Of a stretch of DNA of 32,000 bases, positions 1 to 32,000 are shown one piece after another. The DNA is from Idiomarina loihiensis L2TR. Its GTDB lineage: Bacteria; Pseudomonadota; Gammaproteobacteria; Enterobacterales; Alteromonadaceae. The stretch spans positions 2,190,001 through 2,222,000 of the forward strand of contig NC_006512.1 of NCBI RefSeq assembly GCF_000008465.1, in the 5' to 3' direction. The position numbers were made by a program, and so were the translations under genes. The notes beneath the pieces were generated by a model. The model did not search any database. It was not told the DNA's origin and saw only the letters and a list, made by a program, of their open reading frames with translations. Every line of letters begins with the position of its first letter. The stretch's first letter is position 1.

Positions 1-908
1 GCCGCGGAACGAGCCCGTAGTATGGGATCTCGGGTTGCCTCAATACCGGTTGGTAACACCAGAGGATCGTAATTTATACCGTGGCATTCACCCTGTAACT
101 GCGGCGTTACCCCGGTAATAACAATTTGTCCCGCTGTAATCTTCTCACGGCTGTCCGGCCATGCTTTTGCTGGATTGTTCTCATCATCTTTCTCATTTGC
201 CAAAGTAAAAACCCAGTCGAAAATGATATTTTCTTTCGCTACCCGGTTGGTAATTTCCTGGTGCAGAGCATCCACACCCTCTAAGTTGTCAGCAGAAACT
301 GAAACCGTCGGCTGCATAGTCCAGCGCACGGCTTGCTTTTCACCGTTTGAATTCACCAGATAAAACGCGTTAATACTGTTATAAGTCTCGGCAGCAAAGC
401 TTCCGCCGGGTTGATATTGCGCTTTCCAGCTTAAAAAGTCACTGCTCTCCGGGTGTTCGGCAAAAAACGTTTGTATTGCTTTGGGGCCTGCCTGAATCGC
501 CTGAATTTGCTGATAAAAAGTATGCGGATCTTTAACCGCCATAACTGGCGGCGTATTCATTGCAATACGCCATTGCTCGGTCGAATTCATGGCAAAGCTC
601 AGAGCTAAACTGCGTACCGGTGCTTTTAAGTCAGGCGCTGTTGGATTATTACCGGCTACCGAAAATCGGCCGATAAAAGACATGGATCCCGTTTCAAATA
701 GTGCCGTTTTTGAATAGCTGGCTAACTGCCCGTTTGAACGAAACTCACCACTAACGCAAATGCCTTTTGCGTGAGCACGCCGAAAGCCTTCATGGGCGGT
801 TTCTCCCTGCTGTAAATTCACAAACTCTTGCGCACTAACTTTGGGGGGATCATCGGCTGCCACGCTCATTATTGGCGCCAACAATAATGCCAGATATTGT
901 TTTTTCAT
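1..908 (-). CDS. catalase-related peroxidase (small catalase-family haem protein), N-terminal 302 codons; the C-terminus lies left of the window
   Basis: Absent from the ORF track because no stop falls inside the window. Hand translation of the minus strand from ATG 908-906 stays open to base 3: MKKQYLALLLAPIMSVAADDPPKVSAQEFVNLQQGETAHEGFRRAHAKGICVSGEFRSNG... It has a signal peptide followed by the FRRAHAKG-x-C block typical of catalase-related (SrpA-like) proteins. Confidence 0.75.
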   Translation of the reverse strand, partial: MKKQYLALLLAPIMSVAADDPPKVSAQEFVNLQQGETAHEGFRRAHAKGICVSGEFRSNGQLASYSKTALFETGSMSFIGRFSVAGNNPTAPDLKAPVRSLALSFAMNSTEQWRIAMNTPPVMAVKDPHTFYQQIQAIQAGPKAIQTFFAEHPESSDFLSWKAQYQPGGSFAAETYNSINAFYLVNSNGEKQAVRWTMQPTVSVSADNLEGVDALHQEITNRVAKENIIFDWVFTLANEKDDENNPAKAWPDSREKITAGQIVITGVTPQLQGECHGINYDPLVLPTGIEATRDPILRARSA

Positions 909-949
909 GTCGAAAGTACTCTTGTTATCATTCTTTCGGTTAGAGTATA

Positions 950-1348
950 TCAGTCAATCGAGCACTGCGAGCAGCGTTCTTTACCTGTTAATAGCTTGGA
1001 AATGCGGTTGCGGTAACGCGCGAAAAATAAGTACGCTTTATCGGCAAACCATCGAATCACAGGCCAGCGTAAAGGGGCAATCATCCAGCCTTTCCCCACC
1101 AGCGACCAGGCCGCATAGGTGACATCCAGACCATAAATCATTTCACCTGAACGGGTCTGTCCGTGTAAATACTGGTTAGCCTTAGCAACGTCTACTGCAG
1201 GATAGCGCTGATTAAAATCCGACTCGTTAATATTCTCAAATTGGATCTTTCTTTGTTCATCCAGCTTCCTTAAATGACGCATCTCTTTCACGCATAACGG
1301 ACATCCACCGTCGAAGAAGATAACAAGTTTCGAACTTTGCTCTGACAT
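950..1348 (-). CDS. thiol-disulfide oxidoreductase, DCC family (DUF393)
   Basis: FFDGGCPLC motif near the N-terminus, about 130 aa. The track ORF starts at GTG 1357, but a GGTGG Shine-Dalgarno sits 5 nt before ATG 1348 (MSEQSSKLVIFFDGGCPLC). Confidence 0.75.
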   Translation of the reverse strand: MSEQSSKLVIFFDGGCPLCVKEMRHLRKLDEQRKIQFENINESDFNQRYPAVDVAKANQYLHGQTRSGEMIYGLDVTYAAWSLVGKGWMIAPLRWPVIRWFADKAYLFFARYRNRISKLLTGKERCSQCSID

Positions 1349-1542
1349 TAGAACCACCGTTTTGCGAATTACACCTTCTTATACGCTGTTTTTGCGTATT
1401 TGACTCATAATGTAATGCGAAAATCGGTCTGCTTATCTCACAATACGACATTGCCACGCAGCCAGACTTAATAAGCAGTGCTAGTCTCTTTATGATACTT
1501 GGCGCAGACGCGCTGCAACTCGCTCCAAAATAAGAGGCAAGG

Positions 1543-2418
1543 ATGCCAAAACTCTCTAGAATTCATCTTGTTTATTTAGTGGCATTTTTTATCGCTGCCT
1601 TTTGTACCTTGCCTGCAGCCGCATGGCAGAACTCAACGCAAACCCAGCTCGCAAAAGTGTATGAACAGGACAATACCATCCCCATTAGCAACTACTTAGT
1701 AAGTGAAAAATACGATGGTATCCGGGCCATTTGGACAGGATCGCAACTACTGACCCGACAAGGCAACCTGATATCAGCTCCGGAATGGTTTACTGCACCG
1801 CTACCCGCCGTTTGGCTTGACGGTGAACTGTGGACAAAACGTCAGAACTTTGAGGCGCTAAGCTCTATTGTGCGCACCCAAACACCAAAGGACAACCGTT
1901 GGCGGAAAGTGAAGTATATGGTGTTTGATATGCCTGACGCACAGCTACCTTTTGAGGAACGATACAAAAACTACTCAAAGTTAATTGAGCAAGTAAACGC
2001 TGAACATATTAAAGCAGTACAACAACAGCGGTTTCATTCCAATCATGAATTAAGCGAGCACCTGCAAGCCATGGTTGATCAAGGCGCAGAAGGCCTGATG
2101 TTGCACTTAGCTACAGCGCTTCATCAGTCGGGTAGAAGCGACGCTTTATTGAAGCTAAAGCCCTATTTCGATGAAGAGGCCGAGGTCATCGCGCATTTAC
2201 CCGGCAAAGGTAAATACACCGACATGCTCGGTGCGCTGCGCGTGCGCAATCAGCAAGGCATTGAATTTTCTGTTGGCACCGGATTCACCGACGCGGAACG
2301 CGCTAACCCTCCGCCTGTCGGCAGTATCATTACCTACAAGTATCACGGCTACACCAGTAATGGCGTGCCACGCTTTGCCAGCTTTTTACGAATTAGGGAG
2401 GTTGTAGAGGGTGAATAA
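1543..2418 (+). CDS. ATP-dependent DNA ligase, minimal Lig E type with N-terminal signal peptide
   Basis: Adenylation motif I SEKYDGIRAIW (KxDG). Size about 290 aa. C-terminal OB-fold-like KYHGYTSNGVPRFASFLRIR. Hydrophobic leader MPKLSRIHLVYLVAFFIAAFCTLPAAAW. Confidence 0.85.
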   Translation: MPKLSRIHLVYLVAFFIAAFCTLPAAAWQNSTQTQLAKVYEQDNTIPISNYLVSEKYDGIRAIWTGSQLLTRQGNLISAPEWFTAPLPAVWLDGELWTKRQNFEALSSIVRTQTPKDNRWRKVKYMVFDMPDAQLPFEERYKNYSKLIEQVNAEHIKAVQQQRFHSNHELSEHLQAMVDQGAEGLMLHLATALHQSGRSDALLKLKPYFDEEAEVIAHLPGKGKYTDMLGALRVRNQQGIEFSVGTGFTDAERANPPPVGSIITYKYHGYTSNGVPRFASFLRIREVVEGE

Positions 2419-2464
2419 GCTTTTAGACACGGTGCGTATGCAAAAAATACAAAGAAACCACGAA

Positions 2465-2492
2465 TTGACAACGTTGCGCAACACGCTACACT
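2465..2492 (+). promoter_or_regulatory. putative sigma-70 promoter of higBA with a palindromic operator in the spacer
   Basis: TTGACA (2465-2470), 16-nt spacer, TACACT (2487-2492). The spacer holds a perfect 10-bp palindrome GTTGCGCAAC (2473-2482). The higB ATG is at 2501, so the transcript would be nearly leaderless. Confidence 0.5.
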
Positions 2493-2500
2493 AAGAGCTC

Positions 2501-2779
2501 ATGATCAAAACTTTCAAGCACAAAGGACTGAGGCTTTACTTCGAAATTGGAAGTACTCGTGGAATTCAAGCGAACCATGCAGCAAGGTTACGTATGCAGT
2601 TAGTGGCATTAAATACAGCTATGAAAGTTTCAGATCTCGACATTCCGGGATACAAACTGCACCCGTTAAAAGGTAGTCGAAAAAATATTTGGTCGATAGC
2701 GGTTAGTGGCAACTGGCGTTTAACCTTCGAGTTTCGTGATGGTCATGTATATCTACTTAATTACGAGGATTATCACTGA
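2501..2779 (+). CDS. higB: type II toxin HigB (RelE/ParE superfamily, plasmid-maintenance killer type)
   Basis: 92 aa, MIKTFKHKGL...LHPLKGSRKNIWSIAVSGNWRLTFEFRDGHVYLLNYEDYH is the typical HigB pattern. The toxin-first order and 1-nt overlap with the HTH antitoxin are also typical. Confidence 0.85.
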   Translation: MIKTFKHKGLRLYFEIGSTRGIQANHAARLRMQLVALNTAMKVSDLDIPGYKLHPLKGSRKNIWSIAVSGNWRLTFEFRDGHVYLLNYEDYH

Positions 2780-3075
2780 TGTCTATTATGTTTAACCCAG
2801 CCCACCCAGGCGAATTTATTCTAGCAACTTATATGCAGCCTTTTGGCTTGAGTTGCCGGTATTTAGCTACAAAGTTAAATGTTTCTCCATCCACTTTAAA
2901 CAGAGTTTTGAAATGCCAAAGTGGTATAAGCCCTGAAATGGCGTTGCGTTTATCCAAAGCTTTGGGCAGAAGTCCGGAGAGTTGGCTAGCGATGCAGGAT
3001 GCATACGATTTATGGCATGCTGGAAAAAACTTAAGTTTAGATAAGGTTCAGAAGCTTGATCTTACGATCGCATGA
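2779..3075 (+). CDS. higA: HigA antitoxin (XRE-type HTH)
   Basis: 98 aa with PAHPGEFI start and HTH LATKLNVSPSTLNRVLKCQSGISPEMALRLSKALG, immediately downstream of higB. Confidence 0.85.
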   Translation: MSIMFNPAHPGEFILATYMQPFGLSCRYLATKLNVSPSTLNRVLKCQSGISPEMALRLSKALGRSPESWLAMQDAYDLWHAGKNLSLDKVQKLDLTIA

Positions 3076-3228
3076 TAAATGCCTAACAGGCTCGCTGCTA
3101 TATCCAGCGTTGACTCGCGTAAACGCTCAAATACCTACATTCGATGAGCGCAATACAAAAGATCAAGTTAAAGCGCGTTTGCATGGCAAAAAGCCAAGCT
3201 GATTAAGAATACAAAACAGCAGACCATT

Positions 3229-3269
3229 GTCCGCGAGATCATAACGGACAGTGTGACTGTCCGCGGACA
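3229..3269 (+). promoter_or_regulatory. putative upstream activator sequence (enhancer-binding-protein sites) for the sigma-54 promoter
   Basis: Nested palindromes: CGGACAGT-gtg-ACTGTCCG (3245-3263) and GTCCGCGGAC (3260-3269). TGTCCGCG occurs twice (3228-3235 and 3258-3265), 30 bp apart. The block lies about 60-100 bp upstream of the -24/-12 element. Confidence 0.45.
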
Positions 3270-3324
3270 CTTGATTAAAAACTCAAAAAATAACTAAATC
3301 CTTTAAAATCAAAAGGTTAAATTC

Positions 3325-3340
3325 TGGCACCGAAAATGCA
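3325..3340 (+). promoter_or_regulatory. sigma-54 (-24/-12) promoter
   Basis: TGGCACcgaaaaTGCA has GG and GC at the canonical 10-nt offset (consensus TGGCACG-N4-TTGCW). It sits 48 nt upstream of ATG 3388, with AGGA at 3375-3378. The operon encodes its own sigma-54 activator. Confidence 0.7.
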
Positions 3341-3387
3341 ATGGAGATATAAGACTTAAACATATCGCATCGCCAGGATAACAACGC

Positions 3388-4656
3388 ATGATTGAAGGAA
3401 CCAGCCAACAAGACCATATTATTCAGCGTCCAGCGAAAAGCACGCTACGCCGATTTCTCCCTAGCGTCGCCGCTGTCAGTCTTCTGCTTGTGTTGGCAGT
3501 GGCTATTTTTCAGTCGTTTGGACAAAGCGCCAGTTTGACTTTACCGCGTAACCAGATGCAATTCGCCACCGTACAACGTGGCGATTTAGTACGCGACATT
3601 TCAGTGCAAGGTAAAATTGTGGCTGCCAACGCTCCTACGCTGTACAGCCAAGAAATCGGTCAGGTGCAGCTGTTTAAACAGCCCGGTGAAGCTGTAAAAC
3701 AGGGCGATTTACTCGCGACTATCACCAGCCCGGCGCTACAGAATGATTTACAGCAGCAAGAAGCCGTGCTCGCCGGAATGCAAAGCGAAGCCGAGCGCGC
3801 TGAGTTGGCCGCACGCGAGCAGCAATTAGATACTGAACAGGTCATGAATACAGCTCAGGTCAACTTGTTGGCTGCACAGCGTGAGCTGCAACGAGCCCAC
3901 CAAGCCATTGAATTCGGTGTTATCCGACAACTGGATTTCAACATTGCTGAAGACAACCTGGCAACCTCCGAGCTTGAATTCGAGCATGCCAAACGCAAAG
4001 TCGAACTGGCTCGCGATAAGCTGAGCTTTGAACAGAGTTCCCGCGTCCAGTCAATTCACCGCCAGCAACTGGTAGTCGACGAGCTACAACGCAAAGTGAG
4101 GGCTCTCAATATTACCGCTCCTGTCACGGGTCAGCTGGGTAACTGGCTGGTTGAGCAACAAAGCCACGTACTACCGGGACAAGCGCTGTTGACCGTAATT
4201 GATTTAAGCCAGTATGAAGCAGAACTCTCGATCCCGGAAAGCTACGCACGCGATTTGCTAGCCGGGCAAGCAGTGGAAGTGCAATTAGGTCGACAGCAGT
4301 TGCGCGGAGCCATCAGTTACATAGCGCCGGAAGTACGTGACAACCAAGTTAGCGCCCGGGTGCGCTTCAGCGAAGCGGACAGCAGCCAGTTACGCCAAAG
4401 CCAGCGCGTGACCGCCCGCGTGGTTCTGGAACATAAGGAAGATGTACTGATGATTGCCCGCGGTGATTTTGTCAGCTCAGGAGGTGGTCGAGAAGCCTAC
4501 CAGGTTATCGATGATCAGGCCGTGCGTAAACCGGTACAACTCGGAGCACTGTCGGTGCAGTGGGTAGAAATACTTGAGGGTGGCACCGAAGGCGAGCAAT
4601 GGGTGATTTCAAATCTGAGTGAGTTTAAAGGCCAGGACAGGGTCAATCTAAATTAA
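3388..4656 (+). CDS. HlyD-family periplasmic adaptor (MacA-like membrane fusion protein)
   Basis: N-terminal TM anchor, long coiled-coil hairpin region (Q/E/A/L-rich), barrel-sandwich and beta-barrel C-terminus. First gene before the ABC ATPase and FtsX permeases. Confidence 0.8.
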   Translation: MIEGTSQQDHIIQRPAKSTLRRFLPSVAAVSLLLVLAVAIFQSFGQSASLTLPRNQMQFATVQRGDLVRDISVQGKIVAANAPTLYSQEIGQVQLFKQPGEAVKQGDLLATITSPALQNDLQQQEAVLAGMQSEAERAELAAREQQLDTEQVMNTAQVNLLAAQRELQRAHQAIEFGVIRQLDFNIAEDNLATSELEFEHAKRKVELARDKLSFEQSSRVQSIHRQQLVVDELQRKVRALNITAPVTGQLGNWLVEQQSHVLPGQALLTVIDLSQYEAELSIPESYARDLLAGQAVEVQLGRQQLRGAISYIAPEVRDNQVSARVRFSEADSSQLRQSQRVTARVVLEHKEDVLMIARGDFVSSGGGREAYQVIDDQAVRKPVQLGALSVQWVEILEGGTEGEQWVISNLSEFKGQDRVNLN

Positions 4657-4696
4657 TAACACGACAAATTTTATGACTTAACACAAGGAACAACCA

Positions 4697-5395
4697 ATGA
4701 TAACGCTAACAAATTTAAGCAAGATCTTCCGCACTGAGCTCATTGAAACCCATGCGTTGCGCGAGGTGAATTTGCAGGTCAACGAGGGCGAATTTGTCGC
4801 TCTCACCGGCCCTTCCGGTTCAGGCAAGTCAACGCTGTTGAATATTCTAGGCACCCTTGAGGGCTTTGATAGCGGTGACTACTTACTTGATGGGCAATCC
4901 GTAAAAGGCTTGTCGGACTCAGCGCTGTCACAGTTACGCAACGAAAAAATTGGTTTTATCTTTCAAAGTTTTAACTTAATTAAAGACTTCAGTATCTACG
5001 ACAACATCGAGCTGCCTTTACGTTATCGTGGCTTAAAAGCAGCGGAACGCAAACAGCGTATCGAACAAGCATTAGAGCTCGTCGGCCTCCACGCACGACG
5101 TGACTATCTGCCTGCTCAGTTGTCCGGTGGTCAGCAGCAGCGTGTCGCCATCGCTCGCGCAATTGCCGGTCAACCCCGCATTCTGCTTGCCGATGAGCCC
5201 ACCGGTAACCTCGACTCGTTAATGGCTCGTCAGGTTATGGAACTGTTAGAAAAAATTAATCAGCAAGGCTGTACCATTTTAATGGTTACCCACGATCCGG
5301 ATCAGGCTCGCCGTGCTGCCCGCAATATTCAAATTGTCGATGGCCAACTGCATGACAGCACGCTGTACGAGCCACTGGCAGCTCACAGCGCTTAA
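4697..5395 (+). CDS. ABC transporter ATP-binding protein (MacB/LolD-type)
   Basis: Walker A GPSGSGKST, signature LSGGQQQR, Walker B LLADEPTGNLD, H-loop VTHD. Confidence 0.9.
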   Translation: MITLTNLSKIFRTELIETHALREVNLQVNEGEFVALTGPSGSGKSTLLNILGTLEGFDSGDYLLDGQSVKGLSDSALSQLRNEKIGFIFQSFNLIKDFSIYDNIELPLRYRGLKAAERKQRIEQALELVGLHARRDYLPAQLSGGQQQRVAIARAIAGQPRILLADEPTGNLDSLMARQVMELLEKINQQGCTILMVTHDPDQARRAARNIQIVDGQLHDSTLYEPLAAHSA

Positions 5396-5405
5396 AGGAA
5401 AGACT

Positions 5406-6704
5406 ATGGAACAGTTTATTTATTACCTTAAAGTGAGTCTACTCAGCATTAAGCGAGCACCACTACCTTACGCCTTAACCGTTTTTATTCTGAGTGTCGG
5501 CCTGGGCGTATTTTTCGCTAATGCCACTTTCTATTACCAGTTGAACTCTGACCCATTGCCGCACAAAAGCGACAAGCTGTTTTTTCCCATGACATTGATA
5601 ACACCAAACGACTGCAATAACTGTCGCCCTCCCCGAGTGCTTAGTTACAGCAATGTCCAGAAACTGTCAGCAAGTGATATACCTTCCGCTCAGGCGGCTA
5701 TGTATAGCAGCGATGGTTACGCCCGGTTAAGCGTTGACCAGCCACCAACCCCAGTTTCTATACGTATTACCCAACGTGACTTCTTCAAAATGTTTGAGGT
5801 GCCGCTATTACACGGTTCGATGTGGGCCGACGATGAAGCCCACAATGAAGTTTTGCTTACCCGCGCCATGGCATTAAAACTACTCGGTCGTACCGACGTG
5901 GTGGGCGAATCAATACTGCTGGATGACCGCAATGTCAGTGTCATCGGGGTTCTGGATGACTGGCAGATGTTACCGCGCCTATATGATGCGAATGGACGTA
6001 ATCATTTAAGTGCTGGCGAAGACATTTTTCTCCCTCTGGAAACGGGTTACGACCTAAATTATCTGTCTAGAACCAACTCACAAACCTTTGACGATACAGA
6101 CTATCGTCAATTAGCCACGGAAGGTCGAACAGGTGCCTTGCACCAGTTGCAATACTGGGTGCAACTGGATACTGAAGAACAACAGCAAGCTTACAAACAA
6201 TTTATGCAAAGCCTGGCCGAAGACGAAAAAGCAGCGGGTCGCCACCCGGCTCCGATCAATAATCAGCTTGTACCCATGCGTAATATTGTCGACTACTTTG
6301 GGGACGACCCCGGCGATATCAAAGCCTTTGCTCTGGTCACTTTGCTGTTCCTGGTGGTGTGTTTGTTTAATGCCAGTCATTTAGCGCTCAACCGTTATTT
6401 GAGTAATCAATATGAATTTAGCCTGCGCCGGGCGTTGGGGGCCAGCCGTAGCCAGTTACAGTTGCAAATGCTTGCTGATGTGCTTTTGATGACATTCCTT
6501 TCCATTACCGGCGCATTAATTATTGGCTACGCAGGCGTTTCATTAATGAATACGCTACTACCCCGCAATAGCCTGTTCTCTGACTGGAACCTTACCTTAA
6601 TGGCAGGGCTAATGTTGACTGCGTTTTTCTGTAGTTACCTAGTCACTCTGTACCCGTCAATTCGTGCCTCGTTTGGTTCATTGAATCAGCAGTTAAAGGA
6701 ATAA
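5406..6704 (+). CDS. ABC transporter permease, FtsX/MacB-type with large periplasmic domain
   Basis: The track ORF starts at 5313 inside the ATPase gene. ATG 5406 (MEQFIYYLKV) follows AAGGAAAG and the upstream stop. It has an N-terminal TM, a periplasmic domain of about 300 aa, and a C-terminal FtsX-like 3-TM module (RRALGASRSQL). Confidence 0.8.
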   Translation: MEQFIYYLKVSLLSIKRAPLPYALTVFILSVGLGVFFANATFYYQLNSDPLPHKSDKLFFPMTLITPNDCNNCRPPRVLSYSNVQKLSASDIPSAQAAMYSSDGYARLSVDQPPTPVSIRITQRDFFKMFEVPLLHGSMWADDEAHNEVLLTRAMALKLLGRTDVVGESILLDDRNVSVIGVLDDWQMLPRLYDANGRNHLSAGEDIFLPLETGYDLNYLSRTNSQTFDDTDYRQLATEGRTGALHQLQYWVQLDTEEQQQAYKQFMQSLAEDEKAAGRHPAPINNQLVPMRNIVDYFGDDPGDIKAFALVTLLFLVVCLFNASHLALNRYLSNQYEFSLRRALGASRSQLQLQMLADVLLMTFLSITGALIIGYAGVSLMNTLLPRNSLFSDWNLTLMAGLMLTAFFCSYLVTLYPSIRASFGSLNQQLKE

Positions 6705-6709
6705 ACACC

Positions 6710-7903
6710 ATGTCATTACCACTACTTTTCAAAGTATTGCTGACCCGTAAAGTGGTTACCATTTTATTGCTGTTACAGCTGGCTATTACTCTGGCACTCT
6801 TACTCAACAGTGTGCTGCTGGCACAGCAAACGCACCAACAACTGAATCAGCCAACCGGCCTCGATTTGGAAGAGACCCTGTTGGTACAAATAAAACCTAC
6901 CACACCGCAACTTCGGGCGTACCCGCTATTAGAAGATCTGCTGGAACGTCAGCTCAATGCACTGCGGAATATTCCCGGTGTTGTCGCAGCAGCCTATAGC
7001 AATCAGGGCATGCTGCTCCAGGGAGGAAATAATGGCAACGTCTATAATGTCGATGACGAAGAGCGAAGCAACACCTCAAGTGTGCCAATCTACTTCGTCT
7101 CAGCCGACTATTTTAAGGTTCTGGGCGTCGATGTGTTGCAGGGTAGACTTCCACAGCAGTCCAGCCTTTTTACTAAAGAGAGTTTCCCCAGCGTGGTCCT
7201 CACTCAAAGTCTCGCTGAACATCTGTTTCCAGAGCAGTCAGCTGTGGGCCGCCAGCTTAACCGCGGTTCGGTAAGTGCGGTAATAAGTGATTTTTATGGT
7301 CAACGTAATGGTGAGAACGTAATGTATAACAGCATTCAGGTTACCCGTCCCTTCAGCGTAGACTGGGGGTACACATTGTTGCTGAGAACATCGCCCGGTC
7401 AAACCTCAGCTGTTCGCCAACAATTAACCACCGTATTACAGCAGGTCGAACCCAACATCGAAATTTTCCATATTCGGAGCCTTGCCGAGCAGCAGCAACA
7501 GCTCTATCGCAATGAATATGGCCTGGCTACTCTGCTCACTATTCTCAGTGCTTTAATGCTAGTCGTCACCATGATTTCGAGCTACAGCAGTACCCACTTT
7601 CAGGTATTAAAACGCCAGCAGGAAATTGGCATCAAGCGCGCTTTGGGTGCCAGTAAGCGGCTGATTTTTATTGAGCTATTAAGTGAAGGTTGGTTATGTA
7701 CCTTAATCGGTACACTGCTTGGCATCGGTTGCGCGCTGCTTCTCAACCATGGTTTATCACAGGTTATCAGCTTGCCATCACTCAACTGGTGGCTGCCGTT
7801 GTTGACCGGCGCTATTTTGTTATTCTCTGTCACCCTGGCCATATGGTATCCTGCAACCATTGCTACCCGGGTGTCTCCCGCCACTGCTACCAAAGCTTTA
7901 TAA
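6710..7903 (+). CDS. second ABC transporter permease, FtsX/MacB-type
   Basis: Same architecture as the preceding gene; FtsX motif KRALGASKRLIF; AAGGA Shine-Dalgarno before the ATG. Confidence 0.8.
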   Translation: MSLPLLFKVLLTRKVVTILLLLQLAITLALLLNSVLLAQQTHQQLNQPTGLDLEETLLVQIKPTTPQLRAYPLLEDLLERQLNALRNIPGVVAAAYSNQGMLLQGGNNGNVYNVDDEERSNTSSVPIYFVSADYFKVLGVDVLQGRLPQQSSLFTKESFPSVVLTQSLAEHLFPEQSAVGRQLNRGSVSAVISDFYGQRNGENVMYNSIQVTRPFSVDWGYTLLLRTSPGQTSAVRQQLTTVLQQVEPNIEIFHIRSLAEQQQQLYRNEYGLATLLTILSALMLVVTMISSYSSTHFQVLKRQQEIGIKRALGASKRLIFIELLSEGWLCTLIGTLLGIGCALLLNHGLSQVISLPSLNWWLPLLTGAILLFSVTLAIWYPATIATRVSPATATKAL

Positions 7904-7905
7904 CA

Positions 7906-9231
7906 ATGCTTAATATATTGGTTATTGATGACAGTTCATCCATTTGCCAGGCTCTGCAGACGCTGTTTTCTCTGCAGGGCTACCAAGTGTGCTGCGCAAC
8001 AACGCCTGAACAGGCGTGGCAGGTGTTAGGTGAACAACCTATCGATTTGATTCTGCAGGACATGAATTTTTCCGTGGGTGAAATGCAGGGGGATCAAGGA
8101 AAAGCCTTGTTCTACCAATTGCGCCAGCAATATCCTGGCTTGCCTATTGTGTTGATGACGGCCTGGACTCAGTTGGATATGGTAGTCGAGTTGGTGAAAG
8201 CTGGAGCCACCGACTACATTGCCAAACCCTGGGACGATCAGCGTTTATTGCTCACTGTGGCCAATGCGCTCAAGTTAAAGCAGCTAAGCGAGCAACAAGC
8301 GCGTAGAGACGAAGAGCGACAGGCAGCTTTTGCCGACAAAGATCTCTGTGGGCTAGTCTTCGCCAGCAATAAGATGCAGCAATTAGTGCAAATGACATTG
8401 CAGCTCGCCCCGGCTAATGCAGCAGTGCTTATAACCGGCCCCAATGGAGCCGGTAAAGAAGGCATTGCCAACGTGTTGCACGCTAACTCGCCACGTAAAG
8501 ACAAGCCGTTTGTTAAGGTCAACATGGGGGCTCTGCCTGCCGACTTAATGGAAGCTGAACTCTTTGGTGCGGAGGCCGGTGCCTATAGTGGTGCGAACAA
8601 AACTCGTATTGGACGTTTTGAAGCCGCCGATGGTGGCAGTCTATTCCTGGACGAGATTGGTAATTTGTCATTATCCGGCCAGGCCAAGCTACTGCGGGTA
8701 CTGCAAACCGGTGAATATGAACGCCTAGGCTCCAGCGTCACTCGCCGCGTTGATGTCCGCCTAATTAGTGCTACCAATACCGATTTAACTACCGCTATTG
8801 CGCAGGGAGAGTTTCGTCAGGACTTATACTATCGGGTTAATGTGGTGCAACTTGCCCTCCCCGCATTAGCCGAACGCCCGGACGACATTCTGCCACTGGC
8901 ACGTTACTTTCTCGGCGGCGAGAAAAACCTCTCCCACGATGCCGAGCAACTCTTGTTAAGCTACCACTGGCCGGGCAACGTGCGGGAACTGCAGAATGCC
9001 TGCCAACGGGCGCTTTTGCTAAGTAACAACAGCACTATTAACAGCGCCAACTTAGGACTTCCCGATACATCAAGTGCCGGTAAACGCGCATTGGATGATA
9101 TTGACCGAAGCGCTATCGACCAGGCCTTACTGCAAGCTGGTGGCGTCATTTCACGCGCAGCTAAACAACTCGGTATAAGCCGTCAGGCACTGTATCGACG
9201 CATGGAGTTTTACGGTATTGAAACGCCTTAA
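7906..9231 (+). CDS. sigma-54-dependent response regulator (NtrC family: receiver, AAA+, Fis-type HTH)
   Basis: True start is ATG 7906 (MLNILVIDDSSS), directly after stop 7901-7903; the track start 7690 overlaps the permease. Phospho-acceptor LILQDMNF, Walker A GPNGAGKE, GAFTGA-loop variant GAYSGA, Walker B LFLDEIG, WPGNVREL, C-terminal HTH AAKQLGISRQALYRRM. Confidence 0.9.
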   Translation: MLNILVIDDSSSICQALQTLFSLQGYQVCCATTPEQAWQVLGEQPIDLILQDMNFSVGEMQGDQGKALFYQLRQQYPGLPIVLMTAWTQLDMVVELVKAGATDYIAKPWDDQRLLLTVANALKLKQLSEQQARRDEERQAAFADKDLCGLVFASNKMQQLVQMTLQLAPANAAVLITGPNGAGKEGIANVLHANSPRKDKPFVKVNMGALPADLMEAELFGAEAGAYSGANKTRIGRFEAADGGSLFLDEIGNLSLSGQAKLLRVLQTGEYERLGSSVTRRVDVRLISATNTDLTTAIAQGEFRQDLYYRVNVVQLALPALAERPDDILPLARYFLGGEKNLSHDAEQLLLSYHWPGNVRELQNACQRALLLSNNSTINSANLGLPDTSSAGKRALDDIDRSAIDQALLQAGGVISRAAKQLGISRQALYRRMEFYGIETP

Positions 9232-10528
9232 ATTAAGACCTTCTCAATTTAGATTAGGTACGAGTCATCGACTCATTCTGGTGTGCATATTACTAACCTT
9301 ACTGGCGTTAGTCGTTCAGTTTGCTTATTGGGGCTATGCGCCGCTCATCAGCGGTGCCATTTGTGTCGCAGGGTTGTTATTCGCAGGATTGCTGCGATGG
9401 ATGCTAAGGCCTTTGATGACAGAAATACAAGCTCTCAACCTGCACGCTCAGAACCTACAGGACGGCAGCTTTAATACCAGCGCCAATCAATTAAAAATAC
9501 GCGAGCTTAGTAGCCTTGCCGAGAGCTTACAAAACATGTCGTCCCAGTTACGGGCTGAACGCGCGAGTTTGTACCAGCGAGAATTGTTACTGGATACGGT
9601 ATTACAAAATAGTCCGCTGGCTTTACTATTAACAGATGCCAGTGACACCGTCGTTATGAGCAATCCGGCGGCACGCCAGCTATTGAGCGCAGGCAACGCA
9701 ATTAATGGCAGCAAACTGACTGACGCCGCAGCACAGGTTTCAGTTCTGGCTGATGCAATAGAGAGAAAGCTACAAGGTTTACTGCGTTTACCAGACCACA
9801 GTGTGTGGCATCTATCGGTTAATCAATTTAATCTCAATCAAAACCAGCACTGGTTATATCTACTTAAACCCCTAACTCGCGAGATACAACGAGAAGAGTT
9901 GACGGCCTGGAAGAAGTTACTACGGGTAATAGGTCACGAGTTGAATAATTCGTTGGCACCTTTATCATCATTAGCCTACTCAGGTCAGCAGCGAGCCCAG
10001 CAATTACAGCAGACGGAACTGGCCGGCCTGTTTGAAACCATCAGTGCACGCGCCGCCGATATCAACCAGTTTGTGCAGGCATATATCCACTTTGCCAAAC
10101 TGCCACCACCACAAATGACTACGGTTAACTGGCCCCGATTAATCAATCAATTGCAGAACTTATACGATTTCGAACTGGTTGGCGATTTGCCGAAACGCCT
10201 CTGGCAAGCAGACCCCGGCCAGCTGCATCAGGTACTGTTGAACTTGCTAAAAAATGCCCATGAAAGCGGTTCACAACCAGAGCATATCCGCCTTCAAATC
10301 ATCGAACACAGCCAGCAACTGGAAATTACTTTACAAGATGGCGGTAGCGGTATGAGCGAACAGCAACTTGAACACGCGCTTATCCCCTTTTACAGCACTA
10401 AAGTCAGAGGCTCAGGTATTGGCTTAACACTGTGTCGCGATATTGTTGAAGCCCACGGAGGTAGCATTAACTTACGTAATCAACCGAGAGGGCTTGAGGT
10501 TAAGCTGTTGCTTAAACTCCCATCATAA
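9218..10528 (+). CDS. sensor histidine kinase (2 TM, PAS-like, HisKA, HATPase_c)
   Basis: H-box IGHELNNSLAPL, N-box LLNLLKNAHES, G-boxes LQDGGSGM and GSGIGLTLC. TTG start overlaps the regulator stop by 14 nt. Confidence 0.85.
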   Translation: MKRLKLRPSQFRLGTSHRLILVCILLTLLALVVQFAYWGYAPLISGAICVAGLLFAGLLRWMLRPLMTEIQALNLHAQNLQDGSFNTSANQLKIRELSSLAESLQNMSSQLRAERASLYQRELLLDTVLQNSPLALLLTDASDTVVMSNPAARQLLSAGNAINGSKLTDAAAQVSVLADAIERKLQGLLRLPDHSVWHLSVNQFNLNQNQHWLYLLKPLTREIQREELTAWKKLLRVIGHELNNSLAPLSSLAYSGQQRAQQLQQTELAGLFETISARAADINQFVQAYIHFAKLPPPQMTTVNWPRLINQLQNLYDFELVGDLPKRLWQADPGQLHQVLLNLLKNAHESGSQPEHIRLQIIEHSQQLEITLQDGGSGMSEQQLEHALIPFYSTKVRGSGIGLTLCRDIVEAHGGSINLRNQPRGLEVKLLLKLPS

Positions 10529-11087
10529 CGTCCCAAAACGAATATTGATATTTGTACTCCAGTGGAAGCGTATAAGAAACGGTTTTTTCTTTTCCATTAA
10601 CAATGAGCTTAAAACTGACTTTTTCCAGGAGCTTTTCAGGCATACCTTTTTCGTAGTGCATAACAACAGACTCCCGGCAACCCACCTTACCCGCGCATTT
10701 AGATACAGTGGACTCAACCTTTGACGGTATGATGCGTTCACCCGATTCAGAATAGTGCTCCAGAACCACCGACTCGGGTATAAGCTCTACGCCGGACTCA
10801 TCACTCAAGTTGAAGCTTAAAAATGACTTTCTCCGGGTCGACTCTGGCGTTCCTTGATGACTATTGTACACATCGTTCAAATGCGTAATCTCGACCAAAT
10901 CGCTAAACCGACTGTCTGCGTTTACTTTATAAAGAGTGCTGTAAAACTCGTACGGGTTGTCATCATTGTCAGCATACTTATTTTTATAGGGAACAGGTGA
11001 CCCATCCCGCTTTACGGCATAGTTGTAATGCCCGCAACCAGCGAGCAATAAAGAGGCCAGAGCTGTCAAAATTGTCAGTCGTTTCAT
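10512..11087 (-). CDS. hypothetical lipoprotein
   Basis: Lipobox MKRLTILTALASLLLAGC. No family recognised. Its 3' end overlaps the convergent kinase gene by 17 nt. Confidence 0.6.
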   Translation of the reverse strand: MKRLTILTALASLLLAGCGHYNYAVKRDGSPVPYKNKYADNDDNPYEFYSTLYKVNADSRFSDLVEITHLNDVYNSHQGTPESTRRKSFLSFNLSDESGVELIPESVVLEHYSESGERIIPSKVESTVSKCAGKVGCRESVVMHYEKGMPEKLLEKVSFKLIVNGKEKTVSYTLPLEYKYQYSFWDVMMGV

Positions 11088-11264
11088 AATAAGGTCTCGA
11101 CACCGTGTAGCCGATTTTCAAATATTTTAAAGTACGCAGTCATCTGCGCAGTAGCAACATCTTTTACAATAAAGGCTACATACTCATGCGTTTTCTTGCC
11201 CGTAAGCTCAAGAGCTGGTTAGACCTGCCGATAAAGATGGATTATTGTTGACTGGAATATCCAG

Positions 11265-12575
11265 ATGTTTAATCGCCGCCTCAAAAATGAACTCGAAGAT
11301 CAGCGTAAAGAATTAGCAATGCTCCGCCAACTGGCTAGCCAGATGGATCGTGGCATGCTGTCCATCACACTGAACTCCGACTTCTGCATATCTGCCGTAA
11401 ACCAAAGCTTTGCCGATGTTCTAGGCTACCAGCGCGAACAGCTGTTAGGGCGACCCATGTCAGAGATTGTACCAGCTTACGTCCCGAAACTAGCTTGTTT
11501 TCGAGACTTTAATCAGGCCGTTGCAAAGCTCGCACCAATAAGCGATGACTACCGCTACTTGCGCGCTGATGACTCCCTTGCCTGGCTTCGTATCAGTTGG
11601 CTTCCGATACAGAACCCGGACGGCAAACTATCCCATGTGCAGGGATATGGCCGCGATGTAACCAAAACAATTGAAGGCAAAAAAGAGAGTGAAGCATTCA
11701 TTGATGCACTGATCCTCTCCACTGCGGTTATTCAGTTCAACCTTGATGGCACCGTAATTACCGCAAACGAACAGTTTCAGCAGGCCATGGGCTATCGGCT
11801 CGAACAAATTGCAGGCAAACACCACCGTATATTCTGTACACCAGAAGAGGTTCAGTCGCCCGAATACGCCGCCTTCTGGAAAAAACTAAACAACGGTGAG
11901 TACGTAGCGGACCGCTTCAAGCGAGTCGACAGCCGAGGTCAAGAAGTCTGGCTTGAAGCAACTTATAACCCGGTGTACGACGCCGAGGACAACTTATCTA
12001 AGGTTGTGAAATTTGCCAGCGTGGTCACCGACCAAGTGGAACGGGAAGCTCAGGTAAGAGAAGGTGCAAGCGTCGCCTACGACGTTTCACAACAAACTGA
12101 TGTAAGCGCTCAAAAAGGCTCCGCTGTGGTTCAGAAGACGGTCGAAACCATGCAGCAGATAGCCAGACAAATGCAAGGGACGAGCGAAAGCATTGAAGCG
12201 CTGGGTAAACAGTCCCTGCAGATAAACGCCATAGTACAAACCATCGGTGGCATCGCAGAGCAGACAAACCTGCTGGCACTAAACGCCGCTATTGAGGCCG
12301 CCAGAGCCGGTGAACAAGGGCGCGGGTTTGCCGTGGTTGCCGACGAGGTTCGGAATCTGGCTGCCCGCACCAGTAAAGCCACAGAAGAGATTGTAAGAGT
12401 AGTCGAGAAAAACCAAACTCTCTCTGATGAGGTGATGCGTCAAATGTCCAGTACCCGAGAGGAGGCAGAACAAGGCCTGGAATTAGCCAACCAGTCGGGA
12501 GCCGTCATTGTCGAGATTCGGGAAGGAGCTAAGCAGGTGGTCAACGCTGTAGAACGCTTTGCCAATGAATTATAG
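11265..12575 (+). CDS. soluble methyl-accepting chemotaxis protein with two PAS domains
   Basis: No TM segments. Two PAS-like repeats (...[17 protein letters not shown]..., ...[17 protein letters not shown]...). Highly conserved MCP hairpin tip [44 protein letters not shown]. Confidence 0.9.
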
Positions 12576-12604
12576 TAATGCCTGATTAAGTCATGACAGC
12601 GATG

Positions 12605-13558
12605 TTAAACATCGAGCACCACACGATCTCGGCCGGCGCTCTTTGCTTCATACATCGCTTTATCAGCACAGTTTATTGACTCTTTAACGGTTTGAGATTC
12701 CCTCAGAACTGTGACCCCAAAGGATGCCGTCACCTGAATATCACCAAATTCAAAATGCTGTTCTGAGATAGCCAAGCGCAGTCGCTCCATCATCTCACCG
12801 GCTTGCTCTAGGGTTGTGCTGGGCATGCAGATAATAAACTCCTCACCGCCATATCTATAAATTCTGTCGTATGGCCGAAGGTGGGACTTTACGCATTGTA
12901 CGGTTGAGGCTAGCACCGTATCACCAGCAGCATGGCCGTATGAATCGTTGATCCTCTTGAAATGATCAAAATCCAACATAGCCAGTGCATACGTTTGCTT
13001 TCCCCTAAGAACAAGAGAGTGCTGTTTTCGAAGGTCTGCAAGCAGGCCGGTTCGGGTTTGAGCTTCGGTCAGTGAGTCTCTATTTTTAAGGGTTTCAGCA
13101 AACTCATGTCGTGCCGCCCAAATTTCTCGCCGCATTCTTTCTCGACCACTTTCGAAATTGTCCCAGTCATCAACAGGAATAACTAAACCATTCGAAATCC
13201 GCTGAAATAAATGTCGCGCACCACTATGTACTTTTTTATGTGCTTCAAAAAGTGATTTAAGCTGCTGACTTTCAATAAAAAAACTTTCAGAGTGGTCTTC
13301 ATACCATTTCCCGAAAGCGCATTTTAGATGTGCATCTGGCATCAAATCTGATTGCTCGGGTGATACCCGAGAAACCAATACACGCAGCAAATTTTTGTAC
13401 CACTGATCATGGAGATAAATCGCATGGTCAAGTTCTGCAATACCCGCCTGCAATTGTTGGTTAGTTAAGGAATCCAAATTTATGTCTCTTCGAAGTTTAA
13501 CAGTGCCAGTGATGGTCAAAAACCATTGCAAGAAGACGGCCTGACTCACGCATGACAT
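12605..13558 (-). CDS. diguanylate cyclase with N-terminal chemoreceptor zinc-binding (CZB) domain, DgcZ-like
   Basis: GGDEF active site RYGGEEFI with DHFKRINDSYGH. The N-terminus shows the CZB pattern H-x2-W ... C-x-F-G-x-W ... H-x3-H (LHDQWY ... KCAFGKWY ... HKKVH). The start codon is uncertain: there is no clear Shine-Dalgarno at 13558. Confidence 0.8.
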   Translation of the reverse strand: MSCVSQAVFLQWFLTITGTVKLRRDINLDSLTNQQLQAGIAELDHAIYLHDQWYKNLLRVLVSRVSPEQSDLMPDAHLKCAFGKWYEDHSESFFIESQQLKSLFEAHKKVHSGARHLFQRISNGLVIPVDDWDNFESGRERMRREIWAARHEFAETLKNRDSLTEAQTRTGLLADLRKQHSLVLRGKQTYALAMLDFDHFKRINDSYGHAAGDTVLASTVQCVKSHLRPYDRIYRYGGEEFIICMPSTTLEQAGEMMERLRLAISEQHFEFGDIQVTASFGVTVLRESQTVKESINCADKAMYEAKSAGRDRVVLDV

Positions 13559-13587
13559 TTAATTCGTCAGTACTTTTCAGCTTTACA

Positions 13588-13794
13588 CTAGCCACCAACA
13601 GCCTTCCTTATGTCTACGTCGGCCAACTTCATTTGGTCGCGCATGATATCCGAAAAAGACATGTTGGGGTTCGCCTCAGCAAGCATACCTACTTTTATCC
13701 AATACTCGGCCTGAGCATTAATAGAGCGAACCATAACTGCACTCGCCTTGCGAATTTCCCCATGCAGTTCGTCATCAATTTTGACAATTCCCAT
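13588..13794 (-). CDS. ParD-like antitoxin family protein (orphan, no adjacent toxin)
   Basis: MGIVKIDDELHGEIRKASAVMVRSINAQAEYWIKVGMLAEANP... matches my recollection of the ParD-like antitoxin family. I prefer ATG 13794 (68 aa) because the track extension to 13854 runs across a 32-bp palindrome. Confidence 0.6.
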   Translation of the reverse strand: MGIVKIDDELHGEIRKASAVMVRSINAQAEYWIKVGMLAEANPNMSFSDIMRDQMKLADVDIRKAVGG

Positions 13795-13804
13795 AGCAGC
13801 CCCT

Positions 13805-13836
13805 GAATATATGATTTGTATACGAATCATATATTC
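13805..13836. promoter_or_regulatory. near-perfect 32-bp palindrome, putative operator of the ParD-like gene
   Basis: GAATATATGATT (13805-13816) and AATCATATATTC (13825-13836) are exact reverse complements. The spacer TGTATACG contains the GTATAC palindrome. The element lies 11-42 nt upstream of ATG 13794. Confidence 0.5.
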
Positions 13837-13982
13837 AAAATGGGAGTCTTGCAATGTTAGCGCTTATTATGCCTTCTTCTTTTTGCTGAAGTGTTCCATA
13901 CGAAAACAGTAGTAGTATTGTTACTCCAATATTTGGGTTTCATTAAATGTATAGCGCCCCGGCATACTTAGTAAACGCTTGG

Positions 13983-14294
13983 TTATACGCTGCCTTCACG
14001 TTCTACCACCAGAATTCGAGCCGAGCCTTTGGGGTGAGCAACATGCTCGGTACCAATTGAAGCAAAGAAAATGTCCCCGGCGTTTAGTGTCGCAGATTTC
14101 ACTTCGTTATTTTCTTTGTACAGCATTTCTACAGTGCCATCCATTACAGCGAAAACCTCTTCGCCGTCATTTACGTGCCACTTATAAGGTTGATCTGTCC
14201 AGTGCAACCGAGTGGTAACGCCGTTCATGTTGGCAATATCTTTTGCACCCCATGCCTTATCTGCTGTGAATTGCTTACTTCTAATGACTTCCAA
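13983..14294 (-). CDS. cupin domain protein
   Basis: 103 aa; the WHVNDGEEVFAVMDGTVEM ... GDIFFASIGTEHVAHP pattern indicates a small single-domain cupin. TTG start preceded by AGGAGG. Confidence 0.7.
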   Translation of the reverse strand: MEVIRSKQFTADKAWGAKDIANMNGVTTRLHWTDQPYKWHVNDGEEVFAVMDGTVEMLYKENNEVKSATLNAGDIFFASIGTEHVAHPKGSARILVVEREGSV

Positions 14295-14374
14295 TTTATT
14301 ATCCTCCTTACTGCTACTTTTAAAAACGCATCGGCGAAGTGGAGACGAAAATAAACGTCACCGTACAGGCTAAA

Positions 14375-14920
14375 TTATAAGGAGTGTTGCTCCCACTGCT
14401 CTCTGTTTATCTTATACAAAACGTGCTCACAAAGCGGGTGAGAAGGTTCTAAGTCTGGGTGCTTAAAATTACAGGCATAGGACATTCCAATTTTTTTCAT
14501 GACGGCTTGAGAACGTATGTTTTGCGCTGTTGTAAAAGAGACCACCTCTTCTAAACCCAAGTGAGTAAAAGCATAGTGCAGTGACGCTTTAGCAGCTTCA
14601 GTCGCATAACCCTTTCCCCAATATGGTTTCGCCAGGCGCCAGCCAACTTCAACACATGGTGAGAACGGCATATTTTCTTTGGGGGTGTGCAGCCCGACAA
14701 ATCCGATAAATTGACTCTGTTCAGGAAGCTCTACAGCCCAGAAGCCCCAACCTCGATCAGCAATGAGAGACTGAATTCGTCTCGCTCCACTAAAACTTTC
14801 TTCCGCTGTCAGAAGCTTCGGAAAAAACTCCATCACGTCCTTATCGCTACACATCTGCGAAAAGAGCAGGAGATCTTCGTCATCCCATTGCCGAAGTATC
14901 AGTCTTTCCGTTCTAATCAT
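14375..14920 (-). CDS. GNAT family N-acetyltransferase (RimJ/RimL-like)
   Basis: TERLILRQW start, WGFWAVE, VGWRLAKPYWGKGYATEAAKA acetyl-CoA binding segment. Confidence 0.8.
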   Translation of the reverse strand: MIRTERLILRQWDDEDLLLFSQMCSDKDVMEFFPKLLTAEESFSGARRIQSLIADRGWGFWAVELPEQSQFIGFVGLHTPKENMPFSPCVEVGWRLAKPYWGKGYATEAAKASLHYAFTHLGLEEVVSFTTAQNIRSQAVMKKIGMSYACNFKHPDLEPSHPLCEHVLYKINREQWEQHSL

Positions 14921-14947
14921 AATTCATGTCATTTGATGCCATGTTTG

Positions 14948-15223
14948 CTAAATGCTTATCTCTTTTACTATTGCCCACAAGGAAAAGACTATGCTGACAA
15001 TAAAGCCCAGGGCCACGAGCCCTAATAAGGTGTAGAACCCGAATCGAAAGGCGTTCAAAATGCATTCGTAAACTACGGACAGCGGTGGCTTTGCTTTTAA
15101 TAGAAGGCTTCCTGTCCGAGAATTCGCGCTAAAATAGGCTGTGTAAATTGAATACAATACACCCACCGCCATCCCAACATAAGTGACTGAGAAATATGCT
15201 TCAAGAAAATGTATCCAGCCCAC
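14948..15223 (-). CDS. small hypothetical membrane protein (about 3 TM)
   Basis: Hydrophobic 91-aa ORF with a GTG start and AGGA 6 nt upstream. No family recognised. Confidence 0.4.
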   Translation of the reverse strand: MGWIHFLEAYFSVTYVGMAVGVLYSIYTAYFSANSRTGSLLLKAKPPLSVVYECILNAFRFGFYTLLGLVALGFIVSIVFSLWAIVKEISI

Positions 15224-15303
15224 TTTTTATCCTATATACATGTAATGCTCTTTAAACAGCGGCTCAGTTTACAGCGTCCGATGCCTTCACTTGTTAGCAG
15301 ATT

Positions 15304-15642
15304 CTAATCGACTTCCGAAATGAATTCGCGAACCTCGTCAGAACGTAATGGCCTCACTAGACGAGCCACTTCATTGCCATTGTGCAAGAGTATCAGAGTC
15401 GGCCAAAGCTTTACCTTGAACGCGCGCCCCAGCGGTTTGCCTTTGCCGTCGTATATTTTAATATGACGTAGCCCTGCACGTTCAGTTATTGCTTCTTTTA
15501 TCGCGGGATTTGCCGCCTGACAATGTCCACACCAGGGCGCGCCAAACTCAAGTACAACGTTACCGGATAACTCGCCAGTTTGTTCAAAGGTAAACGCTTC
15601 TTCCGCGTAATCGGAGTTAGAGCCAATATCATCGGTTTTCAT
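15304..15642 (-). CDS. thioredoxin family protein
   Basis: WCGHC active site within a 112-aa thioredoxin-sized ORF; WPTLILL cis-Pro region. Confidence 0.8.
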   Translation of the reverse strand: MKTDDIGSNSDYAEEAFTFEQTGELSGNVVLEFGAPWCGHCQAANPAIKEAITERAGLRHIKIYDGKGKPLGRAFKVKLWPTLILLHNGNEVARLVRPLRSDEVREFISEVD

Positions 15643-15647
15643 CCCAC

Positions 15648-15778
15648 TTACTCCTCACCAAGCTCGGACATCCGCAATAGCTGACTACTGCGACGCACAG
15701 TCAGAATATCAACCTGATCTTTGATGCTGTAAATAACCCGATACGATCCAGCGCAAGCGGGGATCAGATAATCTTCAT
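15648..15778 (-). pseudogene. decayed ParE/RelE-family toxin (internal out-of-frame deletion)
   Basis: An ATG overlapping the antitoxin stop (ATGA at 15775-15778) opens MKII and stops after 4 codons. A different frame then reads DYLIPACAGSYRVIYSIKDQVDILTVRRSSQLLRMSELGEE-stop (stop at 15648-15650). That is a typical RelE/ParE C-terminal beta-strand region. About 50 central codons are missing. Confidence 0.6.
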
Positions 15779-16056
15779 TGAGCAAGCCTACTCAAAACCC
15801 GAGCCTTCGCATCTTCATGCGAAATACCGTTCCCGGAAGCAATCTGTTCTTCCGCCTTGTACACCTCTTCTAGTATTTCCAGACGTTGTTGCATCTTCTC
15901 ATATTCGTGAACATCCACCAGTACTGCAACGCCTCGACCTCTTTGTGTCAGCACTATAGGACGACGGGTTTCATGGAGCTGCTTTACGAATGTGGCTACC
16001 CCTGCACGAAATTCAGACAGAGGGCGGATATCTTCATCTACTCTAACCCTTGACAT
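15775..16056 (-). CDS. Phd/YefM family antitoxin
   Basis: MSRVRVDEDIRPLSEFRAGVATFVKQLHETRRPIVLTQRGRGVAVLVDVHEYEKM... is classic Phd/YefM. ATG 16056 is preceded by GAGGTG; the track start is GTG 16065. Confidence 0.8.
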   Translation of the reverse strand: MSRVRVDEDIRPLSEFRAGVATFVKQLHETRRPIVLTQRGRGVAVLVDVHEYEKMQQRLEILEEVYKAEEQIASGNGISHEDAKARVLSRLAQ

Positions 16057-16147
16057 GGAAATCACCTCAGTACTTTTTAATGTACATCAAAGAGTACAAT
16101 AGGGCTTGGAAGCAAGCAAGGTATCTGTAGGAAAAACCAGCGCTCTG

Positions 16148-16675
16148 CTAAAGAGATGCCTGAGCGAAATTAAGCAACTTCGTAAGCTCCTTTTCGGACC
16201 AGTTCTCCAGTTCAAGAACGGCAGCGTAGGGGTCTCCAGAAATTCCCATAACCCGACAAATAGCAGGTTCTGTTTTGAGACCGCTTTCTTTAAGCTGCCG
16301 TATTCTGTCGATAAACTCATTGTCCCCGATTTTTACAAGGCGTTTCATCACCTGATAATGGCGATATGCAGTCTGCAACTCCACTGGCGTTTCTGACGCA
16401 TAGACTTCAATTAAAAATTGGTTACAGTGAAAACGACCTAAAGCGTGATCTTTGCGTGGGCGCATGCTGTATGCTTCATAGCCGGAATATGCCGACTCAA
16501 ATGCCTCGATAAACGCTTCCTGCTCCTGGTACGTACAAACGATATCGATGTCGCTTTCCTTCGTATCCAGAGAAACAAATATCGTACTAACAACTTCCGG
16601 CGAATATGCGTCGAGTTTGATCAGAACTCCCGATTCTTCTATCGCTTTGTTGGCGCGAGCTATTTTGCTATTCAT
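16148..16675 (-). CDS. nucleotidyltransferase-fold-like protein (resembles DUF4269)
   Basis: 175 aa; the SLDTKESDIDIVC segment resembles an NTase acidic motif. The overall pattern recalls DUF4269 proteins, but this is from memory only. Confidence 0.4.
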   Translation of the reverse strand: MNSKIARANKAIEESGVLIKLDAYSPEVVSTIFVSLDTKESDIDIVCTYQEQEAFIEAFESAYSGYEAYSMRPRKDHALGRFHCNQFLIEVYASETPVELQTAYRHYQVMKRLVKIGDNEFIDRIRQLKESGLKTEPAICRVMGISGDPYAAVLELENWSEKELTKLLNFAQASL

Positions 16676-17061
16676 TCCAGTCTATTGTTATATTTTTTTG
16701 ATTTAAATACATAGAACCTAAATATTAGAGCCTGAAGCGTAGCTGCCACACCGAAAACGATACCCGTCTCTAAGCCACCAAATGTTGCTATAGCGAATAC
16801 TATCAATGCGCCGGGCAACAAATAGTATAGGTATTTTGGCTTTGACCACTTACATATTGCCCAATGAAACGGGAGACCAATAGTAAGCCAACCCACAACA
16901 GATAAAGCAAGGTAAACTGAAGCAACCCACCCAAATAATGCCAGGAAATCTTGTATTGGATACATAAAAACTGGAATACCAATTTCATAAAAAGAGTAGC
17001 CCACTCCGAGAAGTAGAACCCACCCAATACTGCGGAATATTGCCCCATCCCAATTACCCAT
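16672..17061 (-). CDS. hypothetical membrane protein (4 TM)
   Basis: Hydrophobic ORF with a 4-nt overlap with the downstream gene. I prefer ATG 17061 (MGNWDGA), which has AGGAG 10 nt upstream. The track GTG 17094 lies inside an attC-like box. Confidence 0.45.
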   Translation of the reverse strand: MGNWDGAIFRSIGWVLLLGVGYSFYEIGIPVFMYPIQDFLALFGWVASVYLALSVVGWLTIGLPFHWAICKWSKPKYLYYLLPGALIVFAIATFGGLETGIVFGVAATLQALIFRFYVFKSKKYNNRLE

Positions 17062-17113
17062 TAACGCTGACTCCTGGTGAAATATAACGCCCACAGCATG
17101 GTTATGTGAGACT

Positions 17114-17671
17114 TCACAGTAACCCTTTATTTTTCTTAAACCGCCTAACCTTACTACGCATGTTTTTCATTGGTGATGATGTATTGAACTGAATCATGCG
17201 GCCCAACGTCCATTTATCGTACCAAGTAGTTTCGTAGAGATCATAGTTACTTAAGCTTGAAATCAGTGAAAGCAGTTCATTAACTGTCGATTCAAGCTCC
17301 TTTAGCAGGGCTTCATATTTCCAATCAGCATATTGTTCATGGAAATGCTCTGCAAGCAAACCCAACTGATTCCATTTAAAACCTGATTCTGGAAATTCAA
17401 CTGGCAGCCCTTGAGCCTTCAACCTATGCCATTTCAATACCAACTTACCCCAACCAATAAGGTAAGCAACCGTGTCACAGACGCTTACTTGCGTGCCTTT
17501 TATGTTTCCCTCAACATTACGTTCTCGTGTCAATTCGACAGGTATTGTCCGATAATCTGCCATAAGCTTGTCAAATATTGAGTTGATAGCAAGTTCCAAC
17601 TCTTCTTTTGATTGTGGAATGGATGAGACCGGCTTGTTATGTATTTTTCTCACAACCAGAACCTTGCACAA
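17114..17671 (-). CDS. ClbS/DfsB family four-helix-bundle protein (DUF1706)
   Basis: SKEELELAINSIFDKLMADY ... VCDTVAYLIGWGKLVLKW ... FKWNQLGLLAEHF ... WTLGRMIQFNTSSPMKN follows the ClbS/DfsB pattern. The start is uncertain: ATG 17671 or GTG 17653, both overlapping the upstream ORF. Confidence 0.65.
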   Translation of the reverse strand: MCKVLVVRKIHNKPVSSIPQSKEELELAINSIFDKLMADYRTIPVELTRERNVEGNIKGTQVSVCDTVAYLIGWGKLVLKWHRLKAQGLPVEFPESGFKWNQLGLLAEHFHEQYADWKYEALLKELESTVNELLSLISSLSNYDLYETTWYDKWTLGRMIQFNTSSPMKNMRSKVRRFKKNKGLL

Positions 17672-17951
17672 AAAATTTGAACGCGAAAAATAGCGGCAGC
17701 AAAATAGCTGACCAAATAGTTGATAAAAACAAGATAGCCATGAGGATGGATATACCGCCTCCCTCCAGCTCGAAATTAATGGCGTATGCTGTTATCACAG
17801 ATAAAACCACGCATAAAAAAGTCATTTTAATAGGTGGAAAGTAATACTTCTCAGGAAGCCATTTAGCTGATAGTGACCAAACCAGCAAACATGGCCCAGC
17901 CGAAAGACATGCCAGTAAAGCTACTGCGCCTATGAATATGATTATTTCCAA
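17637..17951 (-). CDS. small hypothetical membrane protein (3 TM)
   Basis: Hydrophobic 104-aa ORF with a TTG start and GGGAG upstream. It begins right after the attC-like element. Confidence 0.4.
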   Translation of the reverse strand: MEIIIFIGAVALLACLSAGPCLLVWSLSAKWLPEKYYFPPIKMTFLCVVLSVITAYAINFELEGGGISILMAILFLSTIWSAILLPLFFAFKFFVQGSGCEKNT

Positions 17952-17970
17952 CTACAGAATTCTCCCGGAT

Positions 17971-18042
17971 ACATAACGCCCGCATTTGCGGTTGGTTTGA
18001 AGCGAAGCGGAAAACCAATCCGACAACATGCGCTTGTTAACT
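17971..18042 (-). repeat. integron attC-like imperfect inverted repeat
   Basis: Read on the minus strand directly after stop 18044: AGTTAAC-AAGCGCATGTTGTCGGATTGGTTT-[13 nt]-AAACCAACCGCAAATGCGGGC-GTTATGT. This gives an RYYYAAC-like box, arms that pair with bulged bases, and a GTTRRRY-like box. Length is 72 nt. Confidence 0.5.
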
Positions 18043-18043
18043 T

Positions 18044-19075
18044 CTAAAAATCCTCTTCAGATTTGTCCTCTAACGTATCTATACCTTCCTCTAGTTGAAT
18101 TCTCCGAGCTCGCTTCAATATTGAATTTCCTAGTTTAGTAAGACTCCAATATTCTTCTTTATCATTTACTGAATGCTTTTTCTTAGAGGGTTGCACCAAA
18201 TCTAAAGCGACCAAATCAGCTATCATTCCTTTTATCTTGTTATCTCCTATGGGCCAAGTACGAAACCAATTATTACCAACGTGCTCAAACGCAATTTCTT
18301 TAGCAATGGTTTTGCTGGAACTTTCATTGACTAAAGTTGGGGCGATCATTAAGAATATTTCGAGTAACGTGTTTCTTACTTTCTCAGCATCATCCCAGCG
18401 TCCTTTATCAGATTTTCTTCTTACCTTGAATTTTCTGGTATTGTCATCAAGGATGTGAACCAATCTCTTTTCTTCGTCTGGTTGCTCAATAGTTTTAAAC
18501 CCTTCAATTTTTTTTCTAAGTGTCGAATTCTCAGCACTCAATCTAACCAATTCTTGAGTTGCTTCAGTTGTCGGGGCGTCGGTTGCTCTCACCCAGCCAA
18601 TTCTTGGATTTAGGTTCATAGTTTTCATTAAAGAAATGGAAACTTTCCCATGAAGGTCATCTTTAGATTCCCAAAAATGAACCAATTTAGATTTCACCTT
18701 AGATTTAAAGGCTTCAAGTTTTTTAAGTTTTTTATCTGACTTGTCAATTCTACTTGATGGCCAGGAGGCATCATCGGATATAACAAACCCTAGTGTAGGC
18801 ACTCCTAAAGAGGAAGCATAATCATATTCTTTTTCAGTATAGCTAATGCCATCTTCAGTCTCAGAACCGTATCTGTGCCCAACAATTATTACGTAATAAT
18901 CTGTTTGTTCTATTTGTCTAGCGATAAGCTTCCATTGTTCTTCATCTCCAGCACTAAACATTTCCATTCCAACAGGAATATGCCCCATTTCGAGTACCGC
19001 TTTAATGACCTGCTCTCGTTCTTCTTTCAAATCATCGTAAGTTGAGCTAATAAATACTTGATATTTTTTATTCAT
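18044..19075 (-). CDS. DUF4062 (TIR/nucleoside-deoxyribosyltransferase-like) domain protein with coiled-coil and putative winged-helix C-terminus (paralog A)
   Basis: N-terminus KYQVFISSTYDDLKEEREQVIKAVLEMGHIPVGMEMF...DYYVIIVGHRYGS matches the DUF4062 signature. Central coiled coil QELVRLSAENSTLRKKIEGF. C-terminal ...EEYWSLTKLGNSILKRA. The gene is very AT-rich relative to its flanks. Confidence 0.7.
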   Translation of the reverse strand: MNKKYQVFISSTYDDLKEEREQVIKAVLEMGHIPVGMEMFSAGDEEQWKLIARQIEQTDYYVIIVGHRYGSETEDGISYTEKEYDYASSLGVPTLGFVISDDASWPSSRIDKSDKKLKKLEAFKSKVKSKLVHFWESKDDLHGKVSISLMKTMNLNPRIGWVRATDAPTTEATQELVRLSAENSTLRKKIEGFKTIEQPDEEKRLVHILDDNTRKFKVRRKSDKGRWDDAEKVRNTLLEIFLMIAPTLVNESSSKTIAKEIAFEHVGNNWFRTWPIGDNKIKGMIADLVALDLVQPSKKKHSVNDKEEYWSLTKLGNSILKRARRIQLEEGIDTLEDKSEEDF

Positions 19076-19105
19076 TGTTCCCTCAGTTCGAACAGGAAGT
19101 TAACC

Positions 19106-19134
19106 TTTGTATATTGTGCATGCGCACTTTGTAA
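19106..19134 (-). promoter_or_regulatory. putative sigma-70 promoter with operator palindrome, DUF4062 paralog A
   Basis: Minus strand: TTACAA (19134-19129), 17 nt, TACAAA (19111-19106). The spacer holds TGCGCATGCACA (plus strand 19115-19126), 5/6 arm matches to a TGTGCA|TGCACA palindrome. The same arrangement occurs at 29014-29042. Confidence 0.45.
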
Positions 19135-19411
19135 CTCACTCAATTTCTAATTCTCAGTCTTTAAGCTACTGATACAGAAAATATTTTCATCAAGTAACCA
19201 ACTAAAAAACGAAAGCAATTTAAGCATGCTCATTTCTACTCTAACGGGTGCACAATACCCAACGTTGAATTTCAATTATGTATCTGACATTAAACGAGTT
19301 AATTAGCCGATACAACAATAAATGAGCAATAATACTGATAAAAATGAGCGTTAGGTTAAACTAGAACTAAAGGTAAAATCGTTTCTCAAAAAGCCCTATG
19401 CGAGGCACACC

Positions 19412-19759
19412 ATGAACTCAACTAAGATTAATTACATTGAACTTCCGGCGCGGAGCCTTGAAGCAACCAAGCGCTTCTTTCAACAAGCTTTTGGCTGGGA
19501 GTTTGTAGACTATGGTCCAGAATACGCGGCTATTCAAAATGCCGGAATTGACGGCGGCTTTTACCAATCAGACTTAGTTGCTCAAACGTCGAGCGGCAGT
19601 GCGCTGGTGGTGTTATACAGCAAAAACCTTGAGCAAAGCCTGAAAAGCGTTGAGGACGCAGGGGGTAAAATCATTAAGCCTATATTTGATTTTCCCGGTG
19701 GCCGGCGTTTTCAATTTACTTGCCCTAGCGGCAACGAGTATGCGGTATGGTCAGAGTAG
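19412..19759 (+). CDS. VOC family protein (glyoxalase/bleomycin-resistance fold)
   Basis: 115 aa, INYIELPARSLEATKRFFQQAFGWEF ... GGRRFQFTCPSGNEYAVWSE. This is a single VOC module. Confidence 0.8.
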   Translation: MNSTKINYIELPARSLEATKRFFQQAFGWEFVDYGPEYAAIQNAGIDGGFYQSDLVAQTSSGSALVVLYSKNLEQSLKSVEDAGGKIIKPIFDFPGGRRFQFTCPSGNEYAVWSE

Positions 19760-21305
19760 TCAGTCCACACCTTTTTACAAAGCTCTCATCATGGCTCACC
19801 AGAATAAGTGCGCCATCGTAATTGAGCAGAGCGTCGGAAAGCATGTCTTTGGAATCGATATCAAGATGGTTGTCGGGCTCATCAAGCAGTAATAGCGGCT
19901 GTTGCGGCTGGTTACTCGCAATCAGCATCGCTAGCTTCATTTTCTCTCCCCCACTTAATCGGTTTACCAGTTGGTGAACTTTATCTTTCCTAAGGCCTAT
20001 ACCCGCCAATAGCGTTCTGGCCTTAGTTTCATTCATTCCCCGACATAAATTCAGTATATTATCGAGTACCGAAAAGTGAGCTTGCAGCACATTAAAGTGC
20101 TGGTCTAAATAAAACACGGCAGTGTTAATACGAACCTCACCGGCTTTAAGTGCCAGGTCGCCGCGAAGCACTTGCAGTAGCGTAGACTTACCACTGCCAT
20201 TGGGTCCGACTAAATGCAGTTTGCTATTTCCCTTTACGGTTAAGTTAATGGACTTCATTGAACCATAAGGAAGTTCCGCATTAGTTAACGAAACCAGAGT
20301 CTGGTTACCCTTAGCTTCAGAACTTAATTTTAACTTTTGTGCTTTTAACTGCTCCTGCCTTGACTCAAGTTGCCGCGACTTTTGTTGTAATTGTTGCTGC
20401 CGATGCGCTTCATTCTTCGCTCGTCCCGAGGCTGAAGCGGAAGCACGGTTACTCATGGCATCCATTAAGATCTTTGCCTGACTTCCTTCTTTACGCAGCT
20501 TTTTGCCCGCCGCCGCTCGCTGCTCAGCTCGTTCTTTGTTCTTTTGCGTCTGCTTATCCAAATGCTTCTGCTGTTGCTTTACACTGCTTAATTGGCGTGC
20601 CACCGCATCTGACTCTTTGCGCTTTTCTTCTGTGTAAAAATCGTAGTTCCCTCCGTACTGCGTCAAACCTAAACTACTCAGCTCCCATATTTGCTCAACC
20701 TCCCGCAGCAATAAGCGGTCATGGCTAATAAGCAAAATATGACCTGAAAAGCTCTTAATCTGCTCTATAAGCCATTGTTTGCCATTGCTGTCCAAATGGT
20801 TAGAGGGTTCGTCCAGCACAAGTAAACCAGCGCCGCTGTTAAACAGTTTCCACAACTGAAGTCTCGAAAGCTGACCTCCGCTTAACTGTTTACACTCCAG
20901 GTTTATAGAGTCAGGCAACTGTAATTGCTGCAAAAGGTAGGATAGTTCGGCCCTCAAATCCCAGCGGTCACCAACAAACTCAAACCATTTAGGGTCGCAG
21001 TCACCCTGCTCTATTTGTTCAATAGCATAAAGCGTGTCTTTCACGTCCAGAAAGTCTGCTACGGTTTGCTGCAACATATGTTCTTGGTTGATTTGCTGAT
21101 ACATGGCTACAGAAGTATTTAATTGCACACTTCCACCCGTAGGTTCTAATTGTTTTGTAAGCAATGAAGCTAAAACAGACTTACCCACGCCATTGCGCCC
21201 GACAAGTCCAACACGCTTTTGCGTCATTGACACAGAAAGGTTTCTGAACAGCGTTTCGCCATTTTCAAATTGATAATGCAGATTAATTGCTTGTAAAACT
21301 GGCAT
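19725..21305 (-). CDS. ABC-F family ATPase (two ABC domains with a long charged linker)
   Basis: Two Walker A sites (GRNGVGKS, GPNGSGKS), two signatures (LSGGQLSR, LSGGEKMK), no TM domain, K/R/Q-rich interdomain linker of about 100 aa. Its 3' end overlaps the convergent VOC gene by 35 nt. Confidence 0.85.
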   Translation of the reverse strand: MPVLQAINLHYQFENGETLFRNLSVSMTQKRVGLVGRNGVGKSVLASLLTKQLEPTGGSVQLNTSVAMYQQINQEHMLQQTVADFLDVKDTLYAIEQIEQGDCDPKWFEFVGDRWDLRAELSYLLQQLQLPDSINLECKQLSGGQLSRLQLWKLFNSGAGLLVLDEPSNHLDSNGKQWLIEQIKSFSGHILLISHDRLLLREVEQIWELSSLGLTQYGGNYDFYTEEKRKESDAVARQLSSVKQQQKHLDKQTQKNKERAEQRAAAGKKLRKEGSQAKILMDAMSNRASASASGRAKNEAHRQQQLQQKSRQLESRQEQLKAQKLKLSSEAKGNQTLVSLTNAELPYGSMKSINLTVKGNSKLHLVGPNGSGKSTLLQVLRGDLALKAGEVRINTAVFYLDQHFNVLQAHFSVLDNILNLCRGMNETKARTLLAGIGLRKDKVHQLVNRLSGGEKMKLAMLIASNQPQQPLLLLDEPDNHLDIDSKDMLSDALLNYDGALILVSHDESFVKRCGLTTLTIPHTRCR

Positions 21306-21653
21306 GTATTGCCTCCCGAAAGCAGGGGCATTAAACGCAGTGAACCCGATAAACGGCTGGTGTTTTTACAAAACTGATATGAGACTTGAACAAGCCAATA
21401 GCACTACGCCTACTAACCCTGCGGATCCAAATTAAAGAAATGAAGATGGATGACAGGTATTAGTTGTTCATTTTGGCGTAGACTCCTTCGGGGGTAATGA
21501 GATTAATTTAGAGTAATTGAAAATGAACCAACTTTCCACTATTCGGCTCTCGAATGAAGTTGCCCCGGCTACTTCTATCTTTACACCTAAAGCGGCAAAA
21601 GTTACTTTAAACTTAAGTTGCCAAAAGGCCGCTAAACCAAAAGACTAAAAAGC

Positions 21654-22292
21654 ATGACCATCCAGAACACCATAGTCGGCAATATAACTTCAGCCATACC
21701 AAACGATGCCCTCAAGCACCTGCGTGCCCGCATGGACAGCTATCATGTCATTACGGAAAGCTGTTGGCAGAAATTTCAGAGCCTTCTGAGTTATCGCGAA
21801 TACGCTCGTGGTGACTTAATTTATTCTGTCGGTGAGCATCCCGACAGCTTTAGTTTTATCCATAAAGGCTTGGCGCGGGTGTTTCATTTGGATGAAAACG
21901 GTCAGGAGTACAATAAGCGGTTCTTTAGTGAGGGCGAGTTTCCCGCCTGCATGAGCTCGCTATTAACGACTACGCCTTCGGCATTAAGTGTTGAGTGCTT
22001 AGAAAACTCGGCTGTGCTGAAAATTGACTTTCGTGGTTATCGGCAGTTGCTGGAGCAAAGCCCTGACTTAATGCGTTATCACATCCTCTATTTAGAAAAA
22101 AACTGGCTGCTGGAAAAAGACGAGCGCGACAATGCCTTTGGTCAAACAACAGCTGGCCAGCGTTACCAAACTTTTGTAGAACAACTTCCACATCTTGTTA
22201 GCCGGGTGCCTCAATACCACATTGCCTCTCACCTGGGTATAACGCCGGTGCAACTGTCACGATTACGCAAGCAGTTACAAAACCCTAAGTAA
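21654..22292 (+). CDS. Crp/Fnr family transcriptional regulator
   Basis: cNMP-binding-like beta-roll (GDLIYSVGEHPDSFSFIHKGLARVF) and C-terminal HTH (QYHIASHLGITPVQLSRLRK). Confidence 0.75.
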   Translation: MTIQNTIVGNITSAIPNDALKHLRARMDSYHVITESCWQKFQSLLSYREYARGDLIYSVGEHPDSFSFIHKGLARVFHLDENGQEYNKRFFSEGEFPACMSSLLTTTPSALSVECLENSAVLKIDFRGYRQLLEQSPDLMRYHILYLEKNWLLEKDERDNAFGQTTAGQRYQTFVEQLPHLVSRVPQYHIASHLGITPVQLSRLRKQLQNPK

Positions 22293-22385
22293 TTTTCCAC
22301 TTATTAAACTATGTTAATGCGGCCCTGCCCGGGCATCTGAATAATAGAGCTCACTTGCAGCAATAGAAGCTAACAGGAGCTCTAA

Positions 22386-23012
22386 ATGTACTTGGAAAAA
22401 TTACAACAATGGCGTTATGCCACCGCCGACTTCTCTGGTGCCCACATCACTGACGACGTTTTGGATAAACTCTTAAACACCACCCGTTTAACGGCCTCGT
22501 CTTATGGTTTACAACCCTACTGCACACTAGTTATTCGCAACAAAGGCCTACGTGAGCAGCTAGTTAATCACTCTTTTGGGCAACAGAAAGTCGCGGACAG
22601 CTCAGCGCTGGTCATATTTGCCGCAAAAACAGGGGCGGTTGCAGACATTGTCGACCCTTATATTTCGGAATTAAGCCAACAGCGCCAGCTCACCAACGAA
22701 GAGGCGGAGAATACCCGAAACTATTTCACACAAAAGCTACAGGCCATGTCGGCCGCAACGCGTAAAGAGTGGGCAGTGCGTCAGGCCTATATTGGCTTGG
22801 GTACGTTTTTGCTGGCCGCCGCTGAACTCGAGGTCGACAGCTGTCCAATGGAAGGCATTGAGCATGACGCCTATGACAATATTCTCTCGCTGAAAGATCT
22901 CGGCCTTAGCACCGTATTCGCCTGCCCTGTAGGCTATCGAAGCGAGGCAGATACAACCCAGTTTCAGAAAAAAGTCCGTCAGCCACTATCACGGTTTAAG
23001 GTTGTTTTATGA
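22386..23012 (+). CDS. nitroreductase-family NAD(P)H oxidoreductase
   Basis: RLTASSYGLQPY ... LVIFAAK ... AYIGLGTFLLAAAELEVDSCPMEG pattern of the nitroreductase fold. Confidence 0.7.
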   Translation: MYLEKLQQWRYATADFSGAHITDDVLDKLLNTTRLTASSYGLQPYCTLVIRNKGLREQLVNHSFGQQKVADSSALVIFAAKTGAVADIVDPYISELSQQRQLTNEEAENTRNYFTQKLQAMSAATRKEWAVRQAYIGLGTFLLAAAELEVDSCPMEGIEHDAYDNILSLKDLGLSTVFACPVGYRSEADTTQFQKKVRQPLSRFKVVL

Positions 23013-23461
23013 CCCAGACAATACTTGTGATATTGGCTATTGCAGCGGGCATGTCAATATCCATTCAGGCCAGTATTAACGCCATGATGGGGCAACTAGC
23101 ACACAATACGTTCTTGTCGCTGACAATAGCCTTTACTATTAGCGCGCTGTTCTCCGCACTGGCTCTGTGGGGCTTTAGCGAGCGCACCAGCATTACGTTT
23201 TTTAGCCTACCCTGGTACTTCTGGTTAGTTGCCGCCATTTTTACCTGCTTTGGTGTCGGCACCATGTACTTTCTCATACCGAAACTGGGCGTGGGACAAG
23301 TCATGGCTTACGCCCTCGCAGGCCAGCTCATTGGTGCCATGATCATCAATCATTTTGGCTTTTTAGGGAATACCGCAATTGCGCTTAACAGCTATCGCTT
23401 AATTGGCGCTTGTTTTCTTATCGCCGGGGTATTTTTAATTAATATGGGGGCACGGCAATGA
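23009..23461 (+). CDS. DMT-superfamily small membrane transporter (DUF606/YdcZ-like)
   Basis: 150 aa, 5 TM, SISIQASINAMMGQ motif. ATGA overlaps with both neighbours. Confidence 0.6.
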   Translation: MTQTILVILAIAAGMSISIQASINAMMGQLAHNTFLSLTIAFTISALFSALALWGFSERTSITFFSLPWYFWLVAAIFTCFGVGTMYFLIPKLGVGQVMAYALAGQLIGAMIINHFGFLGNTAIALNSYRLIGACFLIAGVFLINMGARQ

Positions 23462-24201
23462 CAACCGAGCAACAGCAAAACCTTTATAACTTACACCAGC
23501 TTTGGCGCATGCAGCCTTATCAGGAATTTACAACCAACCCTGGCGCTAAAATTTACAAGCTAGAGCAATGGCCGCGCAGAATATGGTGCGAACCGGGCAG
23601 TTACTCAGAAGCGGAAAAGGAGCAGTTGGTGGCAGAGCTAAGTGCAAAAGCCTCTGACTCTCATATCTTATCCATGCCCGAAATGCTGTTACCAAAAGCC
23701 GGAACGGGGTTACTCCTGCTACCGTCGGAGTTAACACCCAGTTTTAGTCAGCAAATGATGGTGAAAACTCTGAGTGCGTCGGCACTTTCAGACCCCGCGC
23801 CCAGGCTAACGTTAGAGCCAATAGAACATAACCATGCTCAACAATGGGCGAATACCACCGGCGCATGTTTTGGTTACGAGGTTGAGTCGTCGTCTGTTCA
23901 AAACCTGTTACTTGGCGGCGCCTGCTTGTACTTTATAAAATATCAGGGGCAAGTAGCCGGTACCGCCATGACCTTCATCCAGGAACAACAAATGGGTATT
24001 CATCAGGTGGGTGTACTGGACAGCTATCGAGGCAAAGGGTTGGCCAGAGACGCCATGCTGTTACTTGAGCAATACGCACTGGACGCTGGCATCAATACCC
24101 TTCAACTGCAGGCATCGGCTATGGGAGAGCCTCTTTATCAATCCCTGGGCTATTGCTCATTAGGTGCCATTCATAATTTCATAAAAATTGACGCTATATA
24201 A
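23458..24201 (+). CDS. GNAT family N-acetyltransferase
   Basis: C-terminal QVGVLDSYRGKGLARDAMLLLEQYALDAG acetyl-CoA binding motif. Confidence 0.7.
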   Translation: MTTEQQQNLYNLHQLWRMQPYQEFTTNPGAKIYKLEQWPRRIWCEPGSYSEAEKEQLVAELSAKASDSHILSMPEMLLPKAGTGLLLLPSELTPSFSQQMMVKTLSASALSDPAPRLTLEPIEHNHAQQWANTTGACFGYEVESSSVQNLLLGGACLYFIKYQGQVAGTAMTFIQEQQMGIHQVGVLDSYRGKGLARDAMLLLEQYALDAGINTLQLQASAMGEPLYQSLGYCSLGAIHNFIKIDAI

Positions 24202-24248
24202 CTTTTTACGTAAATTACGTAAATCTCAAATAAAACAAGGAAGAAAGC

Positions 24249-24464
24249 ATGTCTAAGTTTACGGAATACAAAGTCATTCATATAGCTGAAGGCGGCTGTG
24301 GTACTTTACTGTTAGGCTCAAGTGGTCTGCCGTTAAAGAAAATTGAATCTACTTTGAACCAGGAAGCTGCCGACGGTTGGCAAATGGTGTTTCAGGTACT
24401 GGAACAAAAACGCTTTTGGCTGTTCTGGACACGTGAAGCGGCCATTGTCACTCTGGGTCGATAA
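24249..24464 (+). CDS. small DUF4177-like protein
   Basis: 71 aa, YKVIHIAEGG ... LNQEAADGWQMV pattern. Assignment is from memory. Confidence 0.45.
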   Translation: MSKFTEYKVIHIAEGGCGTLLLGSSGLPLKKIESTLNQEAADGWQMVFQVLEQKRFWLFWTREAAIVTLGR

Positions 24465-24472
24465 AACCCGCC

Positions 24473-24712
24473 ATGGTAAAGCGGCTCATTTTAGCCTCAA
24501 TTCGTTGGTATCAGCGTCGTGGCGGTTCGCGCCACTTCTTTAATACCGAATGCAATTTTGAGCCGTCCTGTTCGCAGTATACTTATCAGGCCATTAGCCA
24601 ATACGGCAGCTGGCGCGGTATAAAGCTTGGTGTCGCGCGCATGAAGCGTTGTAACGACCCTGACTGCGTCAACAAAAAGCACGACCCGGTTCCTGAAAAG
24701 GTCCTTAAATGA
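24473..24712 (+). CDS. YidD-family membrane protein insertion efficiency factor paralog
   Basis: IRWYQR ... CNFEPSCSQYTYQAI ... RMKRCNDP ... DPVP matches the YidD pattern (YQ...CRF.PTCS.Y...R..RC.P...DPVP). It is not next to rnpA/yidC. Confidence 0.65.
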   Translation: MVKRLILASIRWYQRRGGSRHFFNTECNFEPSCSQYTYQAISQYGSWRGIKLGVARMKRCNDPDCVNKKHDPVPEKVLK

Positions 24713-24721
24713 GGTACTCTT

Positions 24722-25105
24722 ATGTCTTCTGAACAGTTACGTGATGAAGAAGAAGCTCTGCGCAAGCAAATACGCGAGCTAACGCCTGAGCAGCGAAAAG
24801 AATATTTCCGCCTTGAAGGTGAGCAGATAAAAGACCCCGATACCTACGCGGTACTGAACTGGTTCATTATGGCGGGCCTACATCATTTTTATTTAGGCAA
24901 CACGCAGCGCGGTCTTATCAACCTTTGCGTCATGCTGCTCGGGCTGGTTCTATTGCCCTTTTTCCCTATTGTCGGAATTATCGTTCTGCTCGGTATTGTT
25001 ATTGTGGAGCTGCCACAGCTGTTTAAGTCACAACAAATTGTCCATGCTTACAACAATAACGTTATGCGCGAGCTCATTCATAAAGTGAAATCAGATAACG
25101 CCTAA
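24722..25105 (+). CDS. TM2 domain-containing membrane protein
   Basis: AVLNWFIMAGLHHFYLGNTQRGLINL is the TM2 signature, followed by a second TM. Confidence 0.6.
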   Translation: MSSEQLRDEEEALRKQIRELTPEQRKEYFRLEGEQIKDPDTYAVLNWFIMAGLHHFYLGNTQRGLINLCVMLLGLVLLPFFPIVGIIVLLGIVIVELPQLFKSQQIVHAYNNNVMRELIHKVKSDNA

Positions 25106-25112
25106 ACGCCTC

Positions 25113-26438
25113 TCAGGCAAAGTCTTTCAGCCTGAGATGCCCCTCTATTGAATCGGTAAGCGCTTTTGGCACCTCATGTTCAGTGGCTAACTCCCGCCAC
25201 TGAGACACCGCGTTAACCACATCATCAATAATGGCATCAATTTCTTTGCGCTCTACCTTGGGTAACTGAACGTCTGCCAGCGCGTAAAAGTCGGCGCGAG
25301 TATGGCCACTGCGCTTGCCATTCAACGACATCCAGTGCTGCTCTACCCAGGGGTTTCCGGGTTTGTAGCTAAAGGCAACGTCGTAAGCCGGGCTCAACCG
25401 CCACTCCTTGTCTTCCAGCATAAAACCAAAGTTCTTGGAGTGATCATCGTGGTTGGTTGCTACGTGGTTAAACACCATACGGCGAAATAAGTCTACAGCG
25501 TCCGCCCGTGGCAACCGCAGCTGGCGGGCAACCTGAAACAGCTCTTCATAAGAAAACGCGCCAATGTCGTGATAGTTCACGTGCTTAATAGCGGTAAGCG
25601 TTTGAATGTGCTTTTTCTCATTGCCTATTCTGTCAAAGCGCTTGGTCACAAAATGGCGGCGGTTGCCTTCATCCAGCAAATGGCATGGCATCATATGAAT
25701 GCCCGCTTTTGTGGCCATTAAGTAATACACATACTCCATAGCACCGTAACCGAGCGGGTCGCCAAAGGTTTGCTGAGATGGGTCGCGCTCTTTTACTCCG
25801 TCAAACTTCAGCAAGTAATGCTCAAAGCCCTCGGGCACAAGCCCCTGCCCTGAACGCACCTGGCTGAAGTCCTTATTAAACGCCAGTACCGCTTTTGGTC
25901 TTGCGCCACCGGCGCTGGTCCCAACCGCTAATAACGCCTGCATCATTTCTTTGTCTGCCGCGTCGTCAAAGTGCGTGCGCTGACGAAAGCCCTTTCGCGC
26001 ATCGAGCACTTCCTGCGCTAATCTCATTAAGCTCTCAAGCTCAATGTCTTTGTTTTTGGCGTTGGTTTGATTCTTACGCGCGGGGTGATACTCAAGAGCG
26101 CCCATGCCCCGCTCGCCGGTATACTGAAGTCGTTCAAGCGGGCTCAGGGGTTCGGTACGATCGGGCTGTTGCGCAACCCATTGGTTCAGTACCGCATTAC
26201 CAAAGTCGTCAGGCAAAGAGTCTGCCAACATACCCGGCAGACCTCTGAAGGTATCCCAATTTAACCCCGGAAAAGAGTAAATTCGTCCCTTCTCGGCAGG
26301 CATAGTTAAAGGCGCCAACGGAATGTTTTTTTCGACAAATTCAGATAAGTACTCGAACCGCGCAGCCGTGTCGCCTTTGTTATAACTTAAGGCACCGACA
26401 GGCTCGCCTTTGTAGCGAACTTCAATGGTATTAATCAC
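25113..26438 (-). CDS. hipA: HipA-family serine/threonine kinase toxin
   Basis: 441 aa, SAGGARPKA P-loop-like motif and catalytic NHDDHSKNFGF. 4-nt overlap with the upstream HTH gene. Confidence 0.9.
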   Translation of the reverse strand: MINTIEVRYKGEPVGALSYNKGDTAARFEYLSEFVEKNIPLAPLTMPAEKGRIYSFPGLNWDTFRGLPGMLADSLPDDFGNAVLNQWVAQQPDRTEPLSPLERLQYTGERGMGALEYHPARKNQTNAKNKDIELESLMRLAQEVLDARKGFRQRTHFDDAADKEMMQALLAVGTSAGGARPKAVLAFNKDFSQVRSGQGLVPEGFEHYLLKFDGVKERDPSQQTFGDPLGYGAMEYVYYLMATKAGIHMMPCHLLDEGNRRHFVTKRFDRIGNEKKHIQTLTAIKHVNYHDIGAFSYEELFQVARQLRLPRADAVDLFRRMVFNHVATNHDDHSKNFGFMLEDKEWRLSPAYDVAFSYKPGNPWVEQHWMSLNGKRSGHTRADFYALADVQLPKVERKEIDAIIDDVVNAVSQWRELATEHEVPKALTDSIEGHLRLKDFA

Positions 26439-26755
26439 CAGTCCAGCTCCTCATTGTCAGCAGGTTTCACACGCGTTTTACCGCTCGCCCGCTTCTTCTG
26501 CTTGGTGCTGCTTTTGAGTAGTTGCACAGGAGAAACGCCCTCGTCCGGGAACGCAGCCAGTAAATTGTCGATATGACCCAAAGCCTGAAGAATTGCGACA
26601 TACGTCGGTAAGGTGCTTTTACCACCCTCCGCGGATTTAACGGCATTCAGTGAGACATTAGCTAAGGTAGCCAAGTCCTCCTGAGTTAAATCCTGGTTCA
26701 GCCGATACTGCCTGACTCGCTGACCAATGATTGATGAAACACGATCAGAATCCAT
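26435..26755 (-). CDS. hipB: HipB-like XRE-family HTH antitoxin
   Basis: IGQRVRQYRLNQDLTQEDLATLANVSLNAVKSAEGG is an HTH. It is translationally coupled to hipA. Confidence 0.8.
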   Translation of the reverse strand: MDSDRVSSIIGQRVRQYRLNQDLTQEDLATLANVSLNAVKSAEGGKSTLPTYVAILQALGHIDNLLAAFPDEGVSPVQLLKSSTKQKKRASGKTRVKPADNEELDW

Positions 26756-26763
26756 ATAACGAA

Positions 26764-26897
26764 CCTTAAATAGGTTTTAAACTGATAATTAGAGTATAGC
26801 AGACTATTTAAGGAACGTAATTATTTTTATACAAAAGGCTTTAAATGGACTATAAATTAGTTAATTCATTTTATAAGCCTTTTAAAGGGCTATAAAA
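26764..26897. promoter_or_regulatory. hipBA upstream region with repeated CCTT-AAA-GG type boxes (putative operators)
   Basis: CCTTAAATAG (26764-26773) and CTATTTAAGG (26804-26813) are exact reverse complements. There are also two 21-nt direct repeats, AGGCTTTAAATGGACTATAAA (26837-26857) and AGCCTTTTAAAGGGCTATAAAA (26876-26897). Confidence 0.4.
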
Positions 26898-26994
26898 AAC
26901 ACTTGAAAGAGGGTTGTTAATAGCACTTGGTTTCGGTATGAATCGATAGTCCTATTTGACTGGCCTTGTTAGAGATATCGAGCTTTCCACAAAG

Positions 26995-27237
26995 CTACTC
27001 TTCGCTGCCCTTCATATACTCTTGATATCTACGACTAGCCTCTTCTTCGCTTATGTCTGGAGTTATTTGTAGAAACTTTTTAGCATATTTTTCAAATGCT
27101 TGAGCTTTGACTTTGGCAACCTCAGACTGAAGCTTAACTTCAACTTTCGCAAGAAGTTTCTGAAGTCGAGCAATTTCTCTTTTTTGTTCTACCACTACTT
27201 GTTTGTAATATCTAACATCGTATTTGTTTTCTTCCAA
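26995..27237 (-). CDS. hypothetical small coiled-coil protein
   Basis: 80-aa charged heptad-rich ORF (REIARLQKLLAKVEVKLQSEVAKVKAQAFEKYAKK). TTG start with GGAG upstream. No family recognised. Confidence 0.4.
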   Translation of the reverse strand: MEENKYDVRYYKQVVVEQKREIARLQKLLAKVEVKLQSEVAKVKAQAFEKYAKKFLQITPDISEEEASRRYQEYMKGSEE

Positions 27238-27324
27238 TGCTGAATCTCCTTTTTGCAGTGGTTGGAGGCTATAGGACTGGCATCTATAACGCCTAGCGCA
27301 TCAGCACGACAAGTACAAGTGCCA

Positions 27325-27885
27325 TTACTTGGCTGCAGATTTAAGTGCCTTGAAGAATGCATCTTGTTCCGGCGCACCCTGGTCGTTATACAGAGCTTTA
27401 TTCATAAGATTTGACCATGTATGAATGACATACCCACCATAGTTTTTTTCTTCAACCAAATCCCTAAGTGAATTTGCACCAAGCATCTTTTTAGCTAATT
27501 CAGTCGCAGCAGATTTCGTAATATGAATTTGTTCCCGATACTTTGTCACGTAAATCTTACTTTTGAATTTGACAGGAACACCAACTACGACAATTTCCTC
27601 ATACGAGGTATGTAAAAACGTTTTATAGACACCATACAGAATGTCCCGGCGGGTACTGGCTCGGATCACATCTGGTAAATCACCAGGAAATATCTGAGTC
27701 GAAAGCTGGATTGTCGGTAGGGTGCCTAAATCGAGAACCTTGAAGGTACCATTTTCTTGACTGTAATCACTTTTGTCACTAATCATCGCACGTATCGAGT
27801 CGTACTGTTTGAGTTCAGCAGAATTAGCTGGCGAAACTGCGAACGCGACAAAAAACACCGTAATGATCAAGTTTGTAAATTTCAT
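27325..27885 (-). CDS. hypothetical secreted protein
   Basis: Signal peptide MKFTNLIITVFFVAFAVSPANSA, GGAGGGG Shine-Dalgarno. It starts 55 nt after the DUF4062-B stop. No family recognised. Confidence 0.55.
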   Translation of the reverse strand: MKFTNLIITVFFVAFAVSPANSAELKQYDSIRAMISDKSDYSQENGTFKVLDLGTLPTIQLSTQIFPGDLPDVIRASTRRDILYGVYKTFLHTSYEEIVVVGVPVKFKSKIYVTKYREQIHITKSAATELAKKMLGANSLRDLVEEKNYGGYVIHTWSNLMNKALYNDQGAPEQDAFFKALKSAAK

Positions 27886-27940
27886 ATTAAACCCCTCCTG
27901 TCCACCGACAGTTCTTGAAGCATCTAACGCTTTGCTAAGC

Positions 27941-28990
27941 TTACTTTAGCAACTCATTCAATATTTTTACTCGCTGCTCCTTTGTAGACTTTAAAACACC
28001 TTTCTCGTAGTTCACATATAGTGGACGTTTATTTTTCACGTAACCTTCTACTCCAAAGCAATATTTTCCAGTGGTGAACATAAGGTGTGGTTCGTTTTCT
28101 TCTACACCAAAATCACTTTCGTAGAAAAGGCCTGTTTCTAATAAGTAATCTACCCACGATTTATTCTCTGGAGTAACAGAGGCGATTTTATTGATCTCTG
28201 TATCTCCAATAAATGCATCAAGTTCTATAGTGATTGGCATCTCGTCGTCCAAGTTAAATATTTCAGCAAAAAACTTTTTAGTATTTGCATAAGTCTCTAT
28301 CTCGCTTATAGATTCCTCTACTTTAGCTTCGTCAGCGCTAGATGAACGATATAAACTCTTAACAAGAGCTTCTAATTTACCATTAGAATCTTTCAAGTTA
28401 CTCAATAAATGATTCGTAGCGTCGATTTGAGTTTTTACTTCTCTAGTTCTCAAAAACTCAAAGAAAAGTCCAGCCCATTGTTTACGTAAATGAACTTCTA
28501 TATCATTGAAATTAGAGAAACCTTCAAAAGCATTATTCACCGGAGAGCGACGAACGTCATCAATAAACTTAAATATATTTTCTGCATCATCCTGTTTTTC
28601 TACCGCAGGGAAATTTATTTTATCAATGAATTTTTGATTTCTATTTTCTCTATATATGTGATGATTATTAAGAACTGAATTTCTTATATATGTGAAAACA
28701 GGAACATTTGCAGCTTTAGCTGCTTCATATTCAGCATTAGTAATAGATTTCGACTTATCTTTAACATACCCACCACCAAATCGACCTCCAATTATTAAAA
28801 TAAAAAGTTGGCAATTTGATACTTCATGTACGCAAGCATCATGAGTATGAAGGTCAGGATGATAGAATACATCTCCATGTTCACTAAGAATTGGATCGAA
28901 ACCAAACGATCTAACGAATTTGTTCAGTTGCTCTCTTACTTCAGATAAATCAAAACACGTAGAGCTGATAAAAACTTTTGGGATAGCCAA
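27941..28990 (-). CDS. DUF4062 (TIR/nucleoside-deoxyribosyltransferase-like) domain protein with coiled-coil and unrelated C-terminal domain (paralog B)
   Basis: N-terminus IPKVFISSTCFDLSEVREQLNKFVRSFGFDPILSEHGDVF...CQLFILIIGGRFGGGY matches the DUF4062 signature. Coiled-coil middle. The C-terminal ~120 aa are unrelated to paralog A. TTG start with GGAG 6 nt upstream. Extremely AT-rich. Confidence 0.7.
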   Translation of the reverse strand: MAIPKVFISSTCFDLSEVREQLNKFVRSFGFDPILSEHGDVFYHPDLHTHDACVHEVSNCQLFILIIGGRFGGGYVKDKSKSITNAEYEAAKAANVPVFTYIRNSVLNNHHIYRENRNQKFIDKINFPAVEKQDDAENIFKFIDDVRRSPVNNAFEGFSNFNDIEVHLRKQWAGLFFEFLRTREVKTQIDATNHLLSNLKDSNGKLEALVKSLYRSSSADEAKVEESISEIETYANTKKFFAEIFNLDDEMPITIELDAFIGDTEINKIASVTPENKSWVDYLLETGLFYESDFGVEENEPHLMFTTGKYCFGVEGYVKNKRPLYVNYEKGVLKSTKEQRVKILNELLK

Positions 28991-29013
28991 TTGCTTCTCC
29001 TTTAAACTTAATA

Positions 29014-29042
29014 TTTATATATTGTGCTTGCACACTTTGTAA
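29014..29042 (-). promoter_or_regulatory. putative sigma-70 promoter with operator palindrome, DUF4062 paralog B
   Basis: Minus strand: TTACAA (29042-29037), 17 nt, TATAAA (29019-29014). The spacer holds TGTGCAAGCACA (plus strand 29023-29034), a 5+5 inverted repeat. It is homologous position by position to 19106-19134. Confidence 0.5.
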
Positions 29043-29375
29043 CTCGTTCAATTGATAGTTATTGGTTCTTAACTTACTGATAAAATGAAAATTCTGATCT
29101 TGAAGCCCTCTGAACAAGAAAAGGCAATTTGAGCATACTCAGTTACACTTTAATGGGCGCACATGTCTAAATTTAATTTTTCTTTATGTGACTGACAATA
29201 AACGACTTAAATGCACAGCACAATAACAAAACGCGCAATATTGTTGAGATAAGCGTGCAGTGCACGGTTAGCGTCATCCACTATTATTAATAACAGGATG
29301 ACTAATCATTAATTGAAGTAGACAAAGAACTTTAAAAATACCAAAGGTGGACTCATAGATGACTAGTGAGAAGTT

Positions 29376-30215
29376 TCAGCGCTGCTCTACCTTGGGTTTT
29401 CCATAAATCCAATCTAAACCTTGCGTTAAGGTCGTTGGAAATGCGGTGGCATGCTTTGCATCCTCGACGATATTGAACTTGAGCGTGACAGATTCACCGG
29501 CTTCGGTAACAATTTTTTCCTTCAGTTTGTTGGCTCCGGCAACCATATCCTGCTTTTCTCCAAACTGCGGACGCTCAAGGCTTCCAACTGATATATAGAC
29601 TTTAATGGGGCTGCGTGATTCATTCGGTTTTAAGCTCAACAAATGATGGTTGTTGAACCAAATTGACGGACTACCAAGCACATAACTACTAAACATAGTT
29701 GGGTGTTTAAACAGTATATAAGCACCGAACAACCCGCCCAACGAGTTTCCCACGTAGGTGCGCTCAGTTGCGCTTACTCGATAATTAGCCGCCATATATG
29801 GAAAAACCACTTCTCGTATGAAAAGCGCGTGCCCCTCAGCATTGCCAGTTGGCAACTTCCAATCATCTGCACGGCTTGGGGTGTAGTCACGAATACGGCT
29901 CGATGCACCTTTCGACCCTTTGGAGTATGACAAGCTGACAATAAAGGCTTCCTCCATTGCTCGACTATTCATCGGGAATCTTGTGGCACCAGAGGCTATT
30001 TGAAAGCTATACATACCATCGGTCAGGTAAATAACGGGGTAGACCTTATCAGTACTAGACCTATATGAGCGCGGCGTCTTAATGAAGACTGGATAGACGA
30101 GTTTACTCGCGGGGTCAGTTAACTCAACTGTCTTGCTTCTGGGGATTTCTACGGCGTCATTGGCGAAGGTTACTGGGCAGAAGATGAATAGGATGAGCAC
30201 CCAAACTAACTTCAT
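29376..30215 (-). CDS. secreted alpha/beta hydrolase (putative esterase family, IroE/Fes-like fold)
   Basis: Signal peptide MKLVWVLILFIFCPVTFA, YPVIYLTDG, nucleophile elbow GNSLGG, GSPSIW. Confidence 0.7.
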   Translation of the reverse strand: MKLVWVLILFIFCPVTFANDAVEIPRSKTVELTDPASKLVYPVFIKTPRSYRSSTDKVYPVIYLTDGMYSFQIASGATRFPMNSRAMEEAFIVSLSYSKGSKGASSRIRDYTPSRADDWKLPTGNAEGHALFIREVVFPYMAANYRVSATERTYVGNSLGGLFGAYILFKHPTMFSSYVLGSPSIWFNNHHLLSLKPNESRSPIKVYISVGSLERPQFGEKQDMVAGANKLKEKIVTEAGESVTLKFNIVEDAKHATAFPTTLTQGLDWIYGKPKVEQR

Positions 30216-30444
30216 TATTGATTTCCTATCAGCTTGAGCAAGACGCTCAGAATGGTTAACGTACTTAACCAGTTTTCACTCTTGCATTCAATAGCTTTTA
30301 CCTCGACCTCTGAATAACCTTTTGCTTATGTCCGCTAAGAGCGAACAACGGACACTTCGTATCTCTAACTTTTCACTCAAGTTGGCTAGTAAGAGTTTGG
30401 ACTCATAAGTTTGAAATTTCGCGCTCCTATATCTTGGATCGCTA

Positions 30445-32000
30445 TTAGGTCCTTTTTCTATCTTTACCCTGAAGTTCACTTAAATATTCACTTATTTGTT
30501 TCAGATCTTCTGCCATTTCTCCGATGGTAGGATAAGGGTCGCCTACAGAGGGGGCACTATCATGCCCAGTAAAGTATTTACTGCATTTAGCCATCGCTGC
30601 ATTAATTTTTGAGACATCTATATCACTAATGTCTGTTAATTGCCCCAAGCGCTTTGTTTGAATCGCACGCTCGAATCTATTAACAACCTTGTTCAATAGC
30701 TTTTCTTCAATCAGTCGCTCCCAGCTCTCCCTCAGTAGACCGTAGAATTCGCGCGACACTCGTCTGAACTCACTATCAGTTCCATTTTGATCAATCCTTC
30801 TTACTGCTTGTAACTCTGCGTTAAGTTGTTTCACACGCTTGCTGGTCGTTAATGCTTCCCATGGAGCGCTATCTCTTACTATACCTGCGAAACCTCTTCT
30901 GGAGCGTTCTAACGCACAGCTACCATGAGGAGCATTCTGTTCTTCAGCAGCTTCAAGCAATAGTTTATAAAAAACAATGTCATGAGTGAAAACAATAACT
31001 TGTCGTAAAAGAGACTCTTTAACGAGTCTTTCTGCTACACGACTTCTCCACTGATGGCTAAGCGAGTTAACAGGATCATCAAAGATTACTGCCGATTTTC
31101 TATGATCAGCTTTCATCTCTGCCAGAAAAGCAGCTATCGCTATACAGCGCTGTTCTCCCTCACTGGCAATTTTTGATACCAAAGGTTCGCCACCCTCTTC
31201 AATCACAAGCTTTAGTTGTTGCGTGCCACTTCTGTTTCTTGTTTGGGCTTTTACAGAAAAACGGATAAATCCGAATTGTTTTAGCTCTTCAGAAAAAGCC
31301 TCCAATAGTGGAGTGACCACACCATTCTGGTAGATTTGAGATGCTAGAGTCGAGACAGGCCTTGTACTACATTCTCGGCCCAAAGCCTTCATTCTAGTGA
31401 TAACTTTGTGCCTTCGAATGTTACTTATTATTGCTTCACGATTTTCAGTGACAAACTTTTTATCCTCGATCTGCTGTAGCTCTGTTTCTTTCTTTTGAAT
31501 TAACTTTTGTAAGTCGGCGTTCGACTTGATGTTTTCATGCTCTGAAACAATTGATTCAATCAATTGCTTGAGTTCTTCCAGTACAGATATGTCAAGAGCA
31601 TCTATCGACTCAGGGAGACGCGAAGGATCAATGAATAGGGGCTTGCGCGAGTTTAGTTGTTGAAATAATAACTCAAAACGTTTTTCTGTTCCGGGCCGTA
31701 ACTTCTCAAACTCAATTAGCGCTGCCCTGTGCTCTTTTAGAGAAGGGGATTGGGATGAAATTAAATTAACCGCATGAGTAACTAGTTTTAGTGCGTCAGT
31801 TGCTTCTGTTGCAGCATTATCCGCTAAGAACTTACTGAGAGACTTAAGCCTTTCGGCACTCGTATCGGATACTCTCTGTAGGCAAAAGGGGCATGTATCT
31901 CCTTCTAATGGTGGAAAACTATGGCTTTTTTCCTCTTGCTCAATAAAACTTTTCGCCGCATTCCACATCGCTTGCCAACTGACACCTGCAACCGTATCTA
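30445..32000 (-). CDS. AAA_13-type ABC/SMC-like ATPase (RloC/PrrC-like), C-terminal ~517 codons; the N-terminal Walker A part lies right of the window
   Basis: The frame stays open upstream of the track ATG 31968 to the window edge. It shows a CPFC motif in a long coiled-coil insert, an ABC signature-like EGEQRCIAIAAFLAEM, Walker B AVIFDDPVNSLSH and an H-loop VIVFTHD. A ~170-aa C-terminal domain carries LLRESWE ... KYFTGHDS. Confidence 0.65.
   Translation of the reverse strand, partial: DTVAGVSWQAMWNAAKSFIEQEEKSHSFPPLEGDTCPFCLQRVSDTSAERLKSLSKFLADNAATEATDALKLVTHAVNLISSQSPSLKEHRAALIEFEKLRPGTEKRFELLFQQLNSRKPLFIDPSRLPESIDALDISVLEELKQLIESIVSEHENIKSNADLQKLIQKKETELQQIEDKKFVTENREAIISNIRRHKVITRMKALGRECSTRPVSTLASQIYQNGVVTPLLEAFSEELKQFGFIRFSVKAQTRNRSGTQQLKLVIEEGGEPLVSKIASEGEQRCIAIAAFLAEMKADHRKSAVIFDDPVNSLSHQWRSRVAERLVKESLLRQVIVFTHDIVFYKLLLEAAEEQNAPHGSCALERSRRGFAGIVRDSAPWEALTTSKRVKQLNAELQAVRRIDQNGTDSEFRRVSREFYGLLRESWERLIEEKLLNKVVNRFERAIQTKRLGQLTDISDIDVSKINAAMAKCSKYFTGHDSAPSVGDPYPTIGEMAEDLKQISEYLSELQGKDRKRT

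Follow-up and report, generated by a model that had tools for sequence, protein, structure and literature searches.

A stretch of 32,000 nt from the genome of Idiomarina loihiensis L2TR (hereafter the window) contains a gene, gene A, which probably encodes a single-protein abortive-infection defence system of the Swarozyc family. We put the probability of this reading at about 80%; it is based on the alignment of the predicted head, stalk and AUX of gene A to Swarozyc from Klebsiella pneumoniae (KpSwz). Gene A would be a marine gammaproteobacterial addition to a defence family whose experimental definition is only months old. An earlier note on this DNA had described DUF4062 as a family without assigned function; this is superseded by three preprints from 2026, in which DUF4062 (also called NIR) is a TIR-like NADase domain in anti-phage defence (10.64898/2026.05.01.722283; 10.64898/2026.06.25.731849; 10.64898/2026.09.04.749371). 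KpSwz converts NAD+ to ADPR and Nam, acts by abortive infection and is activated by the phage portal, and its structures have been deposited (PDB: 10wc, 11cq, 11cv; 10.64898/2026.05.01.722283). NIR domains are enriched in defence islands, with 20% observed versus 3.9% expected (10.64898/2026.09.04.749371). As the DUF4062/Swarozyc family is already known, the new angle here is a small one, namely its carriage on a cassette and a non-coding upstream element (UE).

Domain architecture of gene A and homology to KpSwz

The 343-aa ORF given in the earlier note was recovered with the quoted sequence and a DUF4062 N-terminus (Table 1). The Pfam profile PF13271 (DUF4062) matched residues 6-87 with 113.7 bits (E=4.8e-33; gathering score: 24.7 bits). 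The layout comprises a NADase head (DUF4062/NIR, TIR-like; about aa 1-105), a helical stalk (about aa 106-200) and a winged-helix AUX (about aa 201-330). The AF2 model (pLDDT 78.8) displayed a long helix at 170-194 and an alpha/beta C-terminal domain at residues 201-330 with a pLDDT of about 90, whereas its pTM of 0.44 makes the relative arrangement of the domains unreliable. Foldseek searches with the head revealed TIR domains (PDB: 9lmq, 7xoz, 4c6s, 8qlp, 3ozi) and NDT-fold enzymes (PDB: 4jen, 8os9), and those with the tail revealed PadR winged helices (PDB: 9qbc, 4ejo, 6abt) and also winged helices of Orc1/Cdc6. Probabilities for TIR/NDT matches to the heads of gene A and gene B were 0.9-1.0 (with 4c6t, 7djt and 7o62 among the matches), at modest TM-scores to TIR domains (TMt 0.55-0.67); the PDB library was older than the KpSwz release, so that the structural matches are limited to other entries. 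The TIR/NDT-like fold of the head and the winged-helix-like C-terminus, which had been proposed from the sequence, are reproduced in the predicted structure, with a helical stalk in the place of the proposed coiled coil. The sole match of gene A to the PADLOC 2023 models was weak (PDC-S60, E=0.004), and neither PADLOC nor NCBIfam provided a usable name for gene A or gene B.

Table 1. Features of the window discussed in the text. Positions refer to the window; a slash within a sequence marks the boundary of a cassette or repeat.
Feature	Position	Strand	Evidence or remark
Collapsed attC remnant after DUF1706	17082..17107	-	ACATAAC-CATGCTGTGGGC-GTTATAT; one of several decayed Island A sites
Intact attC of cassette A	17974..18039	-	R'' AGTTAAC at the high-coordinate end, R' GTTATGT at the low-coordinate end
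Gene A, 343-aa protein, probably of the Swarozyc family	18044..19075	-	Pfam PF13271, phmmer, family profile, AF2, Foldseek
Codon of E83 (GAA), predicted catalytic Glu of gene A	18827..18829	-	Alignment to KpSwz E97 and Eva01 E87
UE-A, copy of a non-coding repeat of ~380 nt, truncated at its 5' end	19097..19331	-	Ends at the cassette A junction
5' junction GG/TTAAC of cassette A	19099..19105	-	L012 integron cassette homology begins exactly here
Island B variable block (UE-B, DUF4062-B, 186-aa secreted protein, 80-aa coiled-coil protein)	26953..29345	-	
Collapsed attC remnant of cassette B	27922..27943	-	TAAGCTTAGCAAAGC/GTTAGAT
Gene B, 349-aa protein, second DUF4062/NIR lineage	27941..28990	-	Pfam, 84 bits
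UE-B, near full length	29002..29345	-	Ends at the junction A/TTAAG (29007-29012)
Neighbouring defence-candidate gene, C-terminal 507 aa of a PDC-S06/AAA_13-type ATPase	30445..31968	-	PADLOC PDLC04891, E=1.5e-194

A single-sequence phmmer search with gene A detected KpSwz (PDB: 10wc_A) with E=1.1e-44. The gene A family profile reached E=2.4e-62, with profile positions 2-297 aligned to residues 3-303 of the 326 in the chain, from the head into the AUX, and BLASTP showed 37% identical aa over 257 aa. By these alignments, the homology of gene A to KpSwz is full-length and includes stalk and AUX. The two are single proteins of ~330-345 aa, share a helical stalk followed by an HTH/winged AUX (~300 alignable residues, E=2e-62), and both are surrounded by defence-type genes. 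An enzymatic head on a sensor tail had been named in the earlier note as the typical shape of abortive-infection and NADase-type proteins; this fits the experiments on Swarozyc (10.64898/2026.05.01.722283), and it was confirmed that the logic of the family could be predicted from reading the sequence alone. Gene A differs in its host, a marine Idiomarina, in its divergent AUX and in its location on an integron cassette, which is not mentioned in the main text of 10.64898/2026.05.01.722283.

The predicted catalytic Glu of gene A is E83 (TEKEYDYA), situated in both proteins within the motif T-E-K-x-(F/Y)-D-Y-A of the DUF4062 TIR-like head. It aligns with KpSwz E97 (position 84 of the chain at an offset of 13), which the E97A construct in the PDB replaces by Ala, and with E87 of an Eva01-like protein from S. 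epidermidis, and it is invariant among 26 family members. The Glu of the GMEMF motif (E38), singled out in the earlier note as the conserved Glu, is also invariant in the family and lies in the BB-loop region, but does not align with an experimentally defined catalytic Glu. In addition, F8 and Q47-W48 of gene A match F11 and the Q/W/E motifs of Eva01 (10.64898/2026.06.25.731849).

By analogy with KpSwz, the gene A protein would be present in uninfected cells as an autoinhibited dimer or oligomer. Upon infection, its AUX domains would bind a multimeric phage protein, which is the portal in the case of KpSwz, and this binding would realign the stalks and activate the heads. An alternative concerns the trigger: it is possible, though somewhat doubtful, that gene A encodes a defence protein with a NIR head whose mode of action departs from that of KpSwz, with an AUX that senses a different structural or replication protein of the phage or a nucleic acid, as proposed for Eva01. 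The AUX is the most divergent region of gene A relative to KpSwz, and the KpSwz hairpin W238/Y239, which anchors the portal, aligns with R227/W228, so that one of the two aromatic residues is kept; within the family, the Trp but not the first aromatic residue is conserved. With such an AUX and only 37% identity, portal sensing may not transfer to gene A. Moreover, other NIR systems detect terminase, lambdap79, a nuclease-dependent signal or recombination functions, and the gene A tail resembles the DNA-binding winged helices of PadR and Orc1. On the other hand, the profile alignment to KpSwz extends through the greater part of the AUX (up to residue 303 of the 326 in the chain), and both the stalk and the overall architecture match, which argues for a KpSwz-like trigger.

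Comparison with other DUF4062/NIR systems

Eva01 of the Evangelion systems is encoded on the S. aureus plasmid pMW2, and phages that escape it are altered in genes for recombination and replication (10.64898/2026.06.25.731849). Its DUF4062 head with F, Q-W and E-Y motifs is found in gene A too, and the single-gene, NAD+-depleting abortive-infection logic is alike. An alignment of gene A with the Eva01-like S. epidermidis plasmid protein showed 41% identical aa in the head and proximal stalk, restricted to residues 4-167; for gene B, the alignment was restricted to residues 5-104 of the head with 26% identity. The C-terminal AUX or tails of genes A and B are unrelated to that of the S. epidermidis protein, and an assignment of either gene to the Eva01 lineage was rejected. 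Eva01 also differs in being plasmid-borne in Firmicutes.

Vulcan, Vesta and NIR-Avs share the NADase effector domain with its catalytic Glu and the modular combination of effector and sensor (10.64898/2026.09.04.749371). Vulcan carries C-terminal HEAT repeats, Vesta consists of a small NIR protein and a partner alkaline phosphatase, and NIR-Avs has a STAND NTPase with TPR; genes A and B lack all of these features. Vulcan was dismissed as no Pfam repeat family was detected in either protein, and the tails in the AF2 models are a wHTH for gene A and, for gene B, a long helix leading into a small alpha/beta domain. An operon with the alkaline phosphatase gene vstB, as in Vesta, was likewise dismissed: the neighbours of gene A are an unannotated 3-TM ORF and a DUF1706 gene, and the neighbour of gene B encodes a 186-aa protein without a family.

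Gene A lies on an integron-type cassette

Gene A is an integron-type cassette, the first in a decayed array without an integrase in the window. The attC-like site that the earlier note had placed after gene A proved to be real. It reads TAACAAGCGCATG...CAAATGCGGGCGTTA, is a 66-nt imperfect palindrome with bulged bases and folds at -21 to -23 kcal/mol. A scan with the strict consensus (RYYYAAC...GTTRRRY) detected only a chance site inside hipB and was therefore relaxed; in this custom relaxed scan the site was the sole strong one of its type in the window (0-4 matches in shuffled sequences). The orthologous cassette of a true integron (L012) bears an attC at the same place, starting with the same GTTAACAAG, and the attC beside the Shewanella xiamenensis homolog closely resembles that of cassette A. 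Between the G/TTAAC junction and the gene lies a leader of 24 nt. Testing of the G/TTRRRY boundary revealed the same junction type in a Vibrio locus (L007) as in L012 and in a further locus, L013.

Close homologs of gene A are located within true integrons, an environmental one (L012) and that of S. xiamenensis. In L012 the integrase IntI (TIGR02249) was detected with 419 bits and in L037 with 401 bits, and a homology search with the L012 IntI indicated that this integron is environmental and not from Idiomarina. A tblastn search with IntI in the 32,000-nt window yielded nothing better than E=6. A canonical integron with multiple attC sites in the window was rejected, given one intact site, remnants and the missing intI.

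Phage-defence integron cassettes have been reported (10.1101/2024.07.02.601719; PMC12614218). Cassette A resembles these in being a promoterless single ORF between G/TTRRRY and attC with orthologs in arrays adjoining IntI (L012, L037), and resembles CALINs (attC clusters without integrase) in belonging to a chromosomal integrase-less array with decayed sites. It differs from these in that the window holds one intact attC only and that a ~380-nt repeated non-coding element heads each array in place of intI/attI. In total, the Swarozyc subfamily of gene A occurs as integron cassettes in four unrelated hosts, with IntI in two of the four. This recurrence explains the patchy spread of the subfamily and ties the NIR/DUF4062 effector to the idea of integrons as defence biobanks.

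Surroundings of gene A and decay of the array

The surroundings of gene A agree with the description in the earlier note. The GC content of the gene is 0.37-0.38, versus about 0.42-0.53 at 19.5-26.5 kb, in line with the noted AT-richness, and the expected toxin-antitoxin (TA) modules and small accessory genes were found nearby (Phd/YefM, ParD-like, DUF1706, DUF4269, GNAT, cupin, thioredoxin). The 3-TM protein said to follow gene A exists as an ORF (17637-17951), but it is called by only some annotations of the same DNA and has no family match. Within 13 kb of gene A are a PDC-S06 ATPase, HipBA, TA modules and the second NIR gene. [quoted passage not shown]

A RelE/ParE fragment beside the Phd antitoxin indicates that decay has occurred in the array. 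Together with the absence of intI from the window and the collapse of most attC sites, this would be compatible with genes A and B having lost their function and being carried along, in decay, in a defunct integron array, which we consider improbable: both ORFs are intact and keep all invariant family residues, the attC of cassette A is intact, and an identical gene A protein was found on 20 contigs from several samples. Less probable still is a housekeeping or stress enzyme for nucleotide or NAD processing, or a wHTH transcription regulator, in an incidental island location, since the recovered NDT/CMP-hydrolase fold (4jen, 8os9) and the many adjacent cassettes for ordinary small enzymes (GNAT, thioredoxin, cupin) are opposed by full-length homology to a protein with demonstrated anti-phage NADase activity, a patchy, HGT-like distribution across genera, relatives on cassettes in several integrons and the published defence-island enrichment.

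A conserved non-coding element upstream of the arrays

The arrays are headed by the conserved non-coding UE, for which a recombination site, a promoter or an RNA are candidate roles. UE-A and UE-B are 71.5% identical over 207 nt. The element recurs in Idiomarinaceae, always ending at a G/TTA cassette junction before unrelated accessory genes, and was not found at the Vibrio, L012 or L013 locus. All eight copies are in the same orientation, each with an ORF start 17-35 nt ahead of it; this regularity speaks against insertion at random, and a MITE was rejected on this ground. Neither Rfam families nor tRNA/tmRNA genes were detected in the window at gathering thresholds, and UE-B had no credible match at E<=10, so known RNA families and a tRNA/tmRNA target for integration are excluded as identities of the UE. 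A 16-bp long-range stem is a candidate structure of the element. The stretch GTGCGCA...ATGTTA resembles dif arms; a dif/XerCD site is not supported, as the arms are 3 nt too far apart and the GC skew of the window revealed no terminus. Sigma-70-like promoter matches did not exceed the shuffled expectation and lay at non-homologous positions in UE-A and UE-B. As a speculative proposal, which we regard as rather unlikely, the UE might be an undescribed integron-related module of Idiomarinaceae, either an ORF-less cassette or an attI-like acceptor and possibly with a promoter. It would nucleate integrase-less arrays, its invariant ...GTGCGCACGCACAATATAnAAATG/TTA end would serve to capture defence cassettes, those for Swarozyc-type NADases among them, and Swarozyc-type genes would spread largely as integron cassettes.

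Gene B in a variable island

Gene B had been regarded as a second, divergent copy of gene A with the same flanks. It does encode a DUF4062 protein, and its relation to gene A is confined to the head, with 31% identity over residues 5-102 and an hhalign match of the families over 6-100. A comparison with KpSwz gave E=0.12 in the head only, and full-length homology to Swarozyc is absent. As for the flanks, the upstream sides are homologous through the UE, whereas the downstream sides differ, with an intact attC in A and a collapsed remnant in B. An ortholog of gene B in L013 (87% identical) retains a full attC ending with GCTTAGCAAAGC/GTTATGC, of which the window keeps the fused ends only; the L013 homology to cassette B starts at TTAA(G/T).

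The family alignment showed that the head and long helical stalk of gene B (aa 1-215) are conserved and that the C-terminal ~130 aa are hypervariable. The predicted catalytic Glu is E87 (codon 28730-28732), which is invariant in the gene B family and, like E83 of gene A, belongs to the E-Y motif of helix C. In Foldseek searches with the AF2 model (pLDDT 75), the head matched TIR/NDT folds and the tail had no match. Homology to the sister strains L027-L029 breaks at 26952, and the cargo of these strains differs, being an AAA_13 ATPase, a Ser/Thr kinase cluster or a 685-aa protein. Judged from sequence, gene B is a NIR-head effector with an unrelated, hypervariable predicted sensor tail; it lies on an integron-type cassette with a collapsed attC, in a hotspot where sister strains have other defence-like cargo. 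One genome holds, ~10 kb apart, two proteins with a NIR head and sensor tails that are unrelated to each other, and the location of gene B in a cargo-swapping hotspot makes the pair a natural system for sensor diversification.

Gene A encodes a predicted Swarozyc-type protein

The DUF4062 domain, which the earlier note held to be without assigned function, has been characterised in three preprints of 2026. [quoted passage not shown] Ibarra-Chavez et al. described Evangelion/Eva01 with catalytic E87 (10.64898/2026.06.25.731849). Le Mouellic et al. renamed the domain NIR, added NIR-Avs, Vulcan and Vesta, and found 20% of NIR genes near known defence genes, versus 3.9% expected (10.64898/2026.09.04.749371).

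The window is DNA of Idiomarina loihiensis, and proteins identical to those encoded in it are recorded in CP005964.1. Residues 6-87 of gene A match Pfam DUF4062 with 113.7 bits (cutoff 24.7), and its GC content is 0.37-0.38 compared to 0.42-0.53 in the 19.5-26.5 kb block, which bears out the earlier description of an AT-rich DUF4062 protein of 343 aa. As a single sequence gene A matched the solved KpSwz chain (PDB 10wc_A) with E=1.1e-44. A family profile built from 26 members aligned with the same chain with E=2.4e-62 (profile positions 2-297, chain residues 3-303 of 326), covering the head, the stalk and most of the C-terminal winged-helix sensor domain AUX; BLASTP with KpSwz showed 37% identity over 257 residues. 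The AlphaFold2 model of gene A (mean pLDDT 78.8; ~90 over residues 201-330) was compared by Foldseek with a library older than the KpSwz release, where the head found TIR domains and NDT-fold enzymes and the tail PadR/Orc1-type winged helices. The KpSwz alignment and the model agree with the TIR/NDT-like head and winged-helix tail proposed before. The gene A family is also represented by phrog_15411 (full-length match, E=2e-86), and full-length relatives with 55-65% identity are scattered over Vibrio, Shewanella, Pseudomonas, Psychrobacter, Serratia, Erwinia, Burkholderia, Methylophilus and others. By these alignments, gene A is a predicted new member of the already known Swarozyc family.

The deposited chain 10wc_A is the E97A mutant, and in the alignment its mutant alanine falls opposite E83 (TEKEYDYA) of gene A; the offset of 13 in the KpSwz chain numbering was confirmed by W238/Y239, found at chain positions 225/226. 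A plasmid protein of S. epidermidis that is Eva01-like, and in which F11, Q50-W51-E52 and E87 have the same numbers as in Eva01, likewise places its E87 on E83. Invariant in the gene A family are E83, F8 and Q47-W48, and likewise E38, the GMEMF glutamate, which sits in the loop from strand B to helix B. The earlier note had singled out E38 as the conserved glutamate; as the catalytic position this was a misassignment, and we predict E83, the counterpart of KpSwz E97 and Eva01 E87, as the catalytic glutamate of gene A.

If gene A works like KpSwz, its product would rest as an autoinhibited oligomer, AUX would bind a multimeric phage protein and the activated enzyme would hydrolyse NAD+, resulting in abortive infection. 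We assign a probability of about 0.8 to a functional NADase defence of Swarozyc type in gene A. The abortive-infection/NADase-type reading made before is essentially correct, though overtaken by the preprints of 2026. A phage portal as its trigger is less likely than not, because the AUX domain has diverged and retains a single one of the two aromatic anchor residues.

Features of the window and of the compared loci
Feature	Position	Strand	Remarks
attC of cassette A	17974-18039		palindrome after gene A stop; typical attC
Gene A	18044-19075	-	343-aa ORF, sequence as quoted in the earlier note
Gene B	27941-28990	-	349-aa ORF; DUF4062 84 bits (Pfam)
Strain-variable locus next to hipB	26953-29345		compared with sister strains L027 8244-11052, L028 7883-10680, L029 7983-10128
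PDC-S06/AAA_13-type ATPase	30445-31968	-	C-terminal 507 residues, model positions 357-855/858
Upstream element (UE), window	19097-19331, 29002-29345	-	
UE, Idiomarina zobellii (L014)	4040-4134		
UE, L015 (= L022)	235-618		
UE, L018	1398-1760		
UE, L019	5316-5680, 10965-11328		
UE, L020	1-339		

Gene B and a second NIR lineage in a variable hotspot

Genes A and B align over residues 5-102 only (31% identity), and profile-profile comparison of their families revealed the head alone in common (hhalign 97.4%, residues 6-100). Of the divergent second copy that gene B had been called, the DUF4062 head stands, and the rest of the protein is unrelated. In the gene B family, the head and a very long helical stalk (residues 1-215) are conserved, and SITNAE is invariant, which makes E87 the predicted catalytic glutamate; the C-terminal ~130 residues are hypervariable. 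The head of the gene B model again matches TIR and NDT folds, and its tail is without a solved counterpart. The match with KpSwz was marginal (E=0.12), that with the Eva01-like protein was confined to the head (26%), and gene B showed no HEAT repeats, phosphatase partner or NTPase. In this comparison, which covered Eva01 but not Eva02-04, gene B represents a NIR lineage with a sensor unlike the characterised ones.

In close strains the core flank is common up to window position 26952 and is then followed by different cargo; the DUF4062-B block is replaced in sister strains by an AAA_13 ATPase, a Ser/Thr kinase cluster or a 685-aa protein. In two of them (L027, L029) the cargo ends in an attC-type L'-R' ...CAAATGCGGAC|GTTAAT, almost the same as in cassette A. 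Island B is a hotspot that varies between strains, and the second NIR lineage with its hypervariable tail in this cargo-swapping site is modestly new. The neighbours include HipBA and a PDC-S06 ATPase (PADLOC candidate defence system, E=1.5e-194), whose N-terminal part is absent from the ORF as listed within the window and whose gene has ~65% DNA identity to that of the 862-aa ATPase encoded in the L020 island headed by a UE. Outside both islands, a 92-aa and 98-aa pair (2501-3075, + strand) presumably resembles toxin-antitoxin genes of HigB/HigA type, judged by reading alone.

Integron-type cassettes carry both genes

The attC-like site noticed earlier after gene A is a typical attC. In an environmental locus (L012), a true integron integrase (TIGR02249, 419 bits; cutoff 265) lies upstream of a 91% identical homolog (P0002), and the array there comprises at least six attC sites. 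This integrase is of environmental type and not from Idiomarina. The DNA homology between window and L012 sets in precisely at G|TTAAC, 24 nt ahead of the gene A ATG, extends into the first attC bases (GTTAACAAG) and ends there. In Shewanella xiamenensis, a 62% homolog of gene A is a cassette adjoining IntI (401 bits), with a canonical attC directly upstream, and in Vibrio the homolog has this GTTAACTTTTCA junction too, with an attC-like site following it. The homology of cassette B with its 87% ortholog (L013) starts at TTAA(G/T)TTTA; a full attC follows the ortholog, of which the window keeps the fused ends only. Collapsed or truncated attC remnants follow several genes in both islands, and no intI was found in the window. 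Cassette boundaries, attC remnants and the lack of intI in the window therefore indicate that genes A and B are integron-type cassettes in decaying, integrase-less arrays; cassette A is the best preserved and occupies the first array position.

Defence genes on integron cassettes are an established theme (e.g. 10.1101/2024.07.02.601719; PMC12614218), and integrons are not mentioned in the main text of the three NIR preprints. Recurrent cassette carriage in this Swarozyc subfamily is a modest novelty.

In the chromosomal integron of S. xiamenensis (LDOA01000001.1; L037 6001-9617), a DDE_3 IS truncates the Swarozyc-type cassette at its 3' end, and a group II intron RT comes next. Group II introns of this class are known to target attC sites. 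In Vibrio (L007 6810-9029), a 76% identical gene A homolog lies directly downstream of a PIN-HNH protein cassette, and the two may be another defence-type cassette pair. The 3-TM ORF of the window (17637-17951, - strand) begins with TTG, overlaps the start of DUF1706 and is called by only some annotations of the same DNA. Pfam, NCBIfam, PADLOC and PHROGs gave no match to it, and since the attC lies between it and gene A, the ORF is part of another cassette. The stretch 15648-16065 (- strand) contains a Phd/YefM antitoxin gene and, after it, a 45-aa ORF that we take, on reading alone, to resemble a truncated RelE/ParE-type toxin; if so, the antitoxin would be an orphan left by array decay.

A conserved upstream element

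The non-coding elements before genes A and B show 71.5% identity over 207 nt and are better conserved than the genes themselves. The same flanks ascribed to both genes were thus confirmed upstream, whereas downstream the attC is intact in A and collapsed in B. Searching genome and metagenome collections with the invariant core revealed further UE copies in I. zobellii, one Idiomarinaceae MAG and four metagenomic contigs (two with two copies each). The full-length element, a non-coding repeat of Idiomarinaceae, has ~380 nt with an invariant ~40-nt 3' core, and every copy ends ...GTGCGCACGCACAATATAnAAAT(G)|TTA, a junction of cassette type in front of unrelated accessory or defence genes. Past this end, the sequence and the downstream gene are wholly different between copies; the genes encode DUF4062-A, DUF4062-B, an HNH-like protein, a small TM protein, a secreted protein and others, and their ORFs always start 17-35 nt from the UE on the same strand. 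A 16-bp long-range stem closes ~125 nt and is 92% paired (13-69% in slid controls), and four of its pairs are changed on both sides; 4 of 500 shuffles attained this number. The 5' end falls on the L'-R' half of an attC-type palindrome. The UE is thus bounded like an integron cassette without an ORF or like an attI-type acceptor site. However, its R'' box is non-canonical, no integrase is adjacent to it, and neither a significant promoter nor an Rfam match was found in it. This conserved element, too, is new to a modest extent.

The I. zobellii UE is a mini-version of the two ends only, which apparently arose by deletion between two internal AATTnAACnAGTnAC boxes. Directly upstream of it (L014 1418-3999) are two tandem coiled-coil proteins, whose C-termini we assume, from reading alone, to resemble the T5orf172/GIY-YIG type. 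Genes of this type are often found in defence islands. Two contigs carry the UE at the distal end of a tRNA-Val island. This island has a P4-type integrase, and among its cargo are a Pycsar effector domain and AAA_13/AAA_15 ATPases.

Follow-up and report, generated by a model that had tools for sequence, protein, structure and literature searches.

A repeated non-coding block probably ends in an integron recombination junction upstream of two DUF4062 cassettes in Idiomarina loihiensis

RESULTS

Two DUF4062 genes of Idiomarina loihiensis L2TR, located in the 32,000-nucleotide stretch of contig NC_006512.1 that was analyzed here and is called the window (positions 2,190,001 to 2,222,000), are mobile integron cassettes. 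Each of them follows a copy of a repeated non-coding block, and the end of this block is very probably an integron recombination junction that heads cassette arrays. The block exists in several copies, its junction is precise, both genes behind it have the nature of cassettes and are replaced at the level of strains, and no intI gene is located nearby. The block itself may be an attI-like docking site of integrase-less arrays. This reading, which infers an attI-like and not an attC-like mechanism, has a probability of about 0.5.

Copies and boundaries of the block

The two blocks in the window, A and B, share about 69% identity (19104-19345 versus 29012-29256). A Smith-Waterman alignment of the two intergenic regions covered 19097-19343 of A and 29005-29252 of B with three 1-nt indels. 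Its score was 91, compared with 12.0±1.6 (maximum 19) in 500 dinucleotide shuffles and with 18 or less for all other segments of the window on both strands. The pair was also recovered by a repeat search of the window, and a MAFFT alignment agreed. The non-coding similarity of about 250 bp, which the first-pass annotation had aligned by hand, is thus real after shuffle controls, and its three anchors were reproduced exactly (32/36, 25/33, and 23/27 identical positions). The extent given there needed correction, because the upstream part of B is longer by some 120 nt and reaches about 29375. The parts of the blocks are as follows (window coordinates; ↓ marks the crossover).

19104 to 19345, minus strand: core of block A, about 242 nt, read from 19345 to 19104 and ending ...CACAATATACAAAGG directly before the crossover.
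29012 to 29256, minus strand: core of block B, about 245 nt, ending ...CACAATATATAAATA, with the crossover G mutated to A at 29012.
29257 to 29375, minus strand: distal extension of block B, less conserved (majority fraction 0.5-0.68 in the alignments), containing a small hairpin and, after it, a T-run.

An nhmmer profile of the block matched A at 19345-19101 (E 1e-58) and B at 29256-29009 (E 5e-68). A third copy in I. loihiensis, C, is positioned about 1.3 kb outside the window, and more were found in Aliidiomarina iranensis, I. zobellii, an Idiomarinaceae metagenome-assembled genome, and marine metagenomes. A distant-mode blastn search of plasmid and phage collections did not match the block, and no tRNA or tmRNA was found in the window. 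One match from the metagenome scan (L029) was discarded as a chance match within a coding open reading frame (ORF).

Sequence identity was 63-82% among the copies and 70-85% across genera in the identity matrix. All copies were oriented alike, with a gene start directly on their 3' side. Conservation peaked in the last 45 nt or so and reached 0.92-0.93 in the last 30 columns. The distal boundary was ragged, with A, C, and the long copies starting at different places, and only the proximal junction was sharp. The distal extension of B was common to L021, L024, L027, L028, and L030, and partly to L022, in which the 5' arm of the block is missing; a candidate attC in this extension was rejected due to folds that were inconsistent across the copies. 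The I. zobellii copy has kept only about 48 nt, the 3' arm, from which no hairpin can be folded, yet it heads two perfect cassettes. At the diverged L057 site, only the last 32 nt or so remain.

Both DUF4062 genes are cassettes

The genes behind A and B are on the minus strand and match Pfam DUF4062 (E 5e-33 and 8e-24). Their products share 31% identity across 98 N-terminal residues and nothing else, in agreement with the low-identity N-terminal domain noted before. They represent two different, widely distributed families that were acquired independently. The following features belong to the two arrays.

17977 to 19103, minus strand: DUF4062-A cassette, opening TTAACT..., with the ORF at 18044-19075 and an attC, ending ...G; its R'' AGTTAAC complements GTTAACT at every position (7/7).
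17971 to 18042, minus strand: attC of the DUF4062-A cassette, 72 nt, AGTTAAC...GCGGGCG↓TTATGT, an imperfect hairpin with bulged bases (DNA dG -14 kcal/mol).
27928 to 29011, minus strand: DUF4062-B cassette, opening TTAAGT..., with the ORF at 27941-28990 (TTG start) and a truncated attC; homolog in L057.
27921 to 27940, minus strand: attC remnant of DUF4062-B, GCTTAGCAAAGCG↓TTAGAT, reduced to the final 14 nt of the site that L057 has in full.
17082 to 17107, minus strand: collapsed attC remnant in array A, ACATAAC-12 nt-GTTATAT, in which ACATAAC is the complement of the GTTATGT closing the preceding attC.
17642 to 17636, minus strand: orphan R'' ACATAAC in array A, fused to a DUF1706 ORF.

An attC at the 3' end, an R'' complement of the opening sequence, which is the mark of a circular intermediate, and the same ends elsewhere, including a site beside an IntI, were found for these genes. 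The DUF4062-A cassette is cassette 5 of the complete integron L051 (84% nucleotide identity), the IntI of which scored 419 bits against TIGR02249 (cut-off 265). The homology to L051 starts exactly at G↓TTAACTT and stops just past R''. The same cassette is present with the same ends in L056, together with a near-identical attC. The L057 homolog of DUF4062-B, 87% identical, opens with TTAATTTTACAGGAGAAG at the same junction and possesses a full attC of about 95 nt, with an R'' complement match of 5/7. In the I. loihiensis strain, the system is decaying: the crossover of B carries the G-to-A change, and truncations affect the attC of B as well as two attCs in array A.

The DUF4062 genes, acquired independently as cassettes, did not at any time duplicate together with the block. 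The conclusion of the first-pass annotation that non-coding DNA outlasting its coding sequence indicates direct selection on a DUF4062 leader is not supported. In the one orthologous comparison, B versus L057, the proteins are 87% identical, yet only the last 32 nt or so of the block are recognizable. Neither does the block always precede DUF4062-type genes, because at least nine unrelated gene types follow it. Among the genes after the other copies are those for HNH/PDC-M68A, DUF4209/PDC-S39, GFA, Pycsar (PycTM plus cyclase), Mrr, membrane proteins, and AbiE.

The junction and its cassettes

Every copy terminates at ...ACAATATAYAAATG↓TTA, where the similarity ends, and all 11 distinct junctions are located at one nucleotide, after ...AAATG↓TTA. 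Junction A is an example.

19101 to 19107, minus strand: junction A, AAAGG↓TTA; the crossover separates G19104 from T19103, and the cassette behind it opens TTAACT.

At this position, the L012 homology stops (window 19101) and the L051 cassette homology starts. The exact reverse complement of the G plus the first 6 nt of the cassette was present no more than 40 nt from where the first ORF ends at 6 of the 11 junctions, compared with 0/104 for foreign heptamers, and L028 (6/7) and copy C (5/7) were near-misses. The matching heptamers open attC-like hairpins ending GTTRRRY. No clean attC was found after the first gene of B, L021, and L030 within the available sequence. This complement test of R'' and R' was used because the home-made, crude attC scanner misses most sites. 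When applied upstream of the blocks, the scanner indicated one weak candidate, at 1280-1378 of L022, about 2.7 kb before the junction. The attCs of these arrays are unrelated to the block and, with 57-113 nt, heterogeneous. They were too heterogeneous for a MAFFT alignment. The block does not separate successive cassettes, and its copies are positioned at the heads of the arrays.

The first cassette varies. In L012, block A is kept with 95.6% identity and followed by two other cassettes with exact R''; in L045, block B is kept with 100% identity and followed by a different gene. The replacement in L045 begins 11 nt past the consensus crossover, which indicates that the exchange at B was not a clean integrase event. 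G↓TT joining at a GTTRRRY-type core, position at the array head, and a variable first cassette are all properties of an attI site. Among the possibilities of the first-pass annotation, a recombination handle for cassette exchange fits the junction, which is precise to the nucleotide, and the other genes at A and B.

Promoter-like end and repeats

The most conserved 45 nt or so of the block contain a promoter-like region, and copies of a short repeat are distributed over it.

19106 to 19135, minus strand: promoter-like region of A, GTTACA (19135-19130), palindrome GTGCGCATGCAC (19127-19116), TATACA/TACAAA (19113-19106), within the most conserved part.
29014 to 29043, minus strand: promoter-like region of B, GTTACA (29043-29038), GTGTGCAAGCAC (29035-29024), TATATA/TATAAA (29021-29014).
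19251 to 19257, minus strand: TATTGTG repeat (site 3) of A, with its inverted partner CACAATA at 19118-19112 inside the promoter-like region.
29240-29234 and 29225-29219, both direct, and 29026-29020, inverted, minus strand: TATTGTG copies of B from the motif search.

The consensus promoter scanner did not call the proximal promoter-like site of A or B, because the −10 motif lacks the T at position 6 (−7). The proximal promoter of the first-pass annotation was consequently not confirmed by this method; judged from its motifs, the block most likely possesses promoter activity. The idea of a multi-site operator array gained some support, with 2-3 TATTGYG/CRCAATA motifs per block compared with 0.08 expected (P≤0.004 in seven of eight copies). 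Enrichment of the integrase core TAAC/GTTA in the block was not significant.

Site 3 and its inverted copy form "helix 2," a stem of 16 pairs, of which 4 are changed on both sides. Over the whole block, 10 pairs carry double changes, compared with 4.7±1.5 in shuffles (0/500). The stem of site 3 and the palindrome forms on the bottom strand, too. A fold of the block of about 188 nt, with ACATAAC/GTTAT plus the 16-pair stem, occurred in some copies only and is asymmetric; attC sites range from 57 to 141 nt. A compact attC of about 50 nt at the proximal end was rejected after inconsistent folds.

Search for an integrase

No intI gene was found in the 4-15 kb of upstream DNA of seven copies. tblastn with the L051 IntI, and also with an approximate IntI1 query, gave no IntI homolog at any block-bearing locus, and the Pfam domain listings of these loci did not contain an integron integrase. 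Concerning an integrase of Idiomarinaceae, a homolog search with the L051 IntI gave environmental relatives only, and a literature search found nothing on Idiomarina integrons. By definition, an attI site adjoins intI, and no such gene was found next to the block. It was also not similar to the L051 attI region or to the DNA upstream of the L056 cassette. A block-like stretch upstream of the latter, spotted by eye, was dismissed since the resemblance was not significant.

DISCUSSION

In the attI-like reading, the conserved, non-coding block would be the head of small cassette arrays without a nearby integrase gene in I. loihiensis and its relatives. Its last 45 nt or so, up to the integron-type crossover core at the TTA, would be a double-stranded docking site. 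An integron integrase that acts in trans, or that was once present, would recombine this site at the G↓TT step with the attC of a circular cassette, and every incoming cassette would thus land directly behind the block. Cassettes carry a ribosome-binding site of their own but no promoter, and the block would therefore most likely supply it, with GT(T/G)ACA, a 16-18-nt spacer containing a GTGC..GCAC palindrome, TATAYA/TAYAAA, and a transcription start about at the junction. The three to four TATTGYGC copies, three direct and one inverted within the promoter, may bind the recombinase or a repressor. Two unrelated DUF4062 cassettes behind two copies of the head would leave the upstream DNA more alike than the genes.

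The position at the array head, the sharp proximal and ragged distal end, the best-conserved last 45 nt, and the remnants in I. zobellii and L057 speak for the attI-like reading. The missing intI neighbor, the absence of an Idiomarinaceae integrase from the search results, the dissimilar L051 attI region, the uncalled promoter, the lack of a clean attC after the first gene of B, L021, and L030, and the imprecise L045 replacement count against it. It does not explain how the block itself multiplies, and the inverted repeat keeps its complementarity via four double-changed pairs, as in a folded attC, which also counts against it.

The main rival is possible, although doubtful. The block may be a mobile, gene-less "promoter cassette," in which the 3' part of about 190 nt would be a very long attC (R'' ACATAAC, the stem of site 3 and the palindrome, R' GTTA) moved by the integrase, and arrays at secondary genomic sites would persist only when headed by it. 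Its mobility would account for the multiple copies and the identity across genera. Gene-less cassettes with sense-strand promoter activity exist in the superintegrons of Vibrio (Blanco et al. 2024, PMC11014356), and both SALIN/CALIN arrays, which lack an integrase, and the insertion of cassettes at places other than att sites have been described (Loot et al., 10.1101/2022.09.11.507474). In L024, C, and L027, ACATAAC is paired with GTTAT(GT) when the DNA is folded as a single strand, and the double changes of helix 2, the excess over shuffles, and the stem on the bottom strand agree with such a site. A 5' boundary of this cassette could not be defined, however, and G↓TT junctions on both sides were not found. 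The candidate upstream attC folds inconsistently, ACATAAC fits the candidate 5' end TTATTA at 5/7 positions compared with 7/7 in the real cassettes here, and four of the eight copies (A, B, L021, and L030) carry mutations in R''. An attC of about 188 nt would be strongly asymmetric, with conservation of the sequence and not of the structure. The block was never observed within an array, and the I. zobellii copy still heads cassettes with the 3' arm only. The excess of TATTGYG/CRCAATA and the repeat copy that forms the palindrome in the promoter spacer would alternatively suit a multi-copy promoter/operator under control of one TATTGYGC-binding factor, with a strong secondary integrase target of the attG type (GTT) just downstream. 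Cassettes landing behind this promoter would be expressed and therefore kept, and attG insertion near promoters indeed yields expression (Loot et al., 10.1101/2022.09.11.507474). This is improbable: attG sites are short and promiscuous (GWT core), whereas 11 independent junctions at one nucleotide in copies that are 63-82% identical argue for a dedicated site. Moreover, no copy was found before a plausible "native" non-cassette gene, and no candidate regulator gene accompanies the block.

The remaining explanations are much less likely. A cis-regulatory 5' leader or small RNA controlling the downstream gene could start from the distal TTGTRY-17-TAWTGT pair, which is conserved in position and exists exactly as annotated before (TTGTAT-17-TAATGT in A, TTGTGC-17-TATTGT in B). 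Some covariation exceeded the shuffle controls, and a variable hairpin plus a T-rich run mid-block was seen by eye in several copies. The leader of about 190 nt was nevertheless not confirmed and has a very low probability: Rfam gave no match for the whole window at gathering thresholds or for block B at E≤10, no terminator was called, and the consensus fold reached only -15.8 kcal/mol over 250 nt with a positive, unfavorable covariation term, while the opposite strand folded about equally. I. zobellii and L057 retain just the last 32-48 nt. A conserved, covarying structure tied to one gene class, as in riboswitch-like leaders, was not found; the genes behind the block are of unrelated types and each bring a ribosome-binding site, so that a shared regulated target does not exist. 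Slightly less probable still is a MITE or the end remnant of an insertion sequence with an outward promoter. The block is indeed a multi-copy, non-coding repeat of about 250-370 bp; it contains inverted TATTGTGC repeats, internal and near-terminal, and metagenome assemblies break at it. It does not look like a MITE, as it lacks target-site duplications and a defined distal end, has a uniform orientation immediately 5' of a gene start, is always followed on its proximal flank by an integron cassette with matching R'', and is unmatched in the plasmid and phage collections. Remnants of a group II intron or an IS1111-attC element were rejected because there was no Rfam intron match and the ends do not fit. 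The smallest chance is left for a small protein (...LRVLLLCCVFKSFxVNxITKxQSWILCAR), for instance, a toxin-like peptide. C, L024, L027, L028, and L030 contain an open frame with this conserved translation, but 1-nt indels or early stops interrupt it in three of the eight copies, namely A, B, and L021; there is no consistent start codon or ribosome-binding site, and the frame of L027 has no stop codon.

Compared with an integron platform (attI plus Pc), the block is likewise non-coding and at the array head, the G↓TT step of a GTTA core is the point of cassette joining, strains vary in their first cassette, and a promoter-like element is aimed into the array. Its three direct repeats and one inverted repeat recall attI1 with its DR1/DR2 plus L/R. 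Unlike such a platform, it has no adjacent intI, occurs three or more times in a single genome and also in other genera, is conserved over 245-370 nt compared with about 65 bp of attI1, and does not resemble the L051 attI region. We know of no precedent for several attI-like sites within one genome. With the gene-less promoter cassettes of Vibrio (PMC11014356), it shares the non-coding nature, the multiple copies, and probably the ability to drive the next cassette from a sense-strand promoter; in contrast to them, it has no demonstrable 5' junction or canonical attC and is always first, not internal. Species-specific attC repeats such as the Vibrio cholerae repeats (VCR) are likewise conserved, positioned just before cassette ORFs that are unrelated to each other, and terminated by ...GTTA, but the block does not separate cassettes, and the true attCs here are unrelated to it. 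The arrays resemble CALIN/SALIN clusters and attG insertions (Cury et al. 2016, PMC4889954; Loot et al., 10.1101/2022.09.11.507474) in having attC cassettes without a nearby integrase, the expression of which needs a promoter at the insertion site. Sites of the attG type are short, degenerate, and scattered, whereas the block is one conserved sequence of about 250 bp reused at the same nucleotide.

For annotation, these data advise caution, since a higher similarity of upstream DNA than of the genes behind it can reflect cassette exchange and not selection on a leader. Two single-gene DUF4062 families travel in integron cassettes in the company of others of the Pycsar, Mrr, HNH, and PDC type. 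This association supports the view of integron cassettes as a reservoir of anti-phage genes (Darracq et al.) and makes the DUF4062 proteins candidates for defense functions. CALIN/SALIN clusters are about as numerous as complete integrons in bacterial genomes, and the origin and expression of their promoterless cassettes are debated (Loot et al., 10.1101/2022.09.11.507474). A reusable head with a crossover site and a promoter-like element would answer this question for one bacterial family. As a tentative extension, the Idiomarinaceae might possess a "distributed integron," with dispersed attI-type platforms, each equipped with a terminator, operator-like repeats, and a promoter, from which an integrase encoded elsewhere would build and express small arrays of largely anti-phage cassettes around the chromosome. 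If true, this would be a new integron architecture and a concrete origin for expressed CALIN/SALIN arrays.

A noncoding block shared by two DUF4062 loci

Similar noncoding stretches, block A (19104-19345) and block B (29012-29256), lie upstream of the following two genes:

18044-19075, minus strand, DUF4062-A gene
27941-28990, minus strand, DUF4062-B gene, TTG start with a good AAGGAG ahead

The three anchors aligned by hand in the first-pass annotation (32/36, 25/33, and 23/27 identities) were all reproduced exactly. Local alignment of both upstream regions showed that 19097-19343 and 29005-29252 are alignable throughout, with three 1-nt indels. The similarity survived the shuffle control, with a score of 91 compared to 12.0 ± 1.6 (maximum, 19) for 500 dinucleotide shuffles, and other segments of the window reached at most 18 against the block. 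The conserved block upstream of A and B is confirmed. The two proteins are 31% identical across 98 residues and have otherwise nothing in common.

A third copy, C, came to light on contigs that encode exactly the A and B proteins; it lies on the minus strand of contig L011 (5426-5672), ~1.3 kb past the right end of the window (about window 33.3-33.6 kb). Copy C is 76% identical to B and heads two membrane-protein genes, both without a Pfam match. Its promoter-like region, the last ~30 nt before the junction, contains a perfect 16-bp palindrome, ATTGTGCGCGCACAAT. I. loihiensis possesses three copies within a ~35-kb stretch, adjoined by gcvTHP on the side past copy C.

Exact-pattern scans with the most conserved stretch, one per collection, covered species-representative genomes and metagenomes. 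They yielded further copies in Aliidiomarina iranensis (L021), in Idiomarina zobellii (L022; last ~48 nt of the block only), in an Idiomarinaceae MAG (L023; sequence identical to L030), and on the marine contigs L024, L026 (sequence identical to L027), L028, and L031. A candidate in L029 was a chance match within an ORF, and plasmid and phage collections yielded no match to the block. Pairwise identity of the 245-nt core among the copies is 63 to 82%, and the first genes behind the copies are mutually unrelated:

169-aa ORF, then AbiEi/AbiEii
DUF5808 ORF, then DUF4209/PDC-S39
HNH/PDC-M68A
GFA-family proteins
107-aa ORF, then Pycsar pair (PycTM plus cyclase)
Mrr-type nuclease

The supposed tie between block and DUF4062 genes does not hold, because other copies precede these unrelated genes.

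Between copies B and C, and divergent from copy C, is the gene for an 863-aa AAA_13 ATPase that runs past the window end (30445-31968, minus strand, C-terminal 507 aa). It matches PADLOC PDC-S06 (E, 1.5e-194) and is a candidate defense gene. Downstream of the DUF4062-B array, a 441-aa HipA-like kinase (Couple_hipA plus HipA_C) and its 106-aa HTH_31 partner upstream form a hipBA-type toxin-antitoxin pair (25113-26755, minus strand). The short I. zobellii copy is immediately preceded by two tandem PD-Lambda-1-like genes (L022, 1418-3999; DUF4041 plus T5orf172), the second with a PADLOC E value of 2e-101.

The block ends at an integron recombination junction

The proximal similarity extends in every copy to ACAATATAYAAATG↓TTA and ends there, the arrow indicating the junction at which the block ends and the cassette starts. 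On the distal side, A and C differ in their starts, and a further ~120 nt are common to six copies, B included, with a conservation of 0.5 to 0.68 versus 0.8 to 0.93 in the core. The distal extension of B contains the 10-mer TATGAGTCCA (29337-29346), which occurs again at 30390-30399 (minus strand), intergenic between the AAA_13 and esterase genes. At the corresponding place, other long copies have TATGAGCGA and then CGGAC, a motif that true attC sites often have in their middle as well; this may be a trace of a former attC.

DUF4062-A is followed by a 72-nt imperfect hairpin, AGTTAAC...GCGGGCG↓TTATGT (18042-17971). The heptamer that opens it is a perfect reverse complement of GTTAACT, the terminal G of block A plus the next six bases. 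Such complementarity of the end heptamers R'' and R' of an attC is the mark of a cassette that was once circular. The junction's own complement was present at most 40 nt from the end of the first ORF at 6 of 11 distinct junctions, compared to 0/104 for the heptamers of other junctions; inexact cases matched at 6/7 (L028) and 5/7 (copy C). All hairpins opened by these matching heptamers end in GTTRRRY, and the chain is carried on by successive cassettes in L012, L022, and L028. The DNA following the junction is composed of integron cassettes, which show all three of the defining features tested for this class. Overall, the end of the block is an integron recombination junction heading cassette arrays, with a probability of roughly 0.85.

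Behind copy C, a 191-aa membrane-protein cassette is followed by the attC CCATAAC...GGCG↓TTAAGT and a 325-aa gene. In L028 (787-2115), a single cassette holds an entire Pycsar pair (PycTM effector and nucleotide cyclase), with the attC AGCTAAC...GAG↓TTATCA and an R'' exactly matching the preceding GTTAGCT.

Mobility and decay of the DUF4062 cassettes

Full-length homologs of DUF4062-A with 55 to 91% identity occur in Vibrio, Shewanella, Pseudomonas, Psychrobacter, Burkholderia, and others. One of them, P0002 (91%), occupies the fifth cassette position in a complete integron (L051), whose divergently oriented gene encodes a bona fide integron integrase (TIGR02249, 419 bits; cutoff, 265). Window and L051 DNA are 84% identical over 1,075 nt, starting exactly at G↓TTAACTT and stopping just past R'' AGTTAACAAG, and the upstream partner in L051 is an ordinary attC. 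Contig L056 also holds this cassette, again from G↓TTAACTT, with different DNA ahead. The environmental integron (L051, 3258-13068) contains at least nine cassettes, among them one for a DUF4379 plus HEPN_RiboL-PSP protein and one for a protein with a RelA_SpoT domain. The GGAAAATTTTC inverted motifs repeated in the attI region of this integron bear no relation to the block.

DUF4062-B belongs to a separate, likewise widespread family. Its 87% homolog on contig L057 begins at AAACTG↓TTAATTTTACAGGAGAAG, and the attC behind it, of ~95 nt, ends in GCTTAGCAAAGCG↓TTATGC. In the window this attC is reduced to its last 14 nt (27940-27921), and block B has A in place of the crossover G (29012), so that the DUF4062-B cassette is immobilized. 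Each of the two DUF4062 genes is a mobile cassette in its own right, and the likeness of A and B robustly reflects a common array head rather than a history shared with these genes. The idea that noncoding DNA had outlasted coding DNA is reversed in B versus L057, the sole orthologous comparison: the protein is 87% identical, and only the last ~32 nt of the block are significantly similar (anchored alignment, P ≤ 0.001, six of eight copies), the remainder not.

Array A contains two collapsed attC remnants (minus strand), which point to a freezing of the array by internal deletions. At 17642-17636, an orphan R'' ACATAAC overlaps the stop of a 104-aa ORF and leads directly into the DUF1706 frame; at 17107-17082 there is a mini-site of 26 nt, ACATAAC-N12-GTTATAT. 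In the region 13588-17951 (minus strand), the genes are small and all on one strand, as is typical of cassette arrays (DUF1706, DUF4269, a Phd/YefM antitoxin that lacks an obvious toxin, thioredoxin, acetyltransferase, cupin, and a ParD-like protein), and a crude scan found recognizable attC sites there to be almost absent.

Strains differ at the junction. L012, from a related strain (96.7% identity to the window over 12.9 kb), retains block A up to AAAGGTTA, followed by two other cassettes, one for a 167-aa membrane protein and one for DUF4440, both of which have an exact R'', GCATAAC. In L045, a 100% identical block B precedes a 101-aa gene; the break is 11 nt past the consensus crossover, and the replacement therefore did not arise by a clean integrase event. 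Metagenome and draft-genome contigs often end inside or just after the block (L036 to L039 and L046 to L050), which fits a repeat whose downstream DNA varies among strains, and short-read assemblies will lose these junctions systematically.

Nature of the block

The cassettes carry their own ribosome-binding sites 20 to 50 nt past the junction, so a promoter is needed upstream. A conserved promoter-like set, GT(T/G)ACA and TATAYA/TAYAAA with a spacer of 16 to 18 nt, would start transcription at about the junction. The −10 motif is without T at position 6, and a consensus promoter scanner made no call at this region of A or B, so that the promoter is a putative one. TATTGYG/CRCAATA occurs two to three times per block versus 0.08 expected, compatible with binding of a recombinase or repressor; TAAC/GTTA is not enriched in the block. 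A small ORF is open in five copies and broken in three others and was discarded. That the block is an RNA leader for the downstream gene is very improbable: Rfam gave no match, the consensus fold is weak (−15.8 kcal/mol) with a positive covariation term, and the downstream genes have no common target for one leader.

As the mechanism we favor an attI-like docking site, at even odds. This reading is based on the location of the copies at array heads, the sharp boundary at the proximal side only, the highest conservation in the last 45 nt, and the ~48-nt I. zobellii copy, which forms no fold yet has two perfect cassettes behind it. Published work also places attI cleavage at G↓TTA (Darracq et al.). 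A crude scan upstream of the blocks gave one weak attC candidate (L022, 1280-1378). Against an attI proper, of which adjacency to intI is one defining feature, stand the copy number and the missing neighbor: no IntI homolog was found at any block-bearing locus (tblastn with L051 IntI, Pfam lists, and 4 to 15 kb upstream for seven copies). A long-range inverted repeat, ATATTGTGCG in the distal TATTGTG repeat (site 3) versus CGCACAATAT in the promoter-like region, also argues against it. This stem, which forms on the opposite strand as well, stays paired despite double changes at 4 of its 16 pairs, and the whole structure has 10 such pairs compared to 4.7 ± 1.5 in shuffles (0/500). The same repeat, and an ACATAAC box pairing with GTTAT in some copies, would fit a gene-less promoter cassette that is itself mobile and has an over-long attC; gene-less promoter cassettes are known in Vibrio (PMC11014356). 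This alternative is less likely: no 5' junction, a defining feature of integron cassettes, is definable for the block, and the R'' test reached only 5/7.

Among known systems, the block comes closest to the integron attI/Pc platform, to gene-less promoter cassettes, and to CALIN/SALIN arrays with attG insertion. The block is filed as a conserved, multicopy, integrase-less head of cassette arrays, the cassettes themselves being ordinary members of their class; the mechanistic steps past the junction are all ones that we infer. How integrase-less arrays originate and come to be expressed becomes testable with this block.

Follow-up and report, generated by a model that had tools for sequence, protein, structure and literature searches.

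Proteins with a DUF4062 domain have been described as single-gene abortive-infection systems in which a TIR-like NADase effector is fused to variable sensor tails (10.64898/2026.05.01.722283; 10.64898/2026.06.25.731849; 10.64898/2026.09.04.749371). It was only in 2026 that this domain, also named NIR, moved from "unknown function" to an NADase immune effector common to bacteria and human TEP1, and few lineages have been assayed. The catalytic glutamate is E97 in KpSwz, E87 in Eva01, E98 in Vulcan, and E108 in PsAvs2. E97 of KpSwz and E87 of Eva01 are needed for defence (10.64898/2026.05.01.722283; 10.64898/2026.06.25.731849); Eva01 also requires F11, W162, and its AUX region, and NAD+ is depleted on infection (10.64898/2026.06.25.731849). 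The NIR domains of Avs2, Vulcan, and Vesta deplete NAD+ as well, and NIR genes are found near defence genes more often than expected (20.0% observed versus 3.9% expected) (10.64898/2026.09.04.749371). A constant head with a variable tail is a known design, published in 2026.

Here, we describe gene B, which encodes a DUF4062 protein of 349 amino acids (protein B) within a 32,000-nucleotide stretch of Idiomarina loihiensis L2TR DNA, referred to as the window (Table 1). By analogy with the systems above, we think it probable that gene B represents a so far untested lineage within the known DUF4062 (NIR) single-gene anti-phage NADases.

Table 1. Features of the gene B locus and its surroundings (positions are those of the window)
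Feature	Position	Strand	Basis or remark
Paralog A, DUF4062	18044-19075		Pfam DUF4062, E 5e-33
Second leader copy, directly 5' of paralog A	19097-19340	minus	Self-BLAST, core match, alignment A9
hipA	25113-26438	minus	Pfam HipA_C, 6e-51; Couple_hipA
hipB	26435-26755	minus	HTH_31 (Pfam); toxin-antitoxin pair with hipA
80-aa helical ORF	26995-27237	minus	TTG start; intact here
186-aa protein, predicted secretion signal	27325-27885	minus	ORF; putative passenger gene
Gene B, DUF4062 (NIR), 349 aa	27941-28990	minus	TTG start; ORF and Pfam PF13271
Variable C-terminal (AUX) region, residues 216-349	27944-28345	minus	Conservation, dN/dS, AF2
Helical stalk, predicted helices 161-217 and 221-245	28256-28510	minus	AF2 secondary structure
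Predicted TIR-like (NIR) catalytic domain, residues ~1-175	28466-28990	minus	AF2 model and Foldseek
Pfam-covered part of head, residues 5-91	28718-28978	minus	PF13271 model
Glu87 codon, predicted catalytic Glu	28730-28732	minus	Motif S-I-T-N-A-E-Y; invariance and alignment
Conserved noncoding leader 5' of gene B, ~235 nt	29001-29245	minus	Self-BLAST, five-copy alignment A9
Esterase	29376-30215	minus	Pfam Esterase
AAA_13 ATPase, C-terminal 507 of 863 aa	30445 to window end (32000)	minus	Pfam AAA_13

Protein B matches the Pfam DUF4062 profile over the full model (positions 1 to 82), with an E value of 8e-24 and a score of 84 bits, where the cut-off is 24.7. An earlier note on this DNA had proposed that protein B has the same head as paralog A and a C terminus unrelated to it, and both parts of this proposal hold. 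Pfam recognizes the domain in either protein, and the BLASTP similarity between them (31% identity) is confined to residues 5 to 102 of protein B; a profile comparison gave the same limit, with no detectable similarity between the tails. In the AF2 model of protein B (mean pLDDT of 83), the head is predicted to contain five strands of the parallel type (residues 5 to 10, 32 to 35, 62 to 67, 98 to 103, and 152 to 158) with helices between them. A Foldseek search with this model retrieved the TIR domain of RPS4 (E 6.7e-4, probability of 1.0); further matches to the head were the RRS1 TIR domain, TIR-STING, nucleoside deoxyribosyltransferase (NDT), and DNPH1, all likewise with a probability of 1.0, and the TIR-APAZ protein of SPARTA. 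TIR, TIR-STING, TIR-APAZ, and deoxyribosyltransferase folds ranked at the top of these matches. The TM-scores to canonical TIR folds were modest, at 0.5 to 0.64 (target-normalized). As modeled, the head of protein B has a TIR-like α/β fold. The predicted catalytic residue, Glu87, is unchanged in 106 of 106 family members and falls on position E97A in the solved structure of KpSwz (10wc, chain 10wc_A), and the E87-Y88 pair aligns with E87-Y88 of Eva01 (pMW2), the numbering being identical. Phe7 is invariant among the relatives and is aligned to the essential F11 of Eva01, and W172, within R-K-Q-W-A-G, is a possible counterpart of W162 of Eva01, for which no alignment was obtained.

The surroundings of these residues differ from those in characterized DUF4062 proteins. 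The Q-W-E motif of the latter corresponds to T49-H50-D/E51, which is fixed in the protein B lineage and places His50 at the position of W51, and their T-E-x-E-Y motif corresponds to T-N-A-E-Y, with an invariant Asn85 at the position of E85. Five residues, C12, H48, H50, C53, and C60, are invariant or nearly so and specific to the relatives of protein B, and the loop that joins strand B to helix B (residues 36 to 48) is highly conserved and modeled by AF2 with low confidence. Because two motif positions are altered and a lineage-specific set of residues is present, chemistry or regulation in protein B could differ. All of these features would suit a defence protein in which bulk NAD+ hydrolysis is not the task of the head, which might instead make a nucleotide signal, act on another nucleotide, or be controlled by a metal or redox switch. 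In the same direction, TIR domains of other systems, such as Thoeris, produce signaling nucleotides. The discussion by the Swarozyc authors also allows for DUF4062 mechanisms that are more complex than NADase activity (10.64898/2026.05.01.722283). Nevertheless, such a head seems unlikely, as neither the catalytic Glu-Tyr pair nor Phe7 has been lost from protein B, the gene has no conserved neighbor that could read a signal, and all DUF4062 domains assayed to date, bacterial as well as that of human TEP1, yield ADP-ribose and nicotinamide according to the three preprints cited above. An NADase that is gated by metal or redox state through the lineage-specific Cys/His cluster is less likely than the reading of the leader that is given below.

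The coiled-coil middle described in the earlier note agrees with the two long helices that AF2 predicts there. Between protein B and an ortholog with 87% identity (L001), no non-synonymous difference was found within residues 161 to 215, at a dS of ~1.25. Head and stalk together have a dN/dS of 0.015, indicating very strong purifying selection, whereas the tail, with a dN/dS of 0.16, evolves about ten times faster; mean family identity to protein B is 70% for residues 1 to 215 and 28% for the tail. A frozen head and stalk combined with a fast tail is the pattern that a fusion of an effector with a diversifying sensor would be expected to show. The tail contains a compact α/β domain (approximately residues 257 to 348), and AF2 models the tail alone with a pLDDT of 89.5 and a pTM of 0.84. 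Foldseek searches with it gave nothing significant in the PDB (best E of 0.83) or in BFVD, and phmmer retrieved only 2 matches among 1.84 billion representatives. Pfam annotates no domain in the tail. Since no fold relative is recognizable, the tail is presumed to be a phage sensor by analogy.

The reading that we favor is that gene B probably serves on its own as an abortive-infection system of the DUF4062 (NIR) type. If it works as its homologues KpSwz, Eva01, Vulcan, and PsAvs2 do, the N-terminal ~175 residues would act as a TIR-like NAD+ glycohydrolase with Glu87 as the catalytic residue, and the strictly conserved stalk (residues 161 to 245) would keep protein B in an autoinhibited oligomer. 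The fast-evolving α/β domain may recognize a phage-derived protein or structure. Binding of this trigger would shift the stalks so that the TIR-like heads come together in an active form, and the infected cell would be stopped prior to the release of phage progeny.

The distribution of gene B is patchy and horizontal across phyla. Homologues of its product form more than 1100 clusters across the Proteobacteria, Bacteroidota, and other groups, and full-length relatives with 47 to 93% identity occur in many genera. Compared with the 87% ortholog, DNA similarity is limited to positions 27932 to 29027, that is, to the gene and ~37 nt upstream. In Vibrio vulnificus, a Zot-type filamentous prophage carries a relative at its end, in two different chromosomal contexts, and when one genome was scanned for each species, the matches included no contig from I. 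loihiensis. This prophage carriage, the low G+C content, and the result of the per-species scan indicate horizontal mobility, and the short extent of the DNA similarity and the stand-alone organization of relatives indicate that gene B is a self-contained single-gene unit. No full-length relative was present among 72,556 plasmids, where the nearest matches were from Enterococcus (28% identity, residues 4 to 197 only), and none was found in Escherichia coli genomes in a DNA-level search. The sole matches in phages were two "Acinetobacter phage" records that resemble bacterial contigs, and PADLOC 2023 contained no model matching protein B.

As proposed in the earlier note, gene B lies between hipBA and an esterase gene plus an AAA_13 ATPase gene; the Pfam assignments confirm this, and the AAA_13 protein, whose full-length gene is present in L039, matches the PADLOC candidate PDC-S06 (E 1.5e-194). 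A defence-island-like setting is supported. Some loci with relatives of gene B also neighbor defence genes (PDC-S35, PDC-S66, TIR proteins, HerA/SIR2, Drt4, and methyltransferases), and known defence genes adjoin only a few of 38 such loci. The G+C content of gene B is 33.6%, compared with 45.4% for the whole window. With regard to composition, the note was correct that positions 28621 to 28680 contain exactly 20% G+C, but its value of 55 to 60% for the efflux operon was too high: the average there is 49.4%, and the highest 500-nt window reaches 55.4%. The hipBA pair (positions 25113 to 26755; 51% G+C) is an independent neighboring unit. Inspection by eye showed palindromes of the CCTTTAAAAGG type within the 239 nt that precede hipB.

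A non-immune role for gene B, either as a housekeeping or stress nucleotide enzyme or as a selfish, toxin-like addiction module of mobile elements, could be read from the ordinary metabolic neighbors (acetyltransferases, amidases, and oxidoreductases) at many of the 38 homologous loci, from the proximity of hipBA in the window, and from the finding that Eva02 was not protective in reported assays (10.64898/2026.06.25.731849). We judge such a role to be quite improbable, considering the patchy, cross-phylum distribution, the base composition atypical for the host, the carriage of relatives on prophages, and the fast-evolving tail beside a nearly frozen head. In addition, no antitoxin-like cognate neighbor recurs, and NIR genes overall are enriched beside defence systems (10.64898/2026.09.04.749371).

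Two explanations for the architecture of the region were considered and set aside. An integron cassette array might explain why small genes follow one another on the same strand here and in the Idiomarina sequence L045, but no attC-like series was found. A crude search by pattern and folding (R''/R' boxes RYYYAAC ... GTTRRRY forming an imperfect hairpin) through the window, L045, and L001 gave scattered and mostly intragenic matches, none of them at the ends of island genes, and there was no VCR-like repeat family. Neither tRNA genes nor tandem repeats mark island borders, as the window contains no tRNA gene and the only tandem repeat between 24 and 32 kb is a trivial 19-nt repeat at 24206 to 24224.

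The genes for the 186-aa and 80-aa proteins follow gene B on the same strand, with gaps of 55 nt and 87 nt, and AGGAG or AGGAGG boxes are present 6 to 9 nt ahead of all three starts, so the coordinates, spacing, and ribosome-binding sites were all as the earlier note had given them. Its description of the 186-aa product as a signal-peptide protein also seems apt, since the N terminus (MKFTNLIITVFFVAFAVSPANS/AE) reads by eye as a Sec signal. Because its dN/dS is 0.15, the 186-aa ORF appears to be a real coding gene; nothing above the cut-off was found for its product in Pfam, PADLOC, or NCBIfam. The 80-aa ORF gave only sub-threshold, coiled-coil-type matches in Pfam and no match in phages.

From this arrangement, the note had suggested that the two small proteins may be partners of protein B, that is, that a three-gene operon encodes the DUF4062 protein together with a secreted 186-aa and an 80-aa coiled-coil protein, for instance as sensor, effector, and regulator. 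Besides the close spacing and good ribosome-binding sites, it could be said in favor of such an operon that no terminator-like site was found between the three ORFs, that the trio is kept intact in all six Idiomarina contigs that encode an identical 349-aa protein, and that Vesta shows that two-gene DUF4062 systems exist (10.64898/2026.09.04.749371). Synteny largely refutes it. In tblastn searches, neither small gene was present at any of the 38 relative loci, which come from other genera and span many phyla, the 87% ortholog included, and this was the co-occurrence check that the note had asked for. No neighbor family recurs at these loci, with no neighbor cluster in more than two of them, and among the 34 loci with callable genes, at least 11 have a next downstream gene that is encoded on the other strand. 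A multigene, Vesta-type DUF4062 operon, for which a conserved partner would be expected, was rejected on the same counts. Among 5.8 billion proteins, the 186-aa protein forms only three 90%-identity clusters, and the named cluster and the traced contigs are from Idiomarina. In other Idiomarina genomes, a 91%-identical copy follows a 175-aa gene that is unrelated to gene B, a DUF4062 gene is absent from the vicinity, and a 147-aa gene stands there between the 186-aa gene and the homologue of the 80-aa ORF. That homologue is a pseudogene (76% identity by tblastn to L045 to L048, with a frameshift in the N-terminal part and an in-frame stop). Moreover, a Sec-exported protein would be an improbable partner of a cytoplasmic NADase, and the G+C contents are unequal, at 40.5% for the 186-aa gene and 36.2% for the 80-aa gene compared with that of gene B. 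A functional operon of the three genes is therefore very improbable indeed.

Read-through co-transcription of the three genes is likely, and the upstream similarity of the 186-aa gene to the copy in other Idiomarina genomes begins only 17 nt before the start codon; for these reasons, we regard the two small genes as probable passengers. By the sequence comparisons, they are an Idiomarina-specific block outside the gene B system. At this locus, adjacency and probable co-transcription are no sign of functional partnership, which corrects a tempting operon call.

Gene B and paralog A are each preceded by a copy of a noncoding leader. Self-BLAST of the window aligned positions 29005 to 29210 with 19097 to 19302 at 71.5% identity, and an exact 32-nt core occurs 2 times in the window versus 0.00 expected. 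The ends of the leader carry inverted TATTGTGC motifs, the inverted-repeat pairing of which is conserved in four copies; these motifs are practically confined to leader copies, with a few scattered single matches at approximately the chance rate. The copy at gene B also contains an operator-like palindrome, TGTGCAAGCACA, at positions 29023 to 29034. In Idiomarina, the leader is located 15 to 40 nt ahead of the start codon, in constant orientation, at no fewer than five unrelated units of accessory genes, namely, DUF4062-A, DUF4062-B, a pair of 191-aa and 325-aa genes, a DUF5677 gene, and a gene with weak HEPN-like similarity. The core of the leader, ~40 nt in length, is made up of a TGYGC..GCRCA palindrome, ATATA, and TGTTAAC, in this order, and DUF4062 genes of Hahella, Vibrio, Oceanospirillaceae, and Methylicorpusculum likewise have it upstream. 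We tentatively raise the possibility, itself rather doubtful, that the leader is a portable promoter-operator or recombination module through which Idiomarina captures and co-regulates defence genes. If so, it would be a shared "defence regulon" leader; its presence at such genes hints at their common regulation or acquisition.

Other identities of the leader were rejected. A structured or known RNA finds no support in a folding z-score of -0.11 and the lack of any Rfam match in the element, the sole match between 15 and 32 kb being at chance level (positions 21588 to 21636; E 0.88); the consensus fold shows nothing beyond the inverted repeat at the termini and a pair of short hairpins. Neither is the leader part of an IS110-family element or its bridge RNA, as the insertion sequence in L045 has inverted ends of its own (GGACGCTCCC at 1517 and GGGAGCGTCC at 2825). 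Since this insertion sequence separates a leader copy from the ATG of the gene that follows, the leader is rather its target or a bystander. No distal inverted partner was found that would make the leader the end of a larger transposon.

Taken together, gene B belongs to a widespread lineage with a sensor tail that has no detectable structural relative and with altered active-site surroundings, and it resembles each of the described systems in part. With canonical TIR NADases (SARM1, ThsB, the TIR-APAZ protein of SPARTA, and TIR-STING), protein B has the predicted fold class and the catalytic Glu in common, and activation by oligomerization is proposed for it as well; however, these are separate sequence families, and according to the preprints, DUF4062 clusters apart from them. 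Similar to Vulcan (NIR plus HEAT repeats) and NIR-Avs2, protein B carries its effector domain at the N terminus of a single sensor protein, and abortive-infection logic is proposed likewise, but it is without a HEAT, TPR, or STAND NTPase module and has a tail formed by an α/β domain of ~100 residues. Vesta consists of VstA, a small NIR protein that, like protein B, has an uncharacterized C-terminal domain, and the alkaline phosphatase VstB, encoded in an operon with VstA and dispensable for defence. No phosphatase is encoded near gene B, and its downstream genes are not conserved with the family.

In the broad sense, gene B has the architecture of an Evangelion, combining a single-gene DUF4062 core with a diversified, unannotated C-terminal region. 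Protein B is only 25% identical to Eva01 of the Staphylococcus aureus plasmid pMW2 (WP_000072390.1) over ~100 residues, with nothing beyond, and it lacks the full motif set of the Eva01 lineage (F11, Q/W/E, acidic-SYT with E87-Y88, and W162): Q50-W51-E52 of Eva01 aligns to T49-H50-D51, and the acidic residue before the Glu is replaced by Asn85. Eva01 is, furthermore, plasmid enriched, in contrast to the gene B family. In Swarozyc (KpSwz of Klebsiella pneumoniae; PDB 10wc, 11cq, and 11cv), an auxiliary domain of the HTH/winged type binds the phage portal. KpSwz and protein B both have a DUF4062 head, helical stalks, which are similar by description (10.64898/2026.05.01.722283), and a C-terminal auxiliary domain, and both systems are single polypeptides with a defence-island setting and horizontal spread. 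However, KpSwz matches the B-family profile in the head only (E 0.03, residues 5 to 102), with no homology detected in the stalk or auxiliary domain; its motifs are Q-W-E and T-E-K-E-F rather than T-H-D/E and T-N-A-E-Y. The match of KpSwz to paralog A, on the other hand, extends over residues 2 to 259 (E 1e-44), which makes paralog A a true Swarozyc relative. The presence of a Swarozyc-type paralog A and gene B in one small genome offers a natural comparison for complementary phage coverage by the two tails.

Island B of the earlier note, with the second DUF4062 gene of the window (here referred to as B) and two ORFs behind it, is real. The three minus-strand ORFs lie where they had been placed, with gaps of 55 and 87 nt between them and an AGGAG-type ribosome-binding site before each, in agreement with the short spacing and good sites described. 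Pfam DUF4062 matches residues 5-91 of B with 84 bits and paralog A, the other DUF4062 protein of the window, with 114 bits. The two proteins can be aligned over residues 5-102 alone (31% identity), a limit also given by profile comparison, and the tail of B is indeed unrelated to A. The description of a constant head with a swapped tail is correct because three 2026 preprints establish a DUF4062 head with a variable auxiliary region; this design has already been published. An identical protein is annotated as "DUF4062 domain-containing protein" in Idiomarina loihiensis (chromosome CP005964.1, GCA_000401175.1). The hand-counted G+C content of 20% at 28621-28680 was exact, and gene B as a whole has 33.6%, compared with 45.4% for the window; the 55-60% quoted from single lines of the efflux operon exceeds the operon average of 49.4%. 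Pfam searches confirmed hipBA, the esterase and the AAA_13 ATPase as neighbors.

The idea that the 186-aa and 80-aa ORFs are partners of B was rejected by synteny: tblastn with both proteins detected no homologs in 38 loci encoding B relatives, including the locus of an 87%-identical ortholog in an Oceanospirillaceae MAG (L001). The gene following B relatives is on the opposite strand in many loci, with gaps mostly of >100 nt, and clustering of the neighbors revealed no family recurring in more than two loci. The 186-aa protein is represented by three clusters among 5.8 billion sequences, with the named cluster and the traced contigs being from Idiomarina; genomes of other Idiomarina have a copy with 91% identity behind an unrelated 175-aa gene, in a locus without DUF4062, and a 147-aa gene lies between this copy and the 80-aa homolog. 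A dN/dS of 0.15 marks the 186-aa gene as genuinely coding. The 80-aa ORF is intact in the window, and its homologs in four other Idiomarina loci (L045 to L048; e.g., L045 7163-7413) have a frameshift in the N-terminal part and an in-frame stop. A three-gene system is thus not supported. Read-through transcription from B into the downstream ORFs is plausible, since the similarity between the window and L045 starts just 17 nt ahead of the start codon of the 186-aa gene and no terminator-like site was found between the three ORFs, but it would reflect a mosaic junction and not a functional unit. Island B is composed of the distinct pieces listed in the table, which differ in history and in G+C content. 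Several CCTTTAAAAGG-type palindromes, seen by eye upstream of hipB (26756-26994), are probably HipB operators. The L045 island, home of the other 186-aa copy, also encodes an SLFN/AlbA_2 protein and a strong homolog of an Argonaute-associated nuclease (7784-8626; PADLOC Aga_Nuclease, E value of 5e-97); the fetched stretch has no gene for Argonaute itself.

Coordinates of the features discussed (window positions unless a fetched locus, L, or protein residues are named)
Feature	Location	Strand	Remark
Island B, piece 1: leader and gene B	B, 27941-28990	-	
Island B, piece 2: block of 186-aa and 80-aa genes	27325-27885; 26995-27237	-	
Island B, piece 3: hipBA	hipB, 26435-26755; hipA, 25113-26438		own palindrome-rich upstream region
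Paralog A	18044-19075	-	
AAA_13 ATPase, 863 aa	30445-32000; full gene, L039 3955-6546	-	PADLOC PDC-S06
Leader copy	29001-29245	-	5' of B
Leader copy	19097-19340	-	5' of A
Leader copy	L039 ~3420-3665	-	same strain, just past window end; before 191-aa and 325-aa pair
Leader copies	L045 196-416 and 1349-1508		other Idiomarina; before DUF5677 gene and 231-aa gene
40-nt core copies	L033 6943-6983; L023 96-130; L031 6928-6961; L032 116-161; L001 6953-6990		
B, alpha/beta domain	up to ~residue 160		five strands; AlphaFold2 prediction
B, two long helices	residues 161-217 and 221-245		AlphaFold2 prediction
B, compact alpha/beta domain	residues 257-348		AlphaFold2 prediction

DNA similarity between the window and the L001 locus is limited to 27932-29027, and the transferred unit is therefore essentially gene B alone. 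In Vibrio vulnificus (L052 and L053; gene at 5001-6050), a 53%-identical family member ends an integrated Zot-type filamentous prophage (DUF1293, DUF2523, Zot), which occupies two different chromosomal contexts. A one-genome-per-species scan for B relatives returned no I. loihiensis contig, which suggests that gene B may vary between strains. When known or candidate defense genes were scored in the 34 loci with callable genes, a few were located within two genes of B relatives (PDC-S35, PDC-S66, TIR proteins, HerA plus SIR2, Drt4 and methyltransferases); ordinary genes were also numerous at this distance. The AAA_13 ATPase gives a match to PDC-S06, a candidate single-gene defense system of PADLOC (E value of 1.5e-194); with this ATPase, hipBA and two DUF4062 genes, the region constitutes a small defense island adjoining gcvP. 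One 417-aa B relative is on a contig named 'Acinetobacter phage MD-2021a' (L051, CAKLQF020000019.1), where it is flanked by fabG, a nitroreductase gene and entF; the record resembles a piece of bacterial chromosome deposited as a phage.

The sole feature here that could prove new is the shared leader, a noncoding element of ~235 nt. A self-comparison of the window showed that ~205 nt directly upstream of B (29005-29210) and of A (19097-19302) are 71.5% identical, whereas no DNA-level alignment is possible between the two genes. A 32-nt leader core has exactly two occurrences in the window, with 0.00 expected. The five leader copies, two before the DUF4062 paralogs and three before other, unrelated accessory gene units of Idiomarina, all point the same way and stop 15 to 40 nt before a start codon. 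The leader has three TATTGTGC motifs. Inverted TATTGTGC motifs mark its two ends, and the pairing of these motifs is preserved in four of the copies; an operator-like palindrome, located ~44 nt ahead of the start codon and followed by an ATATA-type box, reads TGTGCAAGCACA in the window and has a perfect form, ATTGTGCGCGCACAAT, in L039. In L045, the 231-aa gene, which has weak HEPN-like similarity, is cut off from its leader copy by an IS110-family element (1517-2834; transposase, 1581-2606; inverted ends GGACGCTCCC and GGGAGCGTCC) inserted exactly between the leader and the ATG. The leader matched no Rfam family and its folding energy is not unusual; it was absent from the viral contig collection, and the exact core was found in one metagenomic contig only. 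It could be a portable promoter-operator, a MITE with an outward-facing promoter or a recombination site. The 40-nt core at its 3' end, and not the whole leader, also occurs upstream of DUF4062 genes in Hahella, Vibrio breoganii, Methylicorpusculum and two Oceanospirillaceae MAGs, with a TGYGC..GCRCA palindrome followed by ATATA and TGTTAAC/TGTTAGC, and a sequence-only model built from the core copies found one further copy outside the training set (E value of 0.03). The recurrence of the core at these sites suggests that it is a conserved promoter or operator travelling with DUF4062 genes. The self-comparison also revealed a near-perfect (94%) intergenic palindrome of 34 nt at 13804-13837.

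The B family comprises 1122 clusters at an E value of ≤0.001. Full-length relatives with 47 to 93% identity are present in Vibrio, Aeromonas, Pseudoalteromonas, Marinomonas, Massilia, Janthinobacterium, Undibacterium and Bacteroidales, and none were found on plasmids or in E. coli genomes; family loci also occur in Arcobacteraceae, Flavobacteriia and Spirochaetia and more distant relatives in Firmicutes. Mean identity to B across the family is 70% for residues 1-215 and 28% for residues 216-349. Between B and its L001 ortholog, dS is ~1 throughout, with dN/dS values of 0.015 for head and stalk and 0.16 for the tail, and residues 161-215 have no nonsynonymous changes. More distant relatives resemble B up to about residues 185-290, beyond which they have a different tail. 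The AlphaFold2 model (106-sequence alignment) has a mean pLDDT of 83, and its best structural matches are TIR domains (RPS4, E value of 6.7e-4), TIR-STING, SPARTA TIR-APAZ, nucleoside deoxyribosyltransferase and DNPH1, a fold neighborhood also reported in the NIR preprint (10.64898/2026.09.04.749371). Modeled alone, the tail was predicted confidently (pLDDT, 89.5; pTM, 0.84), with no significant match in the PDB (best E value, 0.83) or among viral predicted structures, and a sequence search of 1.84 billion representatives retrieved just two fragments.

Osinski et al. described DUF4062 as a TIR-like NADase and Swarozyc (KpSwz) as a single-gene system in which a head is combined with helical stalks and an HTH/winged auxiliary domain; the system is activated by a phage portal protein and acts by abortive infection via E97 (10.64898/2026.05.01.722283). 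The Evangelion systems of Ibarra-Chavez et al. are likewise single genes, in which the DUF4062 core is conserved and an essential auxiliary (AUX) region has diversified, and Eva01 requires F11, E87 and W162 (10.64898/2026.06.25.731849). Le Mouellic et al. renamed the domain NIR, identified it as the effector of Avs2, Vulcan (NIR plus HEAT repeats) and Vesta (NIR plus a dispensable phosphatase) and found 20.0% of NIR genes near defense systems, compared with 3.9% expected (10.64898/2026.09.04.749371). In the 106-sequence alignment of the B family, F7 and E87 (in the motif S-I-T-N-A-E-Y) are invariant; E87 corresponds in alignments to the catalytic residue mutated in the solved E97A structure of KpSwz and to the E87-Y88 pair of Eva01 (sequence from pMW2). 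C12, H48, H50, C53 and C60 are invariant or nearly so in the B lineage. The Q-W-E of characterized members is replaced by T49-H50-D/E51 and their T-E-x-E-Y by T-N85-A-E-Y, both fixed across this lineage. Paralog A is clearly homologous to KpSwz (E value of 1e-44, residues 2-259), whereas B matches KpSwz in the head alone (E value of 0.03) and hence is not a Swarozyc relative; its likeness to Eva01 is remote (25% identity across ~100 residues). One genome therefore has a Swarozyc-type gene and a distinct second DUF4062 lineage ~10 kb apart. B fits the broad definition of a DUF4062 core plus AUX while falling outside every named lineage compared, and it is best explained as a candidate lineage of this defense family, the first descriptions of which date from 2026.
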